A stretch of DNA of 64,000 bases, from the NCBI RefSeq assembly GCF_018350175.1, contig NC_058369.1:13578001-13642000 (forward strand), written 5' to 3'. Below the pieces are notes generated by a model, which was not told the DNA's origin, did not search any database, and worked only from the letters and a program-made list of their open reading frames with translations. This document shows, in pieces, positions 1 to 64,000 of this stretch. Position 1 is the first letter of the stretch. Every line of letters begins with the position of its first letter. This DNA is from Felis catus. Its lineage: Eukaryota. A program made the position numbers and the translations under genes.

Positions 1-49
1 ATTTTCTTCTTGGGGAAGCTCAGTTCCAGATGGAGAAACCACCTGCCCA

Positions 50-620
50 CATTCATACTCACTCATTTATTCATTCCAAAAAAAAAAAAAAAAAAAGAAG
101 AAAGAAAAGTTCCCATTGTGCTAGAAAGAAAATGAAACTGTGTCATAGCCTGGAGAGTGATGGGGTGAGGGGGACGGATAATGTTGCTCAGGCGTAGTTA
201 GGGGCCTCTCTGAAGAGGCAACTTTGAACTGAGATCTGAAAGAAGAAGGAGCTATCCAGGAGAAAGCTAGAGCAAAAGCATACCAGGCACAGGGAACAGC
301 ATGTGCAAAGCCCCTGAGGTACGACTGAGCTGGCGGGTTTGAGGAACAGCAGAGGGGCTGGAGTGGAGTGTGGGAGATGAGTGGGTGGGGAGTTGATACA
401 GAGGCTCGGGGGTGGGATGAGGAGTTGGGAGTTGATTATGGGAGTGGACTGAGAACTTCTGAGGGATGTGAGTTGCTTTATCATTTTAAGAAGCCTCCTG
501 TGTTGATCTCAGGGCAAAGGGACGGTTGGGGGCAGGGTAAAGGCTGGGGCAGCATCTCAGCAGGTCAGGATCATGGTGGGGCCCACGGGTGGATTTGGGA
601 TATGTTTTGGAGGCTGAGAG
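50..620. mobile_element. Ancient L2 fragment
   Basis: cattcatactcactcatttattcattc and aggcacagggaacagcatgtgcaaagcccctgagg are typical L2 3'-region motifs. Similar remnants appear near 4600-5070, 26900-27310, 33700-34015, 42450-42830 and 46140-46560. Confidence 0.6.
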
Positions 621-1804
621 ATGGGCCATGGCCATGGATGTTCAAGGGGATTCAAAGGTACGTCATGATTATGATGGGTGACCAGTCCTTTACCGGATAA
701 CTAATAGCCACATAGTTACCTGGGTGGGTGGGGCCACCTGGATGGGGAAGATTGGCGGGGGTGGGGAGTATGATAATAAGGTCTTGGTTTAAATATCATG
801 TGACCCTCCCAGGGGAAGCCAGTGGAGGCGGCTGGATGTTTGGGTCTGGGCTTGTGGGGGGCCAGGCTGGTTTTAGGGTAAAACAGGAAAGACAGGCCCT
901 GTGGGGAGTGGTTGACCTTCCCCCGTCTGGACCAGGGCTGGGGCAAGCGTGGGGCACTCTCAGAGCTGTAGGCTGGAGAGGGGACGGTCCTCCTGGCCTC
1001 TCAGCCGCAGCATGAATCAAACTGCCACTCCAGACTAATTGCTTTCCCTGTTGAGAGGCTGGCAAGGGGACAGAAAGCCTCGGGGGAGGAGGGGGAAGGG
1101 CTTGGAGGGAGGCCGAGAAGCTGTCTTTCTTGCCTGTGCCCAAGATCTCGATCTGAGCCAGCCCTGGCTGCAAGCCCCGAGTCCTGCCTCTAAGACAAAC
1201 CCTAAATCTGTCTCTCGCCTGCTCCCTACTGTCCCGTGGTTCCCAGCACCCCCAGAACAAATTCTCAGAAGCCCCTGGGACCCCACCTGCCCCAGGCCCT
1301 ACCCACAGCTGCCTCTCACCTTCCTCCATCTCCCCGTAGCTCAGCTGGCCCCAACCCCACCTAAACCTGCCTCAGGACCTTTACACGTGCTCTGCCCTCT
1401 GCAGCGAACGCCCTTCCCCCAGCTCTCCCTCAAGGCTGGCTGCTGGTTTTCATTTATTCAACTTAAATGTCACCTCCTGGGAGATGCCCTTCCTGCCCAG
1501 CCTGCAGTGTCATTCCCACTGACCCGTCCCCAAATCCTATTCTTTTTGTTAGTTGGACATCCAACTCCCCAGCCTGTGAGCCTCCACGTCCCCCATGCCC
1601 AAAGCTGGGCCCAAAGCATAGTAGATGTTCCATGTGCAGGTAGAATGACTGATGCTGTAAATTGTGTGCTTTGGGGGAACACGGGGGGGGGTCCCCTCTG
1701 CACAGAGGAAGAAGGTGTGGCTCAGAGAAGGATCTGGCTGCCAGGGCTCGCTGGGGCCTGACCAGGGCCTTCCCACACACCACGTTAAAAAGGAGGGATG
1801 GGAG

Positions 1805-2020
1805 GGGGTGTCTGGGTGACTCAGTTGGCTAAGCGTCCGACTTCAGCCAGGTCGTGATCTCGCGGTCCGTGAGTTCGAGCCCCGTGTCAGGCTCTGGGCT
1901 GATGGCTCGGAGCCTGGAGCCTGGTTCCGATTCTGTGTCTCCCTCTCTCTCTGCCCCTCCCCCGCTCATGCTCTGTCTCTCTCTGTCTCAAAAATAAATA
2001 AAGACATTTAAAAAAAAAAA
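1805..2020 (+). mobile_element. Can-SINE (felid SINEC_Fc type)
   Basis: tRNA-derived head (gggtgactcagttgg...gagttcgagccc), (CT)n tract, AATAAA and poly-A tail. Confidence 0.92.
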
Positions 2021-2059
2021 AGAGGAACGGGAGGATCTTGGGTGGTAGAAACATTGGGG

Positions 2060-2270
2060 GGCTCAGCAGTGGGGTTCAGGGTGCAGACAAGGGTCCCGAA
2101 GGCCCGGGTTCAAATCTCAGTTGGCCACTCACTTTGAGGGAGGGATAGCCTCTCTGTGCCTCAGTTTCCTCATCTGCAAACTGGGACTACCCTCATCCTT
2201 ATTCTCCTTGCATAGACAGCTGGGCTGTGGATAAATGAGTTAAGGCATGCGGGACCTTGCCTGCTGCAGG
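2060..2270. mobile_element. MIR element
   Basis: MIR core ctctgtgcctcagtttcctcatctgcaaactggg. Similar cores near 9040, 9655, 25865, 30255, 38320 and 58470. Confidence 0.7.
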
Positions 2271-2790
2271 GGACCAGCTCAAACCACAGGGGACCTCTCT
2301 CAAACCACACAATTTTAGCCCCCGCCCTTTTTTTTAATATAAGCAAACAGAGTTCCAGTTTATCAGTCACTCAGGCCTTGGTGATCAGCCTGGGATTCAA
2401 AGTCAGCCCGTGCTGGGTTCTCTGCATACTACCTCAGTTTCCCAGAGTGAGGTCGTTGGCCCCGTCCCTAAGGTGTGACCTCCTACCCTCCCTGGACTGA
2501 GGGCGCCCAGGCCTCCTTTCCTTGGGCAGTCAAAACCTCGCATCCAGACCCCGAGGCTCCCTGCTGCTCCCTCCTCCTCTACTGGCCTCCTGCTCCTAAA
2601 GGCACTGGCTGCGGCCCTGGGCCGGACACCTGGATTGCATCCCAGACTCCTAGTGACCTCTCTGGGCCTCGGTTTCCCTATCTGTCAGTGGGCCCCCAGG
2701 CAACTCTGGGTGTTTCCAGTAGGGGACATACTGTGACCCCCTCCCCGACAACCTGGACAGCCCGCCCCCCAGCCCCCAGCCCCCACTCAC

Positions 2791-2832
2791 CTCACTGAGC
2801 AGGAAGGACAGTGCTGTCCCGCTGCGCCTCAT
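2791..2832 (-). CDS. PDE4C: First coding exon of a long PDE4C (cAMP phosphodiesterase 4C) isoform, MRRSGTALSFLLSE; the rest of the gene lies beyond the left edge of the window
   Basis: ATG at 2832, 14 codons, then consensus donor GAG|GTGAGT (2790-2785); possible acceptor upstream at 2847-2846. The peptide matches my recollection of the mouse PDE4C N-terminus (MRRSGTALSFLWTE) and the 14-codon first exons of PDE4B1/PDE4D7. Synteny fits. Confidence 0.75.
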
Positions 2833-3599
2833 CCTGCAGGCATCTCTGAGCCCGGGGAGACAGATGTGAGATCCCTGAGGCCCCGAGAGCCCAGCCGTAC
2901 CCCTGTGAGACTCCCCCCAGACAGGGGGCTCATCCCACACCTTGTACCCTCTCTCAGAGCTCGCAGATACTCAATCAAGGTAGCCCGGGCCACACCACAG
3001 GCGCCAGTGTGGGACACCCCCCCCCAGAACTCTGCGGGGGCCCCTATCCAGGGACAGCAGGCCCCGATGCCTACGCACACTCCCCAAGCCTCCTGCTCCC
3101 TCCGTGCCAGGGTCAGCAGCCTTGGACCTTCAGGAAGAAGTCCCCTGGCCCCGGGCCCCATGGGGGACCATTCAGCTCCCAGCCCAGCTCTGATGGATTC
3201 AGGGACCCAAGTCCACTGGCTGAGAACTCCCCACACTCACACAAGGCCCTGCTAGGCCCCGGGCAGGCCTGGCACCCACTGCCACCGCTGAGTCCTGCCT
3301 GAGTCCCGTGACCTCCCTGGGAGCGGAGGAAGGGAGGACTGGACCTGCCCAAGTGGGCGGCTCAGGGTCCCCCCCCCCATCCCGGCGGAACCCCTTAACT
3401 GTCTGAGTGCCAGGCTCAGACAGGACACACCCATATACCACCCTGAGGACAGAGCCAGGGGGTGGCAGGCAGAGTGACGGGGGAGAGTGTGGGGTTGTTC
3501 CCAACATGGAGTGTGACCAAGTGTATGTGTGTGTGAAGGGGGAGGTAGGCTCAGGGAGGGCGGGGTGTTAGGTTTACTTGTTCCTGTGTTTGTAAGAGG

Positions 3600-3720
3600 G
3601 ACAGAGAGATGGAAACATGAAGAGCCAAAGAAAGAGAAAGAGAGAAAGAAAGGGAGAGACACACAGAGACAAAAAGAGACAGATAGGGAGAGACAGAGAG
3701 GAGAGACAGAGAGAGGTGCA
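3600..3720. repeat. GA-rich low-complexity tract
   Basis: Degenerate (GA)n/(GACA)n sequence. Confidence 0.8.
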
Positions 3721-5118
3721 GATTTGAGTAAGAATGGAAAGATTTTACCCGCTCAGGGTCTGGGACACATGCTTCACAGCATAGCCCATGAGGTGTGGCC
3801 TCAGGAGTTTGGGGGTGGCCCTCTGGGGGGTCCCTGGAGGCTCCAGGAAAGCTGGTCACTGCGCTGTGCCACTCTAGGCAGATCGATGACCCTCTCTGGT
3901 CAATGCCCTCTTCACAAACAGCGGGGACTGGAGCTTCAGTGGAACCAGCACCCCCCCCCCCCACCCTGGGGTTGGGTGGGAGGGGCTGTGGCCAGAGGAA
4001 AGGGGTTTGTGTGGTGCTGTCACCTCTTGAGCTACTGCAGGTTAATGTGTCACCAGAACAGCCGCCTGCCGGGGAGGCCCTGCCGTCCCTCTGCCCCCAA
4101 AAATCACTAGAGCATGACCCTGTCCCCGGGGCAGGCTTCACCCCCCCCCCCCATGCTGTGTGACCTTGACCTCCCACCTCTGTCACCACCCATTTCACAG
4201 AAGGGTAAACCCAGCCTTGAGGGGGCAGCTCCAGGCCGGAGTCCTGGCCAAGGCATAGCCTGGAGCCTCCATATCCCACTCTGGCTAGAGAAGCCCGGAT
4301 AGTCCCGGGGATGGGGTCGGTGGGAGCAGGAAGAACCCACTGACCCACCAAAGGTCCCAGCCCCAGGCCTGCCGCTCCCTGGACCGTTTTCCCTCCTGCA
4401 CAATGGGAGGAGAGAGTGGGGCCCAGGCTCAGGAAGCAGGGCCGAGGTGGGGGAGCCATTGTGCCTCCATGTTTTCTGTGTGCTTCTGGTGTCTTCCTGC
4501 CCCCAAGCCTTTGCACAGGCCGTGCCTGCCTCCTGGAGAGCCTTCTCCCCCTGCTGCTTTGTCCGCCTCAAGCCTGGAAGCAGGACCTACTAGATTCTGG
4601 AACTTCCTGGCTGGAAACTCCCCCGTGATGTAAAGCTGGTCTGAGCTGGTAAAATCTTTCCATTCTAAGACACACACTCCTTCGCACAGCCAGCGCGGCC
4701 CCCCACTCGCGTCTCCCTTATCCTACTCCAACTTCACTTACTTCCGTGTTGTTTCCCAAACGTCGCGAGTTCTTCCTACCGCAGGACATTTGCATTTGCT
4801 GTGCCTGTTTCCTGGGATCCCCTCCCAGCTTTCTCCAGGGTGGCTCCTTCCCACCACCCCTCACCGCCCTCTCAGGAAACCTGGACGCAAGGGCCCTTGT
4901 GATTCGGCCACAACCCCAGTCTGTGACTCCGTGACCCTCTTCGCCGCCTGAAGTGATGTCATTTGATTCCCTGGCTATTGTCTGTCCCCATATTTGAGAC
5001 TGTGGGCCCCACGAGGGTGGAGAAATGGTCCCCACTATGACCCCAGCACATAGCAGACACTCAGAAGCGTTTGTCACAGCAGTCCATGACTCGGGAGGCC
5101 ACAGAGGAACACAAAGGC

Positions 5119-5124
5119 TTTATT
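5119..5124 (-). terminator. Polyadenylation signal of CIST1
   Basis: tttatt on + equals AATAAA on -, about 70 nt after the last-exon TGA. Confidence 0.6.
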
Positions 5125-5194
5125 CTGGCAAGCCTAGCCCCTCCCCAGGTGCTCTACCCCGTCCAAGCCCCCTTCTCCCTTGGCCCCACGGAGA

Positions 5195-5242
5195 TCACTC
5201 TGGTGGGTGATGGGCAAAGGAGGACCTTTGGCTCGCTGTCTC
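5195..5242 (-). pseudogene. CIST1: Probable ancestral last coding exon of CIST1 (ETASQRSSFAHHPPE*), now downstream of the TAG at 5361-5363
   Basis: 97-nt intron 5243-5339 with GT donor and ttcctcccccAG acceptor, phase 0, in frame with KLNEMST; TGA at 5197-5195; AATAAA follows. Confidence 0.55.
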
Positions 5243-5360
5243 CTGGGGGAGGAACACACACGAGAGAACGTTCAGGCACGAGCAGGGTCTGCAGCAGGGA
5301 CTTGGGAGGGCAATCCCTCCAGCCCAGCCCCCACCTCACCGTGGACATCTCATTCAGCTT

Positions 5361-5570
<210 letters not shown>

Positions 5571-5624
5571 CTACATCCCTTCCAGGAAGCCGTGTTCACT
5601 TCCCTCTCCTGTTGCTGCTGCGAC

Positions 5625-6080
5625 TTTCTTTTAAATTTATTTATTTATTTTGAGAGAGAGAGCGCGTGGGAGGGGCAGAGAGAGAGAGAGAGAAAGAGAA
5701 CCCCAAGCAGGCTCTGCACTGTCAGCGCAGAGCCCGACTGGGGGCTTGAACTCTCAAACTGAGAGACCCATGACCGGAGCACACATCAAGAGTCGGACGC
5801 TCAACCGACTGAGCCACCCAGGCGCCCTGCTGCTGTAACTTTTTTTTTTTTTTAATATAGTTTTTTAACAATGTTTTTAATGCTCATTTATTTTTAAGAG
5901 AGAGAGAGACAGAGCGTGAGCAGGGGAGGGGCAGAGAAAGAGGGAGACACAGAATCTGAAACAGGCCGCGGGCTCTGAACTGTCAGCACAGAGCCAGACG
6001 TGGGGCTCGAACTCCCAAACCATGAGATCGTGACCTGAGCGGAAGTTGGACGCTCAACCAACTGAGCCACGCAGGCGCCC
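5625..6080 (-). mobile_element. Two tandem Can-SINEs (~5625-5826 and ~5873-6080)
   Basis: Poly-T and (GA)n followed by ...actgagccac(c/g)caggcgccc, twice. Confidence 0.9.
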
Positions 6081-6692
6081 CTGTAACTTTTTTTAAAGCA
6101 CGATTTTCTCCTTTCCCTTTTGAAAATCATTTGTCTATAAGGAACTCATTCAGTGCTCTGTGTTTTTTGCTGCCCTCGTTGGGGACTCTCAGGAGTTCTT
6201 GCCAAGTGAGAAAAAGCAAATCTAGGATTCTGTTCCCAAATGCAGCGACGTTCTGATGATGCCTGCAAAATTTGAGCCTTTGTGAGGCTGGTTTCCATCC
6301 TAGGACTTCAGACAGGTCATTACACTTTGTGTCACGCTGTTCTTTGGACATTTGAGACAACACACTGTTCTGAATGACGGGTTTTTTTTTTTCTAGACCC
6401 CCTAGAAATGCTTGGCTTCTACTGAACCCCCAGGGCCCTGTCTGGCCATGCTCTGCAACTACCCTACCCTCCCTGCTGCCACCAGTATCCCCACTCATCC
6501 ACCCCACTCACTCGGTCGGTCCCAACCCTGTCACTGGCCCTCAGATGCGCCAGGCACAGTCCTACCTCAGGACCTTTTCATGGGCCGTGCCAGCTACCCG
6601 GGCTGCTCTCCGGCTAGATACCTGTGTGACTGCCTCCTTCACCTCCTTTAAACTGAGACATTTGCTAACTGTTCTTTAAAAATTTCAATCCT

Positions 6693-7250
6693 AGGGGCGC
6701 CTGGGTGGCTCAGTCGGTTGAGCGTCCGACTTCCGCTCAGGTGATAATCTCACAGGTCATGAGGTCAAGCCCCGCGTCGGGCTCTGTGCTGACAGCTCGG
6801 AGGCTGGAGCCTGNNNNNNNNNNNNNNNNNNNNNNNNNNNNNNNNNNNNNNNNNNNNNNNNNNNNNNNNNNNNNNNNNNNNNNNNNNNNNNNNNNNNNNN
6901 NNNNNNNNNNNNNNNNNNNNNNNNNNNNNNNNNNNNNNNNNGGGTACCTGGATGGCTCAGTCGGTTAAGCATCTGACTCTTGATTTTGGCTCAGGTCATG
7001 ATCTCATGGTTTGTGAGTTCAAGCCCCACATCGGGCTCTGGGCTGACAGCACAGAGCCTGCTAGGATTCTCTCTCTCTCTCCCTCTCTCTCTCTGCCCCT
7101 CTCCCTGCTCCTCCTCTCTTTCTCAAAATAAATACATTTTTAAAAACTAAAAATGTCAATCCTAGTACGGGACTCTTGATCTCCGGGTCGTGAGTTTGAG
7201 CCCCACACTGGGGGCAGAGATTACTTAACAGTTAAAAGTTTAAAACAAAT
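6693..7250 (+). mobile_element. Can-SINE cluster (two copies, one partly N-masked, plus an older fragment at 7170-7250)
   Basis: ggggcgcctgggtggctcagtcgg-type heads at 6694 and 6942; TSD-like aaaat(t/g)tcaatcctag flanks the pair. Confidence 0.85.
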
Positions 7251-7519
7251 TTCAATACACTTGTATTCATATTCTGACCCCTTATTGTGCTTATCTTGTT
7301 CTTTTATAAACAAATCAAGAATTTACTTATAACCTGTCTCCCAACAAAGTTGTGTCTCACAGGACCTGATACACACTAGGTGCTTAATAAATGTGCATAG
7401 AAGAAAGAAGGTCTGAGCGGCTTTAGGTGATACCCGGTAGAGTGGGGAGAAGCCCTTCTCCACACATTCTCAGGTCTGTGTCTCTCCCTGGTGGCTAATC
7501 CCAGAACTGCAGCCTGCTA

Positions 7520-8263
<744 letters not shown>

Positions 8264-8368
8264 AGTCTGCCGCTACACTCGAGGTGCTGCCGTGGATAGT
8301 AGCGGCCGGTGGTTTCCACTGAGCTCGAGGAGCCGAAGCTGGGAAGCTCGGTTCTCCGTCCTGCTCGC
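8264..8368 (-). pseudogene. Stranded 5' part of ancestral CIST1 exon 2 (EQDGEPSFPASAPRAQWKPPAATIHGSTSSVAAD)
   Basis: Removing the LTR and one TSD joins ...GCA GAC T to CC AAC..., in frame with exon 2. It is preceded by a polypyrimidine tract ending in TG rather than AG (8370-8369). Confidence 0.65.
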
Positions 8369-8942
8369 CAAGAGCACGGAAAAAAAAAATAACACTGGAG
8401 GGAAAACTCACTGAGGGGGCAGGGAGGGGATGGTTAGGGACAAGGGGGTGTGGCCTCAGGCCCAGCCCCTCTCCGGAGGCCTCCCCGTTATCCCAGATGG
8501 TAAACACCTGCCTCTCGGGAGACCTGGAGGACTTGGCGAACCACGTGAGTGCTCCGTGGGAAGCGGGAGGCGCCCTTGTCTGAAGTTCTACAGCCAAAGT
8601 TACAGCCCGGGTGGGGCCCTCCCCGCCCCCACTCTTGCGTCGGGGCTCTGAAGGCCTCGGTATATAGGGAATGGCTGCAACCCANNNNNNNNNNNNNNNN
8701 NNNNNNNNNNNNNNNNNNNNNNNNNNNNNNNNNNNNNNNNNNNNNNNNNNNNNNNNNNNNNNNNNNNNNNNNNNNNNNNNNNNNNNNNNNNNNNNNNNNN
8801 NNNNNNNNNNNNNNNNNNNNNNNNNNNNNNNNNNNNNNNNNNNNNNNNNNNNNNNNNNNNNNNNNNNNNNNNNNNNNNNNNNNNNNNNNNNNNNNNNNNN
8901 NNNNNNNNNNNNNNNNNNNNNNNNNNNNNNNNNNNNNNNNNN

Positions 8943-9013
8943 TGTGGGGCTTGAAATCACCACCCTGAGACCAGGAGTCTCATGCTCCACCAACTGAGCC
9001 AGCCAGGCGACCC
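8943..9013 (-). mobile_element. Can-SINE 5' part (remainder in N gap)
   Basis: ggggcttgaaatcaccaccctgaga...actgagccagccaggcg. Confidence 0.75.
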
Positions 9014-9880
9014 TGGGGAACCCTTCTAAACCTTCTGGGACTCAGTTTCTTCCTCTGTAAAGTGTAAGTCGAGCCTCTGAGCGCTCACACAGATTTGGCA
9101 CATAGTGGGTGGTCAGGTGCACAGATCCACCTCCAAGCCCCCGGGGAGGATCAGCCCTAATCTTCTTCATCAGGTACCTGGAAGGTCCCCAAGGCTAAAC
9201 TCAGAGTCTTAAATGAGAGGTTGGTTCTGAGGTCTCTGGCTCTGGGAACAATCCGTGGTTTGGGGCTCTGGAAATTACCTTGCTCTGTTCCAGCCACTCC
9301 CTGGCTCCTACCCCATCCCAGGCACTGAGCCCAGGAGCTAGAATGAGGGTGGGGGAATATTTTGTGGGCCACGTCCCACAAGGACTTCCTAGTTCCAGGC
9401 TGCTAGGCACCTTAGCTGCTTGTGAGCTCGTTTATCAACGGCTCCTTGCCCCACCCTACCTACTCTGCCCCGGGCGAATCTTTGTGCTTCCTCCCTCACC
9501 TCACCTCCGGCAGCAAAAATGCGGAAATAACCTCAGGCGCCAAGAGGGGGCTGGGTCAACACGCACACCCCTAATTCTCTGTCCAGGCTCCCAGGCTCTG
9601 TGGGATGCCAGAGAAGTCTAGCAGAGGCATGGTGCACTGGCCTGACTTCATTCCCATTTTACAGATGGGGGACTAAGGCTCAGAATGGTTGGGAACCTGG
9701 CCCAAGGTGACTGGGAAGGTGGGAAGAGGGCCCCTTAAGGACCACCAAGGAGTCAAGGATGAAGAGGCCAGCCTCCCCAAACTGCTTCCTGTCATCATTT
9801 TTTAGGTATTTCTGCTGAAATGAAGATGACTCAGGGCCACAGTGGACCCCAAGCCAAGCCAGAACTCTGGGGAGCTGAAC

Positions 9881-10015
9881 TTTTTTTTTTTTTTAAGTAG
9901 GCTTCACATGCAGCAAAGAGCCCAAGGGGTGGGGGCGCGGGGGGAAGAGACGGGCTTGAACTCGTGACCCTTCAAGAGTCGGACCCTTAACTGACTAAGC
10001 CACCCAGGTGCCCCA
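9881..10015 (-). mobile_element. Short Can-SINE
   Basis: Poly-T followed by aagtaggcttcac...gccacccaggtgcccc. Confidence 0.8.
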
Positions 10016-10896
10016 AGGGAGCTGAACGTTTTAAAGTCAACCGAGGAAAACCAGTGCTTGAAAGAGGAGGTGGAGGACGACACAAGCTCTGCTGAGTGCC
10101 GGGGACAGAGTAGACAGGTGCTCCTGAGCTGCCGGAGAGCTGACCAGAAGGTGAAGTGAAATTGGATCCAGGCACTGTGCCGGGAGTTTGCTTTGCCCGG
10201 AGTGCCCTAGACCAGGAGGCTGGCAAGAGCCAAGGCATCTGGTTCTACTCTGGGCCTGGCACAGCTGGGAGACTCGCCTCGCCTGAGCCTCAGTTTCCTG
10301 AGCTCTGCAGGGGGGATACATGTGGTGCCTTCGGAGTGAAGCCCTTGCCCGCAGTGGGAATCCCGGGCGTGGTGGCCTCCGTTCTTGACGTTCTAGGGCT
10401 GAGGCCGGGGCATGGGTCAGAGAGAGCCATGACTCGGTGGGACAAGGAGGGCTGGGGGGGAGGGCTGCGGGTTCAACTCTTCTGCAGCCCGGGGACCGTC
10501 TTACAGGGCGGCAGAAGGAAATCAAGTCAGGCGCCAAGAACCTCTCCTGGGAGCCATCAATGCTTAGTGACCAGGAAGTGAGCCCTTACGTGCCCCCCAC
10601 TATGGCCCTGGGGCCCTCACTCCTCTCCCCTTGGGGGCTACAAGAAACTGAGGTTTGAAACAGAACCTCAAACTGGGTATGGAGGCCCCCACCAGCCTCT
10701 TGCTGGTTCAGATCATCAGCAGAGTGGCAGCGTCCCACTTTGCTTCTGAGAGGGGCGGCCCTTCACGTGGTGGGGGAAGGCTGGGGGGGGGGGGTGGTCT
10801 GAAGGAGGGATTCAGAAGCCAAGTGTGTTCCTGAGCCATACGCCCCCCCCCCCTCCAGCTTCCCCAAAGCCAGGCCTCCTTGTCACCTGTTCTTAC

Positions 10897-10987
10897 CTCT
10901 AGAGGCGACAGGGGCAAGGGAGGGATTCCCCAGCAGCAGCACCAGAGACAGCGGCAGAAGTGGCGAGGGCAGCTGGGAGCCCGCCAT
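10897..10987 (-). CDS. CIST1: Exon 1 of a small mucin-like single-pass membrane protein (probable CIST1/LOC729966 orthologue); encodes the signal peptide
   Basis: ATG at 10987; MAGSQLPSPLLPLSLVLLLGNPSLAPVASR has a hydrophobic signal-like core; donor AG|GTAAGA at 10896, phase 1. The symbol rests on position between PDE4C and IQCN (recalled synteny) and on protein architecture. Confidence 0.72.
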
Positions 10988-10989
10988 TC

Positions 10990-11350
10990 CAGGGCAGGGA
11001 GGGCGAAAGGCGGGCTCGGCACAGGTGTGTGGCACGCGCACGCGCACGCGCACGCGCCCCCTGCCTGCGGCGCGTGGGGCTGGGCACAGGTGGGGCAGAG
11101 GTGGGGCCTCCACCTGGACCCCCCCGCCTCTCCTACAAACCCCACCTGGACCATGACCCTGAAGCCGTCCAACTCTCCCTATCCCCTCAACTCTGCGGCC
11201 CCCTCCGTAGCGGCCCCAAATCCATGCTGTCCCCGCCCCGCCCCTCCTCTGTCCGGGCCGCCCCCCTCTGGGGCAGCCCCCTCACTCTCTCTCTCTGCCC
11301 GGTTCCTGCCCCAACAGCCTGGGTGGGTCTGTCTGGCTCGCTCTCTCACC
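10990..11350 (-). promoter_or_regulatory. CpG-rich 5' UTR/promoter region of CIST1
   Basis: CpG-dense; GC boxes near 11230-11265; (CACGCG)n run at 11033-11057 directly upstream of the ATG exon. Confidence 0.5.
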
Positions 11351-11409
11351 AAGACTGGGGGTGAGAGAGAAAGGCAGGCTACACTTCCCCAATCGGGAAG
11401 TGGCTGGAA

Positions 11410-11700
11410 ACTCCTAGCATTTCCTGAAGGGGGCACCCATGCATACGCCCGTAGGATTTTCTAGGGGCAGGGAACTCATGGTGGCCATTCTGGACCGGGT
11501 CCCCGGACACTGGCTTCTGGAATGTGCTGGGGACCGCTTCCATCTGGAACTGACTGGACTCCCCTCCATTAGCCACGGATAGACACGGTGACGTATGTGA
11601 GGCCACCCTGTCGGCCCTGACCTCTAGAAAAGATTTAGGGTCCCTCTCCCGGCTGCAGAACCCAGGTGCCGACTGCACGGTTGGAAGCTTTGGGGCCCCT
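11410..11700 (-). repeat. Diverged local duplicate of IQCN coding segment ~13115-13415
   Basis: Collinear exact blocks: ctagcatttcc (11414/13119), taggattttctag (11452/13157), atgtgaggccaccctg (11595/13297). Translations share RVASH, FQxEAVPxT, KPxSGDPxQ, RKSY and EML. Confidence 0.85.
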
Positions 11701-11806
11701 CCCATCCAAGATGTTCCAGAGCCTCTCAATTCCTCCCCCCCCACCCCAGCCACACCCAAGACACCCCCACGAGCACAGGTGGACCAAGACTCAGGCTGTG
11801 GAGGGC

Positions 11807-11812
11807 TTTATT
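11807..11812 (-). terminator. Polyadenylation signal of IQCN
   Basis: AATAAA on the minus strand about 60 nt after the IQCN stop codon. Confidence 0.7.
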
Positions 11813-11874
11813 CACTAGACCCTAAGAGCCACATTGCCCCTCTCCTGGTGTCCCCCCACCAGTCGGTCAATGTC

Positions 11875-14800
11875 CTAGACACCCGGCCACTGCATGTACT
11901 GCGGATCGTCCCATGCTGCTGGTCCCAAGAGCGCATCCGTGGTGAGGGTGGCCCGAGTGTGATGGCCGCGCCAGGTGGCTTGAAGCGTCTTGGCTGCCAC
12001 CTGCTTCTGCCTCAGCTGGCGGCGTGCGCTGAAGCCCCTCCACGCCGACTGGATGGTCGCGGCTGCCTCACTCTGGCGACGGGACTGCCGGGGGCTCCCG
12101 GGGATTGTCTGGGTGCCAGAGCCCCATGGGACGCCTGCCTGGACTCTGGCGCCCCGGCCCATGCCGTGCACCACCCGAGTAGGCAGGGTGTGGCCACACA
12201 TGTGGCACGTGCGGGGGCTGGAACCCACGAGCATCACCACACTGGGCGGGCTCCCCGCCCTGGGACTCAGGGACTGGCAGAGGGGGCAGACGTGCGGCTG
12301 GCAGGACTGGAAGCAGCGGTGGTCAGAGGTCCACCCGGTCCTGCCGCCCATCTCGGCCCACACCCCCTGGAGCAACGCTGGCGGGGTTTGGCCCCGGCGG
12401 ATACAGAAGCCCCGCCACACGGCCTGGATGACGGTGGCAGCTCTGGAGAGCCGGGCCAGGTCCCGCCGCACACGGTAGCCACGCCAGGCGGCCTGGATGA
12501 TGACGGCCCACTGGTGCCACGCTTTGATGGCGCGGCGTGCCAGGTAGCCACGTGTGCGCGCCTGGATAATGACCACAGCGCGGATGATTATCTTCTCCAC
12601 GACCTGCATCGATGCCATCAGCTTCCCCGGCTGCCTGGGATTCACCGCTGCCTCTCTGCCCACAGTGTCCCCCGGCACAGAAGCCCTGGCCGGCTCCCAC
12701 GGGCCACCAGGGGTCACTGCGCCGTCCACGGGCCCGACGGCTCCACTGGGGACGGCAGAGTTCCGCGCTTGGCCACCAGCTCTGACGGCGTCCGCGGGGC
12801 CCTGGAGTACAGCGGGAGTCAGGAGTGCCCTAGGACTATCTGTAGGAGCCACAGCGCTCTGGAAATCCCGAGACCCCCATGTTGGCTCCTGGATTAAAAG
12901 GGGCCTCCGGGAACCGCCAGGTGAAGACTCATAGCCCAGAGACACCCTCCGAAACTCTGGGTGCAGCCCAGGGATGCCCATGTCATGTGTCGCCTCAGTA
13001 CGCGTGATGGGTGTTATGGCTGGTGGCGTAGCCGGGAGGTGTTCGGGACTTTGCCGTGAGGACCTGTGGGCCTGCTCTCGCACGTCACGTGAGGGCACGA
13101 TCCTGGCTACCTTATCATCTAGCATTTCCGACACAAGACTACCAGGCACGGACCTATAGGATTTTCTAGAGCCAAGAAATTTGCGGCTGGTCTGAGCCGG
13201 ATCCCCAGACGCTGGCTTCTCGTGTGTTCTGGGGACAGCTTCTGTCTGGAACCCACCAGATGCCACCCCACTCACCCTGGGCGGATAAAGCGGCACATGT
13301 GAGGCCACCCTGGCGGCCCCTGACCTCTGGGAAGTCTTGGGGGTCCCCATCCCAGCTACCGACCCTGGGTGCAAACTGGATGTTATAGTGCTGCCATGGG
13401 CCAGCTTGGGTGACCCTGTGACTATGGTAGAAGCCCCCGCCTCGTGGGCGTGGCTCTGGGGCACGTGATCCACGAAGGGGTTCTGAGGCACAATGAGATC
13501 CACCGAGGGGCTCTGGGACCCATGAGCCGCTGTTGCCCGTTGATGAGCCAAAGGGGCCCCGGTAGCTCTGACAGACTCCATGTACACACTGGGGACCCTG
13601 CTAGTTGTCACAAAGTGGGAACTGGGGGCCCCCCAAGTGGTTGCTGACCCCTGCTGCAGAGCTGCAGTGACGCCACCTGCCCTCCAGTGCTTGGCAATAC
13701 TCAGGGCCTGGGGAGGGACAGGGGCCATGCCACTGGTCAGCGACTTGGTTTCACTGGGAACCACCTCCTCCAACAATGGCTTTTGACCGTTGGGAAGGAC
13801 CTGGAGGCTGTGGTTGATGTCAGTTGATGGGAGGCTATGGGGCATCCACGGGGTTTCCTCGAGGACTATGGACTCCCCACTGGATTCGGACGCCTGGGAC
13901 AGAGCCTTCTCCAGGTCCTCTGGCTTCATCATGACCTGGTCATCTGTGGTCTCAAATGGCATCATCCCAAGAGCGTGGCTCAACTGTGAGGCTCTTTGTA
14001 GAACCGTGGGCCTTTGGTGCACCCTCCAGGTTGTGCCACTAGCTTCCCCAGCCCGGGGATGAAGTTGAGCCAGGCCAATGGCACGGGATGCTTGGAAGGG
14101 GGCTATAGACCCTTCCCCAGCCAGGGATCCGTAGTAAGGACGGGGAGTGATCCTGATCAGCATGGACCCCTGGGGAAGGCTCTGGGCCACATTTCCGACT
14201 GTGGAGGGCAGGCCAGCTGCGCTAGCCCTGGACCCCAGAACCAGGCCCCCATTCAGTCCCCCAGCCATAGATGCTGGAACCATAATAGAGGCCACAGACT
14301 CAGGGGAGACATTTGGGGCCACCTCACTCGCCACTGAACCTGGGACAAGGCTCGGAGCAGTGAAACTAACTGCGCATCTTACAGGGAGGCTTTGCCTCAT
14401 CCCACCAGCCCCAGACGCTGCAATCAGACTGGGGGCCACAGAACCTGGACACAGGGTCCTGGTCATGCCACTGGCCACAGAACCCAGAGGAAAGCTCTGG
14501 GCCACAGCACTGGCCATGGGATCTGGAGGAAGACCCTGGCCCATGCCCCTGATCACGGATCCTGGGGGAAGGCTATGGCTGATACCATAGATCACAGACC
14601 CTGGGGGAAGGGTTTGAGCTACACCACTGACCACATAACCTGGTGGAAGGTGGGGAAGCACGTCACTGATCACGGGCCCCGGAGGCAGGCTTTGGCCCAC
14701 ACCTCTGATCACAGACCCAGGAGGAAGGCTGGGGGCCACACCACTGGCCACAGCACCTGGGGCCATAGCTGTGGCCATCCTATTGGCTACAGCACCTGGC

Positions 14801-17800
14801 ACCAGGCCATTGTCTGTGCCCATCACAGGCTCCTGGCTGACAGTGTTTGCTTGTTGGTAACCTGGTGCCACAATTGTGGACACAGAAGAATGCTGGTGGT
14901 TCAAAGGTGTTGGGAGATCGACATTGACCGGAGAAATATTGGGGGCCACGCTGGCCTGGGAAAACTTGAATGGACTCCTACCCTGTCTGTTGGGCACTGA
15001 AGCCCGGGAGAAACCAGGACCCGCCTCTGAGGCTTGTTCACGAACCAAAGGGACACCTGCCACAGAGCCCGGGGATGCAGTGGGGGTCCCACTGGCCACC
15101 TGAAACTGGTCTGGGCCCACACCAGTTACCGCACTTCTCTGGCACACACTCCCTGCGATGCCTGGACACACAGGTCCCGGACACACACTTAGGAACATAC
15201 CAGCAGCCAGGGTCCCCCGAGACATATTTGGGAACATGCCGGCAGCCATGGCACCTGGGGACATGCTGGTAGCCATGCCCCTGAACAGAGCCCCCGGAGA
15301 TATACCGGCTCCCTGGTCTAGACAAGAGTCCTCTCCACTAGCCACAGGCACCTGGTAGAGGTTTGGGGCTGAAACAGCAACAGCAGAATGTGCAGTCCTA
15401 CTTGGGCACCTCCCCCTGACACTGAATGGCTGATGACATTCAAGGGACACCTCACTGAACTCAGGGGCCTGGGGGTGTGAGGCCACCCCACTAACCATTA
15501 CAGGATCTTGACATGGGTCCACCCCAGGGGTCACAGATGGCTGGCTCAGACCTTGACCCATGCTGCTGGTCCCAGATGGATATGATGCACTCGGGGGGAC
15601 TTCAGTCACGACCGATGGATGACGCCGACTCGGGGCCACGGCATTCACCCTTGATGATGGTAGATTTGAACCCACTTTAGGGGGCCGACTTGACTGACCA
15701 ACTGCACAGCTCGTACCACTCATTACAGATGGTTGGAATAGGCTGAGGGGCTCCCTAGTAGCCACAGGTGCCTGGGCTAGGCTGGGGGCCACCCCACTGG
15801 TCACAGATGGCTGGGCTAGGCTGGGGGCCACCCCACCAGTCATAGGTAGCGGTGTTAGGCTGGGGACCACCCTACTGGTCACAGATGCCTGCATTAGGTT
15901 GGGGGCCATCCCACTGGTCACAGATGGCTGGGCTAGGCTGGAGGTCACCACACTGGTCACAGGTGGCTGGGCTAGGTTGAGGGCCACTCCACTGGTCACA
16001 GATGGCTGGGCTAAGCTGGGGACCATCACACTAGTCATAGATGGCTGGGCTAGGTTGGGGGCCACCCTACCAGTCACAGATGGCTGGGCTAGGCTGGAGG
16101 TCACCACACTGGTCACAGATGGCTGGGCTAGGCTGGGGGCCATCACACTAGTCATAGATGGCTGGGCTAGGTTGGGGGCCACCCTACCAGTCACAGATGG
16201 CTGGGTTAGGCTGGAGGTCACCACACTGGTCACAGGTGGCTGGGCTAGGCTGGGGGCCACCCCACCAGTCATAGGTAGCAGTGTTAGGCTGGGGGCCATT
16301 CTACCGGTCACAGATGCCTGCATTAGGTTGGGGGCCATCCCACTGGTCACAGATGGCCAGGCAAGGCTGGGGGCCATCCCACCAGTCACAGGTAGCTGTG
16401 TTAGGCTGGGGACCACCCTACTGGTCACAGATGCCTGCATTAGGTTGGGGGCCATCCCTCTGGTCACAGATGGCTGGGCTAGGCTGGAGGTCACCACACT
16501 GGTCACAGGTGGCTGGGCTAGGTTGGGGGCCACTCCACTGGTCACAGATGGCTGGGCTAGGCTGGGGGCCATCACACTAGTCATAGATGGCTGGGCTAGG
16601 TTCGAAGCCACCCTACCAGTCACAGATGGCTGGGCTAGGCTGGGGGTCACCACACTGGTCACAGGTGGCTGGGCTAGGCTGGGGGCCACCCCACTGGTCA
16701 TGGATGGCCGGGCTAGGCTGGGGGCTACCCCACTGGTCAAAGATGCCTGGGCTAGGTTGGGGGCCACCATACTAGTCACAGATGACCAGGATATGTTGGG
16801 GGCCACGGCACTAGTCATAGATGGCTGGGCTAGGTTGGGGGACACCCCACTGGTCACAGATGGCTGGGCTAGGCTGGGGGCCACCCCACTGATCACTGAT
16901 GCCTGGGCTAGATTTGGGGCCACTCCACTGGTCACGGATGGCTGGGCTAGGCTGGGGGCCATCACACTAGTCATAGATGGCTGGGCTAGGTTCGAAGCCA
17001 CCCTACCAGTCACAGATGGCTGGGCTAGGCTGGGGGTCACCACACTGGTCACAGGTGGCTGGGCTAGGCTGGGGGCCACCCCACTGGTCGTGGATGGCCG
17101 GGCTAGGCTGGGGGCTACCCCACTGGTCAAAGATGCCTGGGCTAGGTTGGGGGCCACCATACTAGTCACAGATGACCAGGATATGTTGGGGGCCACGGCA
17201 CTAGTCATAGATGGCTGGGCTAGGTTGGGGGACACCCCACTGGTCACAGATGGCTGGGCTAGGCTGGGGGCCACCCCACTGATCACTGATGCCTGGGCTA
17301 GATTTGGGGCCACTCCACTGGTCACGGATGGCTGGGCTAGTCTGGGGACCACCCTACCAGTCATAGATGGCTGGGCTAGGTTGGGGGCCATGGCACCAGT
17401 CACAGATGGTTGGGTTAGATTGGGAGCCACCCCACTGGTCACAGGTGGCTGGGCTAGGCTGGGGGCCACCCCACCAGTCACGGATGGCTGGGCTAGACTG
17501 GGGGCCACCCCACCGGTCATGGATGCCTGGGCTAGGTTGGGGGCCACCACACTAGTCAAAGATGGCCAGGCTAGGTTGGGGGCCACCACACTAGTCACAG
17601 ATGACTGGGCCAGGCTGGGGGCCACGACACTGATCACTGATGCCTGGGCTAAGTTGGGAGCTGTCCCACTAGTCACAGATAGCTGGGCTAGTATGGGGGC
17701 CACCCTACCAATCACAGATGGCTGGGCTAGTTCGGGGGCCACGGCACCAGTCACAGATGGTTGGGCTAGGTTGAGGGCCACCCCACTAGTAATAGATGGC

Positions 17801-20800
17801 TGGGCTAGGCTGGGGGCCACGTTACTGGTCACAGATGCCTGGGCTAAGTTGGAAGCTGTCCCACCAGTCACAGATGGCTGGGCTAGGCTGGGAGCCACCC
17901 CACTGGTCACAGATGCCTCGGATAGGCTGGGGGCCACCCCACCGGTCACAGACGGCTGAGCTAGGCTGGGGGCCACGCTACTGGTCACAGACGCCTGGGC
18001 TAAATTGGGAGCCACCCCACTGGTCCCAGATGGCTGGGCTAGGCTGGGGGCCACCTTACCAGTCACAGATGCCTGGTCTATGTTGGGGGCCACCCCACCT
18101 GTCACAGATGGCTGGGCTAGATTGGGAGTCACCCTACTGGCCACAGATGCCTGGTCCATGTTGGGGGCCACCCCACCTGTCACAGATGGCTGGGCTAGGC
18201 TGGGGGTGACCTTAGTAGTCATAGACGATTCAGATAGGCTGGGGGTGACCCTACTGACTTTAAATGGCTGTTGCGGGTTTGGAGCCATGTTATCTGCTAC
18301 TGATGGCAGGGAGAGGCTTGAGGTTAATCTACTGGCCCCAGAGGGCTGCTGATACACGGTAGGGGCCACATTACCCAAAGACACACTTCTGGTCAGTCCT
18401 GTTCTATAGGATTTCCGGGACAAGCTCTTCTTCAGATCCATGGAGCTTTGGCCTGAAGACACATCCCTCTCATCCGGATCATCTGAGCCCCAGTGGACAC
18501 TCAAGGTCACATGACCGGACACTGAGCTGTGGTGCAGAATGGGCATCGGCTCTGAACCCGCAGAGGGAGGGTGGTGGAGGTTTGGAGTCGTGTGTGGCCA
18601 GCTCACCTCCCTAGTTTCTTCCCTGTCTCCAGGCCCCTGAGGCCCCCCCTCGGCCTCTCCAGAGAGGAGGGCATCTACCCGGATGTCCCTATCCAAGCTG
18701 GCCTCCAAGGACTCCTCCTCCGCCAGGTCGATAGCAGTCAGACTGGTCACAGACATGGTGGAAAGGCTGAGTGAACTACAGCTGGGCAATGAGCTCTGGG
18801 AATTACTCACATTCGGGCCACAGTCTGTGGAGTCTGGGGACAGGCTTCCGGACAGGTCATTGTCCAGACCCTGTGGCAAACCGGCCACCAGTTCATTGAG
18901 TATACGGCCAGTCACTTGCTCCCGTGGGCAGTGCCCACGGGAAGTGGTACCCTCGGTCCGCTTCCTCTCCTGCCGAGGGATGGCTGTACCGGGCAGGGGG
19001 TGTGCCAACCTACTGCCTGGGGACGCTTGGAACACACTGGGATCTACCTGAGTCTTGAGTGCCCAGCGATGACCGGGAGCCGCGGAGCCAGGCAAGAGAC
19101 CTAGGCTTATGTCACAGGCCTCGGGAGTCTGTGGTTGGGCTAGGGGTGCTTTGCTCACAGTGGCAGCCCTCCGTGGACCTGAGGTCGCCTTGCCGATTCT
19201 CTCCCTAGGGTCCGGGGAGGCCCGTTTGTGATTTGAGGACTGAGTTTTCTGCACGGCGTCCTCACGGACCACAGATGGCTGTCGTGGAACTTTGGTAGCC
19301 GATGACCGGTATACGCCGGGGGGCACCTTGTTGACCCCGGAGGGCCGACACCAACAAACGGATCCCCCATAGGCAGCGACACACCGGTGGGAGTGGGAGG
19401 CCTTCCCGCCACCCACAGTGCGGGGAGGCATAGCCGGGGCCACCCTGCCCTCCCTCGACGAGGCCCACGGATGTGGGGCCACCCTGCTGACATGTGGCTT
19501 ATGGGAGCTCTGGGCTGTGCCACCGGCCACTGACGGCTGGCTGGTGCTTGGGCCCACACCGTTGACAATGAGCGGCTGCCACAGACGGGGGGGCAGCTGC
19601 AGGAGGGGTGGCCTGGGCAAATCGGGGCCCGTGTCGCTCTCCACGGGGTTGAGATCCGATGCCAATTCACCGGCCGCTGGGGGGAGGCACACAGTTTCCT
19701 CACTGACCTCAGGATTCAGATACAGGTTTGAGGAGGAGTCCCTGCTGGGCCCCCTCTCCCGTGATGGAGTGGGGTCCAGGGCAGCAATTAGGAGGTACTG
19801 ATGAACAGTGGTGATCACTCTACTAGTTAGGGAGGCACCCATGGAGACCACCGACGAGCAGGGTGACCCCCCGAGCATGGCCCCATCCCCCATCTCTGCT
19901 AAGAACCCAGCAGGCCTGCCTGTGAAGAAGCCCTCCCAGGCCCCATCCTGGGGAACCCTGACCTTGCTGGGCTGTGGTCTCACGAGGCCTAGGGTGGGCC
20001 CCCACGCAGCTGATGGGCTCCCCACCTCCACTGGGGTCGGCATCATAGTCATCCTGCTTCCTGCTGTTTGCGAGGTGGCCTTGGGGAGGACGACTCCGGT
20101 CCTCAGGGCTGCCTGAGACAAAGACTGGCTCAGGACCGCGCCTAGCTCCCCCTGACACAGGGCCTGGCTCAGCGCTGCCCACTCCTCCTCCGTCAGCGCC
20201 TTGCTGAGCACGCCCGCCAGTTTGCCCTGCTTGGCCTTAGCGAGTTTTGCCCGGAGCTCGGTGGGGGTCAGGGTGCAGGACAGGGCAATGCCCAGCTCAC
20301 CCCAGGATAGCACTTTCATCAGCGCTGTGCCCAGCATGCCCTGGGGCAGGGCCTTGGTCATCGTGGCACCCAGGACTTTCTTTGTCAGGGCCTGGTTCAG
20401 GGCTGCCCTCACTTGCCCCTGGGAGAGGGCTTTCGCCAGCAGGGCACGGAGGTCCTCCTGGGAGCCCAGCTCGGCGGCCAGCTCGGCACACAGGGAGGCG
20501 AGCTGGGAGGCTGCCAGCTCTTCCTGGCAGGGTGTGGCTGGGCCGGCCATCGACGGCTGGGCCCGGGTAGCTCCACTGTCACCCCAGGATTCAATGTTGC
20601 ACGTGGGGTGTCTGGCAGATGCCGACAGGGGCATCAGCATGCTCTGGGTCTCGGAGGACCCCTGGCATGGGCCCTGGGTGGCTTTGCCCTGTGCGTGGCT
20701 GTGGGGCTGGATCCGGGTCAGTCTGTCCTCTGGCTTGGCTCGGGGCAGAGTGCCAAGGGCACCAACGTGATGACAAGGCTGGGAGGAGGCCCTGAACCCA

Positions 20801-23322
20801 GCCAAGAGCGGCTGCGACCGGGTCTTGCTGCTGAGCTCAGCAGGTTGGTGGGTTCCATAGAGGCACTTGGCTGCTTCTGTGACCAGCTGGGCCTGGGAGT
20901 GCACCTTGGTCAGCCCGGTAGGCAGATGTGCTTGAGATTGGACCTTTACTGCTCCTGTGGCCAGATGTGCCTGGGACTGTGCTTTGGTCAGACATGTGCC
21001 CAGATGTGCAAAGGATGGGGTCTTGGTCAGCTTGGCAGATGGACGTGCCTGGGACAGGGCCTTGGACGGACATGGGCCCAGATGTGCCTGGGGCAGAGTC
21101 GCGGTCAATTCAGCAAGCAGCTGTCCCTGGGACGAGGCTGTGGTTGAACATGTGGCCAGCCGTTCCTGGGGCAGAGCTTTGGCCAGACATGTTCCCGCGG
21201 CCTTGGCCGGACGTGTGGCCGGCTCGCCCCGGGGTAGGACCACAGCTGTTTCTACAGGCACATACGCCTGGGATTGAACCTTCATGACATCGGTCCTCAG
21301 GTGTGTCTGTAATGAGGACTTGTTCCTGTCCTCAGTCACTTTTGCCCATGGCGAAGCCCTGGGCGTTTCAACGGCCAGACTGGTGTTGGATACTGTTTCC
21401 GTTTTCACCTGTTTCTGGGAGAAGGTCTTGAGTTTTTCAGCTTCTAAAGGAGGCCTGGCTGGAGCCTTGGGAGTCCCAGCCCCCAGATGTGGTGGGGGAA
21501 AGTATTTGACCTTTCCCTCAGGCAAGGATGAGTGGGATGAGATCTTGACCATCCCTGTTGTCTGCTTTGCATCCACCACAGCCTTGGCCTTTGGTCCGTT
21601 CAGATACGTGGGGGATGAGGTGTTGGGAACTCCGGCTGCTGCTGCCGCTGGAGGTGAAGACTTCAAATTTCCAGCTGTTGGAGGTGGCAGGCACAGGGTC
21701 CTGATGATGGCAGCCACCGAGCGGAATTGGGCTGGGGTTTTGGTGACCATGGCCGCCAGACGGGTCTGGGGAGGTGTCTTGGCCACCGCCGGCACCGGGC
21801 ATGTCTGGGGCGGAGTCTTGGTCATTGCGGCCACAGGGCGCGTCTGGGTTGGGGGCTTGATCATTGAGGCTAACAGGCATATCTGTGGTGAGATCTTGGC
21901 CATCATGGCTGCCGGTCGTGTCTGGGGTGAAGGGTTGGTTATCGAGGCTGTCGCTCGCATCTGGCTTGGGGTCTTGGATACCGGGGCTGCTGGGGATGGC
22001 TGGGGTGGGGTCTTGTTCACCATGGCTGCCAAGCAAGACTGTAATGGAGTCTTGGTCACTGTGGCTGGCTGGAATGTCTGGGGTGAAGTCTTAGCCACTG
22101 CAGCCACCGGGCATGTCTGGGGTGAGGCCTTGGCCACCGGGCCTACCTGGTACATCTGGGGTGGGGTCTTGGTTATTGTTGCCGTGGGCGTCGAGCATGG
22201 CTGGGGTGGGGTCTTGTTCATCATGGCTGCCAGGCAAGACTGGAGTGGGGTCTTGGTCATCGCGGCTGCTGGGTACATCGGGGTTGGGGTCTTGGTCATC
22301 CGGGCCGCTGGGTACATCTGGGGTGGGGCCTTGGCTACTGTTCCCGTGGGCACTACACACGGCTGGGGCGGGGTCTTGGTTATCACAGGTGCTGGGCCTG
22401 TCTGGGGTGGGGCTTTGAAGACCTCTGCTTCCATGTGGTCCTGGGTCTGGGTCTTGAGTGATCCGTGAACTGCCGGGGCAGACCTGACAGGTGGTGGTGG
22501 CCCGGAGGCTCCTGACTTGCTGGCTCTGGCAGTTCCTTGCTTGGTCTTCACTGTGTCCCCTTCTACATGGACAAGGCAGGAATTTCTGACGGTTCTTGTC
22601 AGCAGGCATGGGCGGCACTTTGCATCTAGGCTCACTGGACATGGAAGTCTGATGGCCACGGTCTGGTGTGGTAGGAAGGTGACGTTGGGGCCTCCAATGG
22701 TACAAGGGACCCGTATGCCCGGCTGTGGAGTACTCTGGGTCTGCAGGAGGACCAGCTGGTGGGTGCAGGCAGCCAGGCTGTCGGAGGAAGGGAACTGGGT
22801 CTCTTTGCTCACCATGATGGGCTGAGCCAGAGGGGACTTGCTCTCTCCTGGATGCTGGAACCGCACCTGCTGGGGGGGGTGGTAAGGGATGTCCCCCTCC
22901 TCCACGCTCACTTTTTTCTCCACCGACTTGCCAGACCGGAGGAGACGCTTGGTGTTGAAGTGTCGCCAGGCCTCCTGGATGGCCTTGGCTGCCGTCATCT
23001 GGGAGATCAGCTTTTGCCGGAGCCGGTAGCCTCTCCAGTTGGCTTGGATGAGGGTGGCTGCACGGGACAGCATCATGTCCATCTCATCTACCAGGATGTT
23101 CTTGAAGGCCTGGCTCTCAACCACAGCCCGGAGGCGTGGGATGTGATGAGTCGCCTTCTTGTCCTTGTCCAGATCTTGCGGAAGGCTCTCCTTGGAACCA
23201 AGTGGCTCATGCTGAGGTTTTGGACGCAGTGTCCGTGCTTTGTCTTGGAGATTGGGGTCGGACTGGGGCTGGTACAAGCTCTGCCCATTGGGTGATAACT
23301 GGGGCTGCGTTGCTTGCTGCAT
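11875..23322 (-). CDS. IQCN: IQ motif containing N (KIAA1683), main ORF: 3815 aa from ATG 23322 if unspliced, 1428 aa if 12802-19962 is spliced out
   Basis: Contains PRLRAVVESQAFKNILVDEMDMM..AATLIQANWRGY and C-terminal IQ motifs (IQARTRGYLARR, IQAAWRGYRVRR, IQAVWRGF, IQSAWRGF, LQATWRGHHTR), matching recalled human KIAA1683. Exon acceptor cttcacAG| at 23354-23353; TAG at 11877-11875. The start codon is uncertain (see frameshift finding). Confidence 0.92.
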   Translation of the reverse strand: MQQATQPQLSPNGQSLYQPQSDPNLQDKARTLRPKPQHEPLGSKESLPQDLDKDKKATHHIPRLRAVVESQAFKNILVDEMDMMLSRAATLIQANWRGYRLRQKLISQMTAAKAIQEAWRHFNTKRLLRSGKSVEKKVSVEEGDIPYHPPQQVRFQHPGESKSPLAQPIMVSKETQFPSSDSLAACTHQLVLLQTQSTPQPGIRVPCTIGGPNVTFLPHQTVAIRLPCPVSLDAKCRPCLLTRTVRNSCLVHVEGDTVKTKQGTARASKSGASGPPPPVRSAPAVHGSLKTQTQDHMEAEVFKAPPQTGPAPVITKTPPQPCVVPTGTVAKAPPQMYPAARMTKTPTPMYPAAAMTKTPLQSCLAAMMNKTPPQPCSTPTATITKTPPQMYQVGPVAKASPQTCPVAAVAKTSPQTFQPATVTKTPLQSCLAAMVNKTPPQPSPAAPVSKTPSQMRATASITNPSPQTRPAAMMAKISPQICLLASMIKPPTQTRPVAAMTKTPPQTCPVPAVAKTPPQTRLAAMVTKTPAQFRSVAAIIRTLCLPPPTAGNLKSSPPAAAAAGVPNTSSPTYLNGPKAKAVVDAKQTTGMVKISSHSSLPEGKVKYFPPPHLGAGTPKAPARPPLEAEKLKTFSQKQVKTETVSNTSLAVETPRASPWAKVTEDRNKSSLQTHLRTDVMKVQSQAYVPVETAVVLPRGEPATRPAKAAGTCLAKALPQERLATCSTTASSQGQLLAELTATLPQAHLGPCPSKALSQARPSAKLTKTPSFAHLGTCLTKAQSQAHLATGAVKVQSQAHLPTGLTKVHSQAQLVTEAAKCLYGTHQPAELSSKTRSQPLLAGFRASSQPCHHVGALGTLPRAKPEDRLTRIQPHSHAQGKATQGPCQGSSETQSMLMPLSASARHPTCNIESWGDSGATRAQPSMAGPATPCQEELAASQLASLCAELAAELGSQEDLRALLAKALSQGQVRAALNQALTKKVLGATMTKALPQGMLGTALMKVLSWGELGIALSCTLTPTELRAKLAKAKQGKLAGVLSKALTEEEWAALSQALCQGELGAVLSQSLSQAALRTGVVLPKATSQTAGSRMTMMPTPVEVGSPSAAWGPTLGLVRPQPSKVRVPQDGAWEGFFTGRPAGFLAEMGDGAMLGGSPCSSVVSMGASLTSRVITTVHQYLLIAALDPTPSRERGPSRDSSSNLYLNPEVSEETVCLPPAAGELASDLNPVESDTGPDLPRPPLLQLPPRLWQPLIVNGVGPSTSQPSVAGGTAQSSHKPHVSRVAPHPWASSREGRVAPAMPPRTVGGGKASHSHRCVAAYGGSVCWCRPSGVNKVPPGVYRSSATKVPRQPSVVREDAVQKTQSSNHKRASPDPRERIGKATSGPRRAATVSKAPLAQPQTPEACDISLGLLPGSAAPGHRWALKTQVDPSVFQASPGSRLAHPLPGTAIPRQERKRTEGTTSRGHCPREQVTGRILNELVAGLPQGLDNDLSGSLSPDSTDCGPNVSNSQSSLPSCSSLSLSTMSVTSLTAIDLAEEESLEASLDRDIRVDALLSGEAEGGPQGPGDREETREVSWPHTTPNLHHPPSAGSEPMPILHHSSVSGHVTLSVHWGSDDPDERDVSSGQSSMDLKKSLSRKSYRTGLTRSVSLGNVAPTVYQQPSGASRLTSSLSLPSVADNMAPNPQQPFKVSRVTPSLSESSMTTKVTPSLAQPSVTGGVAPNMDQASVASRVTPNLAQPSVTGGVAPNIDQASVTGKVAPSLAQPSGTSGVAPNLAQASVTSSVAPSLAQPSVTGGVAPSLSEASVTSGVAPSLAQPSVTGGTASNLAQASVTSNVAPSLAQPSITSGVALNLAQPSVTGAVAPELAQPSVIGRVAPILAQLSVTSGTAPNLAQASVISVVAPSLAQSSVTSVVAPNLAWPSLTSVVAPNLAQASMTGGVAPSLAQPSVTGGVAPSLAQPPVTSGVAPNLTQPSVTGAMAPNLAQPSMTGRVVPRLAQPSVTSGVAPNLAQASVISGVAPSLAQPSVTSGVSPNLAQPSMTSAVAPNISWSSVTSMVAPNLAQASLTSGVAPSLARPSTTSGVAPSLAQPPVTSVVTPSLAQPSVTGRVASNLAQPSMTSVMAPSLAQPSVTSGVAPNLAQASVISGVAPSLAQPSVTSGVSPNLAQPSMTSAVAPNISWSSVTSMVAPNLAQASLTSGVAPSLARPSMTSGVAPSLAQPPVTSVVTPSLAQPSVTGRVASNLAQPSMTSVMAPSLAQPSVTSGVAPNLAQPPVTSVVTSSLAQPSVTRGMAPNLMQASVTSRVVPSLTQLPVTGGMAPSLAWPSVTSGMAPNLMQASVTGRMAPSLTLLPMTGGVAPSLAQPPVTSVVTSSLTQPSVTGRVAPNLAQPSMTSVMAPSLAQPSVTSVVTSSLAQPSVTGRVAPNLAQPSMTSVMVPSLAQPSVTSGVALNLAQPPVTSVVTSSLAQPSVTSGMAPNLMQASVTSRVVPSLTPLPMTGGVAPSLAQPSVTSGVAPSLAQAPVATREPLSLFQPSVMSGTSCAVGQSSRPPKVGSNLPSSRVNAVAPSRRHPSVVTEVPPSASYPSGTSSMGQGLSQPSVTPGVDPCQDPVMVSGVASHPQAPEFSEVSLECHQPFSVRGRCPSRTAHSAVAVSAPNLYQVPVASGEDSCLDQGAGISPGALFRGMATSMSPGAMAAGMFPNMSRGTLAAGMFLSVCPGPVCPGIAGSVCQRSAVTGVGPDQFQVASGTPTASPGSVAGVPLVREQASEAGPGFSRASVPNRQGRSPFKFSQASVAPNISPVNVDLPTPLNHQHSSVSTIVAPGYQQANTVSQEPVMGTDNGLVPGAVANRMATAMAPGAVASGVAPSLPPGSVIRGVGQSLPPGPVISDVLPHLPPGYVVSGVAQTLPPGSVIYGISHSLPPGSVIRGMGQGLPPDPMASAVAQSFPLGSVASGMTRTLCPGSVAPSLIAASGAGGMRQSLPVRCAVSFTAPSLVPGSVASEVAPNVSPESVASIMVPASMAGGLNGGLVLGSRASAAGLPSTVGNVAQSLPQGSMLIRITPRPYYGSLAGEGSIAPFQASRAIGLAQLHPRAGEASGTTWRVHQRPTVLQRASQLSHALGMMPFETTDDQVMMKPEDLEKALSQASESSGESIVLEETPWMPHSLPSTDINHSLQVLPNGQKPLLEEVVPSETKSLTSGMAPVPPQALSIAKHWRAGGVTAALQQGSATTWGAPSSHFVTTSRVPSVYMESVRATGAPLAHQRATAAHGSQSPSVDLIVPQNPFVDHVPQSHAHEAGASTIVTGSPKLAHGSTITSSLHPGSVAGMGTPKTSQRSGAARVASHVPLYPPRVSGVASGGFQTEAVPRTHEKPASGDPAQTSRKFLGSRKSYRSVPGSLVSEMLDDKVARIVPSRDVREQAHRSSRQSPEHLPATPPAITPITRTEATHDMGIPGLHPEFRRVSLGYESSPGGSRRPLLIQEPTWGSRDFQSAVAPTDSPRALLTPAVLQGPADAVRAGGQARNSAVPSGAVGPVDGAVTPGGPWEPARASVPGDTVGREAAVNPRQPGKLMASMQVVEKIIIRAVVIIQARTRGYLARRAIKAWHQWAVIIQAAWRGYRVRRDLARLSRAATVIQAVWRGFCIRRGQTPPALLQGVWAEMGGRTGWTSDHRCFQSCQPHVCPLCQSLSPRAGSPPSVVMLVGSSPRTCHMCGHTLPTRVVHGMGRGARVQAGVPWGSGTQTIPGSPRQSRRQSEAAATIQSAWRGFSARRQLRQKQVAAKTLQATWRGHHTRATLTTDALLGPAAWDDPQYMQWPGV
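12802..19962 (-). other. IQCN: Stop-free, in-frame GT-AG segment (exitron or retained intron) within IQCN
   Basis: Donor AAG|GTCAGG at 19962, acceptor gtactccAG|GGC at 12803-12802; 7161 nt = 2387 codons, phase 0, no stop. Confidence 0.7.
15760..18260 (-). repeat. Coding minisatellite, 39-nt unit encoding 13 aa (~TSGVAPSLAQPSV), roughly 60-65 copies
   Basis: Plus-strand unit ~ccactggtcacagatggctgggctaggctgggggccacc repeated in tandem with substitutions while the reading frame is kept. Confidence 0.95.
21700..22420 (-). repeat. Degenerate 13-aa coding repeat (KTPPQxxPxAxxT) in IQCN
   Basis: About 17 units, e.g. KAPPQMYPAARMT, KTPLQSCLAAMMN, KTPPQTCPVPAVA. Confidence 0.85.
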
Positions 23323-23824
23323 TGTCTTTCTTCTTGAGCAGGTCAGCTCTGCCTGTGAAGGGTGGCAAGGAGGTAGGTGGTCAGGGAGTGGGGTCAGGCA
23401 GGCAAGAGGTCTCCTTGCTGCAGCAAGCACTCCAGGACCTACCTCTTCCTGTTCTTGGCGCCTCACGATCTTCCTCCTCTCCTTTGCAAGCCCTCTTTCT
23501 CCTGGCCACCTACCGCGGTGGCCTTTGGTACCTATGTCTCCCTCATCATCCTGTGGCCACTTCAATGCTGGCACAGTGCACCCGCTCGGTTAAATGTCCA
23601 ACCACCTTCTTGCTTTTTGAACTTCCTTTATATCTGGAACATAGTGTGAATATAGCACTGATCACACTATTTTGGAAAATTTCTGGGGTGTGTGTGTGTG
23701 TGTGTGTGTTATTTTTTGCCTCTCCCCATTTACTATGAATTCCTAGAAGGCTAGAACCAAGTCTGAGTCATTTCTGAGTCCCCATCTCGGTCACAGGGCC
23801 TGGTTTCAGGCTGCGAGCAGGTGA

Positions 23825-24300
23825 GTGTTGGGTGGGTGGCTACATTAATAAATGAGTGGTTGAGTGGACTGGAAGTTGGGCAGATAGGTGGACGAATGAC
23901 TAGATACGGAAGGGATAAATCTGGATAAATGAATGGCGAGTGGGTTGGAAAGATGGATAAAGGGTTGTGTGGAAGAATAAATCGGTAAATGAAATTGATG
24001 AATGAATTGATCAACAGATCAACAAATAAGGAAATGGACACATGGATGGATGGATGGATGGATGGATGGATGGGAGGGGAGAGAGAAGGAGGGAGGAATG
24101 GACGGATGGGTAGATGAATGAGTAGTGGATGGATGAAATCTGAGTAGATAAATGGGCGTATGAATGAAGAGAACTGAAGGAATTGAAGAGATCAATGAAC
24201 GGGAGGTAGACTGATGGCTGGATGGATCAGAGAATAGATGGTGGGTGAGTCATAGATGATGGGTAGATCAATGACAGATGGAAGGATGAGTAGAAGGACG
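23825..24300. repeat. Degenerate (TGGA)n simple repeat in the IQCN intron
   Basis: tggatggatgga runs. Related tracts at 26060-26130 and (TCCA)n at 42215-42300. Confidence 0.85.
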
Positions 24301-24470
24301 AGGGGGTGACTGCGGTTTTCAGAAGTACCTTGGTTCAGAGGGAGTTGGGATATTGCCAAGCAGCCCTGATGCGTAACCTGGAGCACAATACACTTGTCTG
24401 GCAGAAGCCCCCTCACATCCCTGCCATCTGGTGGGAGCAGCCAGATTTCTTTTCCCAGCCATCTACATAC

Positions 24471-24483
24471 CTTGAAGGGCCAT
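24471..24483 (-). CDS. IQCN: IQCN start-codon exon (ATG GCC CTT CAA G = MALQG)
   Basis: Donor AAG|GTATGT at 24470. Splicing to 23352 gives MALQGRADL...PVITQWA..PAP, resembling recalled human MTLQGRADL...PVVTQWA..PAP. Confidence 0.75.
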
Positions 24484-24747
24484 AGAGTTGGCGAAGGAGC
24501 AGGAGGAGAAGGTGCAATCTCAGAAGCCAACTTGTAAGAGGAAGCAGCCTTCATTCAGCCCTTCATCTCATGCAACGTGCAGCAACACTGCCCTGGGCTG
24601 GCTCTGACCTCAAGACCAACATGAGAAGAAATGTTAAAAAGCAGACAAACAAAATCCCCAAACCCTAGCATCTCAAAACAAAAATCAAAGACTTTTCATT
24701 CCACAAAGATGAATGTACAGAGAAGTTCATTCTAGTGTTATTCGGGG

Positions 24748-24956
24748 TTTTTTAATGTTTGTTTATCTTGAGAGACGGAGAGAGAAAGAGTGCGTGCGAG
24801 CAGGGGAGGGGCAGAGGGGGACAGAGAGAATCCCAAGCAGGCTCCATGCTCTCAGCACAGAGCGTGACCCAGGGCTCAATCTAATGACTGTGAGATCGTG
24901 ACCTGAGCTGAAATCAAGAGTTGGACACTTAACTGACTGAGCCACCCAGGAGCCCC
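24748..24956 (-). mobile_element. Can-SINE
   Basis: Reverse-complement head ...gactgagccacccaggagcccc and tail tttttaatgtttgtttat. Confidence 0.9.
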
Positions 24957-25144
24957 TAATGTTATTTTGTACATATAAGCAAAACAGTTAGAGAGAACCA
25001 AAAAGGTGATTCCTAGGGGGTCAGTTACAAGTGCATAAAGGAAGATGTTCAAGGATGTTCATCACTGTATTGTTGAAGAAGAGTAAAAACTGAAAACCAC
25101 CCAAATGCTTATCAACAGGAGGCGGCTTAAATTACACAGAACAA

Positions 25145-25345
25145 GGGGGCCTGGGTGGCTCAGGTGATTAAGCGTCCGACTTCGGCTCAGGTCATGATCT
25201 CACGGTTCGTGGGTTCGAGCCCCGCCTTGGGCTCTGTGCTGACAGCTCGGAGCCTGGAGCCCGCTTCGGATTCTGTGTCTCCCTCTCTCTCTGCCCCTCT
25301 CCTGCTCGCTCGCTTTCTCTCAAAAATAAATAAACATTAAAAAAA
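25145..25345 (+). mobile_element. Can-SINE (felid type)
   Basis: gggggcctgggtggctcag head and ctctcaaaaataaataaacattaaaaaaa tail. Confidence 0.92.
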
Positions 25346-27459
25346 TTGTTTTAATTTACTCAGAACGTTCATACAGCGGTATGCAATCCAGCCATCAGAA
25401 AGGTGTCCAGATCCACAAAAAGGGCTCAAATTTAAAAGATGGACACAGCATGACCACTTGGGGAAACTGTCGGTATCTTGAAGGCGATTCATCAATTCCA
25501 CCCTGACATTTACACTCAAGAGGTCCACGTGTTCATTACACTCACCCCAAACCAGAAACCGTCCAAAGGCCCATCAACAGAAGACTTAAATTCAACCATA
25601 TCAGTAATTGATATAATAGACCAAACACTCTAAGACAGAGATGATCGAAATAGATTTGTTTTCAAAGACCCACGCGCTGCCTCCTTTCACAATGAATGTT
25701 GTAGCGTCACCTATGTAATGGCTTGAATGTCCTGCCCCAGCCCGGTGTTCACCCCAGCCCCAGGACAGGCTGGACCCATTTCAGGACAAGCATCAGTGTG
25801 AACTGAATCATAACGGCAAATGGGCCCGAGGCTGGTTCTCCTGGAGGTGGGTACAGTCATTGTCCCCATTTCACAGAGGAGAAACCTGAGGCCCGGAGAA
25901 GCCAATATACCACATTTCTTATTTCTTTGTTATTTCTGATTTGCCTCCCCACCAATTAACTATGAGCTGCCCATGGGTAGGGATGTCTGCCTATTTTTTT
26001 TGCTGTTGAACCCCCAGTGCCTAGAATAGTACATACAATAGGTGCTCAACAGATGTTTATGGATAGATGCATGGATGGATGGATGGACGGATGGATGGAT
26101 GAATGGATGGATAGATAGATGGATGGATGAAGCCCAAGCTTCAGAACTTGGAGAGAGCAGCTTCAGGATCTGAAACGGCCTATCCCAGAGTCTGGGGTTT
26201 CATCAGCCATATGGGTCAGCCCTTTCAGTGAGCTCAATCAAAATGAGTGAACAGACAACAGAGTGAGAGGAGACAGGAAAAAGGAAAGGGGCCCCCAGAC
26301 ATGTAAGCTGAGCTGGCTTGGAAATTTTGAGTAAACCCCTCTGAGCCTCAGTTTCCCTGTCATGCAAGCTAAGACCACTTTCCCGGCCTCCCAAGAAACG
26401 TGATAGGCTCTCCAGGCTGGGACCCCAGGCAGACAAACCCACCATCAGGTTTTGGGGGGCGCCGAGCGCCCCTGGTCTGAGGGACTGAAAAGCTGACCCA
26501 CTTCTTGGAGTGGCCTGGAGAGTCCAAGGGGACTCTGAGGATGCTGGAGGCCAGGGGAGAACAGCCCAGTCTCCGTGTTACCCCCCCCCCAAACCCTCCA
26601 CCAGCCCCACTCACCTGCCCTTGAAGCTGAACCGACCAGCCCGAATGGCCAGCCTTGGGGCCCTGGTACCACAATGGCTTTGTGACTCACAGCCAAGTTC
26701 CAGCCAATCCCCACCAGCTCCTCCTGGGGAAAAGGGGTTCTAGAAGGCAGACCCAGTGTGGGGGCAGTACCTAGATCAGGGCTGAGGGTTTCCACATATT
26801 TCCTGCCTGTCCTGAACAGAAAATTAGAGCTCTGAGCACAGAGGGGAGCCCGAATTCTTCCCCTACACGTGTCTCAAGGCAGACTCAGTCTCACATACCT
26901 TGGGCATTTGTTGAGCACCTAAGTTTGTAGTGGGACCTCATCTGGGTCTGGGGACACAAACAACTCAAATAACTTGGGGGTGTGAAACTGCTAGGAAGGA
27001 ATCAAAGAGGGGGTGGATGGGCTGAGTCCCAGAGGAGAAGGGGTTAGTCACAGGAGAGCTGGGGGAAGGGCATCCCAGGTGGAGAACACAGCTTGGGCAA
27101 AGGCCCTGAGGCGGAAGAAGTTAGGCATGGTTAGGGAACGTGGCGGCTGATGTGGTTGGAGGCAAGGGAGAAGAGGGCCAGAGGTGGACGACAACTGAAT
27201 AGGGAGGAGTCAGAGAGGAGTACGGAGTTTGGGTTTTATCAAGAAGGTTCTGGGGAGCCATAAGAGGGGTCCAGAGCAAAGAAGACACTGCTGTTGTAAA
27301 AGGCCAGGGATTGTCTGTGTCTGGCTCTGAGGATAGGGGCTCCTTAGAGTGAAGCTAGGCCCAAGGTCCCTTGGGGTCCCCATACGGGCCTGGCAAAACC
27401 GGGTATTGACTCTGAGCCACAGTCCTGAAGGGGAAAGTGAGGCCACCGTCCCCATTCAC

Positions 27460-27620
27460 CTCCTGGGGCTGGGCTGATGCCCGGTGTGAATCACACTGCT
27501 GGCCGGGGCTGGGGCTGACACACACCTTGGCCTCGGCTCAGCAGGGTCCTGCCAAAGCCACACAGCCCGGCCCAGCAGCCTCTGCCTCGCTTCCCTGGGG
27601 GTTGCTGGGGAACAGCTTCC
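27460..27620 (-). promoter_or_regulatory. Candidate non-coding first exon/promoter of IQCN
   Basis: Donor-like GAG|GTGAAT at 27459; RFX X-box-like GTTCCCCAGCAAC (minus, 27613-27601); unique sequence roughly midway between JUND and the IQCN ATG exon. An alternative donor CAG|GTGAGT lies at 26614. Confidence 0.35.
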
Positions 27621-27929
27621 AAGGCCAGCTGGGTAGCTGAGGGAAGAAGTGTTATCAGGCTCCCAGCTGTGCAAAGGCCCTGAGGCCAGAAAAGAAAGAA
27701 GTAGTTTGGGGGGGGGGGGGTGCCTGGAGAGACACTGACCTCTCCAGGGCCAGATGCACTCAAGGACTTTTTTTTCCAGAAAGGTTTCAAGTATGGGGTC
27801 AGATCTGTGGTTTCCAACAAAGCCCCCCTGTCACATGCTGGTGAAAACATAGGGCCTCCTCTTAGACCCAAGGCTCCTGGGAGCCACGCAAGAGTCTAGG
27901 GTTCTAGCCCCTGCTCTGCCATCTAGCAG

Positions 27930-29130
27930 GGACGGGATACAGTAAGATATACTTGGCCTTCGTCCCTGGTCCCTGGCACTCTTCTCCTGAAACTCTCGGA
28001 ATCTCTGAGGGTGATAAGTGTCTTTTGTAAACTAAAAGATGAGTGATGGCTGGGGACTAACAGATAGCTTCAGGATGGGGGCTGGTCCCCAGAAAGACCA
28101 AGGCATTAGAGGGTTGGAACTTTCAGCCCCACCTGCCAGACCTCCTGGGAGGGAGGAGGGGCTGGAGATTGAACTAATCACCAAAGGTCAATGATCTAAC
28201 CATCATGCCTATGGAAAAAGACCACTGGGGTTCAGAGAGCTTTTTAGTTGGTGACCACGCGGAGGTACCGGGAGGGCGGCACACACAGAGGGCGTGGAAA
28301 CTCCACCCCCCTTCCCCTTGTATCTTGCCCTGTATATCTCCACCTGGCTCTTCCTGAGTTGTATCCTTTAAAATAGTCCAGTAATAGTAAATAAAGCACT
28401 TTCCTAGGCTCTTTGAGCTGTTCTGGCAAGTTATAAAAACTGGGGTGGGGGTCATGGAAACCCTTGGTTTCTAGCTGGTTGCTCAGATGTCCCAGGTGAC
28501 AACTTGGGGCTTGCACCTGGCATCTTTTTTTTTTTTTTTATGGTTACTCATTTTTTTTTTAATTTTTTTTCAACGTTTATTTATTTTTGGGACAGAGACA
28601 GAGCATGAATAGGCGAGGGGCAGAGAGAGAGGGAGACACAGAATCGGAAACAGGCTCCAGGCTCTGAGCCATCAGCCCAGAGCCCGACGCGGGGCTCGAA
28701 CTCACGGACCGCGAGATCGTGACCTGGCTGAAGTCAGACGCTTAACCGACTGCGCCACCCAGGCAGGCGCCCCCATGGTTACTCATTTTTGAGAGACAGG
28801 GCATGAGCAGGGGAGGGGCAAGGAGGAAGGGAGATACAGGATCCGAAGCAGGCTCCAGGCTCTGAGCTGTCAGCACAGAGCCCGATGCGGGGCTTGAACC
28901 CACCAACCGTGAGATTCAGACCCAAGTGGGAGCGACTAAGCCACCCAGGTGCCCCGTAACTGGCATCTTAAACGGGGATGGTCTTGTGGGACTAGGACCT
29001 TCACCTGTGGAGTCTGTGCTAACTCCAGGTAGTGTCAGAACCGAATTGCAGGGCACCTGGTGTCTAGAAAACCGAATTGGTTGGTGTGGGGAAAACCCCC
29101 CAACACATTTGACGTCAGGATTAGGAATAA
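27930..29130. mobile_element. Old LTR, MER21-like, interrupted by two nested SINEs
   Basis: gatagcttcaggatgggggctggt..ccagaaagaccaaggcattagagggttggaactttcagccccacc resembles recalled MER21 consensus; the sequence resumes after 28960. Boundaries approximate. Confidence 0.65.
28525..28956 (-). mobile_element. Can-SINE (28556-28774) nested inside a second Can-SINE
   Basis: Inner TSD atggttactcattttt (28540 and 28775); outer TSD ctggcatctt (~28517 and ~28960). Confidence 0.88.
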
Positions 29131-31350
29131 AATAGTTCAGGGGGGTGTCGGGCACGTCTCTCAACCTCCTGGCCCTCCCCTTCTCTGTAGATTGGGGGCT
29201 GCACGGGAAACACTTGAGTATCGTTATTATTCTTCCCCCAAAGTGATATGGGAGATGTTACCTGGGCATGAACGTACCCATTTCACAGCACGGAAGGTAG
29301 AGGGGAGAAGGGGAGAGGACTTGGTTGAGGTCACGCAGTGGCAAATTGGCAAGTGAGGACTCCGTCTCCTGAAGAGTGAAGCTCTGCCCCTAAAACATGG
29401 CTCTTGGCCCCCTCTGTGTCAAGACACCCCCAACTCAGCTTCAGCCTCTTTCTCGCTCCCGGGCCCCCTCCTGAAACGTCTGCCTGAAGGTGGGTGGTGC
29501 TCCAGAGGAGGTCACATGGTTAAAAACCAACCCCCAAAGCAGCTCCTGAAGCCTTGAAAAGTGGGCGGCCGGGGTGATCAGAAGGAAGAGTCCCATCCTT
29601 CCAATGGCAGAGGGACTGTGGGCATGTGCTGTTCCTTCTTTGCACCTGTTTCCCCATTTATAAAACAGGGACAATTCATCTGCCTTCCTTAGCAGGGCTG
29701 GGTATACAGCTGGCGCTCAACACACGACCACCAGCTTGACTTGCCCTGTGCCTAGGTCCCTCCAGGCCCCAAGTGAAGCAGAAGCCCCAAACCCAGGGTC
29801 TTTTGCCCACACAACAGCACGGGCCAGAGCAGGCAGGGGAAGAAGGCGGCCTGGCAGTCAAGGCTCTGGAGGTGAGGTCCGCATGTCCCTGCAGTCTCCC
29901 GAAAACTTCAGGCTGTGTGACCTCAAGTTACTCAATCTCTCTTAACATTAGTTTCCTCAAAATGGGAGAGTAGGATGTTGGGAAGGGAGAGGTCTTCAGG
30001 GAGTACTTGGAAAATCCTGACTCCAAGTCAATGCCCTTAAAGGACGATGGCACAGAATGTAGCTCTAACTCCAGTCCCGGAGGCAGACTGCCCGTCAGAC
30101 CCCACCTGGGCCACTTTTCTTCTGGTCCTGAGATAGCATCTCCATCCACGGGACAACGATGAGGTTACACTGAGCACCACCTGTAGCCAAGCACCACTCT
30201 GTGAACAAAGTGTTCATCCTCCAACTTTGTGGGACAATGTTACAACTGTTCTGCCCATTTTACAGACGCGGTTAACAGAGGCCCAGAGGTTCAAGTTTCT
30301 GCCTTTTCCTGCCTGCCGGTCCTGGGCTGTCCTCTTTCCATCTTGGTGTCTCTTCCCCCAAGGAGACAACCGTGGGCCCATTAGTTCCAAAAGCTTGTTG
30401 GAGATCCCAGTGTCCCCCACCTAACCTGGACATGAGTCGGCCCCAAGCCTAGGCGCGCCTAGATGGCGCTCGCTGCGCGCCAGATGTGCAAGGCCCCTCC
30501 CGGACGCCGGCTCTCCTCCGAAGTAGGGGCGGAGGGAGGAGGGGAAGGAGGCAAGGAGGGGGAAGGGGAGCGTGCGGGCCAGGCCCANNNNNNNNNNNNN
30601 NNNNNNNNNNNNNNNNNNNNNNNNNNNNNNNNNNNNNNNNNNNNNNNNNNNNNNNNNNNNNNNNNNNNNNNNNNNNNNNNNNNNNNNNNNNNNNNNNNNN
30701 NNNNNNNNNNNNNNNNNNNNNNNNNNNNNNNNNNNNNNNNNNNNNNNNGGTGTCGGAAAGACGGAAGGGGGGGGGGAGCAAGAGCGAGGAAAGGGAAGGG
30801 AGTTTTTTTTTTTTTCTTCTTCCCATTTCTTTAAAAAACCAACACAAGAAAAAAANNNNNNNNNNNNNNNNNNNNNNNNNNNNNNNNNNNNNNNNNNNNN
30901 NNNNNNNNNNNNNNNNNNNNNNNNNNNNNNNNNNNNNNNNNNNNNNNNNNNNNNNNNNNNNNNNNNNNNNNNNNNNNNNNNNNNNNNNNNNNNNNNNNNN
31001 NNNNNNNNNNNNNNNNNNNTGTGTACAACGGGGCGGCCGGGGCGCGCGGGTTTGTGCAACACTGGGTGGCCGCGCTCGGGGAACAGAGGCAGCGCGAGGG
31101 CGGGGGGGGGTCATGCGCTTGCCCCCGGGAGTAGGGGGTCCAGCTTGTCGAGTCTGAGGCGCCCTCTCCGAGTCCTGGGCACCCTCGGGGGGTCCTCAGG
31201 GACCGCGCCCTCTCGGAATCCTGGCACCCTCGGGGTGGGGGGGGTGTCCCCGGGGCCGCGCCCTCTCCGAGTCCGGGGCGCCCACGCCCCCCCCCCCACG
31301 CAAGCCCGCCTCCCGGGGAGGGGGGCCGCGCATGCGCCCCGCGCGCGGGC

Positions 31351-32394
31351 TCAGTNNNNNNNNNNNNNNNNNNNNNNNNNNNNNNNNNNNNNNNNNNNNN
31401 NNNNNNNNNNNNNNNNNNNNNNNNNNNNNNNNNNNNNNNNNNNNNNNNNNNNNNNNNNNNNNNNNNNNNNNNNNNNNNNNNNNNNNNGCGTCTTGACTTN
31501 NNNNNNNNNNNNNNNNNNNNNNNNNNNNNNNNNNNNNNNNNNNNNNNNNNNNNNNNNNNNNNNNNNNNNNNNNNNNNNNNNNNNNNNNNNNNNNNNNNNN
31601 NNNNNNNNNNNNNNNNNNNNNNNNNNNNNNNNNNNNNNNNNNNNNNNNNNNNNNNGCACCGTCTGCGGCTCATCCTTGAGCGCCGTCAGGCGGGGCGGCC
31701 CCAGCGCGCCTGGGGGCGGCGGCGGAGGGAAGGGCACAGGCTCGGCGGCGAAGGCGACTGTCGCAGCACCCCCTGAACCTCCGGTGCCGCCCGCATAGCT
31801 GCTCAGGTTCGCGTAGACGGGCGCCTCGGGCGTGGCTGCCGCCGGGGCCAGTTCGCCAGGAGGCGCGGCGCCCGCAGCCGTGCCCGAGGGTCCTCCCGCG
31901 GCCGCGGCAGCGGAGGCCGCGCCCGCGCCCAGCTGGTTCTGCTTGTGCAAGTCCTCCAGGGCCTTGACGAAGCCCTCAGCAAACTCCTGCTCCTCGCTGG
32001 CCGCCACCTTGGGGTAGAGGAACTGAGTGCTCGTCGGTGTGGTGGTGACCAGCCCGTTGGACTGGATGATTAGGCGCTCGAGCTCCGGCGAGGCGAGCTT
32101 GAGCAGCCCCAGGTCGGGCGAGGCAAGCAGGCCGTCGGGGGGCGCCGCGCCTGGGGCGCCGTCGGTGCGCAGGGGGGCCGGGGGCGGCGCGGCGGCAGGC
32201 TTGAGCGCCGCCGCCACCTGCTCGCTCAGGCTCAGCGTCAGCGCGTCTTTCTTCATCATGCTGCCAGTCGCCGCCGTCGGGGGCGCCCCGGGGAACAGGC
32301 GACCCGGGGACGCGAAGCTACCACCGCCACCACTGCTACTGACGCCGCCGCCCAGGCCGCTCAGCGCCTCATCGCCGTAGAAGGGTGTTTCCAT
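31351..32394 (-). CDS. JUND: JunD proto-oncogene, AP-1 bZIP transcription factor (intronless; bZIP region N-masked)
   Basis: [17 protein letters not shown]...[13 protein letters not shown]...[25 protein letters not shown]...[21 protein letters not shown]...ALKDEPQTV; TGA at 31353-31351; span of 348 codons including stop. The internal ATG at 32259 (Met46) would give the short isoform. Confidence 0.97.
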
Positions 32395-32554
32395 CCTCCG
32401 CCTCCCCCGCCGCGCCGGCCCGGGGGGGGGGGAGTGGCCGCGGCCGCCCGGGGGGCCTGCGCCCCCCCGTCCGCTCGGCCCTACGCCCGCCCCGGCCGAG
32501 GCCGCTGCGCCCGGCCCTCCGCTGGCGGCGGCTCCTACGCCGCGCAGTTCGCGC

Positions 32555-32980
32555 GCCCTCTTATAGCCTCGGCCCAGCGCGATGAGCTCACTGCCCCCGC
32601 TCGCCATTGGGCGTGGGTGACGTCGCTCATTTGCATGGTGGGGTGGGGCCAAGTCATTGACGCCCCCCTAGCTGCCGTTGCCCCGGTGACGCGCGGTAAA
32701 CCGCACAACAGCGCGCTGCCTTGTGGGTTGACGTCATGGGGGCGGACCCCGAGCCCGGACCCGGTTACCCCGCCCCGGGAGCGCAGTGTACAACCAATGC
32801 CCCCAGCGCTGCCTCCCGCCAAGGCACGTCCCGGGTGGCGTGATGAGCCCGGCCACCAGCCGCCTGCCCGCCCCAAGGCCCCGCCCCGCATCCGCGCGTG
32901 GGGCCCCGGCGGGGAGGGGGAGGGGGCGGGAGCGGGGGCGGTGCCGGCCTCCGGGGACCGGTGGGGGGGGGATGGGGCCC
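32555..32980 (-). promoter_or_regulatory. JUND promoter in a CpG island
   Basis: TATAAG at 32565-32560, TGAGCTCA at 32583-32590, CCAAT at 32610-32606, CRE-like TGACGTCG at 32618-32625, octamer ATTTGCAT at 32629-32636, full CRE TGACGTCA at 32729-32736, GC boxes. Confidence 0.85.
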
Positions 32981-34224
32981 GGATGGATAAATAACTCCCT
33001 GGCGCCCTCCGCTCCACTACGCCTACAAGTGCCTTCCTTACCGCTCCTCTATTCTGGCTCTGTACGGGCTGGGGGCAGAAGGCCTTAGGGAGCTGTACCC
33101 GGTGGCTTCCTGGGCGTGTTGGCCAGATCTGCCTGTTTCACCCCCACCCCAAATCTCCAGTGATGTGTTTGCCCCAGAAAGACGAGGGAAGGGAGAGGAG
33201 AACTGTTGGAAGCTGCTAAAAGCGCTTTGATCTTGATACTTTTCACTGAGGAGTCTAAAAGTACGGAGTCCAACTTCCTGACTTTACAGACTGAGAAACT
33301 GGGGCTTACTAAATTGTGACCAGGCCTGATCTCTTATTCACCTGGTAGAACCCGAGCCTCCTGGGCCTCCTGCTCCTGGGCAGCCGCCTACAATTTTACC
33401 CTGCATCTGCCAGGGCCTGCTGTGGGTCCTGAGGTGAGGGTGATGGACTATAGCCCCTCCCCACTCGCCCCGTTTCCTCAGCGGCTCTCCCTTCCGGAAT
33501 GTTAAGGCAGGAGCCCATCTGGTCATTGTTACCTGCTTATTATTATTTTGTTATTGTCAGTGCTCAACGGGCCTCCTAAAAGACTGGCTGGGGATGGGGT
33601 ATGAGGGTGTGGGGAGAGGGCAACCTCTCCAACACTCCCTAGGGATTGTTGGGACATCTAGGTCTGGCTGACAGCTCCTGCACACAACCCCTCAGGTAGA
33701 CTGTGAAGGCTCCAAGGACCCTTCTTCCACGGACTCCCTCTGACCTTTCACTTTCACCTTCTCTGAGCCTTGGCCTCTCAGCTCATAGCTGCCTCAGGGC
33801 CTTTGCATGTACTATGCCCTTTGCCCGTGCTCCCTTCCCCACTGCAAATCCTAATGTCCTCAGAGAGGCCACTCCCACTCACTGTATTTCCATTATATCC
33901 TTGGAAGCATTCAGAATGACAGGGTGGACCATAAATTTCCGGAGGGCGAGGACCTTTATCTATCCCGAACCTGTTGGTCACCAACATCCAATACAGCACC
34001 TGGCTCAGTGTTGAAGGAGCATGCTGCCTGGCCCAGTTGCTGTGGCAGTCTCTGGCCTCAGTTTGTCTGACTCACCTGTGGGCATGAACATTCCCAGTCC
34101 CCAACCCTCGTCTCCTACCTCCCTACCTCATCTGGCCCTGCCCCTGATTGGGCTCTGGAGCAAGAAGGCCATGAAGGAAACTGTCACCAGGAGCAGGAGG
34201 CCTGCCCTGGTGGGCAGTGGCCCA

Positions 34225-34430
34225 GGGGTGTGAGTGTGTCTATATCCACACAAATGTCTGTTTGTGCCTGTGTTGTGTTCGTGTATGGGTCAGTGTACTC
34301 AGGTGTGTTCACACACAAGGGCAGGTGTCTATGTGCCAGTGTGGGTTCATGCACATAGATCTGTGTGCCTGTATGTATACACATATATGTATACTTGTGT
34401 ATACGTATGTGTCCGTTTGTGTGTTTCTAG
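34225..34430. repeat. Degenerate (TG)n/(TA)n tract
   Basis: gtgtgtctatatccac...gtatgtatacacatatatgtatac. Confidence 0.7.
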
Positions 34431-34854
34431 GCACATAGGTCTCTGTGCCCTCCAGACCTGTCCTCTCAGGTCCCAGCCTGGGCAAAGGGACCCTTGATGA
34501 GAGGGGATCCTGTCCCCAGCCTGTTGCTAGCCTTGCCCTGGGACCCTGCTCTGGGCCTGTGCAATGGGGCTAGATTGGAGGAGATGGGGCCATGTTTCTC
34601 TCCAAGGCAGGACATGAGTGGGTGGCCTAGATAGCCTCCACCCTGACCTTGGGCCTTGACCTTAATAAGTGGGTGAATGGTCTGGTGAAATATGGGCAGA
34701 ACCTACCTGAGCTGAAAAACTGACCAGCAAACAGGCCTTGGGAAATGGAGGCACAGGGAACCCAAGGCAATTCACCTCTCTGAGTCTCAGTTTCCTCCTC
34801 ATGAAAATGGAGTGAAAAATCTCACCTCCCTTGTAGAGTATTGTGATTTTTGTT

Positions 34855-34970
34855 TCTTTTTTCTTTTCTTTTTTTTTAATTCAGTAAACTCTACCCCCTT
34901 CATGGGGCTAGAACTCACGACCCTGAGATCAAGAGTCCGCATGCTCTACTGACTGAGCCAACCAGGTGCC
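34855..34970 (-). mobile_element. Short older Can-SINE
   Basis: Poly-T, then ggggctagaactcacgaccctgagatcaagagtc...ccaggtgcc. Confidence 0.8.
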
Positions 34971-36469
34971 TCAAAAAATATTGTGGTTTTTATTGGATTT
35001 AGAGGAATAGAGCTCATAAGTGCTTTCTATAATTGTTTTATGTTATTATTATAAGGCTAGCCTTAACTGTGTATGGTTGTTTGGTCTGGAGCTCCTTCAG
35101 CCGGAAGTGCCCTTCTATCCAACAGGCAAATTGCTACTCCTGCCTCAAAACCCACTGTCTCCTCCTCCAAGAAGTCTTCCCTATCCACACCCTCAAGGAG
35201 TCCCCTAAGCCACCCCCCACTGTCTGGCTGAGCCCGTCCACCATCTGTATTGGGCTCTGTCTGCCCCAGATGGGGCAGGGGAGGGTCCTGTAAGCTCGGT
35301 AAGGCAGGACCTGTCTTGGCCTCTAAGTATGGGGAGCTGCCCTGGGCAGACTCTGCCAGCCCCACTTTTCAAGGAGTTGAAAAACTGGCTCCTTCAGTCT
35401 CCTCTGCTGTGCACCTGCTGTTCCCTCTGACCCAACACCTTTTCCTACCCTCTCCTTTCTCCTAGCCAGAAAGCCCTCTGGGACACCCTAATACTGCTCT
35501 TCCATTGGGACCAATCCTATCCCCACCTCATCAAGCAGTTCAATAGGAGGCCTGAATCCATCAACCAGCCACATGCAGTGAACTAGGGGTAACTCCTATT
35601 CTCTCATTCATTCGACAGATACTGACTGAGCACCTACTGTGAGCCAAGCGATGGGGACACACACGAGTGACACAAACACCCTCACCCCGCACCCGGTCTG
35701 AAAGAGGAACCTGTCAAACGCGGCTTCAAGGAGGCTGAAGGGTGCCCCCTCCATGGACGGGGGTATGTTTTAGAGTTGGGTGATCTGGGAGGGGCACCCT
35801 GGGAAGTAATGCTGAACGAAGGAGAAGCTGGAGCAAATCTTGAGCTAATTTGAAGGCCCAACATCCCAGACTGTGGGAACAGCAAAAGCAAACGCCCTGG
35901 GGCAGAAACCAGCTGGCCACATTGACGGAGAGAGGCAGGTGGCGCTGGATTGGGTGAGCCAGGGGAAGCCAGAGGGAGAGAAGGAAAGCAAGGGTGCAGG
36001 GCTTCTACAGAACCCGGTGGTATTTGTCCCAAGAGTAGTGGAAGTGGCTGTATTAGTTGGGATTGAGGGAGAAGTCGGTAACAGGGCTCAGCCTGGACTC
36101 TGCATTTTCGCCCTTCCTCTCCCAGCCCCTCCAGGAGTCTCAGGACATTATCTCACTTCCCAGATCAGCGTCCAGGGAGGGTGCGGGACCCACCCGGTCG
36201 AAAGAATCCCCAACCCCTACCCCCACCCACCCATCCCCGTTTGGAACGGAAGCTGAAACTAACCCCCACCCCTCTCCCAGCCACGGCTCTAATCTCTGCC
36301 GCTCTGGCGCCTTTCTCGAGAGCGAAGAGTTTACCCTTCTTGTTTAAAGCGACCTGCAACTCGGTTTAATGTTTAGTCTTTATTTGAAGACCCAGAGAGC
36401 TAAAATCTACTCGATGAAACGGAAAGCCCCAAAGAAAGAGAAAGAAGGAGTTAATCAGGAAGCAGAAAG

Positions 36470-36780
36470 GGGTGAGGCGGAGGGGACCTCTTCATGGGGA
36501 GGTACGCGGGGAATGTCCCGCGGCGCTCGGGACACCGCGGGGCTGGGTAGAGTTTATGGGGAACGTCCTCCGACACTTAGGACCCACCGGCTGGTGGGGG
36601 CGGGGCTTGCGATCGCAGTCCCCGGGTGACGGGACCCCGCTAGGGGGCCGGGGGAGGGGCGCCGGCCTTGGGCCGGGGGCGCGTCGGCCCCGGCGCATTC
36701 CTGAGGATCAGGTTACCGGCCAAGGCGGCGGCCCCTCCCCTCCCTTCCAGCCTGGCTTCCGCCCTCGCCAGGGGCAGGAA
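36470..36780. promoter_or_regulatory. Small orphan CpG island about 4 kb upstream of JUND
   Basis: High CpG and GC content with GC boxes; no credible ORF. Confidence 0.5.
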
Positions 36781-38379
36781 CCACAGTCACCTCCCCCGTC
36801 CTGTGCAGGTGCTTGGCCTGCCGCAGGGAGGGGATCCACACCCTGTCCTCTGGGCCGGCACTGGCGCTCTCCAGTCTCACAAGACCATTTTACAGACGAG
36901 GAAACCGACGCGTCCTCAGCGCCTTTTCGGCACTGGTAGAACCAGACTGATAGAGCTTGCTTTACGACCCGTGGCCCAGTTGACTCCACCGAGGGTGCAC
37001 TGTCCACAGCCTCTCGTAGGCAGGCCGGGAAGAGCGGCTCAGTCTAAGCCCAGTGTTCATTGATTGTCCTGGGTGAGCCCAGAAGGGCGCCGGCTCAAGG
37101 AGAGAACCACGCCTCACAACACCTTCCCTACCAGATGCCTGCGCTCATCCAGGGAACTCTGCTGTATACCCAGGCCCAGGTTAGGCCCTTTCACAGGCAG
37201 ACTTTAAGAAACCAGAAGGTTTGGGGGTCAGAGGGTGGTGAGTCGGACTTCACTAAAGCCACTTCAGAAGCTGATTTGTTTTGATTTTGTTTTTCTTTTG
37301 GCCAGCCTCAAGCACCATCAATCACCCCTTCCACCACCCACTCTTGAGCACCTACTGTGCGTCCGGGCTCTGTGTGCTGGGGGAGGGTTTTCCATCATCC
37401 CTCATCACCTCCTAAGCTGATCCTCGAATAGAAGACAGGACAGAACCACCATAATGAAGAAGTATGCTTTAGGCTGATGTCACTCTTTCTCCTTCAGGTC
37501 GACCCCTTTTTCTGTTTTTACTTGGGTAAATATATTTCAAAAGGGAAACTTCATGTCACCACCAAGAATGGAAAACGAGTTTCTCTTCCATAAATAGAAG
37601 GAAAGTGAAAACCGACGAAATGAGAGCAAAACCCAGGCATTCCCTCCTCAAGGACGCGCTGGGCCAGGCCCAGAGTGGGAATGTCCAGATATCCAGAAAG
37701 CACTAAAGGCAGAGAATCCCCAAGCCAAGCCAAGAAGAGTACAGGAGGGGCCACAAGGGTAGTTTTATTCCCTAGCGGCCCAGCACACAGTAGATGGTCA
37801 GTGATGTGCTAAGCCTTGGCAGTGAGCACCTACTACGTGTGGGGGTTGCCTGCATCCAACAGCAGCCTTCCAATGCCTGTGAGTTACTGACCCGTTTCCA
37901 GGTACAAGTGAAGGTGATGGCAGGTAGCAGCCCTTTGGGGGTGGGACCCCACTGGGGCCTCTCTGGGGAGACTTCAGGTTGGCTCAGTTAAGTGGAAGCT
38001 TCCGCCTAAAGACTTTGGGGCTGTCCCCACCCACAGTCCTGTGGCCCCTGACGTCCTTCTGTGCTGAGTTATGGGCCCCCTTCCCAGGCTGCCCAGGGAC
38101 TGGGGAGGGAAGCAATGTGTGAATCAATGAATGAGTGCGAATAAGTAAATGAGTGAGCCAGTGGATGATGTAACGGATGGTTTGGTGAAGTAATGAATGG
38201 ATGAATGAATGAACGAATGACCGGATGCACCCATGCTGCCAAGATGGGATACCCACTCCCCACGTTTTTCCGTGATACCTTCCCACCAGCACTGCAAGGA
38301 GGGCCACCTGTCCACATTTTTCAGATGGATAAACTGAGGCTCGGAGCAAACCATGGCTCCACATGTTGGAGGGCAGATT

Positions 38380-40320
38380 GGAATACAGGTGACCTCGTTC
38401 ACCGCGAGCTGCAGGCAGAGGGGCTGGAGCTCAGGGGGCCTGGCTGGGGCAGAGGAAAGTTGGAACTGGACCTCAAGCCTGCGGGGCCTAGAGGGCCGGC
38501 ACCTGATCGTCGCCCAGTAAAGGAGCGGGGCCCCGGCAGAGGAGTACATTGAATGGGGGCCAGGCCAGACGAAGGGAGAGAGCGGGGAGCGGTGGGGGCG
38601 GGGCCGCCGGAGTGGGGAGGAGCAGGCAGTCTCAGTCGCTTAGGAAGGGGCCCCAAGGAAGGAGCACGATTGGGGGGCGCCCCGACACGCGAGACACACA
38701 AACGCCAGCCCTGCGTCTCCCGAGGGTGGGGGCACAACCCCCCCCCCCCATCGGAACCTGAGGCCGCCACCGTAAACTCCCTCGCCTGCCCGCCTCCCCC
38801 TTTTCTTCGCCACCGCCTCTCCTCTGGAGGAAGTGGTGAGGGTGCGGGGGAGGGCCCCCCATTCTCACTTCCCCTGAGGCAGGGCGGGGACTGCAGGTCA
38901 GGGTCCCCTCCCCCGCTGCGAGGATGGATGGGGGGGGTGCCCACAGGGGTGGGGGCGGGGAGCCGCAAGAGCTGGGGCTCGGCCAGCGCGGGGCGGCCCC
39001 TCGCTGGGTGACCTGAGCTCCCTGGGTTTGAATGGTTCTCATCTGAAAAATGGGGGGAAGAAACTCAACCTTGGAACAATGGATTGCTGGGTGAGAGGCC
39101 CCGCCCCAGGCCCGGGGAGACCGAGCCGGACAAGGACACTCCCAGGCCCGGAGGGGTCAGGGCCGGGCCGGAGGGAGAGATGTCGCCGTAAACACGGACT
39201 TGGACCCGGGCGGGAGGCGCATTCCAGGCGGAGGGAAGGGCGCAAAGGCCTGGAGGCTGGTGGGGACCTCCCGCCTCGCCGGGCGGCTGGGCCTGCCCAA
39301 GACCTGCCCCTCGTCGGTCCCCCCAGCCCGGCCCCTCCTCTGGCGGGGGTGGAGGAGGGATCTGGAGGGCCTCCGCGCGGCCAGCCGACGCCGCACAGTT
39401 CACCCCGCGCCGCGGCCGGACCCAGTGGCGAGGGGGGCGGGTGGCGTCAGCGCCGACGTCAAGGCGAGGCGGAGCCGCGTAGACTCGGGCCCGGCGCCCG
39501 CGCCCCACGCAGAGCTGGAAGTCGTGGGTGTGGTGGCAGGCAGGGGTTCGCCTTCCAGCTGTCCCGACGTTGGGGACCGGAGGGGGAAACTGAGGCCCGG
39601 CGAGGCGCGTGGCCTAGCTGAGACTGAAGCTGGGCCCCAGGGCTCCAGGGCCCCGTCTCGCAGCCCCAGCCCTTCCTGTGTCCCACACCGTCACCCTCTC
39701 CCAGTCGTTCGCTCGCGCTGGCCCGCACCGCGACAGCCCCCAGGGTCACTCGGCTGCGGCGACCGACGAACTGGGGTTTTGTGTGTTGTTTGCTTTCCGG
39801 CAGGTAGACAGGTCCCTACGAAACCGCCCGATGAAGCGTCACCGCAGACCCGTGGGCCTCAGTTTCCTCAACCGGACAAAGGAGGAAAGCTGACATTTAA
39901 CCGCGGGCTCACAGCTCCTGCCTTCGGGAAGGGCGGGGGAGACAATCTAGAGGCGAGAGATACAAGTGGGGGGACACCAGCGAGGCCGAATTCGAATCCA
40001 CGGCTGGCTCCCGGTCCCCCTTTTGTCCCCTATGCCTCCGCCCACTCTCGTCCCACTCCCTCGGTTTCTAACCCTCTCCCCTCTCCTCTCATCCCCCTCC
40101 CCTCCCCCCACAGGCCCCGCTCCGCTCCGAGCCCCGCCGGGCCGCTAATTAAATGCAGAACTGGGGGGAGGGGGCGGCTCGCTGTTAACCCCTTCCCGCC
40201 GGGCCCAGGAGGGCTTCCCTTGGCTGAGGAGGGGAAGCGGGAACGCTGCTCAGCCCCCCTCCGCTCCTGGCTTAAGGCCCCAGGACAAGCCCATTTGACG
40301 GACGGGTAAATCGAGGCTAA
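38380..40320. promoter_or_regulatory. Large orphan CpG island, likely an enhancer or lncRNA promoter, upstream of JUND
   Basis: About 1.9 kb of CpG-dense repeat-free sequence with GC boxes and CRE-like half sites (gcgtcagcgccgacgtcaa, ~39444-39462). Confidence 0.6.
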
Positions 40321-41350
40321 GGGGCCAGCCCCGAAGCTCTAGGCAAGACCCGATTATTAATCAGGGCCTCCAGATAGGAGGGCCAGGGCCTAGAAATAGC
40401 CGAGAGAAAAGGGAGATAGGGGGAGAAAGGCAGAAGGAGATGGAAGGAGAGAGAGCCGGGAGGGAGGGAGGAAAAGTCTGTTGGAGCCAGACAGAAACAG
40501 CCAGAGACCCAGAGAGAGTGAGACAAATGAGTTAAGAAGAGACACCAGCTGGAGAAGGCTAGAGACAGCAGGAAGAGGAAGAGAGAAACACTCAAGTATT
40601 TTCTATGGGATTCTCCGTCCTTGGCTGGGGACTAGAACGAACTATTGAGGAAGGAAAGGTGGCCCTTGAAATATCTACAAGGAAAACAGAGTAACTATCC
40701 CAGGCTGGCACGGTTGGGACTGGGGGGGGGGGGGGACGCAGTGGCCCTGAGAACCATCAGTATGTGTGGTGATAGGGGACTCCTAGGCCACCTCAGGAGC
40801 TGGAGGCCCACAGGGCAAGCCCCCCCTCACTGGCTCCGGGCCCTGGGCTGGCTTGCCCACTATTCGCTGACCTCTGACGGGGCCTTGTTGCCTGAACTGA
40901 GGGTCAACCCTGACCAGGGAGCTGTAGGTCACCTCACCTCCCCACCCTGTCCTTAGAGCTCTGGGTCAGGTAGACAGGACCCAGACACAGCCATTCCACT
41001 GCCTGGGACCCCTGTCCCTCAGCACGATGACTACTGCCACTGTGGAGCTGGGTAAACGAGAGATTTGAGAGGGGCCCAACATTCTTGGGGTGCGAGCCAC
41101 TGAAAAAAATGGGTAATAATACGTCAAGCAGTGACCGGAGCTATGAAGAGATCCCAGGGGGATGTGCAGAGGATCAGTGACATCTGTGGACCAAGGGGGC
41201 ACCATGAGGGGGACCGGGGAAGGCCGGACTCCTGAAAGCTGGAATAGCACAGGCAAAGGTCCTGAGGTAGGAATGCATGATGTGCTGGAGGAGAATCTAG
41301 AAGCAGGCCTAGAGTAGGGTGAGGAGAGGGGAGACAGGGTAGGGGGATCA

Positions 41351-41406
41351 CAGGGACACCCAGGTCACCAGCAGTTCACAGGGACACCCAGGTCACCAGC
41401 AGTTCA
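41351..41406 (+). repeat. Exact 28-bp tandem duplication; each copy contains a DR5 nuclear-receptor element
   Basis: (cagggacacccAGGTCAccagcAGTTCA) x2. Confidence 0.9.
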
Positions 41407-41834
41407 TTGGAGTTTTTGCCAGCCCAGGAGGAGCCTGTGACAACCCTCCCTGCCTCAGTCTCCCCACCAGTGCTAATGTTTCAGAGGATGCAGAGGAGTC
41501 TGGGGGGAATAGGCGCTGCCCAGAGCCACAGGGACCTGTCTTCTGTCCTCTGCAGGTGCCACCCTGGCCTCCTCTCACCCTCTGTGGCTCCCTGCTCTGG
41601 CTTATCTTCCTGTTACCACCTAGCTCTGCCCCTCCTGTGGTCCAGCCTCCCATAAGGAGACATTCCCTGACCCCCTCCCAGGCAGAGCAAAGAGACCCTT
41701 CCTCGGCTGGGGCTGGCTCTCCAACCGCCCTCAGCCCTCTCACCCTTTGGCTACAAGCTCTGCAAGAAAGGAGGAGGCTCAGGAGACTGGGTTAAGGGAA
41801 ACAGGGGAAGGTGAACAGTGTGGTCCTTGAGCCT

Positions 41835-41962
41835 GCATAAAAATAGCTGCCCCCTCTGCGCCTGCCCCCTTCAAGGAGGCATGACGGTGGCTGCAGTGAT
41901 GGGGGATGTGCCAGGAGGAGCATCCGGCAGGGCCCACGTTGCCATGGCGACGCTGACTCAGA
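41835..41962. promoter_or_regulatory. Candidate enhancer core: MEF2-like site, RFX X-box and AP-1 site
   Basis: ATAAAAATAG at 41837-41846, GTTGCCATGGCGAC at 41938-41951, TGACTCA at 41954-41960. Confidence 0.55.
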
Positions 41963-43019
41963 GGCAGAGGCAGGTAGCAGCATCTAGTACCCGCCAGCCC
42001 GCCCCTGGGCTCATGGCACCCTGCCCAACCCCCACCCTCCAGCCTCCACTCTGGGGGACCTCTTTTGAAGCTGAAGAAGGGTGGGTGAGACCCCAGCATG
42101 GCTGGATGAAGTTCTCCACTCACCCCTACCCAATCACCTGCTGGAAGGTAGGAGACGCTATTTTATCACACTAGCCTGGGTACCACATCTTCCTCCTTCA
42201 AGACACTCATCTCCCCATCCATCTGTTTATATGTCCATCCATCCATCCATCCATCCACCCACCCACTCATCTGTCCATCCCTCTATTTACCCATCCACCC
42301 AATATTTATGGAGCCCCTACTATGCGCCCACATTGTTCTCAGCACAGGGCAGTCATCCTCTGCTCCAGCATTCAAGGTATCAGAGAAGGATCTGGGCTGG
42401 GGCGATGCAGGTGACGATGATGAGGCCTCTGTGGCTTCTTGGGCCAAGGCCTTGAGAAGTTGAGGCCCCTTCTCTCCCTCCTGCTCCCAGTCTGTCTCCT
42501 CTACCACTATCTGTTTCAGACTCTATCTCCCCATCCCAGAGTACAGCCCAGACCCTTCCCCAATCCCACCACCTCCAGGCTCCCACCCCTAGACCATGTA
42601 TCCCCTTTCCTCTCTTCCCTCATTTATTCACTCCAGCCACATGAGCCTCTGTGTTTTTCCTCCAACACGCCAGCTTATTCCCACCTCAGGGCCTTTGCAC
42701 ATGTTTTTCTCCCTGCCTGGAAAACCCTTAAGGTCTTTACCTGGCATTTATCTTGTTTATTTCTTGGCTTCCTTATTATCTGTCTCTACGCCCATCTCCA
42801 GAGTATAAAGACTTAAGAGAGAGTCTGGTTCCTTTGGTGTCCTGTCTGCCTATCTCTGCCTTCATTTTGCCCGCTGTGAAATGGACAGATGGGAATGGTG
42901 TTCACAAGTAAGACTTTATAGAGGGGGTTGGGAGTAGGAATTAAGTCCTTAGAACTGTGCCTGGCACAGAGTAAGTGCTCAACTAACATTTCCTTAAAAA
43001 TAGTCCAGGGCGGGGGGGG

Positions 43020-43189
43020 GGGGGGCGCCCTGGGTGGCTCAGTTGGTTAAGTTCCCTACTTCAGCTCAGGTCATGATCTCACACTCCGTGAGTTCGAGCC
43101 CTGCGTCGGGCTCTGTGCTGACAGCTCAGAGCCTGGAGCGTGCTTCGGATTCTGTGTCTCCCTCTCTGTCTGCCCCTCCCCCACTCACG

Positions 43190-43233
<44 letters not shown>

Positions 43234-43255
43234 AATAAACATTAAAAATTTTTTA
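43020..43255 (+). mobile_element. Can-SINE (felid type)
   Basis: Head, long (CT)n tract, A-rich tail; TSD-like atagtcca on both sides. Confidence 0.92.
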
Positions 43256-43261
43256 AAACAT

Positions 43262-43840
43262 AGTCCAAATGTCCATGAGCTGCTGAAAGATAAACAATAT
43301 ATGATCCAGCTATACAATGGAATACGACTCAGCCATAAAAAGGAATGAAGCCCTGATACAGTTACATCGTGGATGAACTTTGAAAGTGTCGTGCTCAGTG
43401 AAAGAAGTCAGACACAAAGGCCACCTGTTGTATGATTTCATTTATATGAAATGTCCAGAGCAGGCAAATCCATAGACCCAGACAGCAGATTAGTGGTTGT
43501 TCAGGGTCTAGGGGAGAGGGAGTGGGAGGTGACTGGTAACCGGACAGGGTTTCTTTTTTTGGGTAATGAAAATGTTCCGGAGGGACGCCTGGGTGGCTCA
43601 GTCGGTTAAAGTGGCCGACTTCGGCTCAGGTCATGATCTCGCGGTTCGCGAGTTCAAGCCCCACATCAGGCTCATTGCTGTCAGCCTGGAGCCTGCTTGG
43701 GATTCCATGTCCCCCTCTCTTTGCCCCTCCCCCGCTTGGTCTCTGTCTCTGTCTCTGTCTCGCTCTCTCAAAAACAAATAAGCATTAAATATAAAATAAA
43801 ATGGTTAATTTTGTGTGAGTGAATCTTACATCAGTAATAA
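43262..43840 (+). mobile_element. L1MB-like 3' end fragment interrupted by a Can-SINE (43582-43800)
   Basis: tacaatggaatac..cagccataaaaaggaatgaag...gaaagaagtcagacacaaaggccac...gcaaatccatagac..agattagtggttg matches the typical old L1 3' end. Confidence 0.8.
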
Positions 43841-45429
43841 TTTTTAAAAGAACATCGGGTGATAACTAAGGAAATCTGAATAAAGTGTGTACTTCAGTTC
43901 ATAACGATCAGCTTACTGCAACTTCAAGATGCCCAGCATGCACTTGCCCTTGAGCCTTCACACCTGCTGTTCCATCTAGCTGGAGGCTCCGGGGGAACCT
44001 AGGAGCTGGATCAGACTCTGGGGTCTGAGCTGCCTTCTAACCATTTGCCGTCCCCCTGCCCCCTCCCCCCCCCTCCTCCAATCACTGGAAAGGTCAGAGT
44101 GCTCGGTGGATAGGGATGATGTTGAGGACATTCCCCTGCCTTTGGAGGGTCAGGCTGCACTCTCCGGGGTGGGGGGGGGAGGGAGAAGGACCTCCAAGCT
44201 AGTGGGGTCCCGCAGCAAGTGGGCAGCAGAGGCAATGGATTCCATCCAGCTGGGGAGCCCTCTCCTGTTTCCAGCTGTCTCATGAACACAAACAGCAAGA
44301 ACCATTTTTTGAATTTTTAAGGAAAGTTGCTGAGTAATGAAGATCTCCCTGGACAGCACTGCTGTGCCCCCAGGCTCCCTCTCCAGGAACTGAGTCTTCT
44401 GGGGTTTGTGGAAAAGACAGCCTTTCCAGAAGCTTCTGAGGAAACCATGTCGAGGCTCTCCATGGCGACAGGGAGAGTGGGAGGGAGGGAGGGAGGCCAC
44501 CTCACCATCATCCACACGCACTTGGACATTTAGGGACATCCCCGAGCCCTGCTTGCCAGGGATACTCAACATGCCAGAGGGGCACAGTGTGGAGGGACAG
44601 GGTCTGGGGGGGGGGGGCCTACAGGGAGGGTTTTCAAAGGAACAGAGAAGGGAATGAGGGAGGGGAAGACGCAGGAGGACGCACTGAGTATTTTTAGGCA
44701 CTGAATGCAGCCCTGAAATATTTCCACGGCCACTCCCCGAGGGTGAGCAGGGTGACTATTTCGGTGCCTGGTTCCAGTGGAGGCGGGACGGACAAGGGTG
44801 AGTCACCGCTGGGTGGCTGGACCCAGACTGGGAGGGGGCTCTTAGGGCAGGACCGGGGGCCTTCCAGGTGACCACTCACCAGCCTGGGCCAGGCAATCAG
44901 TGCTGGCCTCCGGGGCGAGGAGGACGGTGGCCTAGCCAAACCAAGCATGTGGCACCATCGCCAGGGTCCCCCCAGTGAGCTGCTCGGGCTGAGCCCAAGG
45001 CTTATAGAGACGGAGAGGGTCCCAGCAGGAGTTTCCGACACTCTACAGGTGATCGGTGAAGAGTGAAGCTCCCCTCTGAGCCTCATGCAAGTCTGTATGG
45101 AGCGCTTGCTGTATACCAAGCCTCCTTCCCCTTGTAATTGTCCCGACAACCCCTGTGAGGTAGAGACCACTGTGATCCCCTGTGACCAGCAAGGAAGTGG
45201 AGGCACAGTGGGGTAACCCTTGCCAAACATTTGGTGTATCTCGAACCCTTCTGTCGGAGGCAACAGAAGGAGGAGCTTGGAGGAGCCTCTGGAGCTGTGT
45301 GACCTGGGGGCAGGTGGCTCACCCTCTCTGTGCCTGAGTGTGGGAGCTACCTGGCACACACTGGATTGTTTTTAGGATCACGGCTTGGGTCTGATGACTC
45401 CTTTTTTTTTTTTTTTTAATGCTTTTTCA

Positions 45430-45655
45430 AAAAAAATTTTTTTTTATTTACAGAGAGAGAGAGAGAGCACACACATAAGCACATGTGCTGGGGGTGGGGG
45501 TGGGGGCGGGTAGGGAGGGACAGAGAATCCCAAGCAGGCTCTGCACTGTCAGCACAGAGCCTGACGAGGGGCTCGAACTCAAAAACCATGAGAGATCATG
45601 ACCTGAGCTGAAATCAAGACTTGGGCATTTAACCAGCCGAGCCACCCAGGCACCC
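45430..45655 (-). mobile_element. Can-SINE
   Basis: gagaatcccaagcaggctctgcactgtcagcacagagcc...gccacccaggcacccc. Confidence 0.9.
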
Positions 45656-45920
45656 GGGGTCTGATAACTCCTGACCTCATCTCTGCCCGGCCGTGACAAG
45701 CCACATAAGCTTGGGGGGCTTTTCACTTGCGGTTCCCTCCACCTGTTCCCTCCTCTCTTCCCGTGGACAGTGGCTTCTTGACCTTCGGGAGTGGATTTGA
45801 ACATGCCTCCCTCGGTGAGGCCACCCCTTCCTCTCTGGAAATCTTCAATTCCAGCATCCTGGCGTTCCTAAGGAAAGACGAACCCTTCTGCCTGGGCCCT
45901 CATGGCACCCCTGCCCCCTC

Positions 45921-46133
45921 TTTTTTTTTTTAGCATTTTATTTATTTTTGAGACGGGGAGACACAGAGCATGAACGGGGGAGGGTCAGAGAGAGAGGAAG
46001 ACACAGACCGAAACAGGCTCCAGGCTCTGAGCTGTCAGCACAGAGCCCGACGCGGGGCTCGAACTCACAGACCGTGAGATCATGACCTGAGCCGAAGTCG
46101 GACACTTAACCGACTGAGCCACCCAGGCGCCCC
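45921..46133 (-). mobile_element. Can-SINE (felid type)
   Basis: Complete reverse-complement body; TSD-like gccccctctttt. Confidence 0.92.
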
Positions 46134-48957
46134 CCCCCGCCCCCTCTTTTACCACGTCTGTGACCTCTACTGTGGGCCGAGCCCCCAGCACCAACCTCCT
46201 CCTAGTCTCCTGGCTTCCGCTCTTGTCTCGGTCTGTTCCAGAACCCTCTGTGCCTCCCATCTTGCTCAGGGCCTGCACCTGCCCCACTTCCTACCCCCTC
46301 ACTTTGTTCTCGTCACCACTCTGTGCAGGGCCTTTGCACTGGCACAGGCCTTTCCCCTTGTCTGAAATGCTCTTCCCCTCGATGGCTCGCTCCCTTGGCT
46401 TCCTCCTTTTCTGGAATGTCACCCTCTGGCCACCTTTCTCCCACTCTTGCTCTCTTTTTCTCCACGCTGATGCATTCGGCTTGTTTGTTGCTCGCTCACT
46501 CTGTGGAAGGTAAGGGCCACCGGGCCAGGGCTCTTTGCCTCATTCATGCTGAGTGTCCAGCAATCGGGACGGGGTGGTGGCCCCAGTTCCTCCGCCTCCA
46601 GGCCAGCCCCCTGCTCCACTGAGGCGGGCAGCTTCTCCCAGAGGTCCTGTGAGCGGACATCAGCCCCACTCCTATACCCCTTACTGGCCAGGTGTCCTCA
46701 GAGGGACAGTGGAAGACACCAGGGCACTCGCTGAGCCACTGGACACACACACACTGCTGATACCAGGACAGGCTGGGGGCCCTAGGGTCCAGACGGATGG
46801 GTGGGGAGGACACTTGTCCTCATGCTCCCGTGGACGCAGCGGGCACAGGGAAGGGCTTCCCCGCGGAGCTGCTCTTGAAGCAGCATGAGGCCCCACCGAG
46901 AAGGTGTTGGGGGGGGTGGTGTGCAGACAGGGGTGGCGCAGGAAGCAAGAGAGATGCCCCCCCTTCCCCCCGCCCGCTGCCGCCTTGTGGGACGGATGCT
47001 TCGGGTTGCTGGCCACATCCGTGTCCCCCAGATGGACTCTTGGCCCCAAGTCAGGCAAGCAGGGGCCAGGGCCGTCAAGGCTGGCCCTGCAGGGCTTGGG
47101 CTCCAGGCTGAGTCACACCTCCGCTCAGATGGGAACTGGAGCAAACGCCAGGGGTAGGAGGTCCTTGGTTCTTGGGAACCGGGAACAACCTACGTTGAAG
47201 GCGTCCTACTTGCCCCGAGTCACGCACCGGTCAGCTGACGAGGGCTCAGGTCCCAGCCGACAACCATCAGAGGAGTGGAAAAATCGAGGCCCACTGCTTA
47301 GGATCTAGACGGGCTCTTTTGGTTTCTCTTCTTGTTGAGGGGGCCGAGGCTGGTTTCTCGAAACCAACCGGGAAGCTTTGAAAAACGGGGCCGTCCCGAC
47401 AGCCAGCTCAAAAAGACAGAACCTTCCGGAAACCCACTGCACCTAAGCGGACTGGGCTGATGAGGCGGCTCACGTCACGGGAGGGCGAGGAGGGGACTGG
47501 GCTGCAAGCCCGGGCTGCCTGGCTGGAAAGGTCAGGGCCGGCTGGCATGTCTGGCGACACACGCGGGAAGCCGCGATTACGCAGGCTGGCTCCGGTGCCG
47601 GCGCTGAGCCCCAGCGCAGAACCGTGGGGGGGGGGGGGGGGAGGGAGAGCCTGGGCCCAAGACCCTGAACTGTGAAAGGCGTTCTCGTTCTCGGGCAGGG
47701 CTAGGTTAGGGGAGGAAAAACCAAACTGCTAGAAGCAGGAAGGGGCGGGGACTCCAAAGGGCTTCCCATTCGCAGCCTTGCTGGACACCTGACCCCAGCT
47801 TTCATCAAAGCCTCTCCAGACGGGGCCCCACAGGCTTTTATGGGCCTGTGAGTCCGGGGGCCATGGGGGAGGGGAGCTGAGAACCCGGCCATCTCCCTTC
47901 CCACCGGTCCTTCTGGCTCCTGCCCCCACCCCCCACCCCCAGCCCGCAGCCCACGTCTCTGAGGGATGTGATCTCTCTGGGCCTGGGGCTTTGCCAGGCG
48001 CCCCCGGGTTCCACTCTGCCTCCATGCCCTGTCCCCCGTCCGCGCCAGAGTGCTGCTTTGACGCTCGACACATATTCGGGCTGCAGCAGGTCCCACGAGG
48101 GGCGCCCGAGGGAAAAGCAATGGTGGTGGCCTGGGGCAGGGCAAGAGCACATCTTGAGACGGGCTGAGGAGTCTCGGATGTGGCTACCTGCGAGACTGCC
48201 TGGCTAGCCCTCGGCAGCTCCAACCCGTGAAGTTCTGTCTCCGGCAGCACCTTGGATGCCGATCACCCCCGGGGAACGGGTCTCGACACGGTGACGATGA
48301 GAACCCGCTCTGGTGGGAAGCGGCTGGTGCCCCGTCTTGCCTCCCAGCACCAGGCTGTCCCGCGGTTCCCCTCAGTTGTAACAACAAGGAAAATCAGTCC
48401 GCTGACAATGGCACAGAAGCATTTTACAAAAGTGCTGGCTCAACATCCCAGGCAGATCACGTCTGTGCCCCAGCTTGGGAGAAGAGATAAGAGCCTCATG
48501 ACAAGGTTCCTCTCGCGTTGCTGGAGGCAGCCGCAGCCGCTCGTCACTGTTTCTCTCAGTGAACCTGGTGTGAATGGTGCTTACAGAGCAGGGGCGGAGG
48601 GCAGGACACTGGTGGCAAGGATGGGCTGCGTGGGCATCACGCTGGCCCCTCCCTGGGACTTCGCTCCCCCCCCTTCCCCGCATCACCTCTCTCCGCAAAG
48701 GGGCCCAGGGATGACAGGCAGACCTGGTGCTGGAGGGCCACTCCCACCGCCCGGACAACAGCCACCTCTTTCTTAAAAGGACATCATGGGACACGGAACC
48801 AGTGTCCTGTTGAAATACTTCCCCTTGGCGAGACAGGCAGCAACCCTCGAAAGGAAACTTCTTTTATGGGGCTGTGATTTCCTGAGGATACCACACTCTA
48901 GATGTGCCCAATGGCTCAAAAGGAATTAGGAATTTGCAGTTGGTAGTTGTACTTGTT

Positions 48958-48963
48958 TTTATT
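48958..48963 (-). terminator. Candidate LSM4 polyadenylation signal
   Basis: AATAAA on the minus strand about 570 nt after the LSM4 stop. Confidence 0.55.
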
Positions 48964-49534
48964 TTTGTAACACAAACAGGGAGAGAGGAGGCAAAGGGGC
49001 AGGGCGCAGCAACGTCCCAGGAACAGCTTCTGTGGCGGCATACGTTCCTACGTATTTGTTTTCAAAAGGCAGTTCTGAGGTCCGTGTTTCAGGAAACTCC
49101 CAAGGCTGTCAATCTCAGTGCAAACAGCTTAAAATAAAAACCTCCGGTCTGTTCACCACAGGAGGATCCAACTCAAAATGCAAAATAAGCCTGTTTGGAA
49201 AGCGCCCGCCCTCAAAACAAGAGCGAGGGCTTTAAAGACATATTAAACACAGAATCTTCCAGGAATCGAGTCAGCTGCGGCATCACAGAACCAAAAACAC
49301 CAAATAACATATCCAACTGTAGAACTGCTGGCTTTAAAAAATAAAGGGGTTGGGGGGGGACTTACGTAAAAAGGATCACAAAATGACAGACGGGGAGGGA
49401 CGGGGGCTCTTCCCCAACACCTGCCTCTTCTTTTTGCTCTGAACACGCTCCCGAATCGGAGAGCAGGACCGCAGCGTCAGGGAGCGGCAACAGATGCTCA
49501 GGGGCAGCTCAGTCTCGGGGGGACGAGGGGCGGC

Positions 49535-49626
49535 TCACTGTTTGCCCGCCTGTCTGCCCGGCTTCTTTTCCGGCTGACCTCTGCCTGTGCCTGGGATCCC
49601 ACCTCGGCCCCGGCCACCAAACACAC
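49535..49626 (-). CDS. LSM4: LSM4 exon 5 (RG-rich C-terminus)
   Basis: Acceptor tttcacAG|; (G)VFGGRGRGGIPGTGRGQPEKKPGRQAGKQ*. The five exons sum to 3+42+99+184+92 = 420 nt = 139 aa. Confidence 0.95.
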
Positions 49627-51445
49627 CTGTGAAAACAGAGGAGGGGGCTGCAGCAGACCCAGGTCTGGAAGTCCAGCTGAGACGTGGGGTGGTGCTCCAG
49701 AAAGTTCTCAGTGTTGACGAGGGACAAGACCAGCTCCCCAGGGGTACGAGGGATGGCAGGGAGGACAGAGGTCAGCTCCCACTCACACGGGGGCTTGGGG
49801 CAGGCTTCCTGGGAGAGGGCCTGGGGCCAGGGTAGGGGGGAGTCATCAAAAGGACAGAGCCAGATGGCTTCCAGGAGGAGGGGAGCGAGAGCCCGAACAG
49901 GGACAGCACTCAGCCCAGGGGGAGGGGCACAGGCCCCCAGATCTGAGGACCCAGGCTTCTCTTTCCCGGCACCGCCCACACCCACTGGCCCAGGAGAGAA
50001 ACCGTTGGGAGATTCTGTGTGTCCAGCCTGGGGGCGGGGATAAGGGAGTTCTCTGCCCTCTAACCCCCGCTGGCCAGTGATGGGGCTGTGTTTCTAAGAC
50101 ATTTTATGTGGAGCCCGAGGTAGGAGCTGTGTAGGAGGCTGAGTAGTCAGGGATAGAACACAACCCCACCCAGGGAGGACCCGGAAGGACCAGGGCAGCA
50201 TGGGGACACAGAAAGGTGCCCACAGTCCCCCTTCCACCACAAACCCACAGCGGGCCCTACAGGGACTGACGCCAATGCCCGCAGAAGCTGCCTCTCCTCA
50301 CCTCTCACGGGCAAGACCAGCTCTGCCACACACCGTGAGATTTCCAGCTGCCGCCGAGGGTCCCATGGCCTCTCTCTTCAGAGTGGCCCAAGGAATTACT
50401 CCTCCCTCAGTCTCTGCTCCTCTGGGCAGCTCACTCAACAGTGGTGGCCCTCAGCACGAAGAGCCAGCCCCCAGGTACAGAAAAGGCCTAGTTCACCCCC
50501 AAGGCCTCGGTAACCCTCCATCTGGAGTGCCCTCTCGGCCTCCTCCCTCTGGCTCACTCCTGATGATCACGGGAGCCTCGAGGCTCCGGGCTGACTCTGT
50601 CCGTCCTGGCCCTGCCTGTGAGCCCCGGGGTGTGTGGGGGGGGACCTAGGCCTGGCACACAGAAGGCCCCTACAGATGGAAGAGACAAAGCCAGGGCCCT
50701 CCAACAAGAGGAGTGAGTGGGGGGTGGGGGGTCTGCAGATGGCCTCTGGGCTCAGGCCCCAGCTGACTGCACAACAAATTGAATTTTAAGCCAGATTTAT
50801 AATCCCGGGGTTGGGGGTAGGGTGAGGGGAGTCCATCAAAAAGGCATGAACTCTTCCTTGTATAAAGGAGAGACAGCAGGGAAGGGTCTCACGCGAGGCC
50901 CTGAGCTGGGATTCTCACCAGCAGCCTGGTGAGGCAGGGGCCCCCAGACTCTCTGCAGAGGGGAACCTGAAGCTGGGGAGGTGCCTCGCCATGCCCAGAG
51001 CACCTGCCAGGACCCACAGGTGGGCATCAGACGAGGGCTCAAGTCCCAGGTCAGCACAGGCACCGCATCAGTCGGCTGGGCTGGACCCAGAGTTAAGGGA
51101 GCACAGATGACTGCTGCTGGGCAGAAGGGCCCAGGTCGGGGAGGAGGGGGGTCAGCACCACCCACCAGGACTACACGATGCTCCTTGGGTTGGGCCTGTG
51201 GGGCTGGGGCAGGCAGCAAACAGCAGCACCAGGAGAGCCCTGTGAGTCATGACCCCCAGCTCTACGTAGGGGGGGCTCAGAGCCAGGCCTGTGGCACCGT
51301 GACGGCACCACCCAAGAATGTCAACACTGGGACGGGATGGCTGACACGTGCTGCTGCAGCCACCCTTCAGCCGCAAGGCCCGGGCAGACCCCGTGGCCTA
51401 GCCAGCTGGAGGGGTCGGGGGGAATGAGGGGAGAGAAAGGCCTAC

Positions 51446-51629
51446 CTCGCCCAGCACCCCCCATGCCTCGACCCTTCTGCTGCTTCTGCTGCTGCAGGCC
51501 ACCGCGGCCACGGCCCTTGGCCACCACCTCCTCCTTGACCATGTCGATGATCTCATCAGGTATGCGCAGGTACTTGATCGTGCTGCCACGGATGTAGCAC
51601 TCGGGCATCCGCCAAAACTTGTCCCCATC
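51446..51629 (-). CDS. LSM4: LSM4 exon 4 (Sm2 motif, start of RG repeats)
   Basis: [61 protein letters not shown]; AG/GT boundaries. Confidence 0.96.
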
Positions 51630-54628
51630 CTGTGTGAGAGAAGGGGGAGTCTCAGATCTGGGGAGCATGGGGGGAGTGCCTGCAGAGGGGGTGCAGATGG
51701 CCAGGGCACATCTGTGCCTCATGTCCCCATTCCCACCTGGGCCACAGTCCTAGCCTCCCTGCACCTGCAATCACCCCTGCGTAGTTCTCAGTCCTGGATT
51801 TGACGTGGGGGTGGGGGAGCTGCCTTCCAGTGGAATCTCTCCAGACCCTTGGTATCCCTTTATACAGGAAGAGTCAGGGGACCACATGAGATAGCTTCTT
51901 CATTCTCGACCTGTCCTCCAGTGTGGGACAGGGTTTGTTACCTGCGGCCCACAGCCCAGAGAAGGCTGTGGCCCTACGTACCAGGCACTGCCACAGCCTG
52001 GCCATGGCCCAGCCCCTCCACTCTCCTGCCCCCAGCCTTCTAGAACCCACCTTCTGGAACCCTCTCCTCCTGCCCTGACTCACTCATTCATCCACATGTC
52101 TCCTGACAGGCTCTGAGCTGGGTGTGGGACACAAGTAAGTGGGATAGAGACTCTGTGTGACCGGTGAAGAGGGCGGGAGGGGGTGGCAAGGCTGGCCAGA
52201 GGCGGCAACCAATGATGCCAGTTTTCAGAGGAGCTAATTAAGGCTGGAGAGATTAGGAGGCTTGCAAAGTCACAGACTCCGGAGCAATGCCAACGCTGCA
52301 GGTCCTAGGATGTCAACTGCCTCCCCCCGCCCCTCCCCGCCCCGTACCCTGTGACCAGCACAAGGCCTTGCTCCACACCCCCTCCTGTTGCCCTTGGGCA
52401 GGAGCCCAGGGCCTCTTCCTTCAGATTAGTTCTCCAGCCCCACCCCTGGTACCCTGAGCCAGAAGTCTTGGCAGCCCTCTCCTCCCTGCACATCCCTAGA
52501 AATCAGACCAAGACACTTCCCTTCTCAGAACCCAATCAGGGCCCCCTTGGCCCGAGGACAAGGTCCAAACTCCTCAGTGTGGCTCCCAAGGGCCTGAGAT
52601 CTAGCCCCACCCTGGCTGCCCTCTCTCAGCTCTCGATGACGTGCCTTCCAGATGGAAACTTCTGGAACACACAGTGGGCTTCTTGCCTCTAGCACTTTGC
52701 ACATGCTGTTCCCACTTTTCCATGTCTGGCTAACTCTGACCCCCGACAGGCCTTGCTTCCCAGCCTCCTCGAAACCCCCAGTCCTCATGCATAACACTTC
52801 CCAGCAGTGCCTGGGTCAGGCCGGTCTGGCCCAGTGGAAGTACTCAACACGACAAATGGAAAACTAAGGGCCAAAAGGAATGTCTGGGGGCCAACTCTTC
52901 CCAGGAGTGTGCACAAGCCCCCAACCCGCACAGGAATCCCACGAGGTCTCGGGGCACTCCTCTCCCAGGAAAGGTAGGCCAGGGGCCAAGTCCGCAGGGA
53001 TGCAAAGTACAGCCTGACAGAAACAGAATGATTCCATGGAAGCTCAGGGCTGGGACTGGCTGCTCAGGGCTCAGCTTTCCCTTAGCCAAGGACGGGCTGG
53101 GCCCAGCACACTCCCTGCAGGAACCAGAGCTTACTCTGCATTCCCTGGCAAGAGCTGAGCAGCCTGAGCTGAAACCACCCTCCAACCAACCTTAGCTTTC
53201 CAGTGCTTTCTTGGCCCCTGGGCTGTCTGTATCCTGCCCATGCTGCCTGCTGCCCAAGGGAGGTGCTGCTACCACATGTTGTACAGATGAGGATGCCGGA
53301 GAGCCCAAGTGACACTGAACCTCACACCGGCCTCTCTTTCCAACCAGTAGATACAAAGGGAGGACGACCCAGGAGGACCCACAGGTCCAGTCTCTGCTGG
53401 CGGTGGAGGTCAAGGCTGACCTTGCCCTGAGAACTGGCGGTTGCTTCCAGGCCCCAGCAGTGGACACAGACCTACTGGCCACGTGCTCGGCTATGCACTG
53501 TGACAGCGTCTGCTATAGCCACACTGGAACTGCCCAGACACCTGCTGTCAGAAGAGCGGCACAAAAACCCGGAGAAAGTTTCTAGCGGGACACCTCCCAC
53601 AATGTACCATCACAAGAAGCAGGGCACAGAGCCACACAGGTGAGGGGAGACGGTCACACTTACCACTTTGCCTGCCGGGGTGTGAACCATCCAGGAGGAC
53701 GGCCCAGGGGCAAGACGGGCTGCCTAGTGCTCTGCTGTACTCTGGGATGGCAAGCCTCAGGGGCACCTGCCCACGGGCTCCAGGCAGCCCCATTCTGGAT
53801 GGTCCCCCTGCACCTTCCTCCCCTGTAACATAGGGGGCTGTTGCCAAAACGGGGATGGAGACTGGAATCGAGGCAGAAGGAAAGCCCTGGCAAACCCCAA
53901 CACAGGTTAGCAGTAGAGAGCCCTGCCTTCACCACTATCATCATTCTCAATGCTCTGTGGGTCATCCTGAGAGCTGGGGAGGCCTGTGACCCCAGACCTC
54001 CAGTCCTGGCCCATCCAGGGGTCCTCCTGGCCCTGTACTTCCTGGTTTGAGGCCTTGGGAGGTAAACAAGTTTCCTAGTCCACAGGGCCACAGGGCTGCC
54101 CTCGCCCCCTGGTGGCCTGGATATCCCATGGCCACATCACCCTGGCCTGCTTGGCAAGAGATCTACACAACCAGGACCAAAGGCAGCAGAGGCTGACGAG
54201 GAAGGTCAGGTTTGCCTTGGAGGCCACTGCCCTACCTGGACACTAGGGATCTGTAGCCAGAAGCGCCCCCTAGGCCTAAGTCCTTCTTGTTTAGGATGGG
54301 CACCAGAGGTGGGGGGAGGGGGCAGCGTCCCCCTAGGTGCAAAGTCCGGGGCACCAGGTGGAGTTGGAGGCCCACACATCTGCCCCCCCCCCACACCTGG
54401 ACCAGTCACTCGGGCCCCGCCCTTCCTAAGCCCGACTTCTTCCACAGCCTTACCCTGGCGGGATGACCTGGCAGATGTCATCCCACAAGGGCAGGGAGGG
54501 GCCTTCAGTCCCCTGAGGGCGCCGAGGCTCTATAAGCCCCAGATCTTATACAGCCTGGCCCTGCCTGACCAGCTGTGCCAGAAGGCACCCAGGCAGTGGG
54601 CGCAGACTCAGGGCACGAGGGCACTCAC

Positions 54629-54727
54629 CCTGGATGTGCAGATCACCTCTCGAAGGTTAATGTTCATCCAGTTATCACAGCTCACCAGGTGCCCATTGTA
54701 TGTCTCTCCATTTTTGAGTTCCACCAG
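54629..54727 (-). CDS. LSM4: LSM4 exon 3 (Sm1 motif)
   Basis: [33 protein letters not shown]; tttccAG| acceptor and |GTGAGT donor. Confidence 0.96.
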
Positions 54728-55007
54728 CTGGAAAGAAACGGCCCCAAGTCAGCCATGGGCCCCAAGGGAAGCGCAGCCCTACTTCTAAGAGCTACGGGAC
54801 TATGGCCCGGGCCTCATTCTGACACATCCTAGCACCTCTTGGGACCCAGCAGCCACAGCACATGGTGCCTAACATGGTCCACACACACACATCCCCACCC
54901 CCTGACCCCCGGCCTCAGTGGCCCATCTTACAGGCGACATGTTTTACATCCTCTGTATGTTTTGCTGGGCATCGTGGACTTCTATGATAAAACCAAAAAA
55001 AAAAAAA

Positions 55008-55790
55008 TTTTTTTTTAAGGTTTATTTATTTTTGACAGAGACAGAGTGCAAGCATGAGCTGGGGAGGTGCAGAGAGAAGAGAGAGGGAGACACAGAATCC
55101 GAAGCAGGCTCCAGGCTCCGAGCCGTCAGCACAGAGCCCGATGCGGGGCTCGAACCCACGAACCGTGAGATCATGACTTGGGCCAAAGTCGGACGCTTAA
55201 GCGGCTGAGCCACCCAGGTGCCCCAAAACCAATTTTTTTGTGCAAAGCAAACAAACAAAAAAACAGAAAACAAAAACCAAACAAACCCACAAAAAATCCT
55301 CTACAAATCTTTCTTTAATGGAACCATCGAGGTTTGGGTAACAGTGGCCACTGATTCATGACAGCTGGGAAGGCACACCTCAGCTGGTCCGGGCAGGTGT
55401 GCCAGGGGCAGGTGTTCTTTGATGGCACATGTGTGAGCTTTGGTGGTCTGGAAAGTCTTTTTCCATCCAACGCTTACTTACTCGTCTATTTTATTTTATT
55501 TTATTTTATTTATTTATTTTTAAAGCTTTCTTTTTTAAAAATTTTATTTTGTGTTTTTTATTTTTTTTTTAACATTTATTTATTATTGAGAGACAGAGAG
55601 AGACAGAGCATGAGCAGGGAAGGGGCAGAGAGAGAGAGAGAGAGAGAGAGGAAGACACAGAATCCGAAGCAGGCTCCAGGCTCTGAGCTGTCAGCACAGG
55701 GCCCGACGCGGGGCTCGAACTCACGAACCGTGAGATCACGACCTGAGCTGAAGTAGGACGCTTAACTGACTGAGCCACCCAGGCGCCCCC
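55008..55790 (-). mobile_element. Two Can-SINEs in LSM4 intron 2 (55008-55224 and 55490-55788)
   Basis: Complete reverse-complement bodies; the second has TSD ttactcgtctatttta and an expanded (ATTTT)n tail. Confidence 0.9.
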
Positions 55791-55904
55791 TTACTCGTCT
55801 ATTTTAATGTGTTTTGGGAAAACACAAGTAGTAGCACATCACTCTGAAAATATGCTGACATTTAAAAAAGAATCAACTCGGGGGAAAAAAAAAAGAATCA
55901 ACTC

Positions 55905-56385
55905 AGGTACCTGCCCAGGAGAAATAAAAACAAACATCCACGTAAGAACGAGTGTACAAATGTCACTGCGGCCAAAACAATCCCAAATAGACAAAAAATA
56001 GAAACCACCCACATGTCCATCATCAGCAGACAAATGGATAAACAAACTGTGGTATGTCCACACAAAGGAGTATCACATGGCCATAAGGAGCGAAGCCCTG
56101 ATACACGTTAAAATGTGGACGAACCTCAAAAAATATCAGGCAGAGTAAAAGAAAACAAACACAAAAGGCCACACAGCGCATGGTCCCATTTCTAGGAAAC
56201 GTCCAGAAGAGGCAGATCCATAGAGACAGAAGGCAGGTTAGTGGTTGCCAGGGGCTGGGGGAAGGGGAGTCACTATTAACAGGGATGGGGTTTCCTTCCG
56301 GGGTGATGAAATTGTTCTGAAACTACACAGAGGTGGTTGTTTATAACACTGTGAATGTGTTGTATGTGTTAAAAGGCTGAATGGT
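55905..56385 (+). mobile_element. L1MB-like 3' fragment
   Basis: atgtccatca..aaatggataaacaaactgtggtatgtccacacaaaggagtat...ggttagtggttgccaggggctgggg. Confidence 0.8.
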
Positions 56386-57026
56386 AGGGGCGCCTGGCTG
56401 GCTCAGTCAGAAGAGCATGTGACTCTTAATCTCGGGGTTGTGAGTTTGAGCCCCTTGTTGGGTGTAGAGATTGCATAAAGAATTGAATTAAGTAAAAACT
56501 TCAAAAAAAAAAAAAAAAAAGGTTCAGGGGCGCCTGGGTGGCTCAGTCAGTTAAGCTGCCGGTTTCGGCTCGAGTCATGATCTCACAGTTCATAGGTTCC
56601 AGCCTCACATCAGGCTCTCTGCTGTCAGCGCAGAATCTGTTTTGGATCTTCTGTCTCCCTCTCTCTGACCCTTACTTGCTTGCTTGTGCATGCACACACA
56701 CACTCTCTCTCTCAAAAGTAAATAAACATAAAAAAAAAAGATTGAACTGTCTATGAATTATATTTCAGTAAAAAAGAGAGAACAGAATATATTGACGTAT
56801 ATCACACACTGTATGATTATGGGCAAAAGTCATTTAGGGAAAAAACACGTGTTATGTGATCCCATGTATGTTTTTAAAAAGCACATTCATGTTTATACAC
56901 GTATGTTAAAAGTCTGGATGTGCAGGGCACCTGGCTGGCTCAGTAGGTGTAGCATGTGACTCTTGACCTTGGGTTTGTGAGTTTGAGCCCCATTTGGGCC
57001 AGGAGTCTACTTAAAAAAAAAAAAAA
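56386..57026 (+). mobile_element. Three plus-strand Can-SINEs (56386-56520, 56526-56740, 56924-57026)
   Basis: ggggcgcctgg-type heads with poly-A tails. Confidence 0.85.
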
Positions 57027-57094
57027 GTGTAGATGTGCATATATCAAAGATATAGTTAATTTGCTGGGAAGGTTAATGAAGAGAAGCTTCTAGG

Positions 57095-57765
57095 TTTTTT
57101 TTAATGTTCACTTGGTTTTGAAGGAGAGAGAGACAGAGCATGAGCAGGGGAGGGGCAAAGAGAGAGAGAGAGACACACAAGAATATGAAGCAGGCTCCAG
57201 GCTCTGAGCTGTCATCATGGAGCCCAATGTGGGCTCGAACTCAAGGGCCATGAGATCATGACCTGAGCTGAAGCCGAATGCTTAACTGATTGAGTTACCC
57301 AGGTGCCCCTGGAGCTTCTAGTTTCTATGTATCTCTAGTATTTGACATTTTTAAAAAAAGTTTATTTATTTTTCTGAGAGAGAGAGAGCATGTGTGTGTG
57401 TAAGTGTAGGGGGCAGAAGAGGGGCAGAAAGAGAGGGAGAGAATCCAAGCAGGGTCCGCACTCAGCGCAGAACCTGACCTGGGGCCTGATTCCACAAAAC
57501 TTGAGATCGTGACTTGAGCCGAAATCAAGAGTCGGACACTTAACCCACTGAACCACTCAGGTGCCCCATGGTGTTTGACATTTTTTCCCCCTAAGTTTTT
57601 AAACGTTTATTTATCTTTGAGAGCAAGAGAGAGAGAGAATCCCAAGCAGGCTCTGCATCGTCAGCACAGAGCCCGACACAGGGCTCGATCCCATGAACTG
57701 TGAGATCATGACCTGAGTCGAAATCAACAGTCGGATGCTGAACTGCCTGAGCCACACAAGTGGCC
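57095..57765 (-). mobile_element. Three minus-strand Can-SINEs (57095-57309, 57350-57567, 57590-57765)
   Basis: Three reverse-complement SINE bodies, each preceded by a T-rich tail. Confidence 0.85.
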
Positions 57766-57947
57766 CAGTGTTCGACATTTTAATAAGGATGTATTACATT
57801 TATAAGCAGCAGAACTAACCCAGGTCCTGACACAGGCAGAAGAGGGTTAGGAGGGCAGGTCTGCCTCACCCTTTGCTCAGTATCCCCACCCCCATTCTGA
57901 GGCTGGCCCCCACAGAAACTCCTTGCCCCCGACCCACATGGACTCAC

Positions 57948-57989
57948 CATGGGATGATTCTGAGCAGTCTTCAGCAGTGACAAGGGAAG
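57948..57989 (-). CDS. LSM4: LSM4 exon 2
   Basis: LPLSLLKTAQNHPM; cttacAG| acceptor and |GTGAGT donor. Confidence 0.95.
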
Positions 57990-59799
57990 CTGTAAGGCAA
58001 ACAAAGGCACGTGACTTGTCTGTCTGGTCAGCACCAAGGAGCCTTGGCCTCTGGGCACGGCTGGGACTCCAGTCCCACAAATCTGCCAGCTCACCACAGC
58101 GCTGGGGGTGCGGGAGCATGCATCCCTCACCCCGACAGAAGACACGTGCTCCCAACTCTGCCCAACCCCAGGACATACGCTGCCTCCCGGTGTGGAAAAT
58201 CTCAAACACTTGCCTCCTGCCTGAGATCAGAGGCAGCAGTCACCTGGTCTTGGGGCTGACCAAGGGCATTTCTTTATAACTCACGTTGCATATATTTACA
58301 TCCTCGACAGGAAAGGGCTTAGCCCTCCGTGCTTATCAGTAGCATCACAGCACACAGGTCCTACTGCTGGTTGCGTTTTTTACTCAACTGCTGTCTCTGA
58401 GATGCATCCCTGTGAATACATGCAGCTCCTTCAACTTCATCCTCAGTGAGGTTATTGTCACACCCACTCTACAGATGGGGATACTGAGGCTTAGAGACGG
58501 AGGACCTTGCTGGGCACTATAGAGCTAGTAAGAGATAGAGCCTGGCTTGACCCCATTTGCTGGAAGGCAGTTCATGCCGAGCCCACGCCTCAAAGGGCAG
58601 CCAAGCAGCTGGGAGTCAGCCTTGATCGAAGGTGGCTACGTCTGAGCTAGGTTTTCAGAGAGCACTCCATCAGGTAGGAGGAAGAAACATTCCAGAAAAA
58701 AATCTGTCATTACTACAAGTGACGGCAAATAAAAGATGCACTCTTTGAAATATCACCCAAAGTTTTCAAGATATTAAAAAAAAAATCTGCTCTTCTCATT
58801 TTGGGTGCACAAATCACGACCCACATACTAAGGGCCTGCCTCTCGGTCTCCAGGAGGGTGACCTCGGGTGGCAGTGCTTGGGTCCAGGATTCAATGACAG
58901 GCCAGCTGGCGAGACCAGATGAAGGTTCCAGACCGAGGGTCCCACGGATGAGACACTGCCTCAGCGCGGGGGACGGGAGCTTCACTGTACCCTGCCCTGG
59001 CAGTTCTGGAATCCGAAGTCACCCTGCCCCCCAGAAGCTCTCTGCAGGGGAGTCTCAGCCTGCCCTCACCCTCCCAACGCAGGGCAGCTGCTTCTCCAGG
59101 TGGTGGAGACCGGAGGCCAGAAATGGCCCTCAACCCCCACAGGGGGGCCCCAGTGGAAAGACTTGAGCGGGGATTCCCACGTCCCATAGACCTTCTCTAT
59201 GAAGGGCTGCCCAGGGGAGGTCCAGCGCCGGCAGGAAGCCAGGCCCAAGCCCACTTCCTGTACTGGCTTCCTGGAAGGGCAAGAGAATAAAGGGCCACGT
59301 GGAGAAGAGGTGGCTGCCGAGAGGAGGGCGGGCAAGCAGGCTGGGGCCCCAAAGAGACAACCTGCAGCTCCTGTGCCCTCATCTGTGCGATGGTGCCCGG
59401 GTGCAGAGAGCCATGGAAAAACAGGAGGCTCCGACTCCCACGTGGGGGCCGCGAGCCTCGGTCGCCTTTTACAGTGGAGAAGCCCCAGGCTTTCCTGGGC
59501 AAGCCTGTTATCTTGTGTCCAAAATGGGAACGTGGACCGGGGTGACACGCTCGGGTCTTCCTCCCAGATTACCTGAGGGGGCAGGGCCAGGCTGGCCCTG
59601 GAAGGCATAGAAGAAGATGGCCTCAGCACTGAGAGGCAGAGAGAAGTGCAGCCAAGGCCCCTCTAGATGAGGGACCAGCGGCCAGAGCAGGAGGGACCTT
59701 CCAGGGACACACAGCAAGATCCTGGTAAAGCCCATGAAAGCAAGCTGATGTCCGTCAGCAGGGGACCCACAGGGGTCCTCCTACGGCATTCGCAGCTTC

Positions 59800-60178
59800 T
59801 TTTTAATTTGTTTTATTTTTGGGAAAGCACAAGCCAGGGAGGGTCAGAGAGAGGGGGACAGAGGGTCCGAAGCAGCCTCTGCACTGACAGGCTGACAGCA
59901 GCGAGCCAGATGTGGGGCTGGAACTCACGAACCGTGAGATCCTGACCTGAGCTGACCTCAACTGACTGAGCCACCCAGGTGCCCCGCTTTTTTTTTTTTT
60001 TTTAAGTTTATTTATTTATTTTTGAGAGAGAGGGAGTGGGAGGGAGAGCGTGAGCGGGGGAGCGGCAGACAGAAAGGAGAGAGAATCCCAATCAGCACAG
60101 AGCTCGAACTCACGGAACTGTGAGATCAGGACCTGAGCCGAAATCAAGAGCCTGACACTTAACTGAGCCACCCAGGCA
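59800..60178 (-). mobile_element. Two tandem Can-SINEs
   Basis: ...ctgagccacccagg heads at ~59985 and ~60178, with poly-T tails. Confidence 0.85.
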
Positions 60179-61579
60179 CAGGCTTCTCTGCCGGCGCTGG
60201 CCTCTCCCTTGTCCCGGCTACTGGCACCACAGCCCTGGAGAAGCCACGGCTTCCTCGGCTGTCACTGGCAGTGCCCTATTCACAAAGCAGCTGAGAAGGC
60301 GTCTGAGATACAGAAGGCACCAAAACCTGCTCCCAACACTCCCCTGCACATCCAGGCCCCAGGCAGGTCACAAGGCCAAGCCAGCTCCAGCCAAACTGGA
60401 CCATTGGGTTTCTCACAAGCCACACCCATTTGTGCTGTACGACCTTTGTTCCCCAGGTTCCCTCTGCCTGAGCTGTCCTTCCCCAGGCTGGTAGCTGCTC
60501 CCATATCACTTCTTAAGGCTCTTGGCCAAGCCCTCATAATAACCTCGTCTAGGGATTGAGATTTCCACCTGGGCCACCCACTGCTGCTTCCATTATAGGA
60601 CAGAGCCAGTCTCTAATTATCTTGTTTATTATGTCTCCCTGGCTAGACTGGAAAACTCAGAGGGTGTGGACTTTGTCCAGTGCCGAGCTTGGAGCCAGGC
60701 ACTTGAGAGGGACGCAGTAAATATTTGCTGAACAAATACACAAGAAAATGCACACATCATCCAGGGAGGCAAGCGGTGTGGGTGGAATAACTGCCCCACC
60801 CCACAGATAAGAAAAGGCGAGGCTCAGATGGGGAGGGGTGGCTGCAATGGCCGGGAGCAGTGTCCACATCTTGCCATCTTCCAGATCTTTATCCCTAAAC
60901 TGAGCCGGAGACAGAGGCTAGAGGAAGGGGAAGATCCCTGAGAACTTAAAAGACTCGGTGGGGAAGAAGTTCTTGAAGGTGACCAGGGAGATGGCACAGG
61001 GCAGGACACCACTGGGGGAGACAAGGCTATCTGGAGTTGGGAAAGTCAAAAGCTTCAGAAAAGCGCCTCCCTTCCTCTAGGCTTTTTCAGGATGTCTGGG
61101 GTCTGGTTCTCAGGTCTAAACCAATCTAAGGCTAGACCTGACAGCTTCCTGAGGCTCCCAATTCAGGAAGCTGTCATGGATCCACCCTCCAGACCTCCTG
61201 CTTTCGGCCCCACCATGACCACAGGGAACTGGCAGTGTGTCATGCCTTGTCCCTTCGTGAACATTCTTCAGGCTGAAAAAATAAGTCTTTCCACAAGCAC
61301 TGTTCTAGGCTCAGGCAACAACTAATCAGGGATAAAAGTCAAAGATCCTGCCTCCAGGGAGCTTAACGAGGAAGGAAACTTCCGGTTCCGCCCATGCCCT
61401 CAGGTCAATTCTGCCCTCCGGCAGAGAGGAACACACTCCCTTCTCTCAATTCCTGCAACAGCCAACAGTATTTAGTGCAAGCCTTCCCTAACCCTCAGGG
61501 TGACTGGTGCTGATGGGCTAGGCACTCCCCTAGGAGGCCTGGCTCTGAATTTCAGTGTGGTCCTGTTTCCCTGTCCACG

Positions 61580-61865
61580 CATTTTAATTTTTTACTTTTT
61601 TGAGGAGAGAGAGCACCCAAAAAGAGGGGCAGAGGGAGCGAATCCAAAGCAGGTTCCATCCTCAGCTACGGGGGCTCCATCCCATGACCCTGGGGTCGTG
61701 ACCTGAGCCAAAATCAAAAGTTGGACGCTCAACACACTGAGCCACTCAAGTACCCCTACACATTTTTTTTTTTTTAAGTAAGCTCTACGCCCAACACGAG
61801 GCCTGAACTCACACCCCCAGTATCAAGAGTCGCATGCTCTACCAACTGAGCCAGCCAGGCGCACC
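61580..61865 (-). mobile_element. Two tandem Can-SINEs
   Basis: Degenerate reverse-complement SINE bodies with T-rich tails. Confidence 0.8.
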
Positions 61866-62399
61866 TCCCTGTCTATACTCTGAAGGCACAGGAACTCTCT
61901 GGCCTAAGTCCAGAACTTCCAGACCCGAGAGCAGCATGGTTCTGGAGAGGTTTCCGGTCAGGGCCTCAGTTTCTCCTTCAGTGAACTGGGAGGGTGCAGT
62001 GATTCCACTCGTGGTTCAAAATGCCCTTTCTCCAGAAACGACACCCTGTGTGATCCAGGGAGAAGGCAAATCTCCTCTATGGGCCTGTTTTTTTCAGCCT
62101 GAAAACGAGTGGCACAGAAGACTTGTGCTAACATTCTAAGAACCTTGCAGGTCTTGAAAGTCTCAGAACTGGCTTAATTTGAGAACTCAGATCGGCCCCC
62201 TGTCGCTCCACCTTTCCAATATATGAAGTTAGATTAGGTCGGATGCACTGGGAGCCACTCCCTGCCCGAACTCACTCTAAGGCGTTCACCGGACCCTTTG
62301 CCGGGTCCCCTCTCTCAGGCCTCGGTTTCCCCATCTGCAAGGTGGGAAGACTGCAGCTAGGCAGACGTATTATGAGTACACGTTCGTCCAATCCTAAAT

Positions 62400-62960
62400 T
62401 CCCTGAGAGCGACGTGCTGGGTGCCCTGGGAGACCTCCCTGCGCTCGTCTGCGGCCGGGGGGCAGAATCGAGGCCCTGGCTGCACGCTAGCTCCGCGTCG
62501 CCCCTGCCTCAGCGCCCGCCCCGAAGGCGCTCGGCGGCCGCGTCCCCCGCCTCCCGGAGAGACCTCGCAGCCGCGCAGCCCTCACCATGGTGTCGGCGGG
62601 GAGCCGGCTAGCCGACCACTTCCGCCGCCGCCGCTCACGCTCCTGCCGGTAGCCGCCCTGCCGCGCGCCACTAAGCTGAAATGAAGTGGCAGCGACGTGA
62701 GCCAGTCAGCGCGGGGCTCGAGGGAAGAGCAACCAATCAACGTGGAGTAGGGAGGGGTCGGCTAGACAAGAGGGACAAGGTTGGCTGTGTTCTCGCTGGA
62801 GGAATACGAGAGAGGGCCGTAAAGTGTCGACGTGAGTGCTGAAAAAGGGGCGGAGCCACGCGCGCCAGCGCCAGTGGCCTTGTGGGTAAAGGCGCATGCG
62901 CAGGTGAAACTCTCGTTGCTCTCCTGGGCTCCGCGCTGTGGGCAAAGCCGGATATTGCCA
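62400..62960 (-). promoter_or_regulatory. LSM4 CpG-island promoter
   Basis: ETS-like ACTTCCG near 62618, CCAAT near 62733, GC box near 62847, NRF1 site GCGCATGCGCA at 62892-62902. Confidence 0.8.
62586..62588 (-). CDS. LSM4: LSM4 exon 1 coding part (ATG only)
   Basis: Kozak GACACCATG followed directly by donor GTGAG, within a CpG island. Confidence 0.9.
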
Positions 62961-64000
62961 CAATTTGCAAAGGAAGAAATTGAGGCTTCGTGGTTATTGG
63001 GTTGTGTCTAATGCCTCCCTTAGGGCTCCTACACTTCAGATTTTAGTTATTTTAGTTGAGCCTCGCCCCAGGCACGTCTTTTGGTAGGTTGGAATCCCGA
63101 CTGTGCCTCTCTGAGCCTCAGTTGGGTGACCATCAAGGGTTCCTTCCTCTGCTTTGACCTTCAAGCTTCTAAGTGAGCAGTAGGTGCCTTCCTCCAGTGA
63201 CTATTCTTTTCCAGGTGTCCTGAGTGTCAGCATTGGCATGAGAGCCTTTCTTACCAAGACCAGGGCCAAGTTCTTCCAGCTAAGAAGGCCCTATATTTCC
63301 TGGAGCCTGCTTGGGGAGGCCTTGATGCTCACGTTCTCAATAAAAATTCCCCAGCATCAGGCCTCAGAGACCTGAGCAGAAAAAGATGGGAACACATAGG
63401 TCTAGCCACCTCCCACTAAAATTTCCCCTCTAGGACCTGGTGAGGGAGGGAGATCTGGGTGCCCAGCGCTGCTATAAATGAGCTGAGTCAGGCACGTTAT
63501 TCCCTTTCCCCTCCTCCTTAAAAACCGAAATAATCATCTCTACCAACCAGGGTTACTGTGTGGCTTGAAAAAATATGGAAGCCACATAAAGTGCCAGGCA
63601 CCTGGGAGCGCTGAATCAACAGTTGTCCTTCAAGCCTTAGCTTGGGGTCCTTCCACCCCCGGAAACCAATCTTGAAGACTCCAGGGCACATAGCCTATCA
63701 ACAGGGTGACCCCAGGAAACCCCTATTGGAGGTGGAGGCTGAGAAAGGGAGGGTAGGATCCTTGCAGGGGGCACCAATGAGTAGTCAATGCAGTAGTCTA
63801 GCAACCGGGGGTCAGTCCAGCTGGAGACCTCACGGAGACAGCATAAAAGCTGGTGTCTTAATAGTGATCCCACCTAGGGTCAGGGCAGCTGGGGTATATA
63901 TTCAAGCCTTCTCTAGCACTGGCTTAGGCCTGGGTGCTGGTGGGGTCTGGGTTGTGTGCAGGACACTGGTAGGTGACTAATAGTGATACACCACTGGGTT

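What the first reader, a model, noticed from the sequence alone, without database searches (positions are those of the whole stretch)
12802..19962. A 7.2-kb IQCN 'intron' is one uninterrupted in-frame ORF: exitron switch to a ~3800-aa isoform
Seen: donor AAG|GTCAGG (19962) and acceptor CAG|GGC (12802) bound 7161 nt = 2387 codons at phase 0 with no stop, and about 4.6 kb of this lies outside the 39-nt array. I saw no SINEs in it, although neighbouring introns are full of them. Recalled knowledge: the annotated human KIAA1683/IQCN protein (~1.2-1.4 k aa, calmodulin-binding, spermatid manchette) resumes at GPADA..., exactly this acceptor, and lacks this segment. Inference: the segment is under coding constraint, so the gene can make a ~1428-aa spliced form or a ~3815-aa form with a large Pro/Ser/Thr/Val spacer between its N- and C-terminal IQ clusters. 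Long models may already be annotated in some mammals; I cannot check this.
Basis: partly seen in the sequence, partly recalled or inferred. Interest (0 to 1): 0.85.

Follow-up and report, generated by a model that had tools for sequence, protein, structure and literature searches.

The report
Giant coding exon of cat IQCN
The 7.2-kb "intron" is the middle of an 11.5-kb protein-coding exon of the cat sperm gene IQCN that can also be spliced out in frame; both the ~3,850-residue and ~1,470-residue proteins are already in the public cat annotation, so it is real but not new.

Summary
Observation confirmed. Window 12802-19962 (minus strand) is 2387 codons with no stop, inside a 3899-codon ORF (23574..11875). 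The other five frames have 38-193 stops. The interval is bounded by AAG|GTCAGG and CAG|GGC.

The window is Felis catus IQCN. RefSeq already lists:
- the unspliced form: X1, 3853 aa, plus a 3815-aa internal-ATG form;
- an intermediate form: X3, 1850 aa, donor after 18811.

Long models of 2.4-4.0 kaa exist in carnivores, ungulates, mole, squirrels, tamandua, tenrec, mouse lemur and marsupials.

The non-repeat parts of the interval are about as conserved as the flanking coding sequence. They hold invariant Trp/Cys/Gly residues and conserved peptide islands. The two junction motifs (SK|VR and LTPxVLQ|GP) fall in the 99th percentile of conservation. This fits an old, coding, alternatively spliced "exitron" that encodes a disordered Pro/Ser/Thr/Val spacer.

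Isoform expression therefore rests on annotation only.

Verdict: real, correctly read, already annotated. It is absent from the IQCN literature I could search.

The parts
24471..24554 (-). Upstream coding exon with the ATG (28 codons, MKAASS...LWPFK), donor AAG|GT at 24471|24470
   Evidence: translation; identical to the first 28 residues of RefSeq isoforms X1/X3/X4; donor seen
23353..24470 (-). Ordinary intron between the upstream exon and the giant exon (acceptor ...CTTCACAG|GCAGAG)
   Evidence: X1 residue 29 maps to 23352
11875..23352 (-). Giant coding exon of IQCN (3825 codons plus stop at 11877-11875); read unspliced it gives isoform X1 (3853 aa) and, from the ATG at 23322, the 3815-aa protein
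   Evidence: IQ motifs (PF00612) at both ends
12802..19962 (-). Its removal gives isoform X4 (1466 aa)
12802..18810 (-). Nested exitron using an alternative donor (AAT|GTGAGT) and the same acceptor, 6009 nt in frame. It gives cat isoform X3 (1850 aa) and, at the same site, jaguar X2
12802..19047 (-). Candidate third donor (CAG|GTAGAT), 6246 nt in frame. It is homologous to the donor of jaguar isoform X3 and is not annotated in cat among the proteins seen
20113..22146 (-). Second internal in-frame spliced region (CAG|GTAGGC ... CTCAG|GC, 2034 nt), used in the 750-aa Felis catus UniProt model A0ABI8ASS4
15725..18206 (-). Tandem array of about 63 units of 39 nt (13 residues, consensus VAPSLAQPSVTSG), no indels
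18207..19962 (-). 5' non-repeat part of the interval (585 codons). Conserved islands (NGVGPSTS, PHVSRVAP, TLSVHWGS, VSNSQSSL); no Pfam family; AlphaFold mean pLDDT 32
12802..15724 (-). 3' non-repeat part of the interval (974 codons). Conserved islands include RRVSLGYE (12951-12928); a CTGAC branch-point-like motif and a pyrimidine tract lie inside the conserved LTPAVLQ codons just before the acceptor
11807..11812 (-). AATAAA polyadenylation signal 65 nt after the stop codon

Best explanation
The interval is the central 62% of the single 11.5-kb coding exon of domestic-cat IQCN (KIAA1683), a testis/sperm calmodulin-binding IQ-motif protein. Read through, it encodes a roughly 2,400-residue low-complexity segment rich in Pro, Ser, Thr, Val, Ala and Gly. 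That segment consists of 585 unique residues, about 63 copies of a 13-residue repeat, and 974 unique residues, and it lies between the N-terminal and C-terminal IQ clusters. It is predicted to be disordered. The same interval carries functional GT/AG signals inside conserved codons: K|V-R at the donor, and L-T-P-x-V-L-Q|G-P at the acceptor with its branch-point/pyrimidine tract. It can therefore be removed in frame as an 'exitron'. At least three nested donors (19962, 18810, probably 19047) join one acceptor (12802), giving proteins of about 3,850, 1,850 and 1,466 residues. Shown here: ORF integrity, splice motifs, cross-species conservation, and exact identity with deposited cat isoforms. Inferred: that both classes of mRNA are made in cat testis, that the long form is translated, and that the segment acts as a flexible spacer or scaffold.
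For: ORF and stop statistics. Canonical sites. The window's own deposited protein is 3815 aa, and long IQCN models occur in 40+ entries across mammals. Felis catus RefSeq X1 (3853 aa), X3 (1850 aa) and X4 (1466 aa) map residue for residue onto the window with junctions 19963|12801 and 18811|12801. The same junction separates short and long isoforms in five other species, and jaguar has two further donors. The same ...SK|GPxDA junction is found in short models of 21 of 24 species checked, across about ten orders. Region-wise identity of the interval is close to that of the flanking exon (for example fur seal 72/68% against 74/74%; pig 61/54% against 62/68%). Both junction windows are in the 99th percentile of conservation, and conserved islands exist. 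V1 and R2 of the interval, plus W, C and G residues, are invariant in 18 species. There are no dispersed repeats in 8-24 kb. There is no Pfam domain and pLDDT is 32. A bull sperm SWATH-MS table lists the 3340-aa bovine model A0A3Q1MGG8 at 342 kDa: PMC12128097.
Against: No run holding the interval is on record as RNA. RefSeq XP_ models are computational, so short models in some species could be projected from primate or rodent proteins, and long ones could be ORF extensions. The donor AAG|GTCAGG has C at +3, which makes it weak. Repeat units show pN/pS of about 0.96, so there is no residue-level constraint inside the array. Several long models are flagged LOW QUALITY. Dog long models start at an internal Met 24 residues after the donor rather than joining the N-terminal part. 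The bull proteomics entry gives no peptides. No long models were seen for bats, muroid rodents or anthropoid primates.
Confidence: 0.8

Rival explanations
1. Constitutive giant exon: in cat the 11.5-kb exon is always read through, and the short models (X4 and the like) are artefacts of projecting primate or rodent protein structures onto the genome.
For: The donor is weak (C at +3). No read evidence was obtained. Many short models come from assemblies with little testis RNA-seq, and some are LOW QUALITY.
Against: Cat X3 and jaguar X2/X3 use donors with no counterpart in the primate or rodent short proteins seen here, so they are unlikely to be homology projections. The K|VR and LTPxVLQ|GP motifs are in the 99th percentile of conservation in an otherwise fast-evolving region, as expected if the splice signals are used. 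The macaque Swiss-Prot entry IQCN_MACFA uses the same acceptor; that it derives from cDNA is my recollection, not checked here.
Confidence: 0.12
2. True intron that is merely retained or detained: the short form is the only protein, and the long ORF is an untranslated by-product kept open by GC-richness and the repeat array.
For: The human and mouse literature describes only a form of about 1,180 aa with four exons. The array shows no residue-level constraint. GC is 61%.
Against: There are 0 stops where about 48 are expected in 4.7 kb of non-repeat sequence. The ORF is open in dozens of species separated by up to about 160 My, including marsupials. Identity equals that of the flanking coding sequence. 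W, C and G residues are invariant and peptide islands are conserved. No transposon insertions are present.
Confidence: 0.04
3. Two proteins rather than one long one: transcripts that keep the interval are translated mainly from an internal start (the Met at cat residue 1228, window about 19893). This would give an 'interval + C-terminal IQ' protein separate from the N-terminal part, as the dog models suggest.
For: All dog, dingo and wolf long isoforms (about 2,600 aa) begin at the Met homologous to cat residue 1228 and share only the last 308 residues with the 1575-aa dog isoform. Gray whale and porpoise annotations also split the locus.
Against: In cat, and in most other species with long models, the frame is continuous from the N-terminal part through the donor. 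Split models may reflect assembly errors or a lineage-specific lesion in dog.
Confidence: 0.04

Closest known systems
Exitrons (exonic introns; Marquez et al. 2015, Genome Research; cited from my own knowledge)
   Same: It lies wholly inside a protein-coding exon, has GT..AG ends, a length divisible by three and no in-frame stop. Its GC content is like that of the surrounding exon sequence (0.61 against 0.61). It encodes a low-complexity, apparently disordered region, and splicing removes an internal protein segment without a frameshift.
   Different: Its size of 6.0-7.2 kb compares with typically about 100-300 nt for described exitrons. Several nested donors share one acceptor. It contains a 2.5-kb tandem array. 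Conservation extends across therian mammals.
Human/mouse IQCN (KIAA1683) as described in the infertility literature (PMC9728048: 4 exons, 1,180 aa, six IQ motifs, manchette)
   Same: It is the same gene, by named orthologues. IQ motifs sit at the N- and C-terminal ends. The exon junction is that of the cat short isoform X4.
   Different: The literature form lacks the 2,387-residue segment. In cat and many other mammals the annotated principal product is 2.6 times longer.
RefSeq/Ensembl long IQCN models in other mammals (for example cheetah XP_053075599.1 3633 aa, ermine X11 3977 aa, pig A0A8D1V6Q1 3805 aa, mouse lemur XP_075857457.1 3495 aa)
   Same: They have the same architecture: N-terminal IQ part, unique region, 13-residue repeat array, unique region, C-terminal IQ part. 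They are colinear over the whole interval.
   Different: Array length and sequence vary strongly (33-65% identity). Some lineages have only short or split models.

Membership tests
Exitron (alternatively spliced internal part of a coding exon) | Lies entirely within an annotated protein-coding exon | tested here: met
   RefSeq X1 reads 23352..11878 as one block. The interval 12802-19962 is internal to it.
Exitron (alternatively spliced internal part of a coding exon) | Canonical splice signals at both ends | tested here: met
   AAG|GTCAGG and ...CTCCAG|G, with CTGAC and a pyrimidine tract upstream of the acceptor. The alternative donors GTGAGT and GTAGAT are also canonical.
Exitron (alternatively spliced internal part of a coding exon) | Length divisible by three and no in-frame stop, so both forms are coding | tested here: met
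   Lengths of 7161, 6246 and 6009 nt are all divisible by three, and there are no stops in the frame.
Exitron (alternatively spliced internal part of a coding exon) | Both spliced and unspliced mRNAs exist in the same organism | tested here: inconclusive
Exitron (alternatively spliced internal part of a coding exon) | The retained form is translated | not testable with these tools
   Only indirect evidence: a bull sperm SWATH-MS table lists the 342-kDa long bovine accession without peptides.
IQCN / KIAA1683 orthologue | IQ calmodulin-binding motifs (PF00612) at the N- and C-terminal ends | tested here: met
   C-terminal 308 residues: four IQ stretches, E = 5e-23. N-terminal part: one IQ above the cut-off.
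IQCN / KIAA1683 orthologue | Best matches are proteins named IQCN, colinear over the full length | tested here: met
   The window gives exact residue matches to Felis catus XP_044904279.1, XP_044904297.1 and XP_011289052.4.
Ordinary spliceosomal intron | No sustained reading frame, free accumulation of transposons and indels, and conservation below the flanking exons | tested here: not met
   There are 0 stops against about 48 expected. There are no dispersed repeats. Identity is about equal to that of the flanking exon.

The most novel reading that the evidence does not exclude
The 6-7 kb coding exitron of IQCN is an ancestral therian feature whose splice signals are fixed inside invariant codons. 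On this reading the roughly 3,500-4,000-residue protein is the main functional product in most mammals. The short ~1,200-1,500-residue protein studied in human and mouse would then be one isoform, or the remnant after loss of the segment in anthropoids and muroids. Current models of IQCN function in the manchette and acroplaxome would describe only part of the protein.
Probability: 0.45. Interest if true: 0.55.

Novelty: already known. Interest (0 to 1): 0.3.

Why it matters
IQCN is a male-fertility gene: its loss causes fertilisation failure and manchette defects (PMC9728048). Papers describe it as a four-exon gene encoding 1,180 aa. Databases, but none of the papers I could find, show that in cat and many other mammals the same locus encodes a protein about three times larger, and that the 'intron' of the short form is conserved coding sequence. 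This bears on variant interpretation in animals, since an 'intronic' variant may be coding. It also bears on antibody and knock-out design and on how a large disordered spacer between calmodulin-binding clusters works. It is also an unusually large example of an in-frame, optionally spliced coding region. As a scan result it is a correct reading of something already annotated.

Tried and rejected
1. RNA reads. The look-up of sequencing runs found 20 holders of 12802-15700, none on record as RNA. The 14 'RNA?' rows are guesses and could be exome or DNA, so I draw no conclusion from them. After that, no letters of 23070-23141 were sent to any search tool; later references stop at 23067.
The other DNA collections hold no mammalian genomes. 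I did not use the metagenome scan, to avoid pulling in human contamination. Protein-level conservation was used instead.
3. Internal test on the array. Codon-position diversity and pN/pS among 51 distinct 39-nt units gave about 0.96 in the ORF frame, against 0.66 and 1.12 in the rotated frames. The array therefore gives no residue-level sign of selection and does not help either way.
4. Pfam. Nothing real was found in the interval. The Internalin_N line on the array has no passing stretch and is a low-complexity artefact.
5. AlphaFold on the 585-residue 5' part with 18 orthologues gave pLDDT 32. This fits disorder, though the alignment is shallow.
6. Proteomics. The bull paper gives the accession only and its supplement holds nothing. 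The boar phosphosites are on an accession I could not map.
7. Literature. No paper holds both IQCN and exitron. The review and the main IQCN papers do not mention a long isoform.
8. The joined (spliced) protein was never built or searched.
9. Logan/ENA clusters that look human or hominid (P0110, P0170) were not fetched or compared. N runs were left alone.
Full report
**Observation**

The minus strand of the window carries one ORF from 23574 to 11875, 3899 codons long. The other five frames hold 38-193 stops.

The tandem array (period 39/78/117 nt) covers 15725-18206. The remaining 4.68 kb is unique sequence. It has no stops where composition-matched shuffles give about 48, and where the two other minus-strand frames have 23-41 each.

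The boundaries read CCCAGCAAG|GTCAGG and ...CTGACTCCCGCTGTACTCCAG|GGCCCC. A self-comparison of the window shows a dispersed repeat family with up to 18 copies in the flanking bins, but none anywhere in 8001-24000.

**What it is**

A protein search with the 3' unique part of the interval returned the window's own deposited protein of 3815 aa. It also returned 44 other long proteins named IQ domain-containing protein N, of 2.2-4.0 kaa. These include cheetah at 96% identity, jaguar at 93%, canids, seals, mustelids, camel, rhinoceros, pig, equids, ruminants, mole, marmots and ground squirrels, tamandua, tenrec and mouse lemur. Marsupial IQCN models of 2440-2519 aa also read through the donor position into a repeat-rich middle.

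Cluster look-ups name the species and the isoforms. Felis catus RefSeq lists X1 of 3853 aa (XP_044904279.1), X3 of 1850 aa (XP_044904297.1) and X4 of 1466 aa (XP_011289052.4), all on the same 169-Mb record as the window's protein.

Exact block mapping onto the window gives the following:
- X1 is a 28-residue upstream exon plus 23352..11878 unspliced.
- The 3815-aa form starts at the ATG at 23322.
- X3 is 23352..18811 joined to 12801..11878.

All these junctions are GT..AG, and all removed pieces are multiples of three. The first short model I checked, tiger X1, has the same ...RPQPSK|GPADAV junction.

**Is the interval coding?**

I therefore used proteins.

Region by region, the unique parts of the interval are about as conserved as the flanking coding parts. 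Identities are listed in the order N-terminal part / 5' unique / 3' unique / C-terminal part:
- cat against fur seal: 74 / 72 / 68 / 74%
- cat against pig: 62 / 61 / 54 / 68%
- cat against mole: 60 / 48 / 44 / 66%

An alignment of 18 species shows invariant residues in the 5' unique part (W9, C35, W128, C203, C205, W491 and several Gly). Sliding windows show conserved islands such as RRVSLGYE (0.95), NGVGPSTS, PHVSRVAP, TLSVHWGS and VSNSQSSL.

From general knowledge of neutral rates, an ORF of more than 1,500 unique codons could not stay open in this many independent lineages without selection. This is an inference, not a computed result.

The array is different. Among 51 distinct units, pN/pS is about 0.96 in the reading frame. 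There, only frame and composition appear to be kept.

No Pfam family matches the interval. AlphaFold with the 18-species alignment gives mean pLDDT 32 for the 5' part. Pro, Ser, Thr, Val, Ala and Gly together make up 56-74% of the residues. The segment is best read as a long disordered spacer carrying short conserved motifs. That RRVS resembles a basic-directed kinase site is my own reading and was not tested.

**Is it also spliced?**

Read evidence failed. No run that holds the interval is on record as RNA. Three indirect lines remain.

1. Within jaguar, Geoffroy's cat, horse, mouse lemur and ground squirrel, the short and long deposited isoforms differ by the same SK|VR ... VLQ|GP junction. 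Jaguar has two extra donors, GPN|VSNSQS (the same as cat X3) and KTQ|VDPSVF. The homologue of the latter in cat is CAG|GTAGAT, with its last exon base at 19048. These felid-specific donors are not what homology projection from primates would produce.
2. The ...SK|GPxDA junction recurs in short models from about ten orders (21 of 24 species checked). The macaque Swiss-Prot entry uses the same acceptor with yet another donor.
3. The residues that encode the signals are exceptionally conserved. K|V-R (AAG|GTN AGR-type) is invariant in all aligned long models. L-T-P-x-V-L-Q|G-P, which in cat spells CTGAC plus a pyrimidine tract plus CAG|G, is nearly invariant. Both 8-residue windows are in the 99th percentile of the interval.

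This pattern is expected if the sites are used. It could also reflect protein constraint.

**Mechanism proposed**

One 11.5-kb exon is either kept whole or has 6.0-7.2 kb removed in frame, from one of several donors to a single acceptor. Kept whole, it gives an IQ / spacer / IQ protein of about 3,850 aa. Spliced, the two IQ clusters come together and the product is about 1,470-1,850 aa. The intermediate forms keep the most conserved block of the 5' unique part and drop the array and the 3' part.

The steps shown here are the sequence features, the conservation and the identity with deposited isoforms. The steps inferred are isoform expression, translation of the long form and the spacer function. 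A bull sperm SWATH-MS study lists the 3340-aa bovine model (342 kDa) as quantified, but gives no peptides.

**Rivals**

- A constitutive giant exon with artefactual short models is disfavoured by the felid-specific donors and the junction conservation (0.12).
- A true intron with an accidental ORF is excluded for practical purposes by the cross-species data (0.04).
- Internal-start products are suggested by the dog models, which begin at the Met homologous to cat residue 1228. This may occur in some lineages but is not needed in cat, where the frame is continuous (0.04).

**Comparison with what is known**

The interval meets the structural definition of an exitron: it is inside a coding exon, has GT..AG ends, is divisible by three and has no stop. 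The expression criteria could not be tested here. It is far larger than typical exitrons, which is stated from my own knowledge.

The gene is IQCN by IQ motifs and by named orthologues. The literature I could search treats IQCN as a four-exon, 1,180-aa protein (PMC9728048). No paper holds both IQCN and exitron, and neither that paper nor the 2026 review of IQ-motif genes mentions a long isoform.

No long models appeared for bats, muroid rodents or anthropoid primates. However, a gibbon 'uncharacterized protein' of 385 aa is a 38%-identical homologue of the last roughly 430 residues of the interval, with the islands kept. At least part of the frame therefore survives in apes. Human sequence was not examined.

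- N runs were left untouched.
- No human contig was fetched, and hominid-looking Logan/ENA clusters were not followed.
- After, no letters of 23070-23141 were sent to a search tool.

**Verdict**

The feature is already annotated in this genome and many others. Novelty: already known. Interest 0.3.

The open and more interesting question is whether the long protein is the main functional form, and whether it was lost in the lineages where IQCN has been studied.

Noticed in passing
window 24471-24554 (-), 23352: The RefSeq start codon lies in a small upstream exon (28 codons). This exon is spliced in phase 0 to the giant exon at 23352, so the start is joined to the main ORF by splicing.
   Followed up: partly
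window about 19893 (cat ORF residue 1228, MGDGAML): All dog, dingo and wolf long IQCN isoforms (about 2,600 aa) begin at the Met homologous to this residue, 24 codons after the donor. They share only the C-terminal 308 residues with the 1575-aa dog isoform. This points to a lesion or an internal start in canids.
   Followed up: partly
window 15725-18206: The 63 repeat units (51 distinct) have no indels. Nucleotide diversity is highest at first codon positions and pN/pS is about 0.96, so the array evolves without residue-level constraint. Dog and ermine 'isoforms' differ by multiples of 13 residues inside their arrays, which may be alignment or haplotype artefacts.
   Followed up: partly
window 15899-17959 (+), 11779-12897 (+), 21284-22468 (+): Long plus-strand ORFs (686, 372 and 394 aa) lie opposite the IQCN exon. 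The 686-aa ORF lies opposite the tandem array. All three are probably by-products of the repeat and GC-rich coding sequence.
   Followed up: no
window 12928-12951 (-): RRVSLGYE is the most conserved island of the interval (0.95 over 16 species), about 130-150 nt upstream of the acceptor. It contains an RRxS motif and is retained even in the gibbon fragment LOC129459588.
   Followed up: partly
related proteins P0183, P0176, P0321: In siamang, finless porpoise and gray whale, pieces of the interval are annotated as separate 'uncharacterized' genes inside or beside IQCN. This suggests the frame is partly kept in lineages that have only short IQCN models.
   Followed up: partly
literature, PMC3276122: The cattle IQCN (KIAA1683) locus is duplicated and varies in copy number, and one variant's copy number is associated with a fertility QTL. 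That study used a six-exon short model.
   Followed up: no
window 8001-12000: The 4 kb downstream of the IQCN stop is also free of the dispersed repeat family. None of this was examined.
   Followed up: no
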